Shown: positions 1 through 46,315 of the stretch, one piece after another
Position numbering within the stretch: position 1 is the first letter of the stretch
Layout: each line of letters opens with the position of its first letter
Virus record (IMG/VR): IMGVR_UViG_3300048599_000807
Span: 1-46,315 of that record
Length of the DNA: 46,315 nt
DNA from: a virus
Taxonomy: Duplodnaviria; Caudoviricetes
Direction: 5' to 3' (one strand)
Translations under genes and position numbers: made by a program
The notes under the pieces: model-generated
Databases searched by the model: none
Told to the model about the DNA's origin: nothing
Seen by the model: only the letters and a program-made list of their open reading frames with translations

Positions 1-1062
1 ATGATTTATCAGCCCCGTTTGTCGCCAGCCCATCGCCTGAGTTTGTTCGTGCCCGAAGATTCTCCGGACACGGACAACGGCCCCTCGCCGATTTCGCCGC
101 GCATGTCGCTGAGCGAGTTCTACCGCTCCTGGTTCGTGCCGATCGTCCTCTCCGCGGAGCGGGACTGCACCGAGAACACGCACAAGCTGTACGCCAATGC
201 AATCGACTGGTGGGTGAAGCTCACCGGGGATCCGCCGCTGAGTCAGATCGACGAATTCACGCTCGCGTTGTTTCAAGAGGGGCTGCGCAAGGGGACCTAT
301 CGCCGCGGTCGCTTCGGCAAAGAACATCCGCTGACCAAGGAATCGCAGCACAAACACCTGCGCAACATTCGCGCCGTGCTGCACCGCACGGGACCCACGC
401 GCGACGCCAATCGCCCGTCGAAGGGCGTGCTGGCCGAGGCTCCGCACCTGCGGTTGCCGACCGTCAAAAGCAAGCTCAAACCTTGCTTCACCCTGGCCCA
501 GGCGCAGGCCATCATGGCGGCGGCCGTCGAGGCGAAATCGCCATCGATCCACAAAACGGGCGTGCCGCCCTATTACTGGTGGCGTTGCCGGCTGGCGATG
601 CACTTGTACACCGGGCTGCGATCGGGAACGATTCGCCGGCTGACGTGGCAGGTGGTCGAGCAGGCCGACGATGGCCACTGGTGGCTCAACATTCCCGAGC
701 ACCTGGTGACCAAAACGCAAAAGGAAACGCGGATCATCGTGCACCCGCTCCTGTTCTTAGCCATGCAGGACTGCCGGCGTTCGAGCGTGACCAGCGAGCC
801 GATTTCGTTTCAGCCGCACGGCGACCGTTGGATTCAATCGCTGCACGACGGCCTGCAGAAGCGGGCGGGCATTCCCGAGGCCAAGTGGCTCAGCCCGCAT
901 GCCTGGCGGCGGATGCACGGCGACCAGTTGGCCAAACTGGGCATGGCCTCGATCGAGGAACTTTGCCGCAGTGCGCTGGATCACTCGGACGCGCGCACCA
1001 CCACGGGCCACTATGTGGACGTGCTGAATCAATTCCGACTGCGATTGCCGGCGCTCTGGTAA
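1..1062 (+). CDS. Tyrosine recombinase/integrase
   Basis: Catalytic motifs YTGLR, HAWRR (HxxR), LDHS...TTGHY. Confidence 0.9.
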   Translation: MIYQPRLSPAHRLSLFVPEDSPDTDNGPSPISPRMSLSEFYRSWFVPIVLSAERDCTENTHKLYANAIDWWVKLTGDPPLSQIDEFTLALFQEGLRKGTYRRGRFGKEHPLTKESQHKHLRNIRAVLHRTGPTRDANRPSKGVLAEAPHLRLPTVKSKLKPCFTLAQAQAIMAAAVEAKSPSIHKTGVPPYYWWRCRLAMHLYTGLRSGTIRRLTWQVVEQADDGHWWLNIPEHLVTKTQKETRIIVHPLLFLAMQDCRRSSVTSEPISFQPHGDRWIQSLHDGLQKRAGIPEAKWLSPHAWRRMHGDQLAKLGMASIEELCRSALDHSDARTTTGHYVDVLNQFRLRLPALW

Positions 1063-1162
1063 CGGTCAATCTCTCGCTCGCTGTTTCGCGGGCCGGCAGT
1101 GGCTTATCGCTTGTCGCGGTGGGCTGCTGCCGGCCCGTTTTCGTTGCTGGAGGCATCGACCG

Positions 1163-1891
1163 ATGAAACCTAGTCCCGACGACGTGTTGCTGACCGAAGT
1201 CGACCTGCTGCTCGTGCGGCAGTTGCAAGACGACGTGTCGGCCCTCAGCCGCAAGTTGGAAGTGCGCCAGCGGTCGGTGGTGGTGTCGCGCACTGGCTGC
1301 CGCAACGTGATCGAGTCGCTGGAATCGCTGGCCGCCCAGCTGCGCGAGCGGCTGGCCCAGTCCCCCGTCGATCCCGCGGCCAAACCCGTGCTGCGGTGGC
1401 TCATTCGCCGCGATATGCCCGAGGTGCTGGCCATCGAACAGCGGTGTTTCCCGGCCGAAATTGCCTGGGAAGAGCATGATTTCATCGACGCCATGCGGCA
1501 GCGCAATTGCAGTCCGTTTGTGGCCGAGGTCAACGAGCGGGTGGTCGGGTTCTTTCTGTACACGCTCGAACGTCAGCAGCTCGAACTGCTCAACATCGCC
1601 GTCGATCCGGATTGGCAGCGCAAGGGGATCGGCCGGGCGATGCTCGACAAGCTGCGGGGCAAGCTGACCGCGTCGGCCGGGCGCTGCAACCGGCTGGTGA
1701 CCACCGTCCGCGAGCACAACCTGCCCGCCCAGCAGTTTTTCAAGGCCTGCGGATTCCGGCATCAGTCGACGATCAAAGAGGGTTCGGACCTGCTGGGGGA
1801 CGATTGGGCGGTGATCGGCGGCGATGCCTACCGCATGGCGTTCACCCTCGAATCGCCCGTGGTGCGCCAGCCGGCGGAGGTGCGCTCGTGA
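1163..1891 (+). CDS. GNAT N-acetyltransferase, RimI-like, with N-terminal coiled-coil extension
   Basis: RWLIRRDMPEVLAIE, NIAVDPDWQRKGIG acetyl-CoA motif A, VREHNLPAQQFFKACGF. Confidence 0.85.
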   Translation: MKPSPDDVLLTEVDLLLVRQLQDDVSALSRKLEVRQRSVVVSRTGCRNVIESLESLAAQLRERLAQSPVDPAAKPVLRWLIRRDMPEVLAIEQRCFPAEIAWEEHDFIDAMRQRNCSPFVAEVNERVVGFFLYTLERQQLELLNIAVDPDWQRKGIGRAMLDKLRGKLTASAGRCNRLVTTVREHNLPAQQFFKACGFRHQSTIKEGSDLLGDDWAVIGGDAYRMAFTLESPVVRQPAEVRS

Positions 1892-2124
1892 GTGAATACG
1901 CCCCGCCAGCGCCGAAGAAACCCGAATTCAACCGCTGCCCGGTGAACGGCTGCGGCGTGCAGGTCGAGAAACCGCTGGTGTTTTGCCCGCCCCACTTTGA
2001 CCGGCTGCCGGCCCGCATGCGGGAGCAGGTGACAGACCTGGTCGAAAGTGATCCGCACGGGGCCAGCACGCAAATGGTGATTGACGTAGCCGTGAACGAA
2101 CTGCAAGAGCAGGAGAGCGATTAA
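1888..2124 (+). CDS. Small putative Zn-binding protein
   Basis: GTG start overlapping the upstream stop (GTGA), GGAGG SD; CPVNGC...FCPPH. Confidence 0.65.
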   Translation: MSEYAPPAPKKPEFNRCPVNGCGVQVEKPLVFCPPHFDRLPARMREQVTDLVESDPHGASTQMVIDVAVNELQEQESD

Positions 2125-2379
2125 ATGGGCCGCCACTATCAGGGACTTTGCATCAAACACGACACCGGGCCAGCAGTCCGCCTCGACCTGTGCCCATCGC
2201 TGCCGCAGTTCATCGTCGACCACCTGGCCAACTATGAGGATCTGCCGCCGGCGCTGCAGACCGTTGCCGACGAGAAACTGGCCGGGGCTGTGGAGCACAT
2301 TCGCGAGAAAAAGCTGGCCGCGCTGAAAGCCCAGCACGCGCACCTGATCGTGGCGGCCGAGCCAAGCCGCGACGAGTAA
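2125..2379 (+). CDS. Hypothetical protein
   Basis: ATG directly follows the upstream TAA; phage-like codon use. Confidence 0.65.
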   Translation: MGRHYQGLCIKHDTGPAVRLDLCPSLPQFIVDHLANYEDLPPALQTVADEKLAGAVEHIREKKLAALKAQHAHLIVAAEPSRDE

Positions 2380-2421
2380 CGAACCACCAATTTTATCAAC
2401 CTTCGGCTTCGGAGATCGGTG

Positions 2422-2880
2422 ATGGGGACCACGAATAGCGAACAACTGCTGCAGCTCGACTTTTCGACGTTTCAGGATCTGGGCAACGGCGCGGTGGCCA
2501 AACAGATCCAGCGGCTGATTGAGAAAGCGGCGGCCGACATGCACGCCCGCCCCAGCGACAAACGCCCGCGCAAGGTGCGGATCACCCTCGAAATGAAGCC
2601 CAAAACGCACGTCGAGGACGATCCCATTCAAGAACGCGAGGTGGTGGTGGTCGATGGCTGCGCGTTGCGGGTCGGCTTCAACCTGGTGACCCCCGACTAC
2701 AAGTCGCGGGAATACGACTGCGGTTTCGATCAGGATCACAACATTCTGTTCAACCCGCATTCGCCCAACGATCACCGCCAACGAGCGTTTCCCACGGTGG
2801 TGAGTGAGTCGCAGACGCTGCCGCTGAGGCAGGCCGACGTGAAGCCGCCCGATGGTCGATCAGCGGCAGTAGGTTCCTAA
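2422..2880 (+). CDS. YfdP-like phage protein
   Basis: LGNGAVAKQIQRLIE...RKVRITLEMKP pattern; precedes a DUF2303-like gene; GGAGA SD. Confidence 0.55.
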   Translation: MGTTNSEQLLQLDFSTFQDLGNGAVAKQIQRLIEKAAADMHARPSDKRPRKVRITLEMKPKTHVEDDPIQEREVVVVDGCALRVGFNLVTPDYKSREYDCGFDQDHNILFNPHSPNDHRQRAFPTVVSESQTLPLRQADVKPPDGRSAAVGS

Positions 2881-3061
2881 CACTGGCCGGTGAGTGGGAC
2901 GCACTTCGCCGCGAACGGATCCGGGTGACTCTCGTCGGTTCTAACGACCACACCCGGCCAGCGTCGTAAGTGTTCCTATACCTCTCTGCTGGCGGAGGCC
3001 CACGCAGCCCAGCAAATCCACGGTTTCGAGCGTTCCTGTCAAAGTCTGAGGAGTTTGGAAA

Positions 3062-3850
3062 ATGTCGTCATTGATTGCGGATGCCATCAACGTGCTCGTG
3101 CAGTTGGGCAATGAGAAGCGAACCACCAAGGTGCAGGAGTTCCCCAACGATCCCGATCGCCGCATGCTCATCAAGGCCGATGGCTCGCACGAGGTGATCG
3201 AGACTCCCCGGCAGCACACGAAGCGCAACCACATGGTGGCGACCGTGGTCGACTTTGTGGAGGCGTGCAAGGCGTTCGTCGGCAAGGGGAGCACGGGAGA
3301 AGTGCCGTCTCCCGTGTGGTTCACCGGGCGTAAGGTTTCCGTGTTTCCCGATGATCGGTTTCGTGACGAAGCGATCCACCTCGAGTTGCCGCCGTCGCCC
3401 CAGCTCGAGCTGCTGGAAGATTGGGACGAAAAAACGGCCATCACTCAGGAGGATTTGATTCGCACGTTGTTCCACGATCTGGCCGGCTGCGTCGATCCAT
3501 CGATTCTGTTGGCCTATCGCACCTTGAATTTCCAGGTGCTCAAGAACACGCGTGCCAATCGCCAGGCCAGCAGCCAGTCGTTCGACAACGATATCGTGGC
3601 CAAAGTCGAAGGGGATGATAAGCCGCAGTTTTTCGACGTCAATTTTCCGCTGTTCGACCATTGCGATTTTCGCGACCAAATCTTTGTCATTCGAGTGACG
3701 GTCGAAATCGACGTGCTGCAATCACGGCTGTACGTGCAGGTGGAACCCACGGGGCTGACACGGGCGTACGAGCAGGCGATCGAAATCGTCCGCACCCGCC
3801 TTAACAGCGAGTTCCCCGAGGGGACCACGCTGCTGGCTGGCACGCCCTAG
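3062..3850 (+). CDS. DUF2303/YfdQ-like phage protein
   Basis: 262 aa; H-x-V-x-T-x-x-D-F segment, ITQEDLIRTL, KPQFFDVNFPLF; GAGGAG SD. Confidence 0.55.
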   Translation: MSSLIADAINVLVQLGNEKRTTKVQEFPNDPDRRMLIKADGSHEVIETPRQHTKRNHMVATVVDFVEACKAFVGKGSTGEVPSPVWFTGRKVSVFPDDRFRDEAIHLELPPSPQLELLEDWDEKTAITQEDLIRTLFHDLAGCVDPSILLAYRTLNFQVLKNTRANRQASSQSFDNDIVAKVEGDDKPQFFDVNFPLFDHCDFRDQIFVIRVTVEIDVLQSRLYVQVEPTGLTRAYEQAIEIVRTRLNSEFPEGTTLLAGTP

Positions 3851-3863
3851 CCGCATTGCTTGA

Positions 3864-3915
3864 CCATCGGTGGCGGGGTTCGGTCGCTAACCCGAGACCG
3901 ACCCCGCGCCGATGG
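3864..3915 (+). other. Long GC-rich stem-loop at the start of a structured intergenic region
   Basis: CCATCGG-GCGGGGT-CGGTC / GACCG-ACCCCGC-CCGATGG nested inverted repeat. Confidence 0.7.
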
Positions 3916-4152
3916 GTTAGGCGTGCACGTCACGAAATCCCGGTCCCTGGGAGGCGAAACGCGGGTTGCCGGAAAAAACCCGCGAAGTAGCCATAGACCG
4001 CTGCGGCGGTAGTTCGCTGCTCGTCAAGTCTCGACGAGTGGCCCACTGGATGGGTGCGATGATCGCTGCCGAGCCCCTGGGCGTGTTGCCCACCATCGGC
4101 AAATCGGTCCAGAAATGGCCGCTCGCGGTTTGGCAAAGGCCGCGGGCGGTTT

Positions 4153-4221
4153 TGACGGTGCAGGTCGACCGCGGGGAGCTCACAACGCCCCGTGGCAGCG
4201 GTTCGAGCCCGCTGGCCGTCA
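4153..4221 (+). ncRNA. tRNA-like element lacking a D arm (anticodon CAC), possibly a tRNA pseudogene
   Basis: Acceptor TGACGGT/GCCGTCA, anticodon loop CT-CAC-AA, T arm CAGCGG-TTCGAGC-CCGCTG; only 12 nt where the D arm should be; no encoded CCA. Confidence 0.5.
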
Positions 4222-4259
4222 CTGTGTGTTTTTCGGTTTATCGGCGAGGAGTGTCTGAC

Positions 4260-4577
4260 ATGGCAACCAAAGCGAAGGAAGCGGCAGCCGCCGCAGCACC
4301 GGCAGAACGTCCGGTGATCGTTTGCACGGAGCATCGGGGCGTGTTTTTCGGATACGCCACCGAGACCGGCGGCGAGGTGATCGCGCTCAAGCGGGCGCGG
4401 AATTGCGTGTACTGGTCGGCCGACTGCAAGGGATTCGTGGGGCTGGCAGCGAATGGCCCCACCAAAAGCTGCCGCGTCGGGCCTGCTGCCGACATGGAAT
4501 TGCGAGCAATTACGGCGGTGCTCGAAGTCTCGCCGGCCGCCGTGGAAGCCTGGGAGAAAGCGCCATGGCAGTCCTAA
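4260..4577 (+). CDS. DUF6948-like phage protein
   Basis: VIVCTEHRGVFFG...ARNCVYW...GLAANGP; GAGGAG SD before ATG 4260. Confidence 0.7.
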   Translation: MATKAKEAAAAAAPAERPVIVCTEHRGVFFGYATETGGEVIALKRARNCVYWSADCKGFVGLAANGPTKSCRVGPAADMELRAITAVLEVSPAAVEAWEKAPWQS

Positions 4578-5086
4578 CGGTGGGCGTGCGCCAGCCGCTG
4601 CAGTTCCTGCTCGTCGAGCTGGGGGCATGCCGCGAGGCCATCGCCTGGGCCCGCGATCAGGAACTAAGCCAAGTGACCTGGCAATCCGCGCCCGGCGAAT
4701 GGCGCAAGTGGCTCGCGGGGCGATTGAAGGTCGAACCGAAATTTGCCGCCGTTGAAAAGGCGGTCAACGCTGCCATCGAAAGTGGCTATGGCGATGGCTA
4801 TGGCTATGGCTATGGCGATGGCTATGGCGATGGCGATGGCTATGGCTATGGCTATGGCTATGGCTATGGCTATGGCTCTGGCGATGGCTATGGCGATGGC
4901 TCTGGCGATGGCTATGGCGATGGCTATGGCTATGGCGATGGCTATGGCTATGGCTATGGCGATGGCTATGGCTATGGCGATGGCTCTGGCGATGGCTATG
5001 GCGATGGCTCTGGCGATGGCTATGGCGATGGCTATGGCTATGGCGATGGCTATGGCTATGGCTATGGCTATGGCGATGGCTACTAG
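4565..5086 (+). CDS. Phage protein with LGAC N-terminal domain and 100-residue Gly-Tyr/Gly-Asp repeat tail
   Basis: ATG overlaps the end of the upstream gene; LLVELGACREAIAW followed by GYGDGYGYG repeats. Confidence 0.7.
   Translation: MAVLTVGVRQPLQFLLVELGACREAIAWARDQELSQVTWQSAPGEWRKWLAGRLKVEPKFAAVEKAVNAAIESGYGDGYGYGYGDGYGDGDGYGYGYGYGYGYGSGDGYGDGSGDGYGDGYGYGDGYGYGYGDGYGYGDGSGDGYGDGSGDGYGDGYGYGDGYGYGYGYGDGY
4784..5083 (+). repeat. Tandem hexamer array GGCTAT/GGCGAT/GGCTCT, about 50 units
   Basis: Directly visible; encodes GY/GD/GS dipeptides. Confidence 0.95.
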
Positions 5087-5166
5087 CGCCGGGCGCGCAG
5101 CGCACCGCCGGCCTGGATCACGCCCCAGGCTGGCAACTTTCTATCAACCTCAAACGGGGAAATCAC

Positions 5167-5385
5167 GTGAGTAAACGCCTGTTCGTGCGAACGACGCAAA
5201 GTGATGGTTGCTGGTGGTATGCCGGCGACGCGGCCACCGCCCACCGGGGGCTGGGCAATCTGCTGCAGGAGGACATTCGCCAGGTGCTCGCCGGCGAGCA
5301 AACCATCGACCAGTTTCACGAGTCGTTCAATCTCGAGGTTAGGGACCTGACCGACGCCCAAGTCGACGCACTGCCCGACGGCTAG
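5167..5385 (+). CDS. Hypothetical protein
   Basis: GTG start with GGGGA SD; 72 aa. Confidence 0.55.
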   Translation: MSKRLFVRTTQSDGCWWYAGDAATAHRGLGNLLQEDIRQVLAGEQTIDQFHESFNLEVRDLTDAQVDALPDG

Positions 5386-5498
5386 AAACTGCCACCACCG
5401 CGCGTGAACCACGCGCTGATCAACCGCCTGCCAACCCTGCCCCGTGGCATTTGACGCCACGGGCGAACGGACTCGCTTCAACGAAGGATCTGACCAGC

Positions 5499-6548
5499 AT
5501 GGGCGCCAAGAAGCCCTATAAGAGCGATCCAGCGCAGTACCTGCTGGATTTCAACAGCAACGCGGCCGACCAGCGGCGGCGGCTGCGGCAGGCCCTGCAG
5601 GCGACCCCCGGGGCCGATCTTCGCCAATGGTCGTTCTTGCTGTGGATCTTCAACGTCGAAACACCCCACTGCGGTCTGGTGAAGGATTACGACGAAATCG
5701 GCGAGGTGCTGTGGTGCAATCGGTCGACTGCGATCCGCATGGCCAATCGGCTGTTTGAAGTCGAGTTCGTGTCGATCCGGCAAACCTTCGACGCCGACGG
5801 CGGGGCCCGCAAGAACGAATACCGTATTCTGTGGCCGACGATCGATAGCCTGGTTCGGAACGCGATTTCCGCCAACTACGGCGCGTCGGTTTCACCGTCG
5901 CAGTTTGCGCCCCCCCAGTGGCAAAATGCCACCACCCCGTCGCAGGATGCCACTACCCAGTGGCAAAATGCGCCTTCTTCTAAGGAATATGATCTTATTC
6001 CGGGTTCTTGTATTCAAGAAAACCCGGATCCGGAGACCGAACCGCGGATGGTGAGGGATTCGGCTGAGGAAGTCGGGCTGCAGCGGATTGCTCCCGACGC
6101 GGCGGGTCTGCGGATAGACCTGTTCGCCAAGCTGCCGGAACTGCAGGCGGCGAGCCAGCGCCAACTTCAACCGTTGCCGGCTGGTATCTGGCAGTACTCC
6201 GTGTGGAAGGGGCTAGGCCTCAAACACCTGGGGTCGTTTGCACGCTTGCTCGACTGGCATCGTCGCCAATTGTCGACCAGCAAGCCCGTCTGCGGGCCCA
6301 CCGTGGCCGATCTGCTCCTGACGGTGGCCGCTGGCATGTATGCCAACAAGCTGCCCAAGGAAAAAGTGCAGCGCAATCGCGTGGCCCTCTTTGTGACGCT
6401 CATCAGCCGGGGGCAGTGGCAGCGCGTCGCGGGCTACGTTCCCGATGCCAGCAAACTGCTCGCCTGCTGGGAAGCGAACGAACGCACTCCGGCGATCGAC
6501 TGCGACGAGGGAAAGCTCACGGACTGGATCGCGAGGGACGGCAAATGA
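5499..6548 (+). CDS. Putative replication initiator (winged-HTH, lambda O-like organisation)
   Basis: YDEIGEVLWCNRSTAIRMANRL HTH and KNEYRI wing, followed by a repeat-encoded linker. Confidence 0.7.
   Translation: MGAKKPYKSDPAQYLLDFNSNAADQRRRLRQALQATPGADLRQWSFLLWIFNVETPHCGLVKDYDEIGEVLWCNRSTAIRMANRLFEVEFVSIRQTFDADGGARKNEYRILWPTIDSLVRNAISANYGASVSPSQFAPPQWQNATTPSQDATTQWQNAPSSKEYDLIPGSCIQENPDPETEPRMVRDSAEEVGLQRIAPDAAGLRIDLFAKLPELQAASQRQLQPLPAGIWQYSVWKGLGLKHLGSFARLLDWHRRQLSTSKPVCGPTVADLLLTVAAGMYANKLPKEKVQRNRVALFVTLISRGQWQRVAGYVPDASKLLACWEANERTPAIDCDEGKLTDWIARDGK
5897..6022 (+). repeat. Putative replication origin: four 21-bp iterons plus AT-rich tract
   Basis: GT(C/G)GCAnnnTGC units at 5897, 5918, 5939 and 5960, then TTCTTCTAAGGAATATGATCTTATT. 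Confidence 0.7.
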
Positions 6549-6979
6549 ACAGGCCTAGCGACGTGTTTGCCAGCGTGGCCGTGATTGGGGCCGAACGCTA
6601 CGTGGTGGTTTGCCATGCCGACCAGTTTGGAGCCGCGCAGCGCTCCCTGGGGCGGTGGGCATCGCATCCCGAACTGAGTTTTGCCTGGGTCGACGCGGCC
6701 CGGATGAGTGGGGATTTACAGCAACAGGCCGTGGCCTACGAACGCGAAAGGGAAAGCGAAATGCAGGAATTTGAAGAGCTGGCCAGGTGGCAACGCGAGA
6801 GTGGCTTTTTTGTGTCGCTGACCATGGCCGGCAAGCAATGGCGGTGCGAACTGTTCAACAGCATCACCCACCGGCCACCCGTCGGCACGGGAGCCACGGC
6901 GCTGGAGGCGCTGAAAGCGGCCGAAGCCGACAAGGGCCCGTTGCTGGATAAGGCCCTGGGCGGGAAGGGAAAGCGATAG
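6545..6979 (+). CDS. Hypothetical protein; N-terminus resembles a conserved small planctomycete protein
   Basis: ATGA overlap; ERYVV...SLGRWASHPELSFAWVDAA. Confidence 0.6.
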   Translation: MNRPSDVFASVAVIGAERYVVVCHADQFGAAQRSLGRWASHPELSFAWVDAARMSGDLQQQAVAYERERESEMQEFEELARWQRESGFFVSLTMAGKQWRCELFNSITHRPPVGTGATALEALKAAEADKGPLLDKALGGKGKR

Positions 6980-6981
6980 CC

Positions 6982-7302
6982 ATGGCCCGACGCCCCAAAC
7001 TCGAAATCCGCCGCGTGCAAGCGGTGGTGATGAATTCCTCGTCGCGGTTTTTTCGCGAAGAGGTCAACGGCCTGCTGCTCGATGGCTGGCGCGTCGTGCC
7101 GGGCACTTACTACCACACGCGGGTGCTGGGCCTGGCCGACGAGCGGACGCCCCGGCACTTTGTCGACGAGGACGGGTGCACCTGGCGAGATCACTTTTTT
7201 ATCGCGATCGAACGGGACGAAGTGGTCGACCCAGCGGCCGCCCAGCGATTGATCGAACAGGCGGAAGGTCGGCAGCTTAGCGAACTAGGAAAGGAAGTGT
7301 AG
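6982..7302 (+). CDS. Hypothetical protein
   Basis: Tightly packed ORF with SD, 106 aa. Confidence 0.6.
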   Translation: MARRPKLEIRRVQAVVMNSSSRFFREEVNGLLLDGWRVVPGTYYHTRVLGLADERTPRHFVDEDGCTWRDHFFIAIERDEVVDPAAAQRLIEQAEGRQLSELGKEV

Positions 7303-7304
7303 AC

Positions 7305-8720
7305 GTGTGGTTGCTCCCGTCCTCAATACGATCAGCCTTTGCAGCGGCGTTGGAATGCTCGACGAAGCCTTCGCGCGAGGGTGCGAATACTTCGGCTGGC
7401 AGTCCCGGCCTGCGCTGCTGTGTGAGTGGGAAAGTTACGCTGCGCGCTGCCTCCTGGCGCGGATGGAAGAGCAAAGCCTGGAGCCAGCACCTATTTGGTG
7501 CGGGGATCTGGCAGAAGTCGACTATTCGCCGTTTCGTGGGGTGGTGGACGCGGTTCTTGCGGGCCTCCCCTGCCAGCCCTATTCGTGTGCCGGCAAGCAG
7601 GCGGGCCTCAGCGACGCGCGGAGCTACGGCGCCGACAACAGCGGGCCGATCCCGCAGTTCCTCCGCTGTGTGGCCGAGTGTCAGCCCTCCCTGGTCTACC
7701 TCGAAAACGTGCCTCCCTGGGTTCGCGGAGGCTGGTTTCGACCTGTCGGAGAGGAATTATGCCGCCTGGGTTACAAGCTCGCTGAACCGCTCTTTGTCAC
7801 TGCGGAATCGGTTGGAGCGAGTCATCGACGGGAACGCGTTTTCGTGCTGGCCTACCGCCCAGGCCTGCGATGGGGAGAAATGCTCCAATCCGCGCAGGGA
7901 AGGCGATCGAACGCTGCCGGATTCGGCGAAGTGCTGGCCGACGCCGGATTGCAACACGGCAAGCTACTCCAACGGCGTGATGGGCGAAAACATTCGCGAA
8001 GCGGCATCCAACTGGCCGACGCCGGCCGCGAGCGACGACAAGCGGGGAACGTCTCCGTACAGCGAAGCGGAGATGAACCGCCCACAGGGCAAGCCAATGA
8101 CGCTGGGGAAAGATGTCGCGATGTGGGCGACACCGGAGGCCAGCGAGCGATCAAATCGCGGGAACCGGAAACACAACAACCCGAGCAGCAATCGGGGGGG
8201 GCAAGCGAACCTAGCGGACGATACCGCGATGTGGGCCAGCCCGTCAGCAGCAGCCGGTGGTTCGACGAGCCGGGGTGGGGATCGGATCGGCGAGGAACTG
8301 TTGGGAGGCCAGGCGAAGAGTTGGCCGACTCCGCGAGCATCGATGGCAACGAACGGATCGGACAGCGGGTCAGCGACTCGGCAGGAGCAGGGCGAGAATC
8401 TGGGGCTGAAGGATTCAGCGAAGGCATGGCCGACTCCGAACGCGAGGGATCACAAGGGGACCGATCTGCCGTCCCGCAGCGGCGGAACTTCTTTGAGCCA
8501 TGCGACGCAGACCGGGGAATTTTCGCACCGGGCCCGGGCAGCGACTGGCAAACCATCCCCGAAACGCTCTGGCCGGCGATTGAGCCCGGTTTTCGTGTGC
8601 TGGTTGATGGGGTGGCCATGGTACTGGACGCGTCCCGAGGCGATGCCCTTCGCTGCGGAGGCAACGGAGTTGTACCGCTGCAAGGTGCAGTGGCTTTTGT
8701 CGAACTTATGCGGCAACTAA
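7305..8720 (+). CDS. Overprinted alternative-frame protein: putative methyltransferase second subunit with WPTP repeats and motif IX
   Basis: 471 codons open; seven W(P/A)(T/S)(P/A) repeats; RRLSPVFVCWLMGWP resembles motif IX; true start uncertain. Confidence 0.7.
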   Translation: MWLLPSSIRSAFAAALECSTKPSREGANTSAGSPGLRCCVSGKVTLRAASWRGWKSKAWSQHLFGAGIWQKSTIRRFVGWWTRFLRASPASPIRVPASRRASATRGATAPTTAGRSRSSSAVWPSVSPPWSTSKTCLPGFAEAGFDLSERNYAAWVTSSLNRSLSLRNRLERVIDGNAFSCWPTAQACDGEKCSNPRREGDRTLPDSAKCWPTPDCNTASYSNGVMGENIREAASNWPTPAASDDKRGTSPYSEAEMNRPQGKPMTLGKDVAMWATPEASERSNRGNRKHNNPSSNRGGQANLADDTAMWASPSAAAGGSTSRGGDRIGEELLGGQAKSWPTPRASMATNGSDSGSATRQEQGENLGLKDSAKAWPTPNARDHKGTDLPSRSGGTSLSHATQTGEFSHRARAATGKPSPKRSGRRLSPVFVCWLMGWPWYWTRPEAMPFAAEATELYRCKVQWLLSNLCGN

Positions 8721-8728
8721 CGAGGTGA
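7307..8728 (+). CDS. DNA (cytosine-5) methyltransferase, large polypeptide (motifs I-VIII and X)
   Basis: SLCSGVG (I), GLPCQPYS (IV), LENV (VI), HRRERVF (VIII), GNGVVP (X); no motif IX in this frame. Confidence 0.9.
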   Translation: MVAPVLNTISLCSGVGMLDEAFARGCEYFGWQSRPALLCEWESYAARCLLARMEEQSLEPAPIWCGDLAEVDYSPFRGVVDAVLAGLPCQPYSCAGKQAGLSDARSYGADNSGPIPQFLRCVAECQPSLVYLENVPPWVRGGWFRPVGEELCRLGYKLAEPLFVTAESVGASHRRERVFVLAYRPGLRWGEMLQSAQGRRSNAAGFGEVLADAGLQHGKLLQRRDGRKHSRSGIQLADAGRERRQAGNVSVQRSGDEPPTGQANDAGERCRDVGDTGGQRAIKSREPETQQPEQQSGGASEPSGRYRDVGQPVSSSRWFDEPGWGSDRRGTVGRPGEELADSASIDGNERIGQRVSDSAGAGRESGAEGFSEGMADSEREGSQGDRSAVPQRRNFFEPCDADRGIFAPGPGSDWQTIPETLWPAIEPGFRVLVDGVAMVLDASRGDALRCGGNGVVPLQGAVAFVELMRQLTR

Positions 8729-8732
8729 CCCG

Positions 8733-9029
8733 ATGACAACCCCGCAAATGAACATCGGCAGCTATTGGCAGTCGAAGGTTTACAAGAGCTACCGCCTGGA
8801 TCCCGACGGGACCGGCAAGGCCGAAATCTATGCGGCGCGGGGCGGGATCGTGGAACTGTTCACGTTCAAAGGGGGCGGCGATCCGCACCACGACGCGTTT
8901 ACCTCGCTCGAAATGTACTTCAACGGCCACGTGTGGCATTGTCGCCTCGATCGGCACTATCACCCGCGCTGGTGGCGGCGATTGGCGGAGCAGTTTGCGT
9001 TCGACGTTTGCGCGATGGCGGAGGGTTAG
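8733..9029 (+). CDS. Hypothetical protein
   Basis: GAGGT SD, 98 aa, fills the gap between genes. Confidence 0.6.
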   Translation: MTTPQMNIGSYWQSKVYKSYRLDPDGTGKAEIYAARGGIVELFTFKGGGDPHHDAFTSLEMYFNGHVWHCRLDRHYHPRWWRRLAEQFAFDVCAMAEG

Positions 9030-9033
9030 ACCG

Positions 9034-9555
9034 ATGGCCCAGCAATCACTATTTGCCGATCAGTCGGGGGCGGATTTCTCGCCGTGCCGGACGTGGCGTT
9101 ATGCCCTCTGGCGGCAATGGGGCGAGGATCCTTTCAACCGCGTGGCATTCATCGGCCTGAACCCGTCGACGGCCGACGAAACTGCCAACGATCCCACGAT
9201 TCGCCGGTGCATCGACTTCGCCAAGCGGTGGAAATTCGACGGCCTGTACATGCTGAACCTGTACGCGTTCCGCGCGACCGAGCCGCTGGACATGGTCGCG
9301 GCGGTGGATCCTGTTGGCCCGGGGAACCTGAACGCGATTGCTGAGCACGCGGGCAATGCTCGGCTGGTGGTGGCCGCCTGGGGCACCCTTGCCACGCGAT
9401 ACCGTCCGCGCGTGCAGTGGCAAACCCACATTGTGGCCGTGCGAACGGTGATCGTTCAGCCACTCCATTGCCTGGGCTATACGCAGGATTGGAGCCCCAG
9501 GCACCCGTTGTTCGTCAAAGCAGTAACTACCCCCCAACTGTTCGAGGTGAAGTGA
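9034..9555 (+). CDS. DUF1643 family protein
   Basis: FSPCRTWRYALWR, FIGLNPSTAD, DPTIRRC, NLYAFRAT, PRHPL. Confidence 0.85.
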   Translation: MAQQSLFADQSGADFSPCRTWRYALWRQWGEDPFNRVAFIGLNPSTADETANDPTIRRCIDFAKRWKFDGLYMLNLYAFRATEPLDMVAAVDPVGPGNLNAIAEHAGNARLVVAAWGTLATRYRPRVQWQTHIVAVRTVIVQPLHCLGYTQDWSPRHPLFVKAVTTPQLFEVK

Positions 9556-9830
9556 TGGCAGGCAAAAAGACCGAGTTGCAAGAAGTGACGCTCGTCGGGA
9601 CCTATCGCGGCGGCAACGTGCTGGCCGTGTGGCGGCGCGTCGAGGGTGGCTGGGACGTGCTGATCAAAACGGCCGACCGGCATCACACGTTCGAGATTCG
9701 CATGCGGGAAATGCCCTGCTGGTCGGTCACCCTGCGACTGATCGAACAAATGCCGGCCAACCAGCGAGCGAAGCCGACCCGGATTACCGCCAAACGCGCG
9801 GTTACCGTGGCAAAGTACGGCGTGTGGTAA
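9555..9830 (+). CDS. Hypothetical protein
   Basis: TGATG coupling, GAGGT SD. Confidence 0.6.
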   Translation: MAGKKTELQEVTLVGTYRGGNVLAVWRRVEGGWDVLIKTADRHHTFEIRMREMPCWSVTLRLIEQMPANQRAKPTRITAKRAVTVAKYGVW

Positions 9831-9840
9831 TTGCCTTCTG

Positions 9841-9872
9841 CCCCTAGTCCCCAGCCCCTAGTCCCTAACCCC
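9841..9872 (+). repeat. Heptamer tandem repeat (CCCCTAG/TCCCCAG type)
   Basis: CCCCTAG TCCCCAG CCCCTAG TCCCTAA. Confidence 0.8.
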
Positions 9873-9881
9873 CTTCAAACC

Positions 9882-11273
9882 ATGGCAACCGCAATTGAAT
9901 GGACCGATGAAACGTGGAACCCCTTGGCCGGCTGCAGGGAAGTTTCGCCCGGCTGCGCGAACTGCTACGCGGCAGGCATGGCCTACCGCCTGGCGGCGAT
10001 GGCCGAGGCTGACATTGCGGCTGGGCGCGATCCGGGCCGGAAGCGGCACTATATCGGGCTAACCGAGAAACGGGGCGGGAAGATCGTCTGGACGGGAAAA
10101 ATCAACCTGATTACCGAGGCTCTGGGCGATCCGCTCACGTGGAAGAAACCGCGCCGCGTGTTCGTCAATTCGATGAGCGATCTATTCCATGAGTCCGTGC
10201 CGCTGAGTCACGTCGCGGACGTGTTTGGGGCCATGGCCCTTTCTCCGGAGCACACGTTCCAGGTGCTCACCAAGCGGCCGGATCGCATGGCCGAGTTCTG
10301 CAACACGGTCAATGTTCGCGACCTGCTCTATGACGGCATGGAGCGAGTCGCCGAGCGGGCTGGGATCGCTGATTTTCTTTACAACGATCAGTGGCCGCTG
10401 CCTAACGTCTGGCTGGGAACGTCGGTCGAGAATCAACAGCAGGCTGATACGCGAATTCCCCACCTGCTCAAATGCCCGGCGGCCGTGCGGTTCCTCTCCT
10501 GCGAGCCGCTGCTGGGGCCGGTGAAACTGCCTTTCACGGAACTGGCAAAATCCGGAGTGCTGCGGAGCGGCGAAGAGATCCGCCAACTGCACTGGGTGAT
10601 CGTCGGCGGGGAAAGCGGCCACAACGCCCGGCCGATGCACCCCGATTGGGCCCGCTCGCTGCGGGATCAGTGCCAGGCCGCCAGCGTGCCGTTCTTTTTC
10701 AAGCATTGGGGCGAGTGGGCACCGTACCACACGCACGACTATTACCCCGAGTCCAAGCCACTCACCTGCATGAAAGTGAACGGCGAAACATCGTGGGTTT
10801 CCGGCGACGTCTCAGACGGCATTCTGTCGAACTGTTCGACCAACTACGAAGACACCGACAAAGCGATTGAGCGCGTCGGCAAGCATGCCGCCGGCCGCCT
10901 GCTCGACGGCCGCCCGTGGGACGAATTCCCGGAGGTGCCCGTGTGTAGATCCGAACGCGTGATTGCCGAGTTTCCGCCGGCCGATGGCCAGAACTGGGAA
11001 TGCCAGTGCGCTCGCTGCGGGGCGAGTTGCTATTTCGTCGACTGCGACAACTGCGACGAAGACGGGATGATCGACCACGACTGCGGCGAGGATTGCTGCT
11101 GCTGTTTGGACCCGGAGCCCAACGTCCCCTGCTCGATTTGCTGGGGGCACGGCGGCTGGTACTGCTGCCTCTCGTCGGGCCCGTGGTGCCAGGCCAATCC
11201 CCTGCCCGGCCGCAAGGCCTTTGAACGGGGCAAGATTGAATGGTTCGTCGTGCCGGAGGTGCAACATGGCTAG
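9882..11273 (+). CDS. DUF5131 (phage Gp37/Gp68) family protein with Cys-rich C-terminal extension
   Basis: IEWTDETWNP, GC...SPGCANCYA, FVNSMSDLFH, LTKRP, SCEPLLG, WVIVGGESG, LDGRPWDEFP. Confidence 0.9.
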   Translation: MATAIEWTDETWNPLAGCREVSPGCANCYAAGMAYRLAAMAEADIAAGRDPGRKRHYIGLTEKRGGKIVWTGKINLITEALGDPLTWKKPRRVFVNSMSDLFHESVPLSHVADVFGAMALSPEHTFQVLTKRPDRMAEFCNTVNVRDLLYDGMERVAERAGIADFLYNDQWPLPNVWLGTSVENQQQADTRIPHLLKCPAAVRFLSCEPLLGPVKLPFTELAKSGVLRSGEEIRQLHWVIVGGESGHNARPMHPDWARSLRDQCQAASVPFFFKHWGEWAPYHTHDYYPESKPLTCMKVNGETSWVSGDVSDGILSNCSTNYEDTDKAIERVGKHAAGRLLDGRPWDEFPEVPVCRSERVIAEFPPADGQNWECQCARCGASCYFVDCDNCDEDGMIDHDCGEDCCCCLDPEPNVPCSICWGHGGWYCCLSSGPWCQANPLPGRKAFERGKIEWFVVPEVQHG

Positions 11274-11634
11274 AGCAATGTCGTTCGCGCTGACCACGGC
11301 GCAGATCTTGAACCGCACGAAAACCGTTACCCGCCGGCTGGGGTGGCAGAACTTGAAGCCCGGCGAACTGTTCTGGGCCGTCGAAAAGTGCATGGGCTTG
11401 AAGCCAGGCGAGAAACAAAAACGGCTGTGCCTGCTCCGCTGCGTGAAGAATGACGCGGTGGTGCTCGACGGCCCCACGCTCACGCCGGCCGACGTCGAGC
11501 GCGAAGGCTTCCCCGGTGGTGACCCGATTGACTTCGCCGCCATGTTCTGCCGGCACATGCGGTGCGACCGCAGCGCGACCGTGCAGCGGATCGAGTTTGA
11601 GTATGTCGACGAAAGCGAGGTGCAGCGTGGCTAA
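11266..11634 (+). CDS. ASCH/PUA-like domain protein
   Basis: MSF...QILNRTKTVTRRLGW..LKPGE, DVEREGF, VQRIEF. Confidence 0.7.
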   Translation: MARAMSFALTTAQILNRTKTVTRRLGWQNLKPGELFWAVEKCMGLKPGEKQKRLCLLRCVKNDAVVLDGPTLTPADVEREGFPGGDPIDFAAMFCRHMRCDRSATVQRIEFEYVDESEVQRG

Positions 11635-11881
11635 GGAAGCGGTGAACCACCCTGCGCACTACACCCAGGGCCGGCTGGAAGTGATCGACGCCATCGAAGG
11701 CTTGGGGATTGGTTTTCACGATGGGAACGTCGTGAAGTATGTGGCTCGTTACAAGTTCAAGAACGGAGTCGAGGATCTGCGAAAGGCCCGCTGGTATCTC
11801 GATCGACTGATTCAGTTGGAAGAGAGCAAATCGGAATTGCCATCGCAGCAAAAACAGCGGGAGGCGAATGCCAATGTCTGA
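11627..11881 (+). CDS. DUF3310 family protein (T7 gp1.7-like nucleotide kinase family)
   Basis: VNHPAHY...EVIDAI...GNVVKYVARY..KNGVEDLRKARWYL. Confidence 0.85.
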   Translation: MAKEAVNHPAHYTQGRLEVIDAIEGLGIGFHDGNVVKYVARYKFKNGVEDLRKARWYLDRLIQLEESKSELPSQQKQREANANV

Positions 11882-12209
11882 GCATCGCCCTAGTCCCCAG
11901 CCCCTAGCTCCTAGCCCCTCCGCGCAGCGTGAACCGACGCGGCGGCAGCAGCTTGTGGCCGCTTATCTCGATCCCGAGTTGGTGGCGACGGCCGAAGAGA
12001 TTCACCGCGCGATGGTGGCCGCCGGCGTTAAGCCGCTGACGATCAATGACGTGCTGAACGACCTGGAAGCCCTGCGCAGGGCTGGCTGGGCCAAAGCCGA
12101 GCGGGGTGGTTACCTGCGGACCTGGCCGGCGGATCAGCCCGCGCCAGCCCCGCCACCGAAGGCCACCAAACCAGCGAAGAAACCCGACCCCCAGCAACGG
12201 ATGTTTTGA
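11874..12209 (+). CDS. Small winged-HTH-like protein
   Basis: TAEEIHRAM...TINDVLNDLEALRRAGWA; GGAGG SD. Confidence 0.5.
   Translation: MSEHRPSPQPLAPSPSAQREPTRRQQLVAAYLDPELVATAEEIHRAMVAAGVKPLTINDVLNDLEALRRAGWAKAERGGYLRTWPADQPAPAPPPKATKPAKKPDPQQRMF
11887..11919 (+). repeat. Heptamer tandem repeat
   Basis: GCCCTAG TCCCCAG CCCCTAG CTCCTAG. Confidence 0.8.
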
Positions 12210-12212
12210 GCA

Positions 12213-12851
12213 ATGAACCGAGGAATTCACACGAAGCCGATTCGAGGCGATTCGAACGACTGGCTAACGCCCCCGGCCGTGGTTCAGGCGCTCGGAGAAT
12301 TTGAGTTGGATCCGTGCGCGCATCCGCAGCAGTTCTATCGAACGGCGGGTGAAATGGTTGCGCCGCCCGTCGATGGTCTCCAAGTCGACTGGGGACGTCG
12401 GCGAGTTTGGCTGAACCCTCCCTATGGGAACGAACTGAAACAATGGATCCAGCGACTCGCCGAGCACGGCAACGGCGTCGCGCTAGTGCCTGCACGCACG
12501 GAGGTGGAATCCTGGTTTTGGCCGTACGTCTGGGAGGCAGCCGACGCGCTGCTATTCCTTCGCGGTCGCTTGTACTTTCATCGTCCCGACGGGTCGACTG
12601 CGGGAAATGCTGGCCACGGTTCTGTGCTCGTCGCTTATGGCGCCCTCAATTTCGAAGCGCTTCGAAAATGTGGGATTGCCGGTCGATTCGTGCAGCTCCG
12701 CTCCCAGCAACGCACGGCTCAGCAGTATTGGAGCGAAGTTTACGATCGCCTTGTGCGGTCTGGCAGCAAGCCGCCTGAGTCACGTTCACGAGGCAAACGC
12801 AAACGCGCGAAGGCGAAATCGTCTCCCCAGTCCCCAGTCCCTAACCCCTAG
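12213..12851 (+). CDS. Phage DNA N6-adenine methyltransferase (Dam-like family)
   Basis: DWLTPP, LDPCA, VWLNPPYG, LVPART, FLRGRL. Confidence 0.9.
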   Translation: MNRGIHTKPIRGDSNDWLTPPAVVQALGEFELDPCAHPQQFYRTAGEMVAPPVDGLQVDWGRRRVWLNPPYGNELKQWIQRLAEHGNGVALVPARTEVESWFWPYVWEAADALLFLRGRLYFHRPDGSTAGNAGHGSVLVAYGALNFEALRKCGIAGRFVQLRSQQRTAQQYWSEVYDRLVRSGSKPPESRSRGKRKRAKAKSSPQSPVPNP

Positions 12852-12856
12852 CCCCC
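12824..12856 (+). repeat. Heptamer tandem repeat
   Basis: TCCCCAG TCCCCAG TCCCTAA CCCCTAG. Confidence 0.8.
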
Positions 12857-12864
12857 GAGTTGTT

Positions 12865-13455
12865 ATGACCATCGACGCCGATTATGCCGTTACCGATCGC
12901 CAGTGGATTCAAACCTACAGCGGCGGCCGGTTCTTTCCGCTCAATCCCGTGTCGGGCGATCTGTCGATCACCGACATTGCCCACGCCCTGGCCAGCAAAT
13001 GCCGGTTCACGGGGCACACGCTCGTGCCGTATTCGATCGCCCAGCATTCGGTGCTGGTCAGCTACGCCGTGCCGCCCCCCGATGCGCTGTGGGGCCTGCT
13101 GCACGACGCCACGGAAGCGTATTTGCCGGACGTGGCCCGGCCGATCAAACAGCAACTGTTCGTCAACATGATCGACCGGGGGCAGGTGGTGCTGCTGCCG
13201 TTTGCCGAGGCCGAAGATCGGTTGATGCAATCGATTTGCCGGCGGTTCGGCCTGGCGGCCACCATGCCGGAAAGTGTGAAGCAAGCCGATTTGCGGATGC
13301 TGGCCACCGAACGCCGCGACCTGATGCGCGAAACGTCGCACGACTGGGGGAGCCTCGACCAGGTTGAATCCTACACCGAGCACGTGATTCCCTGGTGTTG
13401 GCAGGACGCGGAGTTTTTCTTTCTGCAGCGGTTTCGGGAGTTGGCGGGAGTCTAA
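12865..13455 (+). CDS. HD-domain 5'-deoxynucleotidase, YfdR-like
   Basis: WIQTYSG, DIAHALA..CRFTGH, YSIAQHS, LLHDATEAY, VKQADLRMLATE. Confidence 0.88.
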   Translation: MTIDADYAVTDRQWIQTYSGGRFFPLNPVSGDLSITDIAHALASKCRFTGHTLVPYSIAQHSVLVSYAVPPPDALWGLLHDATEAYLPDVARPIKQQLFVNMIDRGQVVLLPFAEAEDRLMQSICRRFGLAATMPESVKQADLRMLATERRDLMRETSHDWGSLDQVESYTEHVIPWCWQDAEFFFLQRFRELAGV

Positions 13456-13479
13456 CAAGTAGCAAGCAACTGCTACCCA

Positions 13480-13953
13480 ATGCGAAAGGACATTCGCACG
13501 ATGTTTGCAGATAGTCGACGCGAACCGACCGTCACGGCCGACGAAACGCCCGACCCGGAATTCTGTCAGCAGTTGGCGGCTCGGATCGAATTGCACCTCC
13601 GGGCCGGCAATTGGCCCCTGGCCGCCCGGACGTTTCGCGAGGGGCGGAAACAGTTCGAACTGGACCGGGTCGAACGCCAGCACGTGCTGGCCCGCAGCGA
13701 GGCCGATTGGCTCGACGCGGACTTGGGCGAGTTGGAGATTCAAGCACGGACGTTCAACTCCCTGGTGAATCAGGGGTGCGAGACGATCCGGCAGGCGCTC
13801 GACCTGCTCAATTCGGGCAAACGCATTCCGCAGTTCGGCCAGGCTGCCTCTGACGAGGTTTGGCGGGCCGCGCGGAAACTCGGAATTACGCTGGCCCGCG
13901 CGGGCCAGGCAGAGGAAGTGAACCACGAAGCGCAAGGAGAGCGAGCATGTTAG
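13480..13953 (+). CDS. Protein with RNA polymerase alpha-subunit C-terminal-domain-like fold (alternative start 13501)
   Basis: LGELEIQARTFNSLVNQGCETIRQAL...IPQFGQAASDEV matches the alphaCTD pattern (L-L-vRs-N-L...IpnfG.kS..EI). Confidence 0.7.
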   Translation: MRKDIRTMFADSRREPTVTADETPDPEFCQQLAARIELHLRAGNWPLAARTFREGRKQFELDRVERQHVLARSEADWLDADLGELEIQARTFNSLVNQGCETIRQALDLLNSGKRIPQFGQAASDEVWRAARKLGITLARAGQAEEVNHEAQGERAC

Positions 13954-14432
13954 TGCTATCGCGAAAGGCTGGGGAATCGTTGGTGGTTGGTGAGGCCACG
14001 GTGGTGATCACCAAAGTGTCAGGCAACCGGGTATCGCTGGGCGTCGAAGCGCCCGACGAGGTGGCCATCGTGCGTGGCGAATGTTCGCCCTACGCCCAGG
14101 CCCGCAAGAAAGTCGACGCCACCACCGGCTGGCTGATCGAGCTACTGGGGCCCGCCTTGACCCCGTGGGGCGAGGGAGCGGAGAGCCGCCACCAATGGCG
14201 CTGGAAAGAAACCCGGGGCGAAATGATGCTCGAATGGGACCCGCTGAAACGCGACCTGCAGTTGTTAGCGATTTCGATGCTGAACGGGCATCCCGTCTCG
14301 GTGAAAGTGTTCTCGCAGCCCACGTGCCGGGAGGTGTTTCAGCTCGCCCTGGGGCTGGGGATTGCCCTGCAAAAGCCACCACGGCCGTCGCAGCCCAAGA
14401 AGCGGGCGGGGTTGACAGCGAAGCGGAAATGA
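13947..14432 (+). CDS. csrA: Carbon storage regulator CsrA/RsmA domain fused to an unknown C-terminal domain
   Basis: MLVLSRKAGESLVVG...RVSLGVEAPDEVAIVRGE; AAGGAG SD. Confidence 0.85.
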   Translation: MLVLSRKAGESLVVGEATVVITKVSGNRVSLGVEAPDEVAIVRGECSPYAQARKKVDATTGWLIELLGPALTPWGEGAESRHQWRWKETRGEMMLEWDPLKRDLQLLAISMLNGHPVSVKVFSQPTCREVFQLALGLGIALQKPPRPSQPKKRAGLTAKRK

Positions 14433-14440
14433 AAACGATT
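14412..14440 (+). promoter_or_regulatory. Possible sigma70-type late promoter
   Basis: Perfect TTGACA at 14412-14417; only a weak -10 (AACGAT). Confidence 0.3.
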
Positions 14441-14563
14441 GGCAACTGACAACTGCCGGAAGAGCCGGCTTCTAACGTGCCCCCAACGGCCCTGGACGAT
14501 CCATGCATCAGCCAGCGGCCGTTTTTTCGTTGGCACACGGCTGATGACCGAAACCCGCTGGGA

Positions 14564-14611
14564 GGCTCCGCGAACGCAGGGAATGCGCGGGCGCGGAGCC
14601 GACTTTTTGTT
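14564..14611 (+). terminator. Putative intrinsic terminator in the late-operon leader
   Basis: GGCTCCGCG/CGCGGAGCC stem followed by GACTTTTTGTT. Confidence 0.5.
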
Positions 14612-14643
14612 CGTGTGTGTTCATCAGTCAAGCGAGGTGCCCC

Positions 14644-15054
14644 GTGTCGAAGTCTCTCGTTCCCGCGACTCTCCCCACCGCTGGCCAGGCCCTGCGTTGG
14701 GGATTTGCCCACTTGGACCTGTTCGGCCAGTACGCCGATGCCGCGCCGGCACTGCTGGCGGCCGAATCGTACAACCAGCGGTGGCTGGTGGTGCGCCCCT
14801 TGGGCGATCAGACCGCCCCGGCCCTCGACGAACTGTTTTCGCAGCCGGCGGCCCGTGGTCCGGAAACGGCCGAGGAACTGCTGGCCCTCGAAGAGGAGTT
14901 GCTGGCCCGCGCCAACGGCAACTTGGGCGCGCGAGCCGTTCCCCGCGATCGCAAGTGGCTGAAAGCCGCGCTGGCGGCCCTCAAGATCGGTATCCCGATG
15001 TTTGCCCCCGAAGCGGCCCAGTGGGTGGGCGTGCTCGACCTGCTGGCCAACTAG
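14644..15054 (+). CDS. Hypothetical protein with amphipathic C-terminus
   Basis: GAGGT SD plus GTG; KWLKAALAALKIGIPMF...WVGVLDLL. Confidence 0.65.
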   Translation: MSKSLVPATLPTAGQALRWGFAHLDLFGQYADAAPALLAAESYNQRWLVVRPLGDQTAPALDELFSQPAARGPETAEELLALEEELLARANGNLGARAVPRDRKWLKAALAALKIGIPMFAPEAAQWVGVLDLLAN

Positions 15055-15128
15055 GCCGGCTTGTTCACTTGGCCGCGACGGACGGTACCGGCGCGGCTTT
15101 CATGGTTGGTTGCGAGGGAGCGGGTTCG

Positions 15129-16064
15129 ATGCGATATCACGGTTGCTTCATCGGGATTGATTACCGCGGCACGACGGCCCAATTGGGTGGCTGTCGAGCC
15201 GATTCGCGTTCCTGGCGTGGCCGTGAGAACGCCGCAGATATACTCCGCTCGCCCGGCGAAGCCTGCGCGAGCGCCCTGATGCTGCTCGAAGAGAATGCCA
15301 CCAAGCGCCGCGTGGTCGAGTGCATGCGGGCCATGGCCGAAAAGTGCCCGATCGGCAGCGACGATTATTTCGTGCTGCAATTCAGCGGCCACGGCACGTT
15401 CAAGCGTGGCAATGACCCGAACGAAGTCGACGGCAACGACGAGGCGATCTGCTGCTATGACTACCAGCGCGGCGGCCTGCTGTGGGACAACGAAATCAGC
15501 GTCCTGCTGAGCGGCGGCCAGGGACTGTTTATCACCGACTGTTGCCATTCGCACACGCTGCTGCGCTCGACGGGCGAACTTCGCCCCCGCTTCCTCCCCT
15601 TCGACCAGATTGCCGAGGGGCTGAGCCCGTGCGAAATCAACAAGCTGTGCGAATCCGCGAATCAGACGCGGGCCCGGGCCAATGCCCTGCGCGATGCGTC
15701 GGGAGCCATTCCCGGCATTGTGCACCTGGCCGGCTGCCAGGATAGCGAATACAGCTATGACGCCAGTTTTGGTGGTCAGCCCAACGGCGCCATGACGTAC
15801 TTCGCCCTCGAGTCGTATCGGCAACTGCCGACGGGGGCCAACTTCCAGCAATGGATTGATCTGATTCAAACGAAGCTGCCGGACCGCGAGAACCGGTATC
15901 GGCAGCACCCGCAAATGACGGCCACCGCGGCGGATCTGCGGCGAGTCCTCCCCGGCCGCGAACTGCCCGTCGCCGATCCCCAGCCCTTGCCCGTGGTCAC
16001 CGGCCCGGGCGTCGACGTGGTGGTCGGAGGGTACCGGGCCGTGAAGTGGGAGCGGGTGCAATGA
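15129..16064 (+). CDS. Metacaspase / caspase-like cysteine protease (peptidase C14)
   Basis: FIGIDY...LGGC, ATKRRV, FSGHG (His), EVDGNDEAI, DCCHS (Cys), LAGCQDSEYSYD, GAMT, QHPQ; GAGGGAG SD. Confidence 0.9.
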   Translation: MRYHGCFIGIDYRGTTAQLGGCRADSRSWRGRENAADILRSPGEACASALMLLEENATKRRVVECMRAMAEKCPIGSDDYFVLQFSGHGTFKRGNDPNEVDGNDEAICCYDYQRGGLLWDNEISVLLSGGQGLFITDCCHSHTLLRSTGELRPRFLPFDQIAEGLSPCEINKLCESANQTRARANALRDASGAIPGIVHLAGCQDSEYSYDASFGGQPNGAMTYFALESYRQLPTGANFQQWIDLIQTKLPDRENRYRQHPQMTATAADLRRVLPGRELPVADPQPLPVVTGPGVDVVVGGYRAVKWERVQ

Positions 16065-16174
16065 ATCACTGGCTGCGCGAGAACTGGGAGGCAATCGCTT
16101 GCTTCGCGCTCGTCGCAGCCTACGCGGTTTTCGCGTGGTTCGTGTGGCAATGGTGGATTTCGAATTCGTTTTGA
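16061..16174 (+). CDS. 37-aa single-pass membrane peptide (not in the ORF track)
   Basis: ATGA overlap with the caspase stop; MNHWLRENWEAIACFALVAAYAVFAWFVWQWWISNSF. Confidence 0.55.
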   Translation: MNHWLRENWEAIACFALVAAYAVFAWFVWQWWISNSF

Positions 16175-16186
16175 AAGGTTGGAAAG

Positions 16187-16972
16187 ATGCGAGGTTTTTT
16201 GATTCTGGCGGGGCTACTGGCCCTTGCCGCTGGCTGTTCGTCGCAGGCAGACCCGTACCGCAAGGAAGTGAAGTACACCGAAAGCGACCTTGCCAACGCT
16301 CGCATCGAAGGCGCGGCGGCAATGTCTGAGATCATTAAGGAGCCGGAGGTTGCACCACCGCAGCCACCGGATGCCGGTTTCACTGGAGGCGAAGAGTACA
16401 TCGACGAAAAGGACATTCCTGCAGGCACGGAATTTGGCCGCTCGCTGCCGCGCGTGGTGATCGATGGCGTCAAGTTGAATCACGAGCGAGGTGGTGGGTT
16501 CGGCTACGTTGACGCGGTATTTGGGGCCGGCGCGATGTTCATCGACGTCGGGACTCACGAGCGCCAATTGTCGACGGGCTGTGACTACCGAGCCGATTCG
16601 AAGGACTTCAAGAACAAAGACGGCGACATTCTCGTGCAGTTCAAAGACGAGTCGCTGCAAATTATGCAAGGGGGCAAGTGGCGGCCGATTGAGACGGGCG
16701 ACCCTCTCCACGACAACGCCGCCAAATATCTGATTAAACGCGTTTCGCTCACACCCGACCGCTCCGCAGGCGTCGCACGCATCGGCGAGAGCAAGTATTG
16801 GGCGAAGTTCGAAGGCAAAGGTGGCTGGGTGATTGCCGACCCAGCGACGTTTCCTCATCTGCTGGCGGCGAAGGCCAACCGAGAAGCCGAACTGATTCGC
16901 GATAACAACCTGAGCGAGAACTGGCGCGACCGTCGGCCGCAAACCGTTCAAGTTGCCCCCTCTGCCCCCTAA
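16187..16972 (+). CDS. Lipoprotein of unknown function
   Basis: MRGFLILAGLLALAAG-C lipobox. Confidence 0.75.
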   Translation: MRGFLILAGLLALAAGCSSQADPYRKEVKYTESDLANARIEGAAAMSEIIKEPEVAPPQPPDAGFTGGEEYIDEKDIPAGTEFGRSLPRVVIDGVKLNHERGGGFGYVDAVFGAGAMFIDVGTHERQLSTGCDYRADSKDFKNKDGDILVQFKDESLQIMQGGKWRPIETGDPLHDNAAKYLIKRVSLTPDRSAGVARIGESKYWAKFEGKGGWVIADPATFPHLLAAKANREAELIRDNNLSENWRDRRPQTVQVAPSAP

Positions 16973-16987
16973 CAGGTTGTTTGCCTG

Positions 16988-18883
16988 ATGCACTGGTTGC
17001 TAGTTCTCTTCGCGTTCGCCCAATTGGAAGCCGCCCCGCCGGCCTTGCCCAAGGTGCGCCGCGACCTGAAACCAGGGAGCGAGGTGGCCACGCGCTACGA
17101 CGGGGTGAAACTGGCCCTGCGCGATACCCAGCACCTCGAGCAAGAGCACGAGGATCCGGGCCTGACCCGCTATGTGTTCATCCCGCCAAACATCGAGCCG
17201 GCCAGCGGCTTTCAGCAGGTAGCCCATATCGTCAATTCGACGATCACGCGGACCGCAGCCCGGCCGCAGCCCCGGCTGCTGCTCGACGAAGAGCGGGGCA
17301 CGGCCGTGGTGGCCGTCGACCTGGCCCATTGGGCGGGGAACGAATCGCAGATCGGCGAGCTCGTCGGGCTATGGGAGCGGCTGGCCGAGCGAGATTCATT
17401 TTTCAACGCGAAGGTGATCATTGCCGGCGACCAGGTGATCGAGGTCACCGAAGAGTTGCGGGCCGGGCTGGCCGTTGAAATCAAACTGAAAGATGGGACC
17501 TGGGGCAAAGCGACGTTCAAGAGCCGCAAGGGCTCGTTGCTATCGTGTGAATATGACGGCCGGCTGGTCGACCTGGTGGCCGAGAACGTGCGGCCGATCG
17601 CCAAGCCCACCGCACCCCTGCCCGTCGTGCGGAAAACATTCACGGCCGAACCGTACCTCAATCCGGAAGGGACGGCCCTGTTTGATATCACTCGCTCGAA
17701 TGTTCCGATCTTGCAGCTCGACGAGTTCGTCGCGGCGGCATTCTCGACGGTGAACGGCGGCCTGTATTACGAACTGGCCGGCGTGGAAAAGAACCTGGGG
17801 GACACCGTCGCGAAGTTTGCCGGCGCGGATGCCGCCAAGAAGGTGTTGAGGCAAACGGCCGTGATGCGACTGGCCGGCGAGCAGGTTCGCAAGCCGGGCG
17901 AGGCTCGATCGATTTTTCAGATTGCCGGCGAGTTCGACCAGGAACTGGCCAAAACCAAATGGGTGATGAACGAATCGAACGTCACCCGTCGCCAGCGGTC
18001 GGGCGTGTTCGTCGCTGGGGCCAACATTGCGCCGGCCGAGGGCCCGCAGCTCGTCGCCGTGACGTTTGACCTGGCCGAGGACAACGTATCGCCCGACGCC
18101 GATCCGCAGCGGCAGTTGTCGGTGTACGAAACCTACAACGGTGGCGAGGCCATTCTGGCCATGCCGAATGGCATGCTGCTCTATCTCGTGTTCGACGCCA
18201 ACGACAACATCATCGCCAGCGTGCCCGACACGGTGGCCTGGGACAGCAAAGCCACGTCGGTGCGCACGAACGCCGGCACGGTCCGCGTATTCAGCGGCGC
18301 GTCGTGCATGAACTGTCACGACGATACGCCCCGCAATTGGGGCTGGCAGCCGGTGCGAAACGACGTCGCGGAGGATTTTCGCAGCCTTGCGCACATCCTG
18401 GGGGACCGGCCCAAGAAGGGGACCAAGGCGTTTGACAAGCTGCAGGAGATTCAGCGGCTGGCGTCGGCCTATGCCGGCGACGATATCCAACTGGCCGCCA
18501 TGCTCGATCAGTCGCGGCTGAGCTATCAGCGGGCCGTTGACCTGGCCACCGGCGCCAAGGGGAGCGCCCCGGTCAACGCCGGGATCGCCGATAGCTACTG
18601 GTCGCACTGGTATGACGCCGTGTGGCCGGAGGACATTGTTCGCGACCTGGGGCAGGTGATGGCCCGGAAGGATGCCCAGGCCTTTCTGGTGAAACACATC
18701 GCGCCGAATCCCGACGCGGAGATCCCCGAACTGTTTCGCGAAGATCGCGTGATTGCTCGCGCGAAAGATGGCAAGAGCCTCACCCCTGCCCAGTACCGTG
18801 CGATCGCTCCGGAAATTGCCGAGCGATTTCTGTTTTCCCAAGCCAATCACCCCGACCCCGTTCTGGAAGGAATGAAGCCATGA
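16988..18883 (+). CDS. Exported protein with a CxxCH heme-attachment motif and SH3/Tudor-like insert
   Basis: Hydrophobic N-terminus; GGEAILAMPNGMLLY...SGASCMNCH (motif at 18305-18319). Confidence 0.7.
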   Translation: MHWLLVLFAFAQLEAAPPALPKVRRDLKPGSEVATRYDGVKLALRDTQHLEQEHEDPGLTRYVFIPPNIEPASGFQQVAHIVNSTITRTAARPQPRLLLDEERGTAVVAVDLAHWAGNESQIGELVGLWERLAERDSFFNAKVIIAGDQVIEVTEELRAGLAVEIKLKDGTWGKATFKSRKGSLLSCEYDGRLVDLVAENVRPIAKPTAPLPVVRKTFTAEPYLNPEGTALFDITRSNVPILQLDEFVAAAFSTVNGGLYYELAGVEKNLGDTVAKFAGADAAKKVLRQTAVMRLAGEQVRKPGEARSIFQIAGEFDQELAKTKWVMNESNVTRRQRSGVFVAGANIAPAEGPQLVAVTFDLAEDNVSPDADPQRQLSVYETYNGGEAILAMPNGMLLYLVFDANDNIIASVPDTVAWDSKATSVRTNAGTVRVFSGASCMNCHDDTPRNWGWQPVRNDVAEDFRSLAHILGDRPKKGTKAFDKLQEIQRLASAYAGDDIQLAAMLDQSRLSYQRAVDLATGAKGSAPVNAGIADSYWSHWYDAVWPEDIVRDLGQVMARKDAQAFLVKHIAPNPDAEIPELFREDRVIARAKDGKSLTPAQYRAIAPEIAERFLFSQANHPDPVLEGMKP

Positions 18884-19884
18884 AGTCGAGATTGCTCATG
18901 GCGCTGGCCCTGGTGGCCGGTGCCTGTCTCAGTTTGCTGCCCGCCGCTCACGCGCAATATGCCGGCTGTTACGGTGGCTATTGCCCGCCGCAGACCTATG
19001 CGAAGAGCTACGGCGGTTACAGCGGCCAGCGCTACTACAACACCAAGTCGGCCTGGGTGTATCGGCCGTGGCCCCAGGATGCAGGCTACTTCTATCACTA
19101 TTACACGGTCTACGATCACTGCGGGAACTGGGTCAACCACGACGATGGCTGGCTCTACACCTACCACGCCGGCTGTTATACGAAGCATTGCCGCATTAGC
19201 GAGTACGCCGGCAAACCCTCGCTGCAGCCGTCGCCGTACACGGATCCGCGGGGCTCGACCGAGGTGGGTTACTACGGACCGGACTATCAGGCCGCGCAGA
19301 AATATCCCTTGCTGCTGATCCCCGGCGTGCTCGCGCAAAAGAACCTGCCAGGCACGATTGACCCGCGCGACATTCTGGCCCCGTTCACGCCCACCGATCA
19401 GGCCCGGCAGCAGTTTGCGGAACGATCGCACGCGTCGGCCACCGAACTGGCCCTCAAGATTGCCCAAGGGGAGCAGGCCAAAGAGCTCGAACAGATCCGA
19501 GGCCGCAACGCCCTGGCCCGCGAGATTCAGGCCCATCAGAACGACGAGCGGTTTCTGGCTGAGATTAAGGAGTTTTTCGCCGTGCGCCGGCAGCAAGCGA
19601 CGATCGACGCTGGGGCGGTCGGCGCGTCGCGGTCGGTAATCAACGTGGGCAATCCCAAGCTCGCGGAGTTGATCAACGCACGGTGCATCAGTTGCCACGG
19701 CCCAGGCAAGGCCGATGGCGGCTTGAACTTCGCCGAAGTCACGGCGTCGAACCGGGCTGTGTGGCAAAAGAGCTATCGCAAATGTGCCACCGGCGAAATG
19801 CCCAAGGGTGGCGAACCGCTCAAGAACGACGAACTAGACCTGTTCGACGAGCAGTATCAATTCGCGCTCAAGTCGAGCGGATAA
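18880..19884 (+). CDS. Exported Tyr/Gly-rich protein with C-terminal planctomycete-type cytochrome c domain
   Basis: Signal peptide ending AHA; RCISCHGPGKADGGL...GEMPKGGEPL (CxxCH plus distal Met). Confidence 0.78.
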   Translation: MKSRLLMALALVAGACLSLLPAAHAQYAGCYGGYCPPQTYAKSYGGYSGQRYYNTKSAWVYRPWPQDAGYFYHYYTVYDHCGNWVNHDDGWLYTYHAGCYTKHCRISEYAGKPSLQPSPYTDPRGSTEVGYYGPDYQAAQKYPLLLIPGVLAQKNLPGTIDPRDILAPFTPTDQARQQFAERSHASATELALKIAQGEQAKELEQIRGRNALAREIQAHQNDERFLAEIKEFFAVRRQQATIDAGAVGASRSVINVGNPKLAELINARCISCHGPGKADGGLNFAEVTASNRAVWQKSYRKCATGEMPKGGEPLKNDELDLFDEQYQFALKSSG

Positions 19885-20081
19885 CCGATCAGCCCTGGGT
19901 AGGAGAGGCCTGGGGTGAGGCCGTTCGCCGTGACGCCCGCTTGTTGTGGGCATCGCCCGTCACGGCAACGGTTTTTCAGTGTGCGAATGGCCCGTGCCCA
20001 CGTGAGTGGGACGGGCTTGCGGCAGTAGTGGACCGAATTTCGGGACTCGCTTGATTCAGGTTTAGTTATGGAGGTTGTGTC

Positions 20082-20399
20082 ATGGGTGGTTTGCTCATTG
20101 GATTGTTGGCGCTGTGCTCGCTGATCCTGGTTGCGTTCGTCTACCGCTCGCGGAGTAGCAATCAGCAGCACAGCAAGGGGCGCGTGGTGCGTCGCTTCGC
20201 TGGTGGCGTCGCCGTTCTTTTCGCTCTGCTAATGCTGTGCGCCACGGCGGAGGCGACCGGGCCACGCCCTCGCTCGCGAGACTTTAACGACGGATTCAAT
20301 GCCGGCGTGAGAGCCGCACGAGGGCACGGGCCGCGCAACGTAGGCCCGCAGTTTGAATTCCGCTTTGGCCCCCGCGGTCGGCTGCGGTCGATTCGCTAG
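20082..20399 (+). CDS. Small membrane protein with two hydrophobic segments and a basic tail
   Basis: GGAGG SD; LLIGLLALCSLILVAFVY and GVAVLFALLMLCA. Confidence 0.55.
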   Translation: MGGLLIGLLALCSLILVAFVYRSRSSNQQHSKGRVVRRFAGGVAVLFALLMLCATAEATGPRPRSRDFNDGFNAGVRAARGHGPRNVGPQFEFRFGPRGRLRSIR

Positions 20400-20485
20400 T
20401 CGCTTGCCTGGCCGACTCCCGCCGTGCAGTACGCTCCTGCCGGCGGGGGTTTCCCTTACTCACCTGCCTAGAAAGCACATCACGA

Positions 20486-20848
20486 ATGGACGCTGATGCC
20501 ATCGCCGGGCTGATCACCACGCTGATGAACCTGGCCGATCGGTACGGTATCGGAGCAGTGATCACAGTTGCGTTGATCATCGTGCTGCTCTGGCTGCGCC
20601 CTTACCTCGACCGTGCGTTCAACGCCCACATCACGCTAGTGCAAACCATGGCAGAGGAGTCGCCCAAGCAAACAGCAGCACTCGAACGGGTGGCTGAGGT
20701 GACCGAAGGCATGAAGGGTGAGAAGGCAGCACTGCACCACCTGTCAAAGGGCATCGAAGAGATACCCGCATGTGAGGATAGGCGGAAGGCAGTACGAGTG
20801 CACACACAGAACGCCCGCGACGCACTCAACAGGCATTCGGAAGGATGA
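20486..20848 (+). CDS. Holin-like single-TM protein with coiled-coil tail
   Basis: RYGIGAVITVALIIVLLWL then a helical soluble region; directly before the packaging region. Confidence 0.5.
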   Translation: MDADAIAGLITTLMNLADRYGIGAVITVALIIVLLWLRPYLDRAFNAHITLVQTMAEESPKQTAALERVAEVTEGMKGEKAALHHLSKGIEEIPACEDRRKAVRVHTQNARDALNRHSEG

Positions 20849-20875
20849 TATACACAACTCTTTACGAGTTATGGC

Positions 20876-20935
20876 GGGTCCTTCCCCGGGCCCCCCAGCA
20901 GGGGGCGAAAGCTTCATCGCCGGGGTTTTTTACGC
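20876..20935 (+). other. Lambda-like cos packaging site (cosQ-like GGGTCCT)
   Basis: GGGTCCT at 20876-20882, GC-rich segment, then CGGGGTTTTTT, upstream of GpA-type terminase genes. Confidence 0.55.
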
Positions 20936-20976
20936 ACGCTACATCAATTTTGGTAAGTAAGTAAGCGCGGCGCGAC

Positions 20977-21567
20977 ATGGCCAAACGCAAGATCCAAGCT
21001 GACCTGACCCACATCACGCCCGACCTGCGCGACCGGGCCGCGCTGATGGCCGAATTGCAGTTGGATCCCGCGAACGCGAAGAAACACCCCCAGACCTCGA
21101 TCGATTCCATTGCCGCGAGCCTCAAACGCTATGGCCAACGCAAGCCGATCGTGGTGCACGCCACCACGGGCGTGATCGAGGCCGGAAACGGCACGTTCCT
21201 GGCTGCTCGGCAGCTTGGATGGTTGCACATTGCAGTTGTCCGGGTCGACGACGACACCGCGGCGGCCGTTGGGTTTGCGGTGGCCGACAACCGCACGGCC
21301 GAATTCAGCCAGTGGGATGACGTGCAACTGGCCTTGGCCACGTCAACGATCGCCGAAACCGACTCCGAACTGGCCGATTTGCTGATGCTCAGCGACCTGG
21401 TGGCGGCCAACTCACCGCCCGACGAGCCTGCGGAATCGACCGGTTCGCGGGCCAAGGCGTCGAAGTACTCGATTCTGATCGAGTGCCGCGATGCCAAGCA
21501 TCAAAAGGCACTAAACAAACGTCTCAAGGCCGAGGGTTTTCCGGCGGCGAAGCTCCTCAAGGAATAG
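20977..21567 (+). CDS. ParB/Srx N-terminal domain protein
   Basis: DPANAKKH, IAASLKRYGQRKPIVV, IEAGNG, ADNRTAE. Confidence 0.85.
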   Translation: MAKRKIQADLTHITPDLRDRAALMAELQLDPANAKKHPQTSIDSIAASLKRYGQRKPIVVHATTGVIEAGNGTFLAARQLGWLHIAVVRVDDDTAAAVGFAVADNRTAEFSQWDDVQLALATSTIAETDSELADLLMLSDLVAANSPPDEPAESTGSRAKASKYSILIECRDAKHQKALNKRLKAEGFPAAKLLKE

Positions 21568-21589
21568 CGAGCCGGACCCACGTGTGTGA

Positions 21590-22228
21590 ATGTCGAATGC
21601 GCCGGCTGATCGAGCCAAACGAAGCCTGGAAGAGCGGGCCAAGGCCGCTGTTAAGAAACAGAACAGCGGGCAGCCCCTCACTGCGCGCGATAAGAAGGAC
21701 ATTGCCCGGTATCGTGAGCAGCACGAGGAATCGCTCCGCGCTCAGCACTATGCCACGGTCCCCAAGAAGCATTTCTGCGAAATGGCGGCCCGCCAGCATA
21801 AGCTGGTCGACGATCTGCACCGGAACTACGGCGCCCCGGTCAGCGGCAAAGAGGTGGATTTCTACCGGTTCGTACGCTGGGTGTTTGATTTCATCGCCGA
21901 GAACGGCCGCAAGCTGCTCAAACCGGAGGATGGCGACGATCTCCTCAGCGGCGAGGAAACACCGGAACTCGAGAAGCTGCGGCGGGTCAGCCGCGAAATC
22001 AAAGAGCACGAGCTCGGCGAACTGCGGCGGCAGCTATTGCAGCGCAACAAGGTCCACGACGGCCTCACCAAGGTTGCCGCGTCCCTGCGGAACTGCGGCG
22101 ACGCTTTGCAAAAGCAGTTCGGCCCGGATGCCCTCGACCTGTTGCATCAGCACCTCGACGAAATCGAAGCGGAGATCCTGGCAATCTGCGGGCCTGATCA
22201 ACCTGGCGAGGCAGGGGGCTCCGAATAG
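21590..22228 (+). CDS. Terminase small subunit (Nu1-like)
   Basis: Directly upstream of terL; HTH-like region ending FVRW, then coiled coil. Confidence 0.65.
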   Translation: MSNAPADRAKRSLEERAKAAVKKQNSGQPLTARDKKDIARYREQHEESLRAQHYATVPKKHFCEMAARQHKLVDDLHRNYGAPVSGKEVDFYRFVRWVFDFIAENGRKLLKPEDGDDLLSGEETPELEKLRRVSREIKEHELGELRRQLLQRNKVHDGLTKVAASLRNCGDALQKQFGPDALDLLHQHLDEIEAEILAICGPDQPGEAGGSE

Positions 22229-22231
22229 CGC

Positions 22232-24283
22232 ATGGTAATCGCTCCTGCCCGGCCCCGGCCCGCGACTCCGGAAGCGGAGGAATTCCGCTTTTTGCTGCGC
22301 AACTGCCGCGCGCAGCGACGTCGCACCATGCGCGAGTTTGCGGAACAAGAGATTTGGCTTCCCGCGTCCGGTCCGTTCCCGAATTTGCGGTACCGCTGCG
22401 AGCGCCAGCCCTACTCTGCCCTATATTTCGACCAGGTCGAAAAGATCCAGTTCGCCGGCTGGCGGGTGATCAGCGCCAGCGGTCCGTCGCAGTCGGGCAA
22501 AACGCTCACCTGCACAGTCATTCCGCTGCTGTATCACCTGTTTGAAATGCGGGAAACGGTGATCTTTGGGCTGCCTGATAAGGACATGGCGGCCGACAAG
22601 TGGTCGGTCGACATTCTGCCCGTGCTCGAGCGGACCAAATACATCGACCAGTTGCCCAAGAGCAACGGGCCCGGCTCGCGCGGTGGCCGCGTGGTCGACT
22701 CGATTCGTTTTCGCGACGGTCAAACGCTCAAGTTCATGTCGGCCGGCGGCGACGACAAGGAACGCTCGGCCTTCACTAGCCGGGTGCTGATCGTCACGGA
22801 AGTGAACGCGTTCCGCAAAATGGGCGAGGCCAGCCGCGAGGCCAACAAATACGCCCAGCTTTGCGCCCGCATTCAGGCGTTCGACGATCGGGGCATTATC
22901 TATCAGGAATGCACCGAAGAGGACGAAGAGAGCATCAGTTGGCAGGCCTATCAGCAGGGAACGACGAGCCGGATCGTGTCACCCTGCCCGCACTGCGGCC
23001 ACTTTGTCAGTCCCGACCGCGAGCAGCTCCGCGGCTGGCAAACCGCCAGCGACGAACTCGAGGCGAAGATGGCCGCCGCGTTCGTCTGCCCGCGTGAAGA
23101 GTGCGGCGAGGAAATCACGGATCCGCAGCGGCGCGAGATGCTGAAACGGGCCAAGCTCATCCACCGGGGCCAGTCGATCGACCAGGCCGGCAAAATCACG
23201 GGCGACCCGCCGCGCACCACCACACTCGGTTTCCGGTGGACTGCGTTCGACAACCTGCTGATGAAAACGGGAACGATCGCCGTCGAGGAATACAAGGCCG
23301 CGCGGGCCGTCGACGAGCAGTCGGCCGAAAAGAAAATGTGCCAGTTCTATTGGGCCCGCCCCTATCAACCCGACATTACGGAGGCCGTCATGCTGAACGC
23401 CAACGCCATCACCATGCGCACCATGCGCTGGGCTCGCGGCGTCATTCCCGCGGGGGCCAAGGCCCTGACCGTCGGCATCGATCTGGGTTTGCACCTGGGG
23501 CACTATCTCGTTGTTGCCTGGTTCGATGGCTTTGCCGGCCACGTGGTCGACTATGGGCGGTTCGATGTTCCCGGCCGCGACCTGGGGCCAGATCGGGCCA
23601 TCGAACTCGCCCTGCGGCAACTGCACGACACCACGCTCGCCGTCGGCTGGCGGCGTGAAGAGGACGGCGAGGCCGTCACGGCCGATATGTCGCTGATCGA
23701 CTGCGGCTACCAGCAGGACGCCGTGTTTCGCTTTCTCCACTCGCATCCCCCCGAGGTTCGCCAGCATTATCGCGCGGCCAAGGGGTACGGCGCCGGCAAG
23801 TTCCGGGCGGAGAGATACCGCAAGCCGAAATCCACCAGCAACGCGGTGCTCGCGATCGGCGAGGGCTACCACCTGGCCAAGTATGCGGACGCGAACTCGG
23901 TGGTGTTTGAATTCTCGGCCAACTTCTGGAAATCGTTTTTGCATGCCCGCCTGGCTACGGCCTTGCAGACGGGCGTGATCACTCCCGGCGCTCTGTCTCT
24001 GTTCGCCACGTCCCCGCGCGAGCACCTGACAATCGCCAAACACTTCACGGCCGAAAAACGGGTGATCGAGTACGTCGAGGGTGAGGGCAATCAGGAAGTG
24101 TGGCACCGCGTGCACAAGAACAACCACTGGCTCGACTGCGGCAGCCAAGCGACGGCTGCCGCTCACTGGCTGGGGCTGCGGTTCGTGCCGCCAGCGGCCG
24201 ATCCCACGGCGGAATCGCCCACCGAGGAAGGCATCACCATGCCGGACGGGCGGCCCTTCTATATCGGCGACCGTTACGAATAA
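22232..24283 (+). CDS. Terminase large subunit, lambda GpA family
   Basis: Walker A GPSQSGKT, CPHC/CPREEC Zn motif, LTVGID nuclease, IDCGY, NHWLDC. Confidence 0.93.
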   Translation: MVIAPARPRPATPEAEEFRFLLRNCRAQRRRTMREFAEQEIWLPASGPFPNLRYRCERQPYSALYFDQVEKIQFAGWRVISASGPSQSGKTLTCTVIPLLYHLFEMRETVIFGLPDKDMAADKWSVDILPVLERTKYIDQLPKSNGPGSRGGRVVDSIRFRDGQTLKFMSAGGDDKERSAFTSRVLIVTEVNAFRKMGEASREANKYAQLCARIQAFDDRGIIYQECTEEDEESISWQAYQQGTTSRIVSPCPHCGHFVSPDREQLRGWQTASDELEAKMAAAFVCPREECGEEITDPQRREMLKRAKLIHRGQSIDQAGKITGDPPRTTTLGFRWTAFDNLLMKTGTIAVEEYKAARAVDEQSAEKKMCQFYWARPYQPDITEAVMLNANAITMRTMRWARGVIPAGAKALTVGIDLGLHLGHYLVVAWFDGFAGHVVDYGRFDVPGRDLGPDRAIELALRQLHDTTLAVGWRREEDGEAVTADMSLIDCGYQQDAVFRFLHSHPPEVRQHYRAAKGYGAGKFRAERYRKPKSTSNAVLAIGEGYHLAKYADANSVVFEFSANFWKSFLHARLATALQTGVITPGALSLFATSPREHLTIAKHFTAEKRVIEYVEGEGNQEVWHRVHKNNHWLDCGSQATAAAHWLGLRFVPPAADPTAESPTEEGITMPDGRPFYIGDRYE

Positions 24284-24325
24284 CCAATCAGTTACGTTCT
24301 ATTTTGTCGAAAGGTAGTCACAACA

Positions 24326-25045
24326 ATGGCCAAGGCACAGGCAATCACAAAGCGCGGGGAGCTCGCAAAGTTGGCGCGGCACTTGGGGTTTCAGGGGAAT
24401 GACGAGGATCTAATCAACCTGCTGAACACGGCCCAGGACTCGCGCGATGCCAACGGCAAACCCAACGCGGAGGCGTTCATTCGCGAATGGCTGGGGCAGC
24501 CGTCCGACCAAAATGTTGATCCCAACAAAATGGTTCCCGACGAGAAACCCGCCGGCATCGTCCACCCAATCGGCAAAGGGGATCATCCGGCCGACATATC
24601 CGACGTCCAGGCGCAATTGCAAGAGGAAACGGCGAATCTGCGCAGCAACGTCGAGACGATGGGCGACAAGATGGACGTGGCGAGCGGCCAGCCAATCGTG
24701 CTCGACATGCAAGGCCTCGAATTGCTCCCCGACCTGACCGCCGTCCACTGCACTGGCCACCGCACTCGGCAGGTGGTGATGCAATTGACACGCAATCCCG
24801 TGGTCCGCGAAGTGGTCACCCGCTTGCGGCATCACCTGCACGAGAACCACGCCAAAATCGCCAACGGCCGCCACGTCGACGATCCGAATCAGGCGGTGAT
24901 CTGGCTGCTCGAATGGTATGGCCGGCTGATGGGGATCACGGCCGAAAGCCTGCGACGCCCCGCGGCCGATCTTGCAGACTTTGCGGGGCAGCGCGCCGTT
25001 AGTGATCAGCTCACCGCGACCTTGGCTCCCACCGGTGCCGAGTAA
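24326..25045 (+). CDS. Hypothetical protein
   Basis: 239 aa with AAAGGT SD; C-terminal NGRHV...AVIWLLE. Confidence 0.65.
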   Translation: MAKAQAITKRGELAKLARHLGFQGNDEDLINLLNTAQDSRDANGKPNAEAFIREWLGQPSDQNVDPNKMVPDEKPAGIVHPIGKGDHPADISDVQAQLQEETANLRSNVETMGDKMDVASGQPIVLDMQGLELLPDLTAVHCTGHRTRQVVMQLTRNPVVREVVTRLRHHLHENHAKIANGRHVDDPNQAVIWLLEWYGRLMGITAESLRRPAADLADFAGQRAVSDQLTATLAPTGAE

Positions 25046-25248
25046 TGGCGGGCCGCGCGGCGCACCGGAGCCGTTACGTGGAACAGATCGACCGGGCGAA
25101 GGATCGGCTGCGCCGCGAGCGATTCGCCAGCCTGCAACAGAAGTCGCTGCGCAGCGATCGCAATCGCGTGCAGCGGCAACACCGGTTCGAGGGTAGTTTT
25201 CGCCTCTGCTGGTCCGGTCGGGGCTGGCTGAGGCCGATTTACGGGTAG
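25045..25248 (+). CDS. Small basic hypothetical protein
   Basis: TAATG coupling with the upstream gene. Confidence 0.4.
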   Translation: MAGRAAHRSRYVEQIDRAKDRLRRERFASLQQKSLRSDRNRVQRQHRFEGSFRLCWSGRGWLRPIYG

Positions 25249-25343
25249 CAGGTCACCAGTTGGCCGAAATAACGGGGAATCATGCCCGTTACTTCCGTTG
25301 CGCCCTATCGTCGGCACGGCTGGCTGTGGCAGATTCGCACGCC

Positions 25344-25652
25344 ATGCCACTCGACGCCAGTTCAACCCGCCGCGAAGTTCTCGACGCGTATCACAACAAC
25401 GCCGCGTACGAAGAGAACGAATCGCTCGCGCAAGCCAGGGCGTTCGTATCAGCGTGTCGACACTTGCTCAGCCCCCGTCACAACGTCAAGCGTTCGGTGC
25501 ACGGTGGGAGAGCAGAGGAAGTCGAGTTGGATTTGACGTTGATCGAACGGCAAATGCTCGCCGCCCAGCACTGGGCGGCTGGGTATCATGCATTCGACTC
25601 CGGCAGCAGCGTCGTGCACGCCGATTTTTCCATTGACGACATGCGCGGTTAG
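25344..25652 (+). CDS. Putative head-completion protein (gpW position)
   Basis: About 102 aa immediately before the portal. Confidence 0.55.
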   Translation: MPLDASSTRREVLDAYHNNAAYEENESLAQARAFVSACRHLLSPRHNVKRSVHGGRAEEVELDLTLIERQMLAAQHWAAGYHAFDSGSSVVHADFSIDDMRG

Positions 25653-25671
25653 CCCCTTTCCCTGAAGAGCC

Positions 25672-27339
25672 ATGGCCCGACGGAACTCGGATTACGAACT
25701 TGCTCCCACGCTGAGCGCCGCCATGCGCGAATTGCGGGAGGATTTTCGGTCCGATTACAACATCGGCGAAAATAACCGATTCATGCCGGCTCCGAGGGGC
25801 GTCGCAAGCGGCGGGAGTGGGGCCGACTATCACTATCGCAACGAATCGCGGTTTTTGCGGGGCATCGAGAGGGCTCGGCACTACGATCGCAACGATATGG
25901 TGGTAGGGCAGGCCGTCAACCGCTTGTGCGCGAACCTGCTGCAGACGGGCTATAACCTCGACGTCAACACGGGCGACGAGAAGCTGAACGAGCAGATCGA
26001 CAACGAATTCTGGAACTGGGCCGACGATCCGGACCAGTGCGATTTGCAAGGCGAAAAGACGTTCGCGGATTTCGAACTGCTCACGCTGCGGCACTCGATT
26101 GTCGACGGCGACTGCCTGACGCTGCTGCTCGACGTCGGCAGCCTCGACCTGATCGAGGCCCACCGCGTTCGCACGGCCCCGTACATGCGCAACAAGCTCG
26201 TGCACGGCGTGCGACTCGATCCGGAGACGCGCAAGCGGACGGGCTATTTTGTCTCGCACGAGGACATTGACCCCCTCACGTCCGTCACTCGAAACGACAA
26301 GTTCACCGAGTACCCGGCCCGGGATGCCGACGGCGAACGGCACGTGCTGCACATTTACGATCCCAAGCGGGTCAGCCAAACCCGGGGCATTACCGCGTTC
26401 GCTCCCATTGGCGAAGTGGTGGGCATGCACGGCGACGTGCAGTTTGCCACCATGGTCAAGGCCCAGGTGGCCGCCATGTTCGCCATCTTTGAGGAGCAGG
26501 ATGGCAACGATGGCTCGCGCCCGCCTGTCCCGGGCAGCAGCGCGCCCATCAAAACGGGAACCACCACCGTCGAAACGATGGGGGACGGCACGACGCGCAC
26601 CCAGCAGGGCCTCGTGCCCGGCATGCGGGTCAAGGGCGCGCCGGGGGTGAAGCTCAAGGGGTTCGCCCCGAACATCCCGAACCCTGAGTTTTTCCCACAT
26701 TCGACGCTGCTCCTCACGTTCATCGCCGTGAACCTCGATCAACCGGTGCACGTGCTGCTGCTCGACCCCACCAAAACGAACTTCAGCGGCTGGCGGGGAG
26801 CCATTGACCAGGCCCGCATGAAGTGGCGGCAAACCAACCGCTGGCACATTCGCCGGTTCCATACGCCCGTGTACCGCTGGCGGCTGCGGCGGCTTATCGC
26901 CAGCTCGACGTACTTTGCCAGGCGAGCCAGGGAACTCGGCCCGCAGTTCTTTGAACACGCCTGGCACCCGGATGCCTATCAGTACATCGACCCATCCAAA
27001 GACGGGGCGGCCGACTTGCTGCAAGTCAGCAACCTGTTCCTCAGCGAACGGCGACGGGCCATGCGGCTCGGCATGCAGTTCCATCCGCTGATCAACGAGA
27101 TCATCGAAGATCGCATGTACATCATTAACAAGGCAACGGCCGCCGCGAACGCCTGGAACGCGGCGAACGGCGTCGCAAGCAAACCAACCCCGCTCACGTG
27201 GCGTGATATCTGTCCGTTGCCGACTCCCCAGGGCTACTCGGCCAAACTTGCCACGGAACCCGCAGCGGATGAGGCCGCCGACGAGGAACCGTCGGAACCC
27301 GCCAAGAAAAACCCCGGCCCCAAGCGCGAGGAGGATTAA
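25672..27339 (+). CDS. Portal protein, lambda gpB family
   Basis: RARHYDRND, CDLQGEKTF, DGDC, GVRLD, QTRGI, NFSGWR, IDPSKD. Confidence 0.92.
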   Translation: MARRNSDYELAPTLSAAMRELREDFRSDYNIGENNRFMPAPRGVASGGSGADYHYRNESRFLRGIERARHYDRNDMVVGQAVNRLCANLLQTGYNLDVNTGDEKLNEQIDNEFWNWADDPDQCDLQGEKTFADFELLTLRHSIVDGDCLTLLLDVGSLDLIEAHRVRTAPYMRNKLVHGVRLDPETRKRTGYFVSHEDIDPLTSVTRNDKFTEYPARDADGERHVLHIYDPKRVSQTRGITAFAPIGEVVGMHGDVQFATMVKAQVAAMFAIFEEQDGNDGSRPPVPGSSAPIKTGTTTVETMGDGTTRTQQGLVPGMRVKGAPGVKLKGFAPNIPNPEFFPHSTLLLTFIAVNLDQPVHVLLLDPTKTNFSGWRGAIDQARMKWRQTNRWHIRRFHTPVYRWRLRRLIASSTYFARRARELGPQFFEHAWHPDAYQYIDPSKDGAADLLQVSNLFLSERRRAMRLGMQFHPLINEIIEDRMYIINKATAAANAWNAANGVASKPTPLTWRDICPLPTPQGYSAKLATEPAADEAADEEPSEPAKKNPGPKREED

Positions 27340-27343
27340 CGCC

Positions 27344-28723
27344 GTGCTGCAATCGATTTCCCTGCCGGCCGGTGACCGGGCCGCGATTCCCCACCTCGAC
27401 CAGTATTTCGGGCTGTGGGCCATGCACGAGCCGGCCATCACCGCCCACTGGCACCTGGCCAGCAAACTGAACATCAGCCTGCACCTGCAGTCGGAGCAGG
27501 CCCAGGCCGCGAAAGCCGCCGCGGCCGACGTGAAACCGGCCACGAAAAACAACATCGCGGTGATCGGCCTAGCCGGCTCGCTGATGAAGCATCAAAGCAG
27601 CATGGGCGATAGCACGTCGACCGTGCTCACCCGCCGCAAGGTCAAGGCCGCCGTGGCCGATCCGAACGTCGCGGGCATTTTGCTCGTGCTCGATTCCCCC
27701 GGCGGCACGGTGGCTGGCACGCAAGCTCTGGCCGACGACGTGGCCGAGGCCAGCGGCAAGAAGCCCGTGTGGGCCTACTGCGAGGATCTGTGCGCGAGTG
27801 CCGCGTACTGGATCGCCAGCCAGGCCCAGCAGGTGTTTGCCAGCAAAACCACCATCGTCGGTTCGATTGGCACGTTTGCCATCATCCACGATTACACCGC
27901 GAAAGCGGCCATGGAGGGAGTCAAGGTTCACGTGGTCAAGGCCGGCGACTTCAAAGGCGCGGGCGTACCGGGAACCGAGGTGACCGCCGAACAACTGGCC
28001 GAGTTCAAAGAACGGGTCACCGCGCTGAACGAGCATTTCATTCAGGGCGTCGCCCGGGGCCGCAAGCTGACCATGGACGAAGCCCGCGCGCTGGCCGATG
28101 GCCGGGTGTACGTGGGGGAAGCCGCCAAATCACGCCGACTGATCGACGGCGTTCAATCGCTCGATCACACGTTTTCCCAATTCATGTTGCATGTCTCTCG
28201 GAGGTCCCGAATGGACGCCAGTCACGCGCTCGAAACTAACACGCTGGCCACGGCTGGCGCAGCCCCGACCCAACAAGCTGCCGCGGCTGCCGTCGCCCCG
28301 GCTGCTCCGGCCAAGCCAGCCGCCGCCACGGCTGCCGAGCTGCGGGCCGCCTGCCCCAAGGCATCGGCCGATTTCATCCTCGCCCAGATCGAGGCCGGCG
28401 CCACGGTGGCCAGCGCCACCACCGCCTACAACGCCGAGCTGCTGAAGCAACTCGAGGCCAAGGATAAGCAACTTGCGGACGCTGCCGCCGCGAAGCCCGC
28501 CGAAGCCAACCGGGGCCCGGGCGTCAAGCCGCTGCCGGCTGCGACCAGGGTTGACGCGTCGACCGATGGCAGCGCGGCCGAGCAAGTCGAGGAACTGGTT
28601 GCCGCAGAAATGAAGCGAACCGGGAAACCCAAACACGAGGCCACCAGGGCTGTGTTTGCGAAGAATCCGGAGCTTCGCCAGCAGCTCGTTGCCGAGCACA
28701 ACGCGGCCAACCGCCGCCGATAG
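27344..28723 (+). CDS. Head maturation protease (S49, lambda gpC-like) with C-terminal scaffold
   Basis: DSPGG, CASAAYWIAS, VGSIG, AGDFKG; GAGGAGG SD before GTG. Confidence 0.9.
   Translation: MLQSISLPAGDRAAIPHLDQYFGLWAMHEPAITAHWHLASKLNISLHLQSEQAQAAKAAAADVKPATKNNIAVIGLAGSLMKHQSSMGDSTSTVLTRRKVKAAVADPNVAGILLVLDSPGGTVAGTQALADDVAEASGKKPVWAYCEDLCASAAYWIASQAQQVFASKTTIVGSIGTFAIIHDYTAKAAMEGVKVHVVKAGDFKGAGVPGTEVTAEQLAEFKERVTALNEHFIQGVARGRKLTMDEARALADGRVYVGEAAKSRRLIDGVQSLDHTFSQFMLHVSRRSRMDASHALETNTLATAGAAPTQQAAAAAVAPAAPAKPAAATAAELRAACPKASADFILAQIEAGATVASATTAYNAELLKQLEAKDKQLADAAAAKPAEANRGPGVKPLPAATRVDASTDGSAAEQVEELVAAEMKRTGKPKHEATRAVFAKNPELRQQLVAEHNAANRRR
28211..28723 (+). CDS. Nested in-frame scaffolding protein (Nu3-like)
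   Basis: GGAGGT SD upstream of an in-frame ATG; Ala-rich helical product. Confidence 0.6.
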   Translation: MDASHALETNTLATAGAAPTQQAAAAAVAPAAPAKPAAATAAELRAACPKASADFILAQIEAGATVASATTAYNAELLKQLEAKDKQLADAAAAKPAEANRGPGVKPLPAATRVDASTDGSAAEQVEELVAAEMKRTGKPKHEATRAVFAKNPELRQQLVAEHNAANRRR

Positions 28724-28807
28724 TCCCCTTTTCGCCGATCCCGCATCGAACCAACGGGGGACCGGCAAGCGTTTTGAACCACCATCACCTGTCGGGAGTT
28801 TTGAACC

Positions 28808-29479
28808 ATGTCTCAGGAAAACGTGTCGGGAACCAAAACCTTCCTGACGAGTGAAGCCATCGCGGACTATCTCCGCGTGAAGTTGTCGGGCGGCGCTCTG
28901 GCGATCGCCGGAGCGGGCGAGCGATCGCTCGGAACGAACGTCGGCGGCTATGCTGCCAGCGGCAAGCCCTGCACCGTGGGTCTGCGCAACATGACAGGCA
29001 CTCGCAAAATGGTCGCCGCTGGCGCCATCGCCCAGGGAGCCCGCATTTATCCGGCTGCTGGTGGAAAGGTCAACGACGTGGCTATCGGCAACAGCGAAGG
29101 CATCGCCCTGCAGGCTGCCACGGCCAACAACGACGTGATCGAGTGCATGTATGACGAAGCGCCGCAAACCGTGGATATCGGCACGGTGGCCGCTCTGGGT
29201 TCGACTCAGGCGGACGCGGCCCCGATTGTCAACCAGGTCACCTCTGTGACGGCAGCCGACGGCACGAAAGGCGTCGTGCTGCAAGATGAGCCGATTGGTA
29301 CCACTCGGCAAATCTACAACGCCGTCGCCACCAACGGATTGAAGATCTATCCGGCCGGCACAAACACGATCAACGGTGGTTCGGCCAGTGCGGCCATCAC
29401 CATCGAAGGGAAAACGAACGCGTATCTGGTGAAGGTCGACGCGACCAATTGGTCGGCAATCTTCGTCACGAACACGTAA
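28808..29479 (+). CDS. Capsid decoration/cement protein (DUF2190-like) with C-terminal extension
   Basis: KMVAAGAIAQGARIY...GIALQAATANNDVIE; lies between protease and capsid genes. Confidence 0.7.
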   Translation: MSQENVSGTKTFLTSEAIADYLRVKLSGGALAIAGAGERSLGTNVGGYAASGKPCTVGLRNMTGTRKMVAAGAIAQGARIYPAAGGKVNDVAIGNSEGIALQAATANNDVIECMYDEAPQTVDIGTVAALGSTQADAAPIVNQVTSVTAADGTKGVVLQDEPIGTTRQIYNAVATNGLKIYPAGTNTINGGSASAAITIEGKTNAYLVKVDATNWSAIFVTNT

Positions 29480-29495
29480 ACCGACTACCCGAGCG

Positions 29496-29549
29496 CCTGG
29501 GGGCTGCGATGCGCATCAAAGCCCCTGGGTTTTTGCCTTTTGTTTTTTC
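29496..29549 (+). terminator. Putative intrinsic terminator
   Basis: CCTGGGGGCT/AGCCCCTGGG stem followed by long T tracts. Confidence 0.55.
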
Positions 29550-29585
29550 TCCTTTTGCTCTGGTAGACACTAGGAGAGCCCAACC

Positions 29586-30560
29586 ATGGGGAGCCCCATT
29601 GGATCGTTGACGACGCTGCGTTCGGATCTCGGCGGCAGCGTGGAAGCATTTGACCTGGCTGCCGATCGCATCGGCTTCATCGCCCTGAAAGTCCTACCGG
29701 TTTTCGAATCGAAGATCGCTGCGGGCAACTTCGGTAAGATTCCGATCGAGGAACTGCTGAAAAACCCAGAAGTGACCCGCAACAACCGCGGCGGGTACAA
29801 CCGAACCAATGTCCGATTCACCCAGGACAGCTTTGCCACAAGCGAGTATGGCTTGGAGTCGCCAGTCGACGAGCGGGACGCCAAGCTGTACGCCGACTAC
29901 TTCGATGCGGAAGTGGTGGCTGCTGAAGCTGCGCTCGATGGTGTGTTGCGGGCCCAGGAAATGCGTGCCGCCGCTGCCGTGTTCAACGCTGGTGCGTTCA
30001 CACCGAACGACGTAACCAACGAGTGGGACGATTACGACGCCGCAACGCCGCTTGACGACGTGATGGAAGAGAGCCTGGCGTTCTACGCAGCGACGGGTCT
30101 CTGGCCCAACGCGCTGGTAATGAACCTGAAAGTGTTCAAGAACCTGCGCAACTGCGAGCAGGTTCTTGACCGGATCAACTCGGCAGGAGCCGGTGACCGG
30201 ACGATGCCGCGCGACGTGACGGCCGCAAAACTGGCGGAACTGTTTGACGTGGGCGAGGTGATCGTCGCCGGCGGAAGCAAGAACGCCAACCATGAAGGGC
30301 AAACCGCTGGTATTTCGCAGATCTGGTCGGATGAATATGTCGGCCTGGTCCGCGTGGCTCGCACGAACAACATCAAAGAGCCCTGCCTGGGTCGCACGAT
30401 CCACTGGGGCGCGGATGGCAGCCAGATCGGCGGCACGTTCGAAAGCTACGAAGATCCGCAGATTCGTGGCGACGTGGTCCGCTGCCGGCACGACGTGCAG
30501 GAAAAGCTGATCCATACGCCCATGTGCCGACTGCTCGGCAACATCACCACCACGGCTTAG
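29586..30560 (+). CDS. Major capsid protein
   Basis: 324 aa; FIALKVLP, WDDYDAATPLDDV, PNALVM, IWSD, LGRT; position. Confidence 0.85.
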   Translation: MGSPIGSLTTLRSDLGGSVEAFDLAADRIGFIALKVLPVFESKIAAGNFGKIPIEELLKNPEVTRNNRGGYNRTNVRFTQDSFATSEYGLESPVDERDAKLYADYFDAEVVAAEAALDGVLRAQEMRAAAAVFNAGAFTPNDVTNEWDDYDAATPLDDVMEESLAFYAATGLWPNALVMNLKVFKNLRNCEQVLDRINSAGAGDRTMPRDVTAAKLAELFDVGEVIVAGGSKNANHEGQTAGISQIWSDEYVGLVRVARTNNIKEPCLGRTIHWGADGSQIGGTFESYEDPQIRGDVVRCRHDVQEKLIHTPMCRLLGNITTTA

Positions 30561-30610
30561 GCCTGGTTGGGATCGTGAATCGGGGCTGGGGGTACGAGAG
30601 CCTGGCCCCG

Positions 30611-30650
30611 CGGCTGCTGGCGTGGTGACTCCGCCGGCGGCCGTTTTTCT
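30611..30650 (+). terminator. Putative intrinsic terminator after the capsid gene
   Basis: CGGCTGCTGGCG/CGCCGGCGGCCG followed by TTTTT. Confidence 0.6.
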
Positions 30651-30756
30651 CTCGTTCGTTCCTCTTGGCCACACTGCCCCAGGTACAGCCGCGTGAATCA
30701 GCCCCCGGTGATCAGCGACGAACGGCCGCGGCTCAGCGCGCAAGGGGGGCGGTAGC

Positions 30757-31350
30757 ATGGCCACGCAAACACTGACGGTCTCGGCGAGTGTGGACGATGG
30801 GAACTGGTATTCCGGCGGGATCAATCTGCTCGGCAGCAACCTGCTCGTCGGATTGGTGAGCGGGTTCTATGTAGCCCATTCATGGATTCGCTGGCAATTC
30901 ACTGCCGACGTGGCTCAATTCTCAGTCATCAATTCCGCGACGTTATCAGCACGAAAGAGCTACACAGGGGCCCCTGCAAGTGGTTTCAGTGCGCTCGCGA
31001 AGTTCGTCAATCAATCGAATCCGGCCAACCCGGCGAACGTGAGCGCCGCGGAAGCTTTGTGGAGTTCAGCGGCCCCCGGCAGCGGGAACGCATACACGGC
31101 TGCGGAGTGGCCAGATTGGAACGACGTTGCTTCGCTCGATCTAACCACCGCACTGCAGGATCTAGTAAACGCCCGCGCTATCTCAAATGGCGAGTACGTG
31201 ATGCTGATTCTGAGGGACAACGGGAGCACTGGCTATTATCGCCCGCTGTTAGCACACGAGAGTGCCCCGTCACCTTATCCCACGCTGGCGTTCGACTGGA
31301 CCGCCGCCCCTTCCGGCAATCGTCGCCGGCGGGCCCTCATTGGTTGCTAG
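30757..31350 (+). CDS. Putative virion-associated beta-sandwich protein
   Basis: SASVDDG...INSATLS...DLTTALQDLV...PTL pattern; C-terminal RRRRALIG. Confidence 0.55.
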   Translation: MATQTLTVSASVDDGNWYSGGINLLGSNLLVGLVSGFYVAHSWIRWQFTADVAQFSVINSATLSARKSYTGAPASGFSALAKFVNQSNPANPANVSAAEALWSSAAPGSGNAYTAAEWPDWNDVASLDLTTALQDLVNARAISNGEYVMLILRDNGSTGYYRPLLAHESAPSPYPTLAFDWTAAPSGNRRRRALIGC

Positions 31351-31365
31351 AAAGGAGCCCCGACC

Positions 31366-31692
31366 ATGGCCATTAACGCGCCCATCGCCCTGAACATCGC
31401 CGATCGCCAGGCCGTGCGCAGCGTGATCGTGCCCCGCTGCACGGGGCACGTCACCAACTATGCCCTGTACATCCTGGGAGGCGGCGGCAATCCCGCTCCC
31501 ACCACGGGACAAACCAACTGGGCCGCGTCGGCCATCCGCAACCCGGCGACCGTCGGCGAAGCAGTCTCCTGGCACGTGCTCAATCAGCCCAGCTACATCA
31601 ACGGCGGCAGCTCGATCGCCGACGACGAGCTCCAGGGAATCGTCGAGACGGCCATCAGAAACCACTTTGTGACCGAACCACCCGCCGAGTAG
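31366..31692 (+). CDS. Hypothetical structural-region protein
   Basis: AAAGGAG SD, 108 aa. Confidence 0.7.
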   Translation: MAINAPIALNIADRQAVRSVIVPRCTGHVTNYALYILGGGGNPAPTTGQTNWAASAIRNPATVGEAVSWHVLNQPSYINGGSSIADDELQGIVETAIRNHFVTEPPAE

Positions 31693-31696
31693 TCCC

Positions 31697-33040
31697 ATGT
31701 TTGCTCGCCAATCCACCGCGCGCACCTTCCTGATCGGGCCCGTGCTCGACTCGGCCGGTGTTGCCGTCACCACGTGCGTGATCGGAGATTTCAAACTCTC
31801 GGTCAACGGCGGGAGCCTGGCCGCGCTGAACGGATCGGCCACGCTCACGCATCGCGCGGGGGGCCAGTATTCGCTGGCCGCCACCACCAGCGACTTCGCC
31901 ACGGTGGGCACGGCCCAGTTCGCCCTCGACAAGGGAACCGACGCCTGCCAGCCGGTGGCCTTCGACGTGATCGAAGAGGCGGTTTACGACGCCCTGATTG
32001 CCTCTGCGGCCACCGGCCAACTTCCGGCCAACGTCACGGCCATGGCGGCCGGCGTGATTACGGCCACCGCGATCGCCAGCAACGCCTTCACCGCCGCCAA
32101 GTTCCATAGCGACTATCTGACGGCCGTGGCCGCCGCGATCTGGAACGCTGTCACGTCGGGGCTCACCACCGTGGGCTCGATCGGCAAACTGCTGGTCGAC
32201 CGGATCGATGCCACGATCAGCAGCCGGGCCGAACCAGGCGACGAAATGGACCTGGTTGACTCGCCGAATGCCGACGCACGCACCGCCATCGCCACCACAC
32301 TCGAAGCGGCCATTCTCGACGAGGGAGATTCCACGGCCCTGCTGGCCGCAATTGCCGCCAAGGTGGAAGAGTTTGTGATCAATGATGGCGACTCGGCGGC
32401 CACCATGCAGGCGATCGCCGCGGCCGTCTGGGCGAACGCGGACCGCGAACTGACCAGCGGCGCGAACCTGCCGACGGCCGGCGACATTGCCGAGGCGGTG
32501 CTCGACGAAGCGATCGCGGGTCACCTGGACGCCGGCACGGTGGGGAATGCGATCTACGTGGGAGCCACGCAAGCCAGCGAAGCCAATGCAGCCGTTGCAG
32601 CGTTGCACAACCTTAGTTCGTCCGACGTCCAAACGGCGGCCGACGCCGCGCTGGTCAATCTCCACCTCGATCATTTGTTCGCCACGGCGTATGACCCGGC
32701 CGCGAAGCCCGGAGCGGCCGACGCCTTGCTGAATGAGCTCGTCGAAAACGATGCCGGCGTGGCCCGGTTCACGGCGAACTCCCTCGAGCAAGGGCCGGGC
32801 GGCGGAGCACCGACGGCCGACCAGAACGCCGACGCGCTACTCGACCGGGCCAACGCCGTCGAAACGGGCCTGACAATTCGACAACTCATGCGCGGCATTG
32901 GTGCCATTCTGTGTGGGACGTCCGACAACCCAAGCGGCGGCGTCTGGGCGTTCTACTCCGCAAAAACGAATGCCAAGGCCCGTGTCACGTTCACGATCGC
33001 CAACAACAAGCGAACCAGCGCTTCCACCGACCTTGATTAA
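31697..33040 (+). CDS. Putative virion structural protein with IAxAVW/LD-type helical repeats
   Basis: AVAAAIWNA, AIAAAVWAN, DIAEAVLDE, QNADALLDR. Confidence 0.65.
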   Translation: MFARQSTARTFLIGPVLDSAGVAVTTCVIGDFKLSVNGGSLAALNGSATLTHRAGGQYSLAATTSDFATVGTAQFALDKGTDACQPVAFDVIEEAVYDALIASAATGQLPANVTAMAAGVITATAIASNAFTAAKFHSDYLTAVAAAIWNAVTSGLTTVGSIGKLLVDRIDATISSRAEPGDEMDLVDSPNADARTAIATTLEAAILDEGDSTALLAAIAAKVEEFVINDGDSAATMQAIAAAVWANADRELTSGANLPTAGDIAEAVLDEAIAGHLDAGTVGNAIYVGATQASEANAAVAALHNLSSSDVQTAADAALVNLHLDHLFATAYDPAAKPGAADALLNELVENDAGVARFTANSLEQGPGGGAPTADQNADALLDRANAVETGLTIRQLMRGIGAILCGTSDNPSGGVWAFYSAKTNAKARVTFTIANNKRTSASTDLD

Positions 33041-33062
33041 CCCAAAGAACCCGGTTTGACCC

Positions 33063-33509
33063 ATGTTCCCCATCGGCTTTTTCCCCATCACGCTGCCAGC
33101 GAGCAACAACGTGGTTGTCCCCACGGGTGGTTCGCTGTTTCGGCAATTGATGGACGATGCCGGCTGGGCGCAACTGTTCGACACCAGCGGCGAATCGGTG
33201 GTGTATATCGAGCGTGGCGGCGTTGAAACGCAACTGATCGGGCTCGTCGCGAATGCGTCCCGCAAGGAAAGGCGGCATCCCGAACGTGGCACGATCGTGC
33301 TGCACAGCCGCCACGTGACGATCCTGGCCAATCCAGCCAGCGACTACGGTGGCGTGGTTCGTCCTCAGTTGAACGCGACGATGCAAGTTGCAGGCCTGGA
33401 ATGGTCGATCGCAGACGTCGAAGCCGAAGGGAACGGGGCCCATAAACTGACGATCGAACGGACCGAAAATCGCGAGATTGCCCGCAGTGGCTATCGGGGA
33501 GGTAACTAG
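33063..33509 (+). CDS. Putative head-tail joining protein (gpFII-like)
   Basis: Size, position, GESVVY and beta-rich C-terminus. Confidence 0.55.
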   Translation: MFPIGFFPITLPASNNVVVPTGGSLFRQLMDDAGWAQLFDTSGESVVYIERGGVETQLIGLVANASRKERRHPERGTIVLHSRHVTILANPASDYGGVVRPQLNATMQVAGLEWSIADVEAEGNGAHKLTIERTENREIARSGYRGGN

Positions 33510-34067
33510 ATGACACTCCCCACCACTAATCCCGTCGGTCCGCTGGCCTTGCCGAAACACTACTTCGCGGTCACTTTTGCCGGCCTGGCCAAGGTGCAAG
33601 AGCTCTTTGGCGCGGCCAACGCCACCGAAGCCGAGGCGAGGATCTGGATTGACGCGCTACCACCACCGCGCGACGAGTACGATCAGGTGGTCGCTGCCTA
33701 CACGAAACAACAAATGGAGGCTTTGCGGCCCCACATTCTGATTGGTACCGCCCCCCGTCAAAACCTGATTTCGCAGCGGCTCGCCACGGATACCTACGGC
33801 AAGGGGGGCACGCTGGTTGCCTGGATTGAACTGGCCTGCAATCCCGACCTGCGCGACGATCCGGCGGCCCTGCAGCGGGATTGCGACAACACCATCGGCG
33901 CCATCCTCTCGGAGCTCGAACAGGATTCCTACCAGCCGGGCAAACTGGCCATCGACCGGGTCGAAGTCGACGGCCCGTGGCGTTGCCCCGAAGATGCGAT
34001 TGAGGACTTGGGGGATCACTTCCTGGCAGCCTTGACGATTCGCTGGAACGGGGGGCTAGCGCAATGA
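33510..34067 (+). CDS. Putative tail terminator/completion protein
   Basis: Position and size; GGAGG SD. Confidence 0.5.
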   Translation: MTLPTTNPVGPLALPKHYFAVTFAGLAKVQELFGAANATEAEARIWIDALPPPRDEYDQVVAAYTKQQMEALRPHILIGTAPRQNLISQRLATDTYGKGGTLVAWIELACNPDLRDDPAALQRDCDNTIGAILSELEQDSYQPGKLAIDRVEVDGPWRCPEDAIEDLGDHFLAALTIRWNGGLAQ

Positions 34068-34576
34068 TCATCACCATGCGCGAGCGCGGGGCGACGCCGA
34101 AATTGGCAGCCCGTGAAGCGAACAACATCAACCGCGATGCCGCGGCGGAAGTCGCCCTCACCTGGCACGATCGCTATGTGCGGAAACACTTCACGAATGC
34201 AGGTGCGACCGAGTACCGCTACACCCCACGCGCTGGCGAGCGAGGAAGCGGGAAAGCGTTTCGAAAGTCCTATACGGGCAAAAAGCTGCTATCCAAAGGC
34301 CACACACGCCCACTCGTGTTCAGTGGAGAAAGCTACGTGCGCGTGCTCGGCAGCCGAACCAACATCACGTCCACGGCCCGCCGGGGCGAAGCCCAGGCCC
34401 GGCTACGGATGAACGCCCCCGCGCTGAATTTCAAAAACCCTCGCTCGAGCATTGACATGCGCGACGAGTTGACCCGCGTTTCCGATCCCGAGCAGGACGA
34501 ATTGACGATTGTCGGCCGCGAGTATCAGGAATCGCGTTACCGAGCCATCGCCACCACCGAAACCCGAACGATCTAA
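34064..34576 (+). CDS. Putative neck/tail completion protein (basic)
   Basis: ATGA overlap; KHF...RY.PR...RPLVFSG. Confidence 0.5.
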   Translation: MIITMRERGATPKLAAREANNINRDAAAEVALTWHDRYVRKHFTNAGATEYRYTPRAGERGSGKAFRKSYTGKKLLSKGHTRPLVFSGESYVRVLGSRTNITSTARRGEAQARLRMNAPALNFKNPRSSIDMRDELTRVSDPEQDELTIVGREYQESRYRAIATTETRTI

Positions 34577-34588
34577 GGAGTCTCCGCA

Positions 34589-35557
34589 ATGTCAGTAACC
34601 ACCCTGCACGGCCTCGAAGCTGTGAAAATCGACGTCGACGATGCCACCACGGCGGTGCTGAGCGGCACGGACCGCTACCGGCTGAGCACGAACAGCCAGA
34701 TTTCGCAGCCGATCCCCGATGGCGACGTTTACGCCCGGGCCCAAGCCCTGGTGGCACAGCAAAACTCGGCCATGTTCGAGACACTGCACATCGCCCAGGC
34801 CTTGGCAATCTGCGGTCTGACCGGGCTGCGCATTAAAGCGGCCACCGAGGGGAAAACCGGCGTCACGTTCTACGCCAAGAAGCAACAAGAGGGAGGCACG
34901 CGCGCGAGTGGCAGCGTGCACGATTCATTTAACTACAAAGAGGGGATTATCGTGCCCCGCCGGCTCGTGTGCGAGCATCAAGGAAATGCCCGGATTGAAT
35001 ATGAAATCCTGGCCACGTGGGACGGCACGAATCTGCCGGTGGTGATCGGCACGTCGATCGCCCTGCCCACCAATCCCAACGCCCCGGAGCTCTTCACGCT
35101 CGGACCGATTGCCCTGGGCATCGACGGCGACCCGGTCGCGTTCACCCAGGTCCGCAGCTTTGAACTCGATTTCGGCGTGAATGCCGAGACGATCGGGGCC
35201 GACAGCGATATCTGGGACACCTTCGCCCGCATTGCCGACATTCAACCTTCGATCGTCCTGCGCGGCCTCGATAAAAACTGGTTCTCGGCCACCAAGGTGC
35301 CGCTGACCGGCGCGAAGATCGAGCACGCCGATACAACAATCGTGCTTCGCAAGCGCCTGCTAGGGAGCGGCACGTTCTACAGCGACGCCGAGGCTGAACA
35401 CATCGGCATCACGGCGGCTGGCATGGCCGTGGTCGATACGCCGATGGACGTCAACGGCAACCAGGTGGGAGAAACCAGCATTCGCTTCCCACTGAATTAC
35501 GACGGCACGAATCTGCCGGCGGTGATCGACACCACGTTCGCGCCGAACCCCGAGTAG
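34589..35557 (+). CDS. Putative major tail tube protein
   Basis: TAAGGAG SD; beta-rich 322 aa upstream of the chaperone and tape measure. Confidence 0.65.
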   Translation: MSVTTLHGLEAVKIDVDDATTAVLSGTDRYRLSTNSQISQPIPDGDVYARAQALVAQQNSAMFETLHIAQALAICGLTGLRIKAATEGKTGVTFYAKKQQEGGTRASGSVHDSFNYKEGIIVPRRLVCEHQGNARIEYEILATWDGTNLPVVIGTSIALPTNPNAPELFTLGPIALGIDGDPVAFTQVRSFELDFGVNAETIGADSDIWDTFARIADIQPSIVLRGLDKNWFSATKVPLTGAKIEHADTTIVLRKRLLGSGTFYSDAEAEHIGITAAGMAVVDTPMDVNGNQVGETSIRFPLNYDGTNLPAVIDTTFAPNPE

Positions 35558-35612
35558 TTGCCGGCCTCGCCCGTTGCCCCGTTCACTTTCTTTTGTTTTT
35601 GGAGTTGGAACC

Positions 35613-35915
35613 ATGTCAGAAGTGCTGAAATTCGACGAACAGGCCGCCACCGCCCTCGTGAAGCTGGCGGGCCAGCCCCCGGCCCAGGCCCAGGCATATA
35701 TCCAGCGGATGACGCCGGCCGAGCGGCTGGCCGCCGCAAGTTGCCATGAGAACGGCGATCAGCTGCGGCTGAATGACCTGCTCGACCACGTGGCGACCCG
35801 CGAGCACCTCGAGGCCGACCTGACCGCCTACGAAGCCACGGCCGCCGCGGGTGAAACGCCGCAGCTCGCCGCCGGCGACAACCTGGCCGACACCGACCTG
35901 GAACCGACCGCCTGA
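35613..35915 (+). CDS. Hypothetical protein
   Basis: GGAG SD, 100 aa. Confidence 0.6.
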   Translation: MSEVLKFDEQAATALVKLAGQPPAQAQAYIQRMTPAERLAAASCHENGDQLRLNDLLDHVATREHLEADLTAYEATAAAGETPQLAAGDNLADTDLEPTA

Positions 35916-35956
35916 GCGAATGTAATCACGTCGGTTACATCGCACATTTTTCCTCG

Positions 35957-35991
35957 CCTCTAGTCCCCTGCACCTAGCCCCCAGTTCCCAC
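35957..35991 (+). repeat. Heptamer tandem repeat directly before a start codon
   Basis: CCTCTAG TCCCCTG CACCTAG CCCCCAG TTCCCAC. Confidence 0.65.
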
Positions 35992-35992
35992 C

Positions 35993-36823
35993 ATGCCTGG
36001 TTTTCTTTACTTCCTGCCCGGTCGCGAAACTGCTGCTCCCAAGCCAGAGCAGATCGACGAGGCCGGCTTGTCGTATGCGTTCGACTCGAAACCGCACTTA
36101 GCTGGCGTCCGCAAAGGGCCCGACGGCCATTCGGGGCACGTGCTGGGCGACAAGCGCCGTTGGGAACTTGGGCTGGTTAAGTTCTCGGACCAGTCGCAGC
36201 AGTGGCGAAAGCACCCGAGCGGCAAGTTTTACGTGGGCCGGTACACCACCGAGCGAACTCGGCCCGATGATCTGAAACGCAAATTACTGCTCGACGGCTA
36301 CTTTTGTGAGCTCGCCGACGGCAACGCGTGGCTGATTCCCAAAGGCCGCGAATACTACGTCGACGAGTCGGGTGGCGACGTGCAAGGCGGCTTTTTTCAC
36401 AAGCTGCCCCGCGTGGCCGACCTAGACGAGGAAGGCCGCTGGCAGATCCTCGATCGCCCCATGCCCCGCTATCAAACTCTGTGGGACCTCACCATTCAGT
36501 GGAACGAGGTACGCCGCGGCGATCCGGAGCCGGGCTGGACCGAGCGATGGCAGCAATACGATGAGCAGATGAACGGCGCGTGCCTCGCACTCGCTGCCAA
36601 CTACGCCGTCGGCCCCGTTGAAGTGGCCATGATGGGACTGCTGACTATCCAGCACGCGAAAGAGGTGCTCGACCTGGTGATCGACGATCCTGGGTTCGAA
36701 CGCTTCAAAAAAAAATGGCTGGCACATGCGGAACTGCAGATTGCAGCCAGCAGTGGCTCGACTTCACCCGTTGGGCTCGAGGCCGAGCCCGCGCCAATTA
36801 TCGCCCCACCATCACCGACCTAA
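35993..36823 (+). CDS. Putative tail assembly chaperone (gpG-like); -1 frameshift product would end at 36891
   Basis: Directly before the tape measure; A9 slippery run at 36707-36715. Confidence 0.65.
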   Translation: MPGFLYFLPGRETAAPKPEQIDEAGLSYAFDSKPHLAGVRKGPDGHSGHVLGDKRRWELGLVKFSDQSQQWRKHPSGKFYVGRYTTERTRPDDLKRKLLLDGYFCELADGNAWLIPKGREYYVDESGGDVQGGFFHKLPRVADLDEEGRWQILDRPMPRYQTLWDLTIQWNEVRRGDPEPGWTERWQQYDEQMNGACLALAANYAVGPVEVAMMGLLTIQHAKEVLDLVIDDPGFERFKKKWLAHAELQIAASSGSTSPVGLEAEPAPIIAPPSPT

Positions 36824-36900
36824 TCGCCCTTTCGCTCGGCCTCGCGGATCCGGACCCCGTCCAAGTTCACCAGCACGTTAAACCCTCGTAGAGCAGCCCG

Positions 36901-39102
36901 ATGAGCGGTATCGACTTCGAAGTGCGGATGAAGGACGCGGAATTCATCGCCCAGCTCCTGCGCGGGGCTGCCGCACAAGGGAAGCTCACCGAAAAGGTTT
37001 CGGGCACGGCCAAGGAAAGCCGCCGGGCGGAGCAGGAACTGGCCCGTTTTGCCGCCCAAACCCGCAAGATCGACGCCACGCCGTGGGAGCGTTACACGGA
37101 CCAACTTGGCAAGCTCAAGAAGGCACTCGAAGCGGGCAAGCTGCAGCAGTATGAGTACGAACGGGCCGTGAAACGGTTGCAGGCCGCGCAAAAGGAAGGG
37201 GACCCCGGCTATCAGCAGTTGCTGAAATCGATCGAGGCGAAGAAACGGGCCACCGAGGAAGAGAAGAAACTGGCTGCGGCCACCGAAGCCAGGTTGAAAG
37301 ACGAATGGCTCAAGCGGCTGCGGCAGAACACGGCCGAGCTCGAACGCCAAGAAGAGGCCATGGATCGCCTGGCCGAGAGCGTGCGCAAGGTCAATGCCAC
37401 GCCCCTGGAACGCTACAACCAGGAAGTGGAGAAGCTGAACAACCTGCGCGAGCGCGGCAAGCTGACCGAAGAGGAACACGCCCGCGCAATGGCGGCCGAA
37501 AAAGCAGCCCTCGACAAGGCGAACCCTGCCCTGCAGGAGCAAATTCGGGTCCGCAACGAGTGGCAAAAACAGTTGCGGCAGAACTCAGTCGAGCTCGAAC
37601 GCGAGGAAGAAAACCTCGAACGCATGGCCGACGCAATTCGTCAGGTCAATGCGACGCCACTCGAGCGTTACAACCAAGAAGTGGCGAAGCTCAACAACTT
37701 GCGGGCGCGAGGCAAACTGACGGCCGAGGATCACGCCCGGGCCATGGCGAAAGAAAAAGCCGCTTATCAGCAGGCAAATCTGGCGGCGGCAGAGGCCAAG
37801 AACAAAGGCATCGGAACGGCCATGGAGATTGCCGGCGCGTTCGGGATGGCCACTTCGGCCGCCAGCGCTGTCTCGCTGGCAATGAGCAAGATCAATGCGG
37901 CGTTCGAGCGTCAATCGGAACTTGTGAACAGAGCGAAAGAGGGCTTGTCAAAGCTGGTCGATCCACGCATTGCAATCAACCAGGTGTCAGCCACGCCGGA
38001 AGAGTATGAAGCGAGGATGAGCCGGATCCGCAAAGCCAGCGCAGCCGCGGGCATTGATGAGGCAACTGGCACGGAAATTTATAGCGACGCCATCGCGGCG
38101 GGTTCCGAGGATCAATACGAAAAGATCCTCATGGCTAGCCAAGGCGTGATGGGCCATCTCGATGCGGGAGTTGTCGCCACGAAAATGAAAGCCCTATTCG
38201 GCCTCTCGGTCGACGAGTCGCTGAGCATGATGGTCAAAGCCGCGTCTGGTAAAGATGGCGACGTTATCGAAAACGTCACCCAGATGACGGGAGGCTTGGC
38301 GAAAGCCGCGCTCGGTGCCAAAGAGGCTGGCTCATCGGCCGCCGAGGGTCTGGCCATTCAAAGCGTGTTCAGCGACATGATGGGCGGCAACTCGACACGG
38401 GCTGGCGACCTGATGGCCGAACTGGGCCTCAAGATGGGCCGCGACGAACGGACGGCCGGTAAGGGGCTGCTCGGCGGCGCGCTCCACATGAAGGCCACGT
38501 TTACCCCGGAAGAGTTGCACAAGTGGCTGGGAGAAGATCAAAGCAAGAACGAGGCCTTCAACAAACTGATCAGCGGGGAAGCCCTCATCCGCGAGCGCAC
38601 GGGGCTCAATGAAGCGGAACGCCTCAAAGCGCTGGCCGGCAACGGCATTTCGCAAACGAAACGGGCTCAGTACCTGGCGAACGCCGAAAACCGTGCGGAG
38701 CTCGACTCGCGCATTGCGAAAGAACAGGCCAACGCGGCGAACATGGACCGAAACGCCGTGTTCGGCGCCAACCAGGCGGCCGGCATGTCTCGTGCGGAAC
38801 AAGAGTCGTTGCAACGCGGCGACGGCATTCTGAGTCAGGGGGTCGGGTTTCAAGTCGCGCAAGGGGCGATGAAGCTGGGGGCCCCTGGCTGGGCCCTGCC
38901 AATGATTCATCAGTCTGCCGGCGCTGGCGCAGAGACCTCGATCTTCAAGATGATGCTGGGGCCGTTTTCGAACGCCGGCACGGACCTGGCCCTAGCCGCC
39001 CGCGAACTCCGGGGCGCGGCCGGCGACCTGAAAAGGCAGCAGCAAAGTAACCTGCACGCCGCGGCGAACGCCGACGCCAAACGCCCGTTGAACAGCGAAT
39101 AA
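36901..39102 (+). CDS. Tail tape measure protein
   Basis: 733 aa, helical, Ala/Glu/Lys-rich, with repeated TP(L/W)ERY units. Confidence 0.8.
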   Translation: MSGIDFEVRMKDAEFIAQLLRGAAAQGKLTEKVSGTAKESRRAEQELARFAAQTRKIDATPWERYTDQLGKLKKALEAGKLQQYEYERAVKRLQAAQKEGDPGYQQLLKSIEAKKRATEEEKKLAAATEARLKDEWLKRLRQNTAELERQEEAMDRLAESVRKVNATPLERYNQEVEKLNNLRERGKLTEEEHARAMAAEKAALDKANPALQEQIRVRNEWQKQLRQNSVELEREEENLERMADAIRQVNATPLERYNQEVAKLNNLRARGKLTAEDHARAMAKEKAAYQQANLAAAEAKNKGIGTAMEIAGAFGMATSAASAVSLAMSKINAAFERQSELVNRAKEGLSKLVDPRIAINQVSATPEEYEARMSRIRKASAAAGIDEATGTEIYSDAIAAGSEDQYEKILMASQGVMGHLDAGVVATKMKALFGLSVDESLSMMVKAASGKDGDVIENVTQMTGGLAKAALGAKEAGSSAAEGLAIQSVFSDMMGGNSTRAGDLMAELGLKMGRDERTAGKGLLGGALHMKATFTPEELHKWLGEDQSKNEAFNKLISGEALIRERTGLNEAERLKALAGNGISQTKRAQYLANAENRAELDSRIAKEQANAANMDRNAVFGANQAAGMSRAEQESLQRGDGILSQGVGFQVAQGAMKLGAPGWALPMIHQSAGAGAETSIFKMMLGPFSNAGTDLALAARELRGAAGDLKRQQQSNLHAAANADAKRPLNSE

Positions 39103-39118
39103 AGGAGCGGGCCCCACC

Positions 39119-39520
39119 ATGGCAGACAGCATCGGCGATTTTGAAATGATCCGGCTGAGCGGCAAACCGACTCGGCCGCAGCAGCAGCTCGAGGTGGACT
39201 ATCGCCCCGGCAACAACGGCGCGGCGGCCTGGGACGTCGGCCACTGGGCCGAGCCGTTCGAACTGACCAGCCTGGCGTTTGCCCCCACGTTCCAGCAGGC
39301 CTGCGAGCTCTACGCGCAGTATTGCCTTTTCAAGGGGCAGGCCCTGCCGATCGTCTACGGCAACCATCAGGAGCCGAACTGCGTGTATCTGCTGCTCGAC
39401 GTGCAGCCGGTCAACTGCAAGGCGCAGATTCTGGGCACGATCCCAGGCGACAACACCAACTATCAGGGCTCGCTGGAATGCCGCTGGCGATTCCTCCCGA
39501 TTAACGAACTCATCCCCTAA
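39119..39520 (+). CDS. Putative distal tail protein
   Basis: AAAGGAG SD; follows the tape measure. Confidence 0.55.
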   Translation: MADSIGDFEMIRLSGKPTRPQQQLEVDYRPGNNGAAAWDVGHWAEPFELTSLAFAPTFQQACELYAQYCLFKGQALPIVYGNHQEPNCVYLLLDVQPVNCKAQILGTIPGDNTNYQGSLECRWRFLPINELIP

Positions 39521-39534
39521 CGGAACCAACCACC

Positions 39535-40035
39535 ATGCGCGCCGCCATCAAAGGCCAGCTCAGTATCTTCGCCGAGGGATCCGGCGATTTCGTCAACTCC
39601 ACCCAGCGCGTCGTGCTCATCGACGGGCTGAACAAATCGGCCACGCTGAACGACGTGAGCGGTACGCCGTTGCTGGAAGGGGAGCCCGTCGACCTGAGCC
39701 ACACACTGGCCAGTGCCGACGACGAGCTCGACCTGACGGCCGCCCCCGTGGCTCACCGGCCCGGTGCGACGGTCGACCTGACCGGCAAGCGGCTGATTGC
39801 CATGCAACTGTTCGCGCCGGCCGACAACGCCGGCACGATCACGCTCAAAGAGGCCGCCGCCGACGGCTACCCCATCGGCGATGGCATCGACCTGGAACCG
39901 GGCGAAGTAATCACCATCGGCCAGGTGTCGAAAGTCTCGACCCGCGCCACGGTGGCCAGCACCCGCCGCTATCTCACGATCGCCGGCACGAGCGCCGACG
40001 AACTGCAAATTCTCGCCGTCTGGGGCGACTCCTAA
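39535..40035 (+). CDS. Hypothetical tail-region protein
   Basis: 166 aa, typical codon use. Confidence 0.65.
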   Translation: MRAAIKGQLSIFAEGSGDFVNSTQRVVLIDGLNKSATLNDVSGTPLLEGEPVDLSHTLASADDELDLTAAPVAHRPGATVDLTGKRLIAMQLFAPADNAGTITLKEAAADGYPIGDGIDLEPGEVITIGQVSKVSTRATVASTRRYLTIAGTSADELQILAVWGDS

Positions 40036-40097
40036 GCGTATTTCCCTGGCCCGCGTTTCCCAGGCACATCGCCCCGCAACCCTAACCCCTTCCCCCC

Positions 40098-42350
40098 ATG
40101 CCCGTCGCCGTCGTTCGCTTCCCTACCGCTCCGACGCCCGCCACCGTGGTGACCCAGGTCAAACCGGTGGCCAAGGTTTATTTGCGGTCGACCTGGTCGG
40201 CCGCCTGGGAATTCGTGCCGTACCTGTACTGCGACGAGGCCACCTGGTCGGTGGCGCCTGCCATCAGTTCGGCCAAGCTCCATTGGCGGTTCGGCTACGG
40301 GGTGCAGCACGACAAAACCCAGCTTGCCTGGTATCAGCGGTTCAGCGGCAAATCGCGGTGGTGGGTCAAAATCGTGTACGAAACCCGCGACACGGTGAAC
40401 CCGATCACCCGCGATTTCGTGCCCCAAGAGGATCCGCTGGTTTGGTACGGGTCGATCGAGCAGGACGGGACCGACAACCAGGCCGTGCGCCGCGACCTGG
40501 ACGCCGGCGGCAACCCACGCAACCGGGAATCGGGCACGCAAGGCATCCTCTGCTATGGCTTCGAACACGTGCTCAATCGCTGCCCCATCGATCGAGCCTA
40601 CTGGCACGACACCGACGGGACCTTGCGCGAGGCGCGGCGCACGATGGTTTTCAACGCGCCCGACGTCGAGGGGAGGGCGCTCGGCAATATGTCGATCCTG
40701 TACTATCCGCAGTACGGGTTCGACAACCAGCCGCGGAGCGCCGCCCCCCAGCACTGGGGCTCGCGCGAGGCTTGCCAATACCTGTGCGATTACTTCGCCC
40801 CCCAGGATCCGCTGGGGGACGTCGCCATTCCCATCGTGCTCGACGATCCGCTCGTGCTCCCCACGGAAGATAAGCCGGTGCTCGACCCGGCCGGCATGTC
40901 GCTCTATGAATGCCTCTGTCACTTCATCGCCCGCAGCCGGCTCCTGAATTTCTATGTCGACGTCGAGTCACCGGGGGGCGGTGCGCTCGACCGGATCGTG
41001 ATCAAGCCCTATTCGCTGCTCGAGCAGCCCTTTGAGGCCGGCGACCTGGAAATTCCCGCCAACCCCAACCAGGTGCAACTGCACTACGATCTGGACGTCG
41101 ACGTCCGCAGCAGCGTGAAAGAGTCGACCCTGGAAGCCATCGACCAACTGGTGTTGCGGGGCGCTCGCCGCACGAGCACGTGCAGCCTGGCCAAGGCCGA
41201 CAGCACGTGGGATCGCGGCTGGAACGTCGCGACCACCGAACCCGACCAGGCCGATTACAACGCGGGCGGCAGCGGGGAAGGTTCCTATGCGGGGCTCGAC
41301 ACCGACAAGCAACAGCGGCTCAACAGCGAAGTGCGGGCCAGCGATCGCCTGCACGACGTCTATCGCTGGTTCGTGCACAACGGGCTGACCTGGGACCAGC
41401 GGGCCGGCAATGGCGAGGGGGGGACCAAGTATCCGATTTTTCCCGGCGATGGCGACCTGACGGCCGTCTATCCCGTCAATCCCCGCGAACTGTTCGTGCT
41501 CCCCTGCCTGATGCTGCAGGAGGGTAAGAACTACGAGGACCTGGGGAGTTACACCGATCCCACGCCGCCGGTGCTCGAAAGCGAAAACGCCCGCAACCGC
41601 CAGCCCCCGCTCGTGTTTTTGAAGGTCCCCGCGGCCTCGTCCGAAGATCGCTACTGGGTCGAGGGCTCCAAGCTGGCCGACTGCGCCTATCTCGAGGAGC
41701 GCGACGACAAGGACAACCGGCAGTTCTCGCTACGGGTCGACGTGCCGAATCAGGCCTATGGGCTGTACCTGCACGTGATCGGCCAGCCGCAGCACGTGAT
41801 CGCCAAAACCGATTTCGTGGCCCTGCCGGTCGACCAGGTGGTCGGGGATTTCGACTGGCGCGAGGCAATCGTCACCGTCAGTTTTGAGGACGATCGGCAC
41901 TGCGAAGGGGTTTGGCCCCCGGATAGTCTGCTGTTTCTGCGGCAAGTCGACCATATCCGCCGTCAGGTGCTCTATGCCGGCGACCAGTACCGGCAGGACT
42001 GGCTTGTGCCCGGGACCGTGCTGCGGGTGAACCCGCTGAATGGCCAGCTCGTGCGGAGCAGCAGCGGCGGCTGGATTGCGAACGACACCGACAAGCTGGT
42101 CGAGCGGGCCCAGCAACTGTTTGCCTACTTCGGGCGGACCCGCCGCAGCCTGTCATTCAGCACGGGGCGGCTGACCACGGCCGTGCGGCGCGGCGACCTG
42201 GTGACCGAGGTGGGGGACCTGCCGACGAGCCGGCAACTGATTGGCAGCGTGGTATCGCAACTCACGGTCACCAGCCCGGCCGGGACGAACGCCGTGCCCC
42301 GAATGGAAGTGCAAACGACGTTTCTCGAACTGGATTCCGTGCAGCTATGA
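40098..42350 (+). CDS. Putative tail hub/tip protein
   Basis: 750 aa; position; C-terminal RRGDLV...VVSQLTV typical of hub proteins. Confidence 0.6.
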   Translation: MPVAVVRFPTAPTPATVVTQVKPVAKVYLRSTWSAAWEFVPYLYCDEATWSVAPAISSAKLHWRFGYGVQHDKTQLAWYQRFSGKSRWWVKIVYETRDTVNPITRDFVPQEDPLVWYGSIEQDGTDNQAVRRDLDAGGNPRNRESGTQGILCYGFEHVLNRCPIDRAYWHDTDGTLREARRTMVFNAPDVEGRALGNMSILYYPQYGFDNQPRSAAPQHWGSREACQYLCDYFAPQDPLGDVAIPIVLDDPLVLPTEDKPVLDPAGMSLYECLCHFIARSRLLNFYVDVESPGGGALDRIVIKPYSLLEQPFEAGDLEIPANPNQVQLHYDLDVDVRSSVKESTLEAIDQLVLRGARRTSTCSLAKADSTWDRGWNVATTEPDQADYNAGGSGEGSYAGLDTDKQQRLNSEVRASDRLHDVYRWFVHNGLTWDQRAGNGEGGTKYPIFPGDGDLTAVYPVNPRELFVLPCLMLQEGKNYEDLGSYTDPTPPVLESENARNRQPPLVFLKVPAASSEDRYWVEGSKLADCAYLEERDDKDNRQFSLRVDVPNQAYGLYLHVIGQPQHVIAKTDFVALPVDQVVGDFDWREAIVTVSFEDDRHCEGVWPPDSLLFLRQVDHIRRQVLYAGDQYRQDWLVPGTVLRVNPLNGQLVRSSSGGWIANDTDKLVERAQQLFAYFGRTRRSLSFSTGRLTTAVRRGDLVTEVGDLPTSRQLIGSVVSQLTVTSPAGTNAVPRMEVQTTFLELDSVQL

Positions 42351-43024
42351 GCCAGTACGGCCGCAACAAACCGCTGAGCGCGTGGCAGATCGATCAGGAG
42401 CGAAAGCTCGATCGTGTGTTCCGCGAGCTCGACCAACTGCGCCGGGCCCGCGAAGCCCAGCAGGACAAGTATTATCAGGTCCGCTGGGCGATGACCCACG
42501 AAAACGAGGAAACCAACTATCCCGACGCCGACGCGAACACGTTCCCGATTCGCTTTCTCGATGCGCACTTCACGAATGCCCAGGGGAACCAGACGTTTTC
42601 GAACGATCCCCGGCAGGCGGAGGCCGTGACGTTTGCCCACGCGCAAACCGGCCAATACATTCCCGTGGGGCTGCCGATTCCCGTGTTTCAGCGGCGGGGC
42701 CTGGGTGGCGCCGGGGCCGGGCAGTGGTGGTTCATGGATCCGCCCCTGTTCTATGCGGCCAAGCTCACGGCCGAGCTCGCGTCGGGCAGCGTGGCCGATG
42801 CCGAGTTGCACATTCTGAGCGGTGGCGGCGAGATTGTGCGGACCAGCCCGGTGGTGACCCTGAGCGTGCGCCACCTGCTCAAAAGCGACCCGCTGCCGGC
42901 ATACACGCAACTGATCATCGGCCGGTTTTTCCAGGTCTATTCCCACTGGGGCATTGTGGCCGCCGCCTGCGAGCCCGACGCCGGGGCTGAGACGTGGGAA
43001 ACCGGGGCCGAGGAAGAGGAATAG
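42347..43024 (+). CDS. Hypothetical tail protein
   Basis: ATGA overlap; N-terminal coiled coil. Confidence 0.65.
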   Translation: MSQYGRNKPLSAWQIDQERKLDRVFRELDQLRRAREAQQDKYYQVRWAMTHENEETNYPDADANTFPIRFLDAHFTNAQGNQTFSNDPRQAEAVTFAHAQTGQYIPVGLPIPVFQRRGLGGAGAGQWWFMDPPLFYAAKLTAELASGSVADAELHILSGGGEIVRTSPVVTLSVRHLLKSDPLPAYTQLIIGRFFQVYSHWGIVAAACEPDAGAETWETGAEEEE

Positions 43025-43028
43025 CACC

Positions 43029-45833
43029 ATGGCCATGAGCCGCCTGGGGCCGGGCTGCTGCTGCCCCGCTTGCGTGATTTATGGCGACGCCTTTGGCAGC
43101 GACTCGCTGGCGAGTAGCTGGGAGGAAATCGCCGGCGATTGGTCGATTGCCGCCGGCGTGCTGTCGATCGAGGACGCCGCCGCGGCCCTGATGGCCGATG
43201 CCGTGCACCCCGACGGGGCCGGGGCTCCGCACGTCGTGCGCGTCAAAATCCGGTTCAGCGCGGCCAGCGACCGGGCCCGGGTGGTGCTGGCCTACACCGA
43301 CGCGAGCAACTACCTGTTCGCGGAACTCTGGACGAGCAGCGGCGGCTGCCCTCACCTGCGACTGTGGGAACGCGTGGGAGGCAGCGACAACGCCGTGACG
43401 GCCGAACTGACGCCGGCCGTCGACATGCCACTGGACGCCTGGCACACGCTCACCCTCTGCTTTCTGCCGGGGGAATCGATGATTGACCCCGTGCAGTTCG
43501 GGACGATCCTGCTAACCAGCACCGGCCACACGGTCTATGCCAGTGGCGAGTCGAACCCCTCGTCGCCCGGCGACCGGGCCGGCGTGGCCACCGGCGCCAC
43601 GGTCGACGGCACGATCGATTTCGACGACTTTCAGTTTTTGCACCACAAGGGCGAGGCGACCAACACGAACTGCCCCGAATGCCAGCAGCCAAGCAACGAT
43701 TGCCTGCTCCATTCCGATGGGTTTGGACGGGCCGACAGTGACGATCTGGGCTGCGGCTGGGAGGAAGTCGAGGGAGACGCCGACATTGCCACGGGTCGGC
43801 TGGTCACCAGTTCGGCCGGGGCGGTGATTCGCAACCGCACGCGCCACCCCGATGATTCGGCCAAGGTGCAAATCGTCGTCACGTTCGAAGCGGCCAGCGG
43901 CGCGATCCCGATCGTCATTCTCGATTATGAGGACGATGACAACTTTTTCTTTGTGCAGCTTGAACCAGGTTCGCACGGCGACTGCGGCCGGCTGTCGTTC
44001 TGGCGGCGCACGGCCGGCACGGATGCGATGCTCGGCACGGACAGCGTGATTGCCGGCATGTCGGCCGGGGCCGAACACACGATCACCGTCTGCTGGCTGG
44101 GCAACCTGATTCACGCGAGCGTCACGGTGGCCGCCGGCGGCGACTATGCCGGAGGCTCCCATAGCGTCAACGGCGAGGCCCAGGCCGCGGCCGAACCGTA
44201 CACGGGCCTGGGGACGTCGGCCGGCAGCAGCGGGGCCGTGGCGTTCGATAACTGGGCGCTGCGCCGCACGCGCGACGACGATCATCCTGAATGCCCCGAC
44301 TGCGGCCAAGCGAACTGCACACTCTATTGCGGCGATCCCCGCGAGTCGATGATCGGCGAGACGCCGGCACTCCCGCTCAACTGCCTGTGGAACAACGTCG
44401 CCGGCGACTGGGACATTGAAGCCAGCCCCGACGTAGTGTTTGTCTCCGCTTGCGGCACGCTCGAACCGCTGGTGGTGTCGACCAGCGACGCGATCCTGAT
44501 CAACGAAACGGGCCACCCCGGGCTGACAGCCGAGGGCCACCTCGATCTGACGAGCGCCGCCGCGGTCGACGTGTCGACGACTTTCTATGGCAACACGGCC
44601 CGCGTCCTGATCGGCGTGCTCGATGACGAAAACTACCTGTTTGCCGAGTGGAAGTGGGCCGACGCGGAAGATGAGGCCGGCACGCTCAGCATCGGCAAGG
44701 TGGTGGCCGGCGCGGAGACGATCATCGCGACCGACGATAGCGACCTGGGGGATGCCGAGCCGCAAGTGGCGGGGTTTGATCCTGGCTTCGTGGACTACCC
44801 CAGCGAGTTGCGCGTCTGTTATGACGGGTACGAACTCAAGGCCAGCTTTCTGAACCGGTCGGCCCAGTCGTTCGATGCCAAGCGGGTCTATGTGGCCGGC
44901 GTGGCGGGCACGGGCTGGAACCCTGGCAAATCGGGACTCGGCACCGGCGCGGCCACGGGCGAGGTTTACTTCGCCAACTTCCGCTTTTACCACGACATTT
45001 TCGGCGGCAACTCGACCTGCATTCCCTGTTCGTTTGCCCCGAACTGCAGTTTTTGCATTCACTCGATCGACGACGAATGCTTTGATCGCACGCCCCCGAT
45101 CATGCTGGTGAAACTCACGGGAGTGACGCCCAGCGACGGCCTCCAAGATTCGGTCGCGTCCGGCGGTAGCGGGTCCCTCGACGATCAGGTTCCCTGCTGG
45201 GAAGCCGGGCAGTTCAACGATACGTTCGCGCTGCCGTATCTTGACGAAAACACATTCACCGATCTGTGCATCTGGGAAAGCAAAACCGGCTTCTGCTGGG
45301 GACGCCCCGACACGTTCAACGGTGGCGTGGATCGCCGGGGCGCGGTCCGCTTCACCCTGCAAAAGGTGCAGAACCCCAGCGGCCCGGCCTATGCCGACGC
45401 GCGGATGAAAGTAACCATCTGGGGCTGGGGAGACACGCCCAATCCCGATCTTGGCTCTGGTCCCACCACGGCGCCTTACGGCCGCTATGGCGAAATGACC
45501 ACGGGCGAGGGCCACCGCGACGCCGCGGGCTACTGGGACGAGTATTTCGGCCGGTGGACGCTGATCAACGCCACCGGCACGCCACTCCGGGCCGTCGATT
45601 CGGAGTTTATATTCGATGTCGACTGCCTGGCCGCGCCCCCGACCACGGCCAGCGCGGCAGTGGTCGATTGCCTGGGCTGGCTGGCTGAGGACTGGTATTA
45701 CCTGGGGGCCATCGTCCCCACCGGCTCGCCGCCGTCCACGCTGAACCCAATGAGCGCGAAATATACGGTGGTGGGTGGCATCATCCCCCACAACCTCTAT
45801 CACTCGACTTGCTACGTGAAGGCCCTGGTATGA
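43029..45833 (+). CDS. Putative receptor-binding/tail protein with N-terminal CCC motif and three beta-sandwich repeats joined by CxxC linkers
   Basis: GCCCPAC; repeated W.E..GD.(S/D)I, NY(L/F)F(A/V)(E/Q), G(V/L)(A/G)T and F(D/A)(D/N)(F/W) blocks; GAGGAA SD. Confidence 0.65.
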   Translation: MAMSRLGPGCCCPACVIYGDAFGSDSLASSWEEIAGDWSIAAGVLSIEDAAAALMADAVHPDGAGAPHVVRVKIRFSAASDRARVVLAYTDASNYLFAELWTSSGGCPHLRLWERVGGSDNAVTAELTPAVDMPLDAWHTLTLCFLPGESMIDPVQFGTILLTSTGHTVYASGESNPSSPGDRAGVATGATVDGTIDFDDFQFLHHKGEATNTNCPECQQPSNDCLLHSDGFGRADSDDLGCGWEEVEGDADIATGRLVTSSAGAVIRNRTRHPDDSAKVQIVVTFEAASGAIPIVILDYEDDDNFFFVQLEPGSHGDCGRLSFWRRTAGTDAMLGTDSVIAGMSAGAEHTITVCWLGNLIHASVTVAAGGDYAGGSHSVNGEAQAAAEPYTGLGTSAGSSGAVAFDNWALRRTRDDDHPECPDCGQANCTLYCGDPRESMIGETPALPLNCLWNNVAGDWDIEASPDVVFVSACGTLEPLVVSTSDAILINETGHPGLTAEGHLDLTSAAAVDVSTTFYGNTARVLIGVLDDENYLFAEWKWADAEDEAGTLSIGKVVAGAETIIATDDSDLGDAEPQVAGFDPGFVDYPSELRVCYDGYELKASFLNRSAQSFDAKRVYVAGVAGTGWNPGKSGLGTGAATGEVYFANFRFYHDIFGGNSTCIPCSFAPNCSFCIHSIDDECFDRTPPIMLVKLTGVTPSDGLQDSVASGGSGSLDDQVPCWEAGQFNDTFALPYLDENTFTDLCIWESKTGFCWGRPDTFNGGVDRRGAVRFTLQKVQNPSGPAYADARMKVTIWGWGDTPNPDLGSGPTTAPYGRYGEMTTGEGHRDAAGYWDEYFGRWTLINATGTPLRAVDSEFIFDVDCLAAPPTTASAAVVDCLGWLAEDWYYLGAIVPTGSPPSTLNPMSAKYTVVGGIIPHNLYHSTCYVKALV

Positions 45834-46315
45834 GCACGGCGACCGGCCCCACCAATAGCAAAGTGATGCTCGTTTGCCCGCATTGTTCCATGCGGCTGCG
45901 GGAGCTCGACCCGGCCGACATTCCGCCGCAAGGGATCGTCTGCCGTTGCGGCAATCGCCTGCACCCGGCCGCCTCGCGTCCCGATCCGGGCCGCCGGCGA
46001 CCCGCGCCGGTCGAGGGCCCCGGTAAGGAACTGGCCCTGCTGCTCCGCTCGCTGGGCATCAGCGAGCCGCCTGGCTGCGACTGCCAGTCGCGCATGGCCC
46101 GCATGAACCGCTGGGGCTCTGCCGGCTGCCGCGAGCATTACTGCGAAATTCGCACCTGGCTGCGGCAGGCCTATAGCAGCACGCCCTGGCCCGCGCGGCT
46201 GCGGGCCTCGACGGCCGCGATCGCCAGCGGCCTGGCCCTGCAGATCGATCCCCTCGACCCGCTGGGCAGCCTCATTCAGATCGCGATCGCCCGGGCCGAG
46301 GCGCAGGGGCTCTAG
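45830..46315 (+). CDS. Cys-rich hypothetical protein
   Basis: ATGA overlap; CPHC, CRC, GPGKEL...LGI...CDC..RMARMN.WG..GC. Confidence 0.7.
   Translation: MSTATGPTNSKVMLVCPHCSMRLRELDPADIPPQGIVCRCGNRLHPAASRPDPGRRRPAPVEGPGKELALLLRSLGISEPPGCDCQSRMARMNRWGSAGCREHYCEIRTWLRQAYSSTPWPARLRASTAAIASGLALQIDPLDPLGSLIQIAIARAEAQGL

Follow-up and report, generated by a model that had tools for sequence, protein, structure and literature searches.

A recurring late-region block with an exchangeable protease, two haem proteins and a cationic peptide: a candidate exit cassette in phages probably of planctomycetes

Lambdoid phages carry a lysis cassette in which holin, endolysin and spanin genes stand before the terminase genes and are co-oriented with them; its hydrolase lacks a signal peptide and is freely exchanged between families. 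The block examined here occupies positions 14644 to 20848 of a 46,315-nucleotide phage sequence (the window, by which we mean the whole stretch of DNA analysed). It resembles the lambdoid cassette in its position ahead of terminase, its co-orientation, its signal-less hydrolase beside small membrane genes, its predicted exported partners and the exchange of its hydrolase among relatives. Unlike the lambdoid cassette, it uses a general protease (C14, S8, M10, astacin-like or C1) as hydrolase, has no recognisable Rz/Rz1 pair, and includes a cationic peptide as well as two haem proteins of the c type. A literature search, with subscription journals largely outside its scope, returned no paper describing such a cassette, and the protease, the haem pair and the cationic peptide likely form an undescribed route of phage exit.

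The cassette bears on how planctomycete phages leave the cell and on which layer of the planctomycete envelope carries the load. With five protease families exchanged and either of two unrelated two-haem enzymes in the same slot, it points to candidate genes and activities. Judged from sequence, it is an even call that the block is a late-expressed, protease-based exit (lysis) cassette with a periplasmic haem oxidant, in phages that probably infect planctomycetes; if this is true, redox chemistry joins phage lysis.

The block, its boundaries and its protease

The window derives from record IMGVR_UViG_3300048599_000807, a provirus from a 533-kb contig with a CheckV completeness of 60%, and ends at position 46315. 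Judging from its relatives, the host is likely a planctomycete. A first-pass annotation had claimed eight co-oriented open reading frames, after the early genes and ahead of the terminase region. All eight were found, on the + strand, and Pfam and PHROGs annotation bore out the slot, which has early genes on one side and a ParB-like gene together with the terminase genes on the other. Late-region placement and co-orientation with packaging genes are features of the window and of many relatives. The block is closed by a terminator-like hairpin (20904..20921, + strand), a consensus match only and not significant alone because nine such sites were observed against 6.5 expected. A search for a promoter-like site in the block found none. 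GC3 is 0.78-0.84 for the H, caspase, A and B genes and 0.75-0.84 for the structural genes, and the codon use of the block is native.

The metacaspase-type C14 protease (15129..16064, + strand; 311 residues, best start ATG 15129) matches Peptidase_C14 of Pfam above cut-off (E 7.6e-15). It carries SGHG at residues 86-89 and DCCHS at 137-141, with a His88/Cys139 dyad, and by hydropathy its N-terminus is not hydrophobic and holds no signal peptide; its earlier description as an intact, signal-less C14 protease is thereby confirmed. When it is aligned to GSU0716, Yca1 and TbMCA2, His88 and Cys139 match and Asp25 and Asp137 are kept. The two acidic residues presumably have a role in Arg/Lys specificity and, with both conserved, the window caspase may be an Arg/Lys-specific protease. 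The dyad and the acidic residues are thus shared with these metacaspases. Unlike them, and unlike caspase-gasdermin systems, the block caspase has an extra C-terminal tail, adjoins no defence gene, and is substituted by unrelated proteases in other phages. The tail follows a Pro-containing linker and is predicted to form a short beta element; 49 residues lie past the last QxPQ motif, whereas phage metacaspases outside the cassettes have 13-17 in 15 of 21 cases and lack the motif in the other six.

Five protease families (C14, S8, M10, astacin-like and C1) occupy the slot in related loci, and the family changed at least nine times when mapped on the tree of protein A, built by quick or FastTree methods only. 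The papain-like neighbour in locus L023 and the astacin-like neighbour in L035 were called from motifs, not from Pfam. The cassette proteases examined are without signal peptides, and the majority carry a short tail C-terminal to the catalytic domain. On one matrixin, a PG_binding_1 match was considered as a sign of wall binding and rejected, as it covers a region that we take to be the cysteine-switch prodomain. A PADLOC caspase model matches the window caspase (E 3.2e-10), no other block gene has a PADLOC match, and no gasdermin or known death effector was found among the caspase neighbours with Pfam, NCBIfam or PADLOC. Because the protease family is interchangeable and the PADLOC match is confined to the caspase, the caspase-centred defence module offered by the first-pass annotation as one option is unsupported; what recurs is a module of the late region and not a system built on a caspase.

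Putative membrane-associated proteins, haem proteins and the cationic peptide

Directly upstream of the protease lies H (14644..15054, + strand), which is, as had been described, an amphipathic protein of 136 residues; it starts at a GTG after a GAGGT site, has no long transmembrane segment and is a candidate membrane-permeabilising partner. H is 34% identical (E 2.9e-13) to the product of the gene upstream of the caspase in locus L004, and in both caspase loci Arg/Lys residues lie just N-terminal to the amphipathic helix. H-like genes, mostly non-alignable, lie next to proteases of the S8, M10, astacin-like and C1 types or are fused to them, the class being defined by character and not by sequence. 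An H-like neighbour was scored at 24 of 59 protease loci vs 68 of 493 background genes, by a crude filter that the window's own H failed. No match to H was found in Pfam, PHROG or PADLOC, and Atlas gave low-score matches only. Gasdermins are much longer than 136 residues.

A single-transmembrane peptide of 37 residues by hydropathy (16061..16174, + strand) is present as claimed, coupled to the protease stop by an ATGA overlap, and is a candidate holin-like accessory. Locus L004 has a 42-residue hydrophobic reading frame with the same overlap and no sequence match to this peptide. The last gene of the block (20486..20848, + strand) encodes a 120-residue protein with, by hydropathy, a single transmembrane segment at the N-terminus, ahead of a helical tail; the label of holin-like that it had received fits its shape alone, with one clear hydrophobic segment. 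Neither small membrane protein has a homologue in the fetched loci or a match to the holin families of Pfam, PHROGs and NCBIfam, and genes shaped like the 120-residue protein were found near other cassettes. The predicted lipoprotein (16187..16972, + strand; 261 residues, lipobox ending at Cys17) also exists as annotated, but is not part of a conserved system. It was a singleton, retrieving itself alone among 5181 candidates and having no match in the fetched loci, and its GC3 of 0.69 is below that of the other block genes; on sequence grounds it is a variable passenger outside the conserved core. It lies 3.5 kb from the TM-plus-helix protein, and neither of the two matches a spanin or other family in Pfam or PHROGs.

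Protein A (16988..18883, + strand; 631 residues) is a predicted exported monohaem c protein with CxxCH at residue 440, and overlaps by ATGA the gene for B (18880..19884, + strand; 334 residues), also predicted to be exported, with CxxCH at 269. The earlier claim of two coupled, exported CxxCH proteins therefore holds for the motifs and the coupling; export of A we infer, because its short signal peptide is below the hydropathy threshold. The A family is phage-borne, and Pfam holds no model for it. Degenerate DNA patterns found the family (31 of 33 viral and 23 of 95 genome loci so retrieved were members); viral and genome contigs scanned with single proteins or with the A1 alignment, and GenBank phages searched by tblastn, yielded no result. 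A phylum search found A in 8 of 301 genomes, with four candidates scored per genome, a count that is not an estimate of prevalence. CxxCH is present in 155 of 155 homologues, among which Tyr260, Ser330, Arg337, Glu387, Pro413 and Asn458 are invariant and no Met, second His or Lys is; the haem of A is predicted to be open.

Two A-family structure models have pLDDT values of 85.6 and 93.4. A first VIA search returned only a Tudor/SH3-like insert, at about residues 153-211. For the model of the homologue in L087, c'-beta/P460 proteins took ranks 1, 2, 3, 9 and 29 of 48,161 chains (Z 5.5, 4.7 and 4.4 for the top three), the best match being weak (Z 5.5, rmsd 3.5, 101 residues aligned). Foldseek searches of PDB and BFVD with both models gave no match at E<=0.001. 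The core of A is likely a remote cytochrome P460/c'-beta fold, modelled with weak Z. Like the P460/c'-beta proteins (8brk, 6hiu, 7s5o, 2je3; available text of PMC11928373), A has a modelled beta-sheet core ending in CxxCH, no conserved second His/Met ligand, and an invariant Arg and Glu. Unlike them, it is three to four times larger, has extra domains, is 10-17% identical (Z 3.3-5.5), shows no invariant Lys for the haem cross-link of P460, and pairs with a separate cytochrome. With its size, its confident model and its likely remote P460/c'-beta core, the family is of interest whatever its role.

In 15 of 15 chromosomal homologues the A domain is fused to a cytochrome c domain that precedes it at the N-terminus. 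Two chromosomal A homologues adjoin caspase-like genes. Phage A is the split form and has its own clade in a tree likewise built by quick or FastTree methods only. The fused form recalls the PSCyt1 proteins of the PVC group (PF07635), but the partner modules there, in the available text of PMC3542564, are DUF1501, PSCyt2 and PSD1, and phage A is split. Distant A-like proteins are alignable over the haem-proximal core only, and their genes, read by eye, adjoin YceI-like and CxxCH barrel-like genes.

The N-terminal part of protein B is rich in Tyr and Gly, and at the C-terminus lies a cytochrome c domain of class I (His/Met-type), the Pfam matches of B both being under cut-off (Cytochrome_CBB3, E 9.4e-5; PSCyt1, E 0.022). 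CxxCH and Met-Pro are invariant in 17 of 17 aligned sequences, and Met-Pro lies downstream of CxxCH in 27 of 28 B proteins, in agreement with class I cytochromes c, whose distal Met stands about 30-45 residues beyond that motif. B follows A in 28 of 29 loci. The next gene (20082..20399, + strand) had been described as a 2-TM protein; from its signal-like segment, cationic tail and position after B it is better read as a conserved peptide, C, to whose N-terminus a further hydrophobic segment is added. Its last ~71 residues consist of the signal-like segment and a Gly/Arg/Phe-rich cationic peptide of ~49 residues, net +7. A C-like peptide follows B in 25 of 28 loci (three spurious picks were removed by eye), with a net charge of +3 to +12 in 24 and one read by eye. 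These sequences have charge and composition in common and no conserved residue as a candidate modification site, and the A-B-C order is tighter than the linkage to the protease. C is a candidate outer-membrane disruptor or a candidate substrate of A and B. Like the PhiKT disruptin gp28 (10.1101/515445), it is a small cationic peptide in a lysis context, here a proposed one, and its size and charge suit a disruptin; unlike gp28, as described in the available part of that source and compared by description only, C has a signal-like segment and a low-complexity Gly/Phe/Val/Arg sequence with no amphipathic helix.

Seven S8 loci in other phage records lack A and have a CCP_MauG (PF03150) gene in the A+B slot beside the protease; no such gene was found in the A loci from the pattern and metagenome scans. 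The replacement enzymes carry two CxxCH motifs in one chain, and their best scores, under cut-off, are to the MauG and MbnH models. Like the MauG/BthA di-haem peroxidases, A and B together have two c haems, one predicted to be open and one to serve electron transfer, and are predicted to be exported. Unlike them, A and B are two polypeptides with one CxxCH each, no PF03150 match (Pfam, NCBIfam) and another predicted fold. The second-haem ligand of canonical peroxidases is Met; because Tyr replaces it in 4 of 6 replacement enzymes, the evidence leans to an oxidant role. Behind the MauG-family genes, inspection by eye showed no gene of the C type.

Co-occurrence and peptidoglycan hydrolases among related phages

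Of 34 related loci that remained after deduplication, 24 have a signal-less protease <=3.5 kb from A, a tally that left out 10 duplicate or overlapping loci and five of about 700 bases; if a single clade, made up of 10 related chromosomal elements, is set aside and the window counted, the figure is 17 of 25. Among the ten loci without a protease at this distance, two belong to jumbo phages with a matrixin 20-25 kb away, one has an S8 protease at 7 kb, three offer hardly any upstream DNA or none, and four have no protease, including G004 (88% complete). In jumbo phages the module is also found among structural genes. The two caspase loci (window and L004) are close relatives; order and content also recur in phages whose A is only 22-27% identical to that of the window. 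The proposed co-occurrence thus holds in divergent phages, and because of this recurrence the gene order is far beyond chance. From the side of the protease, A is found no more than 10 kb away from 10 of 12 non-seed astacin-like phage proteases. Among 62 non-seed S8 loci it is present in only 4, so that a protease of this kind does not in every case require A-B-C. Neither A nor H was found near 21 other phage metacaspase loci (0/21).

As the first-pass annotation had stated, no endolysin is recognisable in the window: Pfam annotation, comparison of 52 reading frames with PHROGs and a six-frame search for four families gave none, a negative that applies to the window of a 60%-complete record, in which an endolysin could lie further along. 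Four relatives at least 90% complete gave no match to Amidase_2, Amidase_3, lysozyme, M15_3, M15_4, M23 or SLT, the seven families whose positive controls matched (GH108 and GH19, with controls that gave no match, were left out). Pfam searches of the 92, 123 and 109 called reading frames of three such relatives found no peptidoglycan hydrolase. A hydrolase is present in each of the four near-complete phages whose sole A-like gene is a distant one (one match under cut-off), and it lies at most about 4 kb from the A-like gene. Distant A-like genes therefore coexist with true endolysins, and the haem pair is not itself an endolysin replacement. Since planctomycetes are now held to possess peptidoglycan, an unrecognised hydrolase may exist. 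A sacculus of disulfide-bonded protein has also been described (available text of PMC2754498).

A proposed exit route and its alternatives

Co-occurrence and the near-complete relatives without the tested endolysin families favour the lysis or envelope-disruption option of the first-pass annotation, whose function we infer. Such a route would rely on a general protease instead of an endolysin, and on the two haem proteins as a periplasmic oxidant. The signal-less protease would accumulate in the cytoplasm, as endolysins do, until H and the small membrane proteins opened the inner membrane; it would then digest the protein part of the envelope, the tail after the proline linker being a possible targeting piece. 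In the weakest step, A and B would be exported, loaded with haem and together make up a peroxidase-like two-haem enzyme split over two chains, in which A would provide the open catalytic haem and B would pass on electrons; this enzyme would weaken envelope cross-links or the outer membrane oxidatively. Exported cationic C would destabilise the outer membrane. A stricter version, which we hold only tentatively, has lysis proceed without endolysin or spanin: any general protease would dissolve a protein sacculus, the two-haem oxidant break its cross-links, and C rupture the outer membrane. In that version the oxidant would possibly, with equal reserve on our part, be a split P460-like enzyme or its MauG-family stand-in. 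If it is true, the load-bearing layer of planctomycete cells is protein.

It is rather unlikely that the protease and H lyse the cell while A and B are a protective periplasmic redox module, one that scavenges peroxide or NO or senses ligands and merely shares the late operon. In c'-beta proteins the haem is five-coordinate and binds ligands, and one of them shows peroxidase-like activity (available text of PMC11928373), and BthA reduces H2O2 (available text of PMC6405878). H-like genes paired with S8 proteases are frequent without A, A-B-C of the jumbo phages lies far from the protease, and the neighbours of distant A-like genes fit as well. The constant cationic C is left unexplained, however, the Tyr of the replacement enzymes leans to an oxidant, and astacin-like proteases are closely linked to A. 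Somewhat less probable is that A and B are a MauG-like enzyme that cross-links or matures C or the Tyr-rich part of B, with the protease processing a periplasmic or secreted product that would serve envelope reinforcement, superinfection exclusion or toxicity. The tightness of the A-B-C order, the low complexity of C, its predicted export to the compartment of A and B, and the MauG/MbnH scores of the replacement enzymes agree with such a modification. C has no conserved residue for it, though, no C-type gene was seen by eye behind the MauG-family genes, the missing endolysin is unexplained, and the protease, having no signal peptide, would not meet C before the membrane opened.

Prophage defence or lysogenic conversion, in which the caspase would cleave H as a death effector much as bacterial caspases activate gasdermins, is improbable. 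The PADLOC caspase match, the basic residues before the H helix and the caspase-like neighbours of two chromosomal A homologues speak for it, but cleavage of H could equally belong to lysis, and the two loci that share those residues are close relatives. No other block gene has a PADLOC match, the protease is freely swapped, and the module is also placed among jumbo-phage structural genes; the block runs in the direction of the late genes, its codon use is native, and no promoter-like site was found in it. It is very improbable that the genes are independent morons gathered at a site that tolerates insertions and that a conventional endolysin lies beyond the window, because the genes co-occur in divergent phages whose near-complete members are without the tested endolysin families. 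The incompleteness of the record, the singleton lipoprotein and the two small membrane genes without homologues in the fetched loci would suit morons, but order and content recur at low identity of A. This reading is largely refuted for the core genes and stands for the lipoprotein only.

Genes of the block

The window record is a provirus of 46,315 bases, 60% complete by CheckV and drawn from a 533-kb parent contig. The window opens with an integrase gene, continues with early genes and then carries those for terminase, portal, capsid and the tail region. The eight ORFs that the first-pass annotation had listed at 14644-20848 (+ strand) were all found when the window's ORFs were read. The C14 protease described as intact passed the Pfam C14 cut-off, and its His88 and Cys139 are intact in an alignment with solved metacaspases; its best start is 15129. 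The supposed 2-TM protein is a real gene, but is better assigned as a conserved gene, C, for a small predicted exported cationic peptide. GC3 was 0.78-0.84 for the genes of the caspase, the amphipathic 136-aa protein upstream of it (H), the predicted exported 631-aa protein with one CxxCH (A) and its predicted exported cytochrome c-type partner (B), in or near the 0.75-0.84 of the structural genes, and 0.69 for the lipoprotein gene and the 120-aa gene.

An ORF among the early genes (4565-5086) has a long Gly/Tyr/Asp repeat tract. Directly before the block, 13480-14432 holds a CsrA-like gene and a gene that weakly matches RNA polymerase alpha-CTD, either of which could regulate late expression.

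The block shares the layout of known lysis cassettes but has no endolysin, and because of this it falls outside that class; in a literature search, such a cassette was not described. Observed directly here are the A-B-C triad, the exchange of five protease families with its converse test, the apparent either-or relation of A+B and MauG-family genes and, tentatively, a P460-like core in A.

The A-B-C triad and its exchangeable protease

After 10 duplicate or overlapping and 5 short loci were dropped, 34 loci with a true A (close-type loci) remained besides the window. B directly followed A in 28 of the 29 with downstream DNA, and its CxxCH and a Met-Pro were invariant in 17 aligned sequences. 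A C-type gene, whose product starts with a signal-like segment and has a low-complexity mature part that is cationic and poor in acidic residues, followed B in 25 of 28 loci (24 after three spurious picks were discarded, plus one read from another locus view). The core genes of the block co-occur elsewhere: the triad recurs, and 24/34 loci have a protease no more than 3.5 kb from A. The proposal of a protease-based system at this slot gains comparative support; the metacaspase is one of five families that exchange there.

These families are S8, M10 (matrixin), astacin-like, C14 and C1, all with members supported by Pfam. On a FastTree phylogeny of A, the family changed at least 9 times, against a shuffled mean of 13.7; relatives therefore tend to keep one family, yet swaps have been repeated. 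Of the window's nearest relatives, one carries a caspase (66% identity in A) and one a matrixin (51%). No signal peptide is present in the cassette proteases, most of which finish with a short tail after a linker that is frequently rich in proline; both cassette caspases extend 40-49 residues beyond the last conserved motif, versus 13-17 in 15 of the 21 phage metacaspases from outside the cassettes. An amphipathic H-type gene is often beside the protease or fused to it. H denotes a type of protein and is not an established family; our crude filter did not pick up the window's own H.

Conversely, when astacin-like phage proteases were fetched irrespective of A, 10 of the 12 non-seed loci carried an A gene within 10 kb of the protease (9 of 11 without one duplicate). 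A was near S8 phage proteases in only 4 of 62 loci, many of which look to be outside the cassette group, and an H-like gene was present in many S8 loci without A. Neither A nor H occurred within 6 kb of other phage metacaspases (0/21 loci), and the caspase as such is therefore incidental to the cassette. Speaking against universal protease linkage are phage record G004 (88% complete), in which A-B-C is present and a protease was undetected, and two jumbo phages with a matrixin 20-25 kb from the triad.

Of the 39 viral contigs picked out by pattern (L140-L178), 21 carried metacaspases without a C-terminal tail, in unrelated gene contexts; some of these contigs are large. Endonuclease-like genes are inserted between an otherwise kept A and B in L012 (10660-11238, HNH_3 match) and L045; a response-regulator receiver gene lies just upstream of A in two phages (L020, L035), and a PAS-domain gene downstream of C in L021. 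The Planctomycetota loci L053, L069, L073, L080, L083, L087, L106, L108 and L118 form a related element clade with the cassette; in those with fetched downstream sequence, ParB-like, ABC-like and terminase genes come after it. The element occupies one common chromosomal site in L053, L073 and L106, 3' of MoaB-like and nuclease genes. It may be a prophage that has been domesticated, or something akin to a gene-transfer agent.

Endolysins and candidate functions

The four close-type genomes with completeness of 90% or more gave no match to seven peptidoglycan-hydrolase families, for which positive controls matched; in three of these genomes, a Pfam search of the called ORFs (92, 123 and 109) found no peptidoglycan hydrolase either. 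Each of the four near-complete phages that carry only a distant A-like gene had such a hydrolase near that gene (one under the cut-off). The distant A-like lipoprotein phages L018, L024, L037 and L039 also carry genes that we take, from their motifs, to encode a YceI-like protein and a predicted outer-membrane barrel with CxxCH; these adjoin an amidase or M15 peptidase in 3/4.

Host exit is suggested jointly by the block's position, the missing endolysins, the small membrane genes and a hydrolase that is exchangeable and has no signal peptide. We give about an even chance to the block being a protease-based lysis cassette, in which the protease would be the main lysis agent and A+B, as a periplasmic two-haem oxidant, and cationic peptide C would be helpers. 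The planctomycete wall is a disulfide-bonded protein sacculus according to a 2009 paper (PMC2754498). Peptide C is comparable in size and charge to a phage disruptin (10.1101/515445). Alternatively, A+B may form a protective redox module, which is unlikely, or may modify the peptide encoded beside them, which is slightly less likely again. Later work found peptidoglycan in planctomycetes too. With the protease family exchangeable, a caspase-based defence seems improbable, and independent morons, in a block whose triad recurs, very improbable.

Protein A and a MauG-type alternative

A matched no model in Pfam, PHROG or NCBIfam. Two homologue searches yielded 35 and 209 proteins. All 155 retrieved homologues have exactly one CxxCH. 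Tyr260, Ser330, Arg337, Glu387, Pro413 and Asn458 are invariant; no Met and no second His is conserved throughout. The top three Atlas clusters were virus-rich, and pattern scans recovered A-family members at 31 of 33 viral-contig loci and at 23 of 95 loci from GTDB genomes. A planctomycete host is suggested because 14 of 15 high-scoring genome loci are Planctomycetota, the other being a contig that resembles a jumbo phage and was binned as actinobacterial. All 15 chromosomal homologues have an extra N-terminal CxxCH domain, so the phage A + B pair resembles a bacterial two-haem protein that has been split in two. Distant A-like proteins could be aligned to A only around the haem. In L077 and L089, chromosomal two-haem homologues directly adjoin predicted secreted caspase-like proteins; an A domain-protease link therefore exists outside phages too.

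For a homologue of A that lacks the Tudor-like insert, the structural model (pLDDT 93.4) had no Foldseek match. VIA ranked c'-beta/P460 chains 1, 2, 3, 9 and 29 of 48,161, and the matched region includes the invariant residues and CxxCH. The best score (Z 5.5, rmsd 3.5, 101 aligned) is low and is given weight only because an unguided search with a CxxCH protein ranked that haem family top; the modelled core is a candidate member of the P460 family. Cytochromes c'-beta have five-coordinate haems, one c'-beta shows peroxidase-like activity, and P460 has a distal carboxylate (PMC11928373); PMC3542564 assigns no function to PSCyt1 modules.

Neither A nor B is a member of the CCP_MauG family. A two-haem CCP_MauG gene adjoins the protease, or lies within about 800 bases 3' of it, in seven S8 loci without A (L215-L217, L237, L243, L256, L267; about four lineages), and the family-A loci searched yielded none; A+B and MauG-family genes are apparently mutually exclusive at cassettes. 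Four of six of these phage CCP_MauG sequences have Tyr in place of the second-haem Met of canonical peroxidases. BthA and MauG have a Tyr ligand on a six-coordinate haem (PMC6405878). A predicted exported thioredoxin is encoded near the CCP_MauG gene of L243.
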